Part shown: positions 1-5,658 of the stretch, piece after piece
How positions within the stretch are numbered: position 1 is the first letter of the stretch
Layout of the letters: each line of letters opens with the position of its first letter
Virus record (IMG/VR): IMGVR_UViG_3300045988_009858
Coordinates: 1 to 5,658 of that record
DNA: 5,658 nt
Reading direction: 5' to 3' (one strand)
Origin: a virus
Notes under the pieces: generated by a model
What the model saw: the letters and a program-made list of their open reading frames with translations, nothing else
Databases searched by the model: none
Told to the model about the DNA's origin: nothing
Translations under genes and position numbers: made by a program

Positions 1-1023
1 TATATACAATCAGCAGGGTTAGATTTGCTCGACGAGCTAAGAGAAAAAATACTCAAAGCAGGCAGCACACAATTCATTGTTGCAGCGGGAACAAACAAAT
101 ACTTTACAGACGTATTAGGAGTTAATGGGGGAAAACTAAACCTCAAGGAAGCAGGATGCGGGTTAATTTTGAAAACCTACCAAAGTGATATCTTCAATAA
201 CTGGATTAAGACAGAGTGGGTAGACGGAGAAAATGGAATCAGCGCAATAACAGCAATTAGCACGGCAGGAGATAAATTTACAATAGACCAGCTGAATCTA
301 TCGAAAAAAGTATATGACATGTTAAACAGAATTGCGGTAAGCGGTGGAACTTATCAAGACTGGGTTGAAACAGTATATACATCAAGCTGGAATATGCACA
401 CGGAAACACCTATGTACGAGGGTGGAATGTCAAGTGAAATAGAATTTCAAGAGGTTGTAAGTAATTCAGCAACAGCCGATGAACCATTGGGAACATTAGC
501 AGGTAGAGGTATCAATACCTCGAAAAAGGGAGGAAAATTGCACATCAAAGTGACAGAACCTAGTTACATCATGGGAATAGTAAGTATTACACCTCGTGTA
601 GATTATTGCCAGGGAAACGATTTCGACATGTACTTCAAAACGCTAGACGATCTACACAAACCAGCACTTGACGGTATAGGTTATCAGGACTTATTAACCT
701 GTAAAGCAGCAGGGTGGGTAGCAGATAACGTTGCGTACGGCAAGACGGTAGCATGGGTAGACTACATGACCAACTTCAACAAAACTTACGGAACATTCGC
801 TGAGAACGGTAATGAAGCATTCATGGTACTGAACAGAATATTTGAGCCAAAAGACGGAGATTTTACAAGTACAGAAATAGACAATACGAGTTATATAGAC
901 CCGAGTAAGTATAATTATATTTTTGCGGAAACATCAGCAGAAAGCCAAAATTTTTGGGTACAAATCGGATTCGGAATTGAATCAAGAAGAGTTATGTCAG
1001 CAAAACAAATACCTAACTTATAA
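1..1023 (+). CDS. VP1: Major capsid protein VP1 (F-like), C-terminal 340 codons; in-frame continuation of 4705..5559 across the circular junction
   Basis: Frame 1 is open from base 1 to TAA 1021-1023. Bases 1-99 are identical to 5560-5658, and 5560 is a codon start of the ORF opening at ATG 4705. The joined CDS join(4705..5559,1..1023) is 1878 nt (625 aa), the size expected for a microvirus VP1. The TTG start at 25 in the ORF track is an artefact of the window edge. Confidence 0.9.
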   Translation, partial: YIQSAGLDLLDELREKILKAGSTQFIVAAGTNKYFTDVLGVNGGKLNLKEAGCGLILKTYQSDIFNNWIKTEWVDGENGISAITAISTAGDKFTIDQLNLSKKVYDMLNRIAVSGGTYQDWVETVYTSSWNMHTETPMYEGGMSSEIEFQEVVSNSATADEPLGTLAGRGINTSKKGGKLHIKVTEPSYIMGIVSITPRVDYCQGNDFDMYFKTLDDLHKPALDGIGYQDLLTCKAAGWVADNVAYGKTVAWVDYMTNFNKTYGTFAENGNEAFMVLNRIFEPKDGDFTSTEIDNTSYIDPSKYNYIFAETSAESQNFWVQIGFGIESRRVMSAKQIPNL

Positions 1024-1024
1024 T

Positions 1025-1327
1025 ATGAAAAGAACAAAAAATATACCAAGTTACATGGGTTCGGTAGAATCATTCGAGGGCGAATCCATCGAGAAAAAAG
1101 TATCAAAACTGATTGAAAACAACGAACCAATAACGGACGGAGCACCGATAATCTTTACAGAGAAAAAAGACGGGGTATTACCTCAGTACGACATACGAAC
1201 GGACAAATGGGACATAGCACAATCGGCTATGGATTTAGCTAACGCAAGTAAAATTGCCAAGAGTAAAGGAATGAAAAAGCCTGAAGAACCACAACAGCCT
1301 GGAGAACCACAACAGCCTGGGGAATGA
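1025..1327 (+). CDS. Small structural protein, probably an internal scaffolding protein (VP3-like), 100 aa
   Basis: ATG 1025 lies 1 nt after the VP1 stop and is in frame with track ORF 923..1327. The segment ...GVLPQYDIRTDKWDIAQSAMD... resembles the 'IRTDR(F/W)..A..AMD' signature I recall from gokushovirus/Chlamydia-phage scaffold proteins. The position directly after VP1 fits. This is recognition from memory only. Confidence 0.6.
   Translation: MKRTKNIPSYMGSVESFEGESIEKKVSKLIENNEPITDGAPIIFTEKKDGVLPQYDIRTDKWDIAQSAMDLANASKIAKSKGMKKPEEPQQPGEPQQPGE
1286..1321 (+). repeat. Perfect-but-one 18-bp tandem duplication (gaaccacaacagcctggr x2) encoding EPQQPG EPQQPG at the C-terminus of the scaffold-like protein
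   Basis: 1286-1303 gaaccacaacagcctgga is followed directly by 1304-1321 gaaccacaacagcctggg. The stop TGA is at 1325-1327. Confidence 0.95.
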
Positions 1328-1347
1328 CGGCAAAGCACGTATGAGTA

Positions 1348-1371
1348 TAAGGGACTTTTCAGAGTCCCTTA
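1348..1371 (+). promoter_or_regulatory. Intergenic stem-loop (9-bp stem taagggact/agtccctta, 6-nt loop tttcag); possible leaky terminator or RNA/ssDNA structural element
   Basis: Perfect inverted repeat 1348-1356 / 1363-1371, read directly. It lies 21 nt after the scaffold-like stop. Only a weak U-tract follows (acttct). Confidence 0.5.
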
Positions 1372-1383
1372 CTTCTAACGAAT

Positions 1384-1399
1384 CACACGGGTACGTGTG
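1384..1399 (+). promoter_or_regulatory. Second intergenic stem-loop (cacacg ggta cgtgtg)
   Basis: 6-bp perfect stem 1384-1389 / 1394-1399 with a 4-nt loop, 13 nt after the first hairpin and 52 nt before the VP2 ATG. Confidence 0.4.
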
Positions 1400-1450
1400 T
1401 ACTCTTATATATGAACTAAGTTATTAACGCTTTTAAAAAAAGCTACGAAA

Positions 1451-2491
1451 ATGGGAATCGGAACAGCAATAGGAAGTGCAGCCCTAGGAGGGCTGACAGG
1501 TGGAGTTGGAGGTCTAGTATCAGGAGCAATCGGAGGGCTAGGCTCACTAATGGGAATCACCAGGCGAAAAGAGAAAAAAGCTCGAGAAGCCGAAGAAAGA
1601 GAACACCAAAGACAACTGGAATACATGGGGCTACAAGCTCAGTATAACAAAGAGCAAGCGAGATACTCTACAGATCTAAGCAAAGAGATGTGGGACTACA
1701 CCAACTTTGAAAATCAGGTAAAACACCTGGAAGCAGCGGGGTTGAATCCAGCACTACTATACGGTAGCGGTGGCGGTGGCGGTGGAAGTGCGGCAGGTGG
1801 AGGAAGTGCAGCAGGAGTAGGACTACCAACATCGACAGGTGTAGGAATGGGCATCCAATGGGAACAAATGGAAGCTCAGAAGGAACTGGCTAAAGCAGAG
1901 GCTGCGAAAACCAACGCAGAGGCAGCTAAACTGATGACAACTGACACTGAGAACGTGAAGTCAGAAACCGAAAAGAATAAACAAGAGATCAAAGAATCCG
2001 AGAAGAGAATAGAACACCTAACCAGTCAAATACATAAGACTAATGAAGAAAGCAAAGGGATAGAATTTACCAACTATCTGAACGAGCTACGAAAGGGCAT
2101 TAAGTTACAGGGAGAAGTAAACGGAAAAACAACATGGACTAAGGGTTTTGAAGAGATTTTCAAGGGAAAAGAACTTCAAAGAATGTTAGCAGATTACGGA
2201 ATCTCACAGAAAGAATATCAAGAGGCTCACAACGATAAAGAGGTTGCAATGAGGTTATCTGAAGCTCTCGACGAGATTGCAAACGGGAAAATAGCGGTAT
2301 TCGGCAAAATGGTTGAAGAAGCGAAACAAGCCAAAAATGAAACAGCCAGGCAGAAGTGGCAATTCGAACAGGATAAGGCATTCAGCGACCTGATAAATGA
2401 ACTAGGAGGTGACGGCAAGTACGGAAAATTACTAACAGGAATAATCAGTGCAATATTCAATAAGTGGCACGGATTCGGAAAATCCAAATAA
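1451..2491 (+). CDS. VP2: VP2 minor capsid / DNA pilot protein (phiX174 H analogue), 346 aa
   Basis: Glycine-zipper hydrophobic N-terminus (MGIGTAIGSAALGGLTGGVGGLVSGAIGGLGSLMGI). The motif LEAAGLNPALLYG is typical of microvirus VP2. A poly-Gly/Ala linker (GSGGGGGGSAAGGGSAAG) follows, then a long charged heptad-like helical region (EQMEAQKELAKAEAAKTNAEAAK...), as expected for a pilot-protein coiled-coil tube. The gene order VP1-(scaffold)-VP2-VP4 fits. Confidence 0.88.
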   Translation: MGIGTAIGSAALGGLTGGVGGLVSGAIGGLGSLMGITRRKEKKAREAEEREHQRQLEYMGLQAQYNKEQARYSTDLSKEMWDYTNFENQVKHLEAAGLNPALLYGSGGGGGGSAAGGGSAAGVGLPTSTGVGMGIQWEQMEAQKELAKAEAAKTNAEAAKLMTTDTENVKSETEKNKQEIKESEKRIEHLTSQIHKTNEESKGIEFTNYLNELRKGIKLQGEVNGKTTWTKGFEEIFKGKELQRMLADYGISQKEYQEAHNDKEVAMRLSEALDEIANGKIAVFGKMVEEAKQAKNETARQKWQFEQDKAFSDLINELGGDGKYGKLLTGIISAIFNKWHGFGKSK

Positions 2492-2498
2492 TAGAATT

Positions 2499-3431
2499 AT
2501 GTGTCTATATACGAAATACATAACGAATAAAAAATACCAGCCAAATCGGAAAAATAAATTTAATGCGCCTGTCTGTGAAGACAGGCGTTTACTTTTAGTG
2601 CCGGCGAAATGCGGAAGATGTATCGAATGTCGCAAAGCGAGGAAAAGAGAATGGGTAATCAGACTGAATGAAGAGATCCGGAATCATCCTGGAAGAGCGA
2701 CCTTCTGGACGCTAACAATAAGTAACGAATCGTACGAAAAACTGAAGAGTGACAGTAAAAAAAAAGACAGAGATAGTATATGTAAACTAGCGGTCAAGAG
2801 AATGCTGGAACGAATACGCAAGAAAACGAAAAAGTCTGTCAGGCACTGGTTCATCACGGAACTAGGCGAGAATACAGGACGAATACACCTACACGGCATA
2901 TGCTGGGGAAATCCTGACTTAATAAAGGATAACTGGAAATACGGATTCGTATTTCAAGGGAATATGTGCAATGAGAAAACAGTGAACTACGTAGTGAAAT
3001 ATATGCTAAAAGAAAGCCCAATAGACCGAAACTATATAGGAATTGTACTGTGCAGCGCAGGAATAGGCAAGGGGTATGAACAAAGCTATAACAGCAAAAG
3101 AAATGCGTACAGGGAAAATAATACCAATGAATATTACAAACTACCAAATGGAATGGAACTTCCATTACCTGAATACTATCGGAAAAAAATATACAGCGAA
3201 GAAGAGCGAGAAAAACTGTGGATAGAGAAGCAGGAGAGAGGCTACAGATACATTTGTGGCGAAAAGGTATCAATAGATGATGAAGAAGAATACAACAGTA
3301 TTCTGAATTACTACCGTGAAAGAGCTAAAGAATTGTATAACGAAAACTATGACAACTGGGAGAAAGAGCGGCACAAGAAGCAACTTCAAAAACTCAAAGA
3401 ATATCAACAAGAACACAAAAGAGGCGGTTAA
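2499..3431 (+). CDS. VP4: VP4 replication initiation protein (HUH rolling-circle endonuclease, phiX174 gpA analogue), 310 aa
   Basis: ATG 2499 is in frame with track ORF 2448..3431 and 8 nt after the VP2 stop, giving the N-terminus MCLY... All three RCR motifs are present: motif 1 FWTLTI (2703-2720), motif 2 HLH in GRIHLHGICW (2886-2894), and motif 3 with paired tyrosines Y-VVK-Y in NYVVKYMLK (Tyr codons 2988-2990 and 3000-3002; compare phiX gpA YVAKY). There is also an N-terminal CGRCIECR cysteine cluster. Confidence 0.92.
   Translation: MCLYTKYITNKKYQPNRKNKFNAPVCEDRRLLLVPAKCGRCIECRKARKREWVIRLNEEIRNHPGRATFWTLTISNESYEKLKSDSKKKDRDSICKLAVKRMLERIRKKTKKSVRHWFITELGENTGRIHLHGICWGNPDLIKDNWKYGFVFQGNMCNEKTVNYVVKYMLKESPIDRNYIGIVLCSAGIGKGYEQSYNSKRNAYRENNTNEYYKLPNGMELPLPEYYRKKIYSEEEREKLWIEKQERGYRYICGEKVSIDDEEEYNSILNYYRERAKELYNENYDNWEKERHKKQLQKLKEYQQEHKRGG
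2566..2597 (+). terminator. Intragenic terminator-like hairpin inside the 5' end of VP4 (8-bp stem cgcctgtc/gacaggcg, loop tgtgaa, then tttactttta)
   Basis: Perfect inverted repeat 2566-2573 / 2580-2587 (6 of 8 G:C pairs), immediately followed by a T-rich run at 2588-2597. It spans codons 23-30 of VP4 (APVCEDRR). Confidence 0.4.
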
Positions 3432-3445
3432 TAACCGCTTTTTTT
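3423..3445 (+). terminator. Rho-independent terminator at the end of VP4
   Basis: ggcggtta a taaccgc palindrome (stem gcggt/accgc plus extensions), immediately followed by seven T (3439-3445). The VP4 stop codon TAA 3429-3431 sits in the hairpin apex. Confidence 0.8.
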
Positions 3446-3492
3446 GTGTTGATAAGTATGCAAAATCGGTTAATAAACATGTTGATAACTTG
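3427..3492 (+). repeat. Cluster 1 of phased direct repeats: GTTAATAA / GTTGATAA / GTTAATAA / GTTGATAA
   Basis: Copies start at 3427, 3448, 3469 and 3481 (spacing 21, 21, 12 bp). Longer exact matches are cggttaataa at 3425-3434 = 3467-3476 and tgttgataa at 3447-3455 = 3480-3488. An 8-bp palindrome aacatgtt (3476-3483) bridges copies 3 and 4. Confidence 0.7.
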
Positions 3493-3580
3493 TGAATAAA
3501 AAAATAACTTTTTAACACTTTATTAAGATTTGATTTATATATAGAAAAAAGATTTATATTTCAAAATTTAATAATAGAAA

Positions 3581-3666
3581 GTTATAAAAAGTTATTAACA
3601 GAGTTATGAACAAGATAAATAGCTATGTTTCAGGCTATTAACATGGTTATGAACAGTTTCAACAGG
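3581..3666 (+). repeat. Cluster 2 of iteron-like direct repeats, consensus RGYTATKAACAG, 6-7 copies
   Basis: Copies start at 3581 (gttataaaaa), 3591 (gttattaacag), 3603 (gttatgaacaag), 3622 (gctatgtttcag), 3634 (gctattaacatg) and 3646 (gttatgaacag), plus a degenerate tttcaacagg at 3657. Spacing is 10/12/19/12/12 bp. The exact 10-mer gttatgaaca occurs at 3603-3612 and 3646-3655. The 24-bp unit 3591-3614 recurs at 3634-3657 with 19/24 identity, offset 43 bp. Confidence 0.7.
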
Positions 3667-3700
3667 ATATTATTATCATATATATTTCTGTTTATATAGA

Positions 3701-3718
3701 AAATTATAAAAATTATAA
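3701..3718 (+). repeat. Exact tandem 9-mer aaattataa x2 abutting the left edge of the GC-rich island
   Basis: 3701-3709 = 3710-3718, read directly. The island begins at 3721. Confidence 0.9.
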
Positions 3719-3720
3719 TA

Positions 3721-4020
3721 AGGGCGTTACCCCTAAAGGGGTCGGGCTTTCCGGCTCAGACATATGCTTCGCATACTCGCCTCCAATCCCTAACGCAGCA
3801 GCGCATAGGATAGTACGGCTTCCATACAACATCCATGTATCAGAGAGTGAGAGCCAGATAATAATTTTTACGCGGGCAAGGTGTTAATATCGGAGGGAAG
3901 CTCGCACTCCGTGCGCCGGAATCAGGCTACATGTCACACAGCAGCACTAAGTTATCTAAGGTGCTAACGCTATCGGGGCTACGCGCCCCTATACCCCTCG
4001 TACGCAACAAAGTTGCGATT
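3721..4020 (+). other. GC-rich, hairpin-dense non-coding island of unknown function (candidate ssDNA complementary-strand origin, structured RNA, or recombination module)
   Basis: Hand count gives 157/300 G+C (52%) against 43/240 (18%) for 3481-3720. Local hairpins: 3729-3742 (acccc taaa ggggt), 3763-3775 (tatgc ttc gcata), 3903-3915 (cgcac tcc gtgcg), 3943-3965 (agcac...gtgct), 3975-3989 (ggggc tacgc gcccc), 4003-4017 (cgcaac aaa gttgcg). Longer-range complements: gcgtta 3724-3729 with taacgc 3791-3796 (or 3965-3970), and ggctc 3753-3757 with gagcc 3851-3855. There is no convincing ORF. The island lies between the terminator (3423-3445) and the promoter (4050-4086). Confidence 0.55.
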
Positions 4021-4049
4021 ATATATGCCTACGGCAATTTTTTACAAAA

Positions 4050-4086
4050 TATATTTGTTACTATCGGAAAAAATACAGTATATTTG
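4050..4086 (+). promoter_or_regulatory. Bacteroides-type promoter (-33 TTTG, -7 TAnnTTTG) driving the whole gene string
   Basis: TATATTTG at 4079-4086 matches the -7 consensus TAnnTTTG. TTTG at 4054-4057 lies 21 nt upstream as the -33 element, and is itself part of a second TATATTTG at 4050-4057. The first gene's ATG (4103) is 17 nt downstream of the -7 box. I found no other such pair in an intergenic position. Confidence 0.6.
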
Positions 4087-4102
4087 CAAAAAGCTAAAAA
4101 TT

Positions 4103-4291
4103 ATGAAAGAAAAATACGAAATCGAAATACATGATAAAACAGCAAGAGGCATATATGTATATATACATGAATCAACATCATTCTACAATGCTTTTTTACA
4201 GGCAAAAGCAATACAAAGAGTGTATGAACATAGCTGGCGGAGGAAAACAGAAATAATAGCAATTAAAAAACAAAACAATGAAAATGAATGA
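4103..4291 (+). CDS. Hypothetical small protein, 62 aa
   Basis: ATG 4103 is in frame with track ORF 4013..4291 and is the first ATG downstream of the predicted promoter. The upstream part of the track ORF runs through the promoter and the island edge. The A-rich codon usage matches the other phage genes. There are no recognisable motifs. Confidence 0.55.
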   Translation: MKEKYEIEIHDKTARGIYVYIHESTSFYNAFLQAKAIQRVYEHSWRRKTEIIAIKKQNNENE

Positions 4292-4493
4292 AAAGTACAA
4301 AAAGTTAATTCGTGAAATCACGATTGCAGTATTATCAGCTATCCTGACATGGTTAGGGGTGAGTTGTACCAACATGCTGAGCGTTCAGAAGAATGTGAAA
4401 GGAAGCAGCATGAGTACAGAAAATAAAACAGAAGGTAAAGTAAGTGCAGATAGCACAAGTATTAATTTATTTAACAAGGAGGACAAAAAATGA
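4278..4493 (+). CDS. Small membrane-anchored or lipoprotein-like protein, 71 aa
   Basis: The product has a basic N-terminus (MKMNEKYKKLIRE), a 16-residue hydrophobic stretch (ITIAVLSAILTWLGVS), Cys30 (tgt 4365-4367) in a lipobox-like LGVSC context, and a hydrophilic Ser/Thr/Lys-rich tail. The start overlaps the previous ORF by 14 nt. Confidence 0.6.
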   Translation: MKMNEKYKKLIREITIAVLSAILTWLGVSCTNMLSVQKNVKGSSMSTENKTEGKVSADSTSINLFNKEDKK

Positions 4494-4708
4494 ATGGAGA
4501 TGAATTATTCAAAATCAGACCAGTAAATGAAGAACAAAATGATTTTATAATCACAATAGGACAACACCTGGCGACAGAGCAACACTTTTCAACACGTAAA
4601 GAAGCGGAAGCATACAGAGATACACCACAATGGGATACGATTCTCGCATTTGTGGCGGAAATGTTAGAAATTCATACAGCGGTTAAACATAAAAAAGATA
4701 AAGAATGA
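4490..4708 (+). CDS. Hypothetical small acidic protein, 72 aa
   Basis: ATGA overlap with the upstream stop (ATG 4490-4492 / TGA 4491-3) and a second ATGA overlap with the VP1 start (TGA 4706-4708 / ATG 4705-4707). It is the only gene preceded by a canonical SD (AAGGAGG 4476-4482, 7-nt spacer). No motif was recognised with confidence. Confidence 0.6.
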   Translation: MNGDELFKIRPVNEEQNDFIITIGQHLATEQHFSTRKEAEAYRDTPQWDTILAFVAEMLEIHTAVKHKKDKE

Positions 4709-5658
4709 GCATATCAAAATCAATCGGGAAGAACACCCTAGGAGGTGGTAATTCCATGCAGGTCGACCTGAGAACTTACAACAGAAGTACGCACAATTTA
4801 TCATACGCCTGGCGAAGCAGCATGGGAGTAGGAACACTAGTCCCATGTATGAAATTGATAGGATTACCAGGCGATACATTTGACATTGACATAGATACTA
4901 AAGTATTAACACATCCAACAGTTGGACCGTTATTTGGGTCATATAAATTACAGATTGATATCTTCACAGCACCAATCCGATTATACAACGCAATGCTGCA
5001 TAATAATGCACTTAACGTCGGATTAGATATAAGTAAAGTAAAATTACCAAAATTAAATTATATAGGACTATATGATGATAAAATAGAGGATAGTACACAT
5101 CTAACAATGAGTAGTAGTAGTATATTTGCGTATCTAGGGTGGCGAGGTTCAACAGCAACAAAAGAACCAACTAAAACAATTAATAATGCGATACCTATAC
5201 TAGCGTATCTAGACATATTTAAAAATTACTATGCGAACAAGCAGGAAAGTAACTATTATTACCTAGTCAAGTCAACGTATGTCAACACAACATTTACAAA
5301 CAGAGCAATAACCTACGACCAAGCGGGAAAGCTAACAACAGGCGGAACGATAGAAATAGTTAACATGACACTAGAACAGTGGAATGGATCAGGCGAGGTA
5401 TACGGTACAGAAACAGAAGGAGGTTTGAAAAAATGGTTAAACAGCAAAGAAATAAACAAATATTGGACGCCTACACAAAAAGGAAGTAATATACTGTTAA
5501 CATTCAAAAGAGGGCAATACTGGATATTTGGGGACCAAGCAAGATACAAGAACAGCAGCTATATACAATCAGCAGGGTTAGATTTGCTCGACGAGCTAAG
5601 AGAAAAAATACTCAAAGCAGGCAGCACACAATTCATTGTTGCAGCGGGAACAAACAAA
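4705..5658 (+). CDS. VP1: Major capsid protein VP1, N-terminal part (runs off the window; 5560-5658 duplicates 1-99)
   Basis: My own translation of frame 1 from ATG 4705 has no stop through 5658: MSISKSIGKNTLGGGNSMQVDLRTYNRSTHNLSYAWRSSMGVGTLVPCMKLIGLPGDTFDIDIDTKVLTHPTVGPLFGSYKLQIDIFTAPIRLYNAML... The blocks RSTHNLS, G.L.P, PGDTF and GPLFGSYK.Q.D.F..PIRLY match what I recall of Alpavirinae-type VP1 N-termini. It is missing from the ORF track only because it lacks a stop within the window. Confidence 0.9.
   Translation, partial: MSISKSIGKNTLGGGNSMQVDLRTYNRSTHNLSYAWRSSMGVGTLVPCMKLIGLPGDTFDIDIDTKVLTHPTVGPLFGSYKLQIDIFTAPIRLYNAMLHNNALNVGLDISKVKLPKLNYIGLYDDKIEDSTHLTMSSSSIFAYLGWRGSTATKEPTKTINNAIPILAYLDIFKNYYANKQESNYYYLVKSTYVNTTFTNRAITYDQAGKLTTGGTIEIVNMTLEQWNGSGEVYGTETEGGLKKWLNSKEINKYWTPTQKGSNILLTFKRGQYWIFGDQARYKNSSYIQSAGLDLLDELREKILKAGSTQFIVAAGTNK
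5560..5658. repeat. 99-nt terminal redundancy (identical to 1-99) marking a circular genome of 5,559 nt
   Basis: Base-by-base comparison of tatatacaatcagcagggttagatttgctcgacgagc...gcagcgggaacaaacaaa at both ends. Confidence 0.97.

Follow-up and report, generated by a model that had tools for sequence, protein, structure and literature searches.

The locus

The window, i.e. the whole stretch of DNA that was analysed (5,658 nt), contains the whole of a circular 5559-nt genome, assembled with a 99-nt terminal repeat. The GC-rich island is housed in the intergenic gap 3432-4102, behind the VP4 gene, which was assigned via Pfam REP_ORF2-G2P and ends at 3431 inside an intrinsic-terminator-like hairpin (Table 1). 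This hairpin closes the phage transcription unit 5' of the island, and the terminator scan called its stem on the minus strand. The GC content jumps at position 3721 from 17.9% (3481-3720) to 52.3% (3721-4020) and falls back to 23.7% (4021-4100), the genome mean being 38.7%. The abruptness of the jump, the sequence at the boundary, the return into AT-rich promoter DNA and the placement after the VP4 terminator and before the promoter were all as described in the earlier note, which had been made from the letters of the window. The right end of the GC-rich block is marked by a short, weak hairpin, the arms of which pair at columns 166-176 of the alignment fold. The Bacteroides-type promoter that follows is of the duplex-DNA kind, belongs to the small ORFs and VP1, with the first ATG after it at 4103, and is the right-hand bound of the island.

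The suggestion that the island holds no convincing ORF was borne out. PHROGs gave no family for the sole island ORF (3931-4134), and the homologues of module A, the left part of the island, are 69-84 nt long with indels that are not in multiples of three; since these indels break the frame and the only ORF lacks a family, the island is regarded as non-coding. ARAGORN found neither a tRNA nor a tmRNA. The repeated words that had been pointed out are present, but no more often than expected by chance, with 14 repeated 6-mers compared to about 10 in shuffled sequences (18% of shuffles reach 14), and the third of three tatcgg copies counted within the island lies outside, at 4062.

The AT-rich spacer between the VP4 hairpin and the island carries the repeats TATTAACAGAGTTATGAACA / TATTAACATGGTTATGAACA, two copies of TGTTGATAA and the repeat families D1-D9 and I1-I8. 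It lies outside the island proper and is kept in all close relatives of the virus (L002, L109-L114). As a binding site for a protein that recognises duplex DNA, the spacer is a better candidate than the island. The island itself is not a single unit but a mosaic of separable modules, arranged in the order module A, hairpin with T-run (the linker) and module B.

Table 1. Position of the features in and around the GC-rich island of the window.
Feature	Position	Strand	Basis or remark
Hairpin GCGGTT/AACCGC with T-run	3424-3446	+	At VP4 stop codon, VP4 end inside hairpin; sequence
AT-rich spacer, about 18% GC	3447-3720	.	Iteron-like direct and inverted repeats
Module A, 75-nt three-way junction	3723-3797	+	Covariance model 83.6 bits, E = 4e-21; covariation
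Module A, P1	3724-3729 with 3791-3796		
Module A, P2 hairpin	3730-3733 with 3738-3741		
Module A, P1'	3744-3746 with 3788-3790; 3748-3749 with 3785-3786		
Module A, GGC/GCC helix	3753-3755 with 3779-3781		
Module A, P3 hairpin	3763-3767 with 3771-3775		
Module A, invariant asymmetric internal loop	TCAGACA (3756-3762) facing CTC (3776-3778)		
-7-like box, complement reads TATGTCTG	3758-3765	-	One mismatch to Bacteroides -7 box TAnnTTTG; mostly in internal loop of folded complement
Cassette tail, GCAGCAGCGCATAGG region	3798-3810	+	Gained or lost jointly with module A among close relatives
Linker, imperfect hairpin GGCTTCC...GGAAG/GAGAGCC with inner ATACA/TGTAT, then AATAATTTTT	3811-3869	+	Sequence comparison
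Module B, specific to the virus clade of the window	3869-4022	+	77-97% identity in L001, L002, L109-L114
Module B, closing stem	TACGCGGG (3869-3876) with CCCCTCGTA (3994-4002)		
Module B, hairpin CGCAC/GTGCG	3903-3915		
Module B, conserved core	AAGGTGCTAACGCTA (3958-3972); hairpin GGGGC/GCCCC (3975-3989); TATACCCC (3990-3997)		Hairpin covarying
Module B, terminal hairpin CGCAAC-AAA-GTTGCG, then ATTATATAT	4003-4017		Terminator-like in scan
Short GCC/GGC hairpin with T-run	4027-4043	+	Right end of GC-rich block; sequence; weak feature
Bacteroides-type promoter	TTTG (4054-4057), 21 nt, TATATTTG (4079-4086)	+	Sequence

Structure of module A

The fold of module A is kept by selection. Among 34 copies, standard pairs made up 93% of the pair cells, compared to 30-46% for slid partners; eight pairs had changed on both sides, and the observed score was reached by none of 500 shuffles. 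Moreover, P2 and P3 are swapped wholesale among copies with the pairing retained. By covariation, the stem-loops described in the earlier note are thus real, but their apparent density does not stand out against shuffles. The same holds for the folding energy, where no excess stability over shuffled controls was found for RNA or for DNA: the whole island folded as RNA gave z = -0.31 and -1.02, and its parts folded as DNA on both strands gave z between -0.2 and -1.9, none of them significant. Energies at shuffle level make this test undecisive for a sequence so rich in GC. When the minus strand was folded with DNA parameters, the structure of lowest energy was the module A fold backed by covariation.

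The helices of module A behave as DNA. In the 76 distinct copies, 1066 of the 1070 pair cells are Watson-Crick, with two G·T and two A·C, so that G·U pairs are nearly absent; for assigning a strand, two G·T and two A·C cells are too few. Rfam 15, proposed as a further check and searched at permissive thresholds with the window and with the island alone, gave no match to the island up to E = 10, and seven related loci and the plasmids gave nothing up to E = 0.1.

Carriers and orientation of module A

About 76 distinct copies of module A were found. It is present in about 100 microvirus contigs, which fall into two deeply divergent lineages (VP1 identity of at most 27% between them) with at least four module A subtypes in common, on a 62-kb conjugative plasmid of Bacteroides uniformis (NZ_CP072237) and on many long human-gut contigs. 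On the plasmid and the long contigs, the site has traN/M23 peptidase on one side and ParB, PcfM, DUF2958 and an N6-methylase on the other, and among plasmids one family alone bears the module. The B. uniformis plasmid repeats the order of the window, with module A followed by a canonical promoter and genes. There is a single copy per replicon, and weaker extra copies on the B. uniformis plasmid were not detected even with filters off. A search of host genomes, also suggested beforehand, returned no true copy from a set of representative genomes that covers 185,579 species; the 12 matches are chance hits in high-GC genomes. As far as such sequence matches tell, the kin of the island are found on plasmids and not on chromosomes.

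Module A is missing from five close relatives of the virus (L002, L110, L111, L112, L114) and degraded in two, being rearranged in L109 and reduced to a mini-version with an internal deletion in L113. Hence it is an accessory cassette and not essential. In L111 and L114, the sequence ...TATAATG is joined directly to ATAGTACGG, which corresponds to position 3810, where the window has the cassette tail. Taken together, the distribution shows that gut microviruses and conjugative plasmids swap non-coding cassettes.

The orientation of module A follows strand composition. In all 92 microvirus-size contigs, covering 28 VP1 clusters and both lineages, the strand that bears the module is the A-rich one: at four-fold sites, the AT skew ranges from +0.37 to +0.74 where the module is gene-sense and from -0.21 to -0.72 where it is antisense, and its sense relative to the genes is opposite between the lineages. 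The four-fold-site skews (AT / GC) of the lineages mirror each other, with +0.56 / +0.16 and -0.54 / -0.10, and the T-rich pattern agrees with that of the phiX174 viral strand (-0.65 / -0.11). In addition, the A-rich-strand rule applies to the core of module B, the orientation of which agreed with that of module A in each of 11 cases. The statistical weight of the rule is modest, as it comes from two deep lineages with few transfers between them. Two seeming exceptions were dismissed, one being a chimeric contig and the other a plasmid fragment. That skew marks the packaged strand universally was rejected, since the AT skew of phiMH2K is opposite to that of phiX174 and Chp1.

On NZ_CP072237, module A is co-oriented with the ParB...methylase genes and with the BtgA/DUF5712/T4CP operon. 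In conjugation, the relaxase operon is usually the last to enter the recipient. If this applies here, the gene order would make the transferred strand the one that bears the complement of module A, and this complement would lie 5' of the ParB-methylase genes in the sense of their transcription, which is the place taken by Frpo promoters.

Promoter and terminator context

Within 220 nt downstream, terminator-like sites on the module strand occur in 26 of 91 contexts compared to 5-6 of 91 in controls, an approximately 5-fold enrichment. In the window, the linker hairpin looks like such a terminator for a plus-sense RNA leaving module A; it is present twice in L112, and its DNA fold alone is not significant. 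Upstream, a canonical Bacteroides -7 box within 150 nt on the module strand was found in only one of 89 contexts. For their genes, in contrast, these genomes do use canonical -7 boxes. The motif TTATTTG beside GGGCG was rejected as a promoter of module A, since it misfits TAnnTTTG.

A -7-like box is found on the complement of module A itself. The 76 copies read TATGTTTG (43 copies), TTTGTCTG (13), TTTGTTTG (11), TATGTCTG (8) and TTTGTTCG (1); TAnnTTTG is perfect in 43 of them and has one mismatch in the others. From its position in the fold, the polarity of the arms would direct transcription out via P1 and past 3798, giving a plus-sense RNA.

Linker-distal part of the island: module B

Module B occupies one position in all nine members of the clade of the window. 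In the window, its core lies about 530 nt 3' of VP4. Compensatory changes are present in its alignment. MAFFT aligned the core hairpins wrongly and the resulting pair table understates the covariation; stems were therefore taken per sequence. The core with its hairpin was found at 26 loci, including the small Prevotella plasmids L222-L224. Wobble counts lean weakly to the plus strand in module B and to the opposite strand in the long hairpins of class 1; we treated these leans as mutation bias and made no strand call from them.

A proposed signal on DNA that enters single-stranded

The earlier note had listed three hypotheses, i.e. a complementary-strand origin, a structured non-coding RNA and a host-derived attP, and chose none. 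The present analysis favours the first in a modified form. With moderate confidence, we regard the island as a cluster of cis-elements that acts at the DNA level on a single-stranded replicon, of the complementary-strand origin or ssDNA promoter type; most likely, it marks where the host starts to copy DNA that enters the cell single-stranded. What changes is that the island is a mosaic, that module A is dispensable, and that the activity apparently resides on the complement of the coding strand.

Several observations lead to this reading. All carriers, namely microviruses, the conjugative plasmid and the plasmids with relaxases, enter cells as ssDNA. The fold is selected and its helices are DNA-like, with almost no G·U. 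The orientation is tied to strand composition and not to gene direction, and on the plasmid it matches both the relaxase operon and the ParB-methylase genes. Furthermore, a -7-like box lies in an invariant internal loop with the right arm polarity, terminator-like sites are enriched downstream, and the canonical -7 box is nearly absent upstream. Finally, the leading regions of plasmids provide a precedent with their ssDNA promoters and ssi sites.

The structure of module A, its family, distribution and orientation rule and its promoter and terminator context are observations; which strand acts, which enzyme takes part and what is primed we infer as follows. Module A, and probably the core of module B too, would fold in one specific DNA strand, apparently the complement of the strand drawn here, and the fold would be recognised by host machinery, so that synthesis of RNA or of a primer begins on the incoming ssDNA. 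The complement of module A would form the three-way junction, the internal loop of which would display a pre-melted Bacteroides -7-like box (TAnnTTTG). RNA polymerase could then start at about 3779-3785 and transcribe in plus sense out through P1, and the RNA would stop at the hairpin and T-run of the linker or farther on. This RNA might serve as the primer for the complementary strand and, on plasmids, would also allow the downstream genes to be expressed early.

Some findings speak against this model. In 43% of the copies, including the one in the window, the -7-like box deviates from the consensus; module A has no -33 element and no TTTG at the proper spacing to the box; close relatives lack module A or have a degraded one; one plasmid (L223) has an inverted pair of module B cores; and the folding energy is at shuffle level. 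In addition, packaging of the coding strand, as known from phiX174, would leave the virus of the window with the module in the supposedly inactive orientation.

The last point would be met if the two lineages package opposite strands with respect to their genes, module A being a Bacteroidales ssDNA promoter on the T-rich strand of the virion. We put this forward only tentatively and consider it doubtful. The A-rich-coding lineage, including the virus of the window, would then encapsidate the non-coding T-rich strand. RNA synthesis on the infecting genome would begin with a transcript that is of phage-gene sense and at the same time primes the complementary strand, and the same device would be common to conjugative plasmids. 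The proposal draws on the mirror-image skews, the invariance of the module orientation with respect to skew and the consistent context on the plasmid.

Other explanations of the island

The island might instead encode one or two free-standing structured non-coding RNAs of plus sense, with module A as a 5' domain, the T-run hairpins as terminators and an accessory role in Bacteroidales mobile elements (decoy, regulator or anti-defence). We consider this rather unlikely, and less likely than a signal on ssDNA. The fold backed by covariation is equally possible for RNA; nevertheless, Rfam gave no family up to E = 10, G·U pairs are as scarce as A·C (two each in 1070 cells), and the folding energy does not exceed that of shuffles. 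The enrichment of terminator-like sites on the module strand would suit transcription of such a gene, but a canonical -7 box upstream was seen in one of 89 contexts only. Presence and absence among close relatives fit an accessory gene, some lineages have module A antisense to every phage gene, as an independent gene may be, and the few G·U pairs of module B lean to the plus strand. An RNA gene would, however, leave the exceptionless tracking of strand composition unexplained.

An improbable alternative concerns module B, which, as a whole or as the core with the CGCAAC-AAA-GTTGCG-ATTAT hairpin, could be the nick site of an HUH nuclease, i.e. an oriT on the Prevotella plasmids and a rolling-circle origin cut by VP4 in the virus, with module A as a separate accessory. 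In oriTs of the MOBQ type, a conserved single-stranded motif comes after an inverted repeat, and the complement of the module B core shows this geometry. On L222 and L224, the core is located 190-230 nt 5' of genes for MobA/VirD2-type relaxases on the same strand, the usual place of an oriT; on the third plasmid, L223, two cores lie mutually inverted and distant from the mob gene, and the core is also found in viruses that have no relaxase. Constancy of position in the nine clade members agrees with a nick site, and in related viruses a hairpin with TTG(N)TATTAAT resembles the phiX174 origin CAACTTGATATTAATAAC, which we take as a lead only. Against it, the VP4 proteins of viruses that share the core are very unlike each other (L009 compared to the window), and most microviruses with module A (class 1 and class 3) lack the core, which is thus not a general origin.

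It is still more improbable that module A is a selfish miniature element moving via ssDNA, such as an IS200/IS605-type relic or another hairpin-ended transposon, the orientation of which would be fixed by the mechanism of insertion and not by any service to the carrier. Such an element would be expected in multiple copies together with a transposase, but the genome search across 185,579 species brought up no true copies, and each replicon has one. Presence or absence between near-identical genomes, orientation bound to one strand, occurrence in two virus lineages and one plasmid, short terminal complementarity (P1) and a sharp left edge, flanked every time by T-rich sequence (TTATTT/GGGCG, the slash marking the edge), would all suit such an element. 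The right boundary, however, depends on the class, so that no element end is defined, and the constancy of the internal loops across deep divergence speaks for a role of the sequence as such.

Finally, a host-derived attP, e.g. a folded XerCD/dif-like substrate for lysogeny, is hardly credible, for even though Bacteroidales do have microvirus proviruses with dif-like sites on their flanks (PMC3091885) and some module-bearing microvirus gene sets sit in contigs of 22-128 kb, the dif consensus has no match in the window with up to three mismatches allowed, the genome scan gave no chromosomal match beyond the chance hits in high-GC genomes, the module on the long contigs is flanked by phage genes and not located at a junction, and close relatives do without module A.

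Comparison with known systems

The proposed ssDNA signal is similar to those in the leading regions of plasmids, where methylase and anti-restriction genes come after ssDNA promoters and ssi sites that also supply primers, several unrelated sequence classes being on record (PMC11541004, PMC12672017). Like the Frpo/ssi elements of F, ColIb-P9 and pESBL, module A is a folded element on DNA that enters single-stranded and lies upstream of establishment genes such as methylases, its orientation would be fixed relative to the transferred strand under the usual order of entry, and early transcripts and primers are proposed for both. Compared by description, Frpo elements are long hairpins (about 300 nt) of strong folding energy in which both sigma-70 boxes, -35 and -10, are rebuilt, whereas module A is a three-way junction of 75 nt that lacks a -33 element and has just a -7-like box of the Bacteroides sigma factor, placed in an internal loop. 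Furthermore, and unlike Frpo, the B. uniformis plasmid has a conventional promoter between module A and ParB.

To our knowledge, it is not understood how incoming ssDNA is converted to duplex in gut microviruses, which are very abundant, or in Bacteroides conjugative elements, and in the literature searched, no ssDNA promoter or ssi signal was tied to Bacteroidota. A compact, sequence-defined element of 75 nt that is common to both kinds of replicon provides a handle on this question. Module A might also be used as a marker for leading regions and establishment genes in plasmids and ICEs of Bacteroidales, and it offers a way to ask which strand gut microviruses package.

The complementary-strand origins of G4 and phiX174, which are primase sites in the G4 type and a PriA assembly site in phiX174, are intergenic stem-loop clusters of microviruses, as is the island with its covariation-backed helices. 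Nomura, Masai and Arai (around 1991) reportedly found plasmid ssi relatives of the G4-type origins of enterobacterial microviruses, which would likewise make a family that spans ssDNA phages and the conjugative plasmids found in their hosts. Nevertheless, these origins have no sequence resemblance to the island, belong to another host phylum and lie on the coding (viral) strand, whereas module A apparently acts on its complement in the lineage of the window. Module A also differs from such an origin in not being kept clade-wide, while module B is kept in all nine members.

In the ssoA-type single-strand origins of rolling-circle plasmids, which are plasmids of Firmicutes, RNA polymerase makes a short primer and the CS-6 sequence lies in a terminal loop. 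Both ssoA and the modules described here are cassette-like, orientation-specific and non-essential structured regions traded among replicons. No RSB-like site was identified. The complement of the module B core contains TAGCGT/TAGCGA, which we take to be the CS-6 hexamer, a weak match of six bases, and the hexamer is placed beside a hairpin and not in a terminal loop.

Genome layout and modular composition of the GC-rich island

The window ends (1-99 and 5560-5658) form an exact 99-nt direct repeat, thus it represents a complete circular genome of 5559 nt, on which VP1 measures about 625 aa (a length of 658 aa is an artefact of naive concatenation) and every gene lies on the plus strand. The non-coding stretch 3432-4102 contains the island. 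Its placement between the hairpin with T-run at the VP4 end and the promoter, and the abrupt change in composition (17.9% GC at 3481-3720, 52.3% at 3721-4020 and 23.7% at 4021-4100), are as the earlier note described them, and the island holds no convincing ORF, the single one matching no protein family. In contrast, two features put forward there as support did not distinguish the island from shuffled sequence: 14 repeated 6-mers compare with about 10 in shuffles, 18% of which reach 14, and despite the apparent density of hairpins the predicted folding energy does not surpass that of dinucleotide shuffles, either as RNA (z = -0.31 and -1.02) or as DNA (z = -0.2 to -1.9). An Infernal/Rfam search matched no family to the island, and a tRNA/tmRNA search of the window found none.

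BLASTN against phage records matched distinct pieces of the island in different viruses, and its parts were delimited against eight close relatives (L001, L002 and L109-L114). Module A with its tail is missing from L111, L114, L112, L110 and L002, in which the GC-rich block begins at the equivalent of window position 3810. L113 has a copy with an internal deletion and L109 a rearranged one, so module A is a cassette that can be dispensed with. Module B is retained in all close relatives.

Features of the window genome (window coordinates)
Feature	Position	Strand	Basis or remark
VP1 (Phage_F)	4705 across origin to 1023	+	
ORF, 134 aa		+	
VP2	1451-2491	+	
VP4 (REP_ORF2-G2P)	ends 3431	+	
Hairpin and T-run at VP4 end	3424-3446		terminator scan, sequence
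Module A	3723-3797, tail to 3810		comparison with eight relatives
Hairpin and T-run	3811-3869		comparison with eight relatives
Module B	3869-4022		comparison with eight relatives
Bacteroides-type promoter (TTTG, 21 nt, TATATTTG)	4054-4086	+	ahead of next ATG
Three small ORFs	4103-4708	+	

Structure and orientation of module A

Scanning viral and metagenome contigs by pattern and then with a covariance model yielded about 100 module A loci with 76 distinct sequences; the window copy scores 83.6 bits. The fold is a three-way junction closed by P1, with variable hairpins P2 and P3, invariant internal loops, a helix P1' with one fixed mismatch and a 3-bp GGC/GCC helix. Among 34 sequences, standard pairs fill 93% of pair cells compared with 30-46% when partners are slid, eight pairs show changes on both sides, and none of 500 shuffles reached the observed covariation, which supports this fold. 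P1 occurs as GCGTTA/TAACGC, GCGTC/GACGC, GGCTT/AAGCC, GAGTT/AACTC and GCATC/GATGC, and P3 differs wholesale between copies, whose lengths of 69-84 nt exclude coding. Structured RNAs usually accommodate G·U much more readily than A·C. In module A, G·T is as rare as A·C (two of each in 1070 pair cells of the 76 distinct copies), which looks like DNA pairing.

Relative to the phage genes, module A lay in sense in 23 and in antisense in 19 genomes of the first set, and GenBank annotations of mar49, mar63 and bajarodmic virus 65 confirm both orientations. AT skew at four-fold degenerate coding-strand sites is +0.37 to +0.74 (mean about +0.5) in the sense genomes and -0.21 to -0.72 in the antisense genomes, and the orientation of module A matches the skew without exception in 92 microvirus-size contigs. 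Two seeming exceptions proved to be a chimeric contig and a plasmid fragment. The groups are two deep lineages (VP1 identity at most 27%) that divide into 28 VP1 clusters at 70% identity. Four or more module A subtypes, identical in the junction and the P3 loop, are common to both, implying repeated cassette transfer with the module always arriving on the A-rich strand. This rule extends to the module B core, which shared the direction of module A in 11 of 11 cases. Were the module an RNA gene, there would be no reason for such a rule; it does follow for an element that has to lie on one given strand of a genome whose replication and packaging are asymmetric.

Just one of 89 contexts has a canonical Bacteroides -7 box (TAnnTTTG) on the module strand within 150 nt upstream, and such boxes do serve the own genes of these same genomes. 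On this strand a terminator-like hairpin with T-run follows within 220 nt downstream in 26 of 91 contexts, compared with 5-6 of 91 in three controls. RNA thus seems to exit module A in the module sense although no ordinary promoter precedes it. A non-coding RNA transcribed in this sense would account for the terminators and for the accessory character of the cassette; we nevertheless regard it as unlikely, as it leaves the missing promoter, the scarcity of G·U and the orientation rule unaccounted for. Read on the complement, the invariant loop gives TATGTTTG in 43 of the 76 copies, which is a perfect -7 box; the others carry a box with one mismatch (TATGTCTG in the window). In the folded complement, the box would be largely unpaired on the 3' arm, its position giving non-template polarity for RNA polymerase leaving through P1 in the module sense.

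Modules A and B on plasmids

One module A subtype is present in human-gut contigs of up to 145 kb and, with 100% identity, on the Bacteroides uniformis plasmid pBuniCL06T06-1. There a single strand carries traM, traN, an M23 peptidase gene and three small ORFs, then module A, a canonical promoter, ParB/RepB, DpnD/PcfM, DUF2958 and an N6-methylase, and farther downstream BtgA, DUF5712 and the coupling protein. Module A is co-oriented with the relaxase operon, which as a rule is transferred last. Consequently, the complement of module A would be on the transferred strand, and module A upstream, in the sense of transcription, of ParB, PcfM and the methylase.

The module B core consists of AAGGTGCTA(N)ACGCTA, a covarying GC hairpin and CTATACCCC, frequently trailed by an ACGCAAC-AAA-GTTGCG-ATTAT hairpin; its stems vary yet pair (GGGGC, GGGAC, GGGGGC, GAGGGC, GGGAGC, GAGAGC, GGGG). 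It also occurs in other microviruses and in small Prevotella plasmids. On two of these a single copy immediately precedes a MobA/VirD2-type relaxase gene, in the same orientation to the relaxase as module A on the B. uniformis plasmid, and a third carries two inverted copies. On this third plasmid, Prevotella melaninogenica pPME0001 (L223, 8.1 kb), one of the inverted cores (TGTCGCTTTTCGGTGCTGGTCGCTATGGGG...CCCCTATACCCC) is on the plus strand at 2544 and the other on the minus strand at about 3775 from the end, thus either strand has one copy per sense. A nick site for an HUH nuclease in module B would be consistent with a core upstream of relaxase genes and at odds with its patchy spread among viruses; we consider this quite improbable. 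Modules A and B thus both have relatives on plasmids, replicons whose entry into cells, as with the virus, is in single-stranded form.

The complement of the invariant CGCTA reads TAGCGT or TAGCGA (window 3963-3968, minus strand; also L020, L222 and L223), which we take to be the CS-6 hexamer of ssoA single-strand origins and which may be a coincidence. Moreover, a CGCAAC-AAA-GTTGCG hairpin followed by ATTAT(A/T) or TATTAAT is found in several classes and on the Prevotella plasmid L222, at 4003-4026 in the window and directly after module A in class 2 (e.g. L015, L020). The motif TTG(N)TATTAAT beside it resembles the phiX174 viral-strand origin CAACTTGATATTAATAAC.

The island as a proposed site of action on single-stranded DNA

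On the most likely reading, to which we give about even chances, the island is a set of cis elements acting on single-stranded DNA. Complementary-strand initiation would take place there, at a site working as an ssDNA promoter, and the acting strand would be the complement of the strand drawn. This agrees with the complementary-strand origin, one of three hypotheses in the earlier note, with three modifications: the island proved modular, its first module dispensable and the putative acting strand the complement. For Frpo/ssi ssDNA promoters comparable genes and arrangement have been described (PMC11541004; PMC12672017), and module A would resemble them in lying upstream of the establishment-type genes ParB, PcfM and methylase on the B. 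uniformis plasmid. Nevertheless, it falls outside the Frpo class as currently defined, being a small three-way junction instead of a long hairpin; a -33 element is lacking, and in 43% of copies the box is imperfect. Full-text literature searches turned up no structured non-coding element described for gut microviruses, nor any link between Bacteroidota and ssDNA promoters or ssi signals.

This model is weakest in that an ssDNA promoter on the complement needs the non-coding strand of the window genome in the virion, for which we know of no microvirus precedent. AT skew is no universal marker of the viral strand, since phiMH2K (+0.31) differs from the T-rich phiX174 (-0.65) and Chp1 (-0.56). 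The two lineages have mirror-image four-fold skews (AT / GC of +0.56 / +0.16 and -0.54 / -0.10), the latter like phiX174 (-0.65 / -0.11), a pattern that would be expected from one mutational regime on opposite strands. That the lineages package opposite strands, the window virion holding the non-coding one, is a tentative reading which we find possible and rather doubtful. Bacteroides-type promoters occur in both (window and L003-L216).

A relic of a selfish ssDNA transposon would account for the orientation and indels of module A; however, a scan of one genome per species gave no true chromosomal copy, each replicon has one copy, the right end is variable and the loops are invariant, making this origin very improbable. 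The host-derived attP of the earlier note is essentially excluded, as a scan of one genome per species (185,579 species) gave solely chance module A matches in high-GC genomes, which is evidence against a chromosomal origin or attB, and the window has no match to the dif consensus.

Further observations on module contexts and flanking repeats

Class 3 module A lies inside metagenome contigs of 13-128 kb (L119, L154, L175, L184, L191) with microvirus-like gene sets (VP1-size and Rep-size ORFs), between phage genes and not at a junction; these sets may be integrated proviruses or concatemers. Two slightly differing copies about 6 kb apart occur in L042 (1304, 7207) and L045 (1418, 7800), and two module B cores in L164; these 8-11 kb contigs probably represent two related genomes joined head to tail in assembly. 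In Microvirus mar63 (L006), a 55-aa coiled-coil-like ORF (MKDFEKIREQITTLEMNVLTGKLNK..., 2705-2872) downstream of module A runs on the module strand, antisense to all annotated phage genes, an unusual arrangement in microviruses. Class 1 loci (e.g. L010, L019, L024, L031, L039) carry a 22-bp hairpin about 60-130 nt after module A, shortly before the start codon of VP4. The two arms covary from genome to genome; most of the mismatches in it are A·C when read on the coding strand, equivalent to G·T on the complement.

The AT-rich spacer 3447-3720 contains iteron-like repeats, namely TATTAACAGAGTTATGAACA / TATTAACATGGTTATGAACA, 43 nt apart, as well as AAGTTATAAAAAGTTATTAACA and two copies of TGTTGATAA with inverted partners. 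Every close relative keeps these repeats, which may form a binding array of Rep or a regulator and possibly a duplex-DNA origin. Furthermore, one AT-rich inverted repeat (3671-3687 / 4047-4063; 17 nt, 82% complementary) encloses the entire island and another (3707-3719 / 3858-3870; 13 nt, 92%) encloses module A and the linker; both could close the bracketed regions into larger stem-loops in single-stranded DNA.
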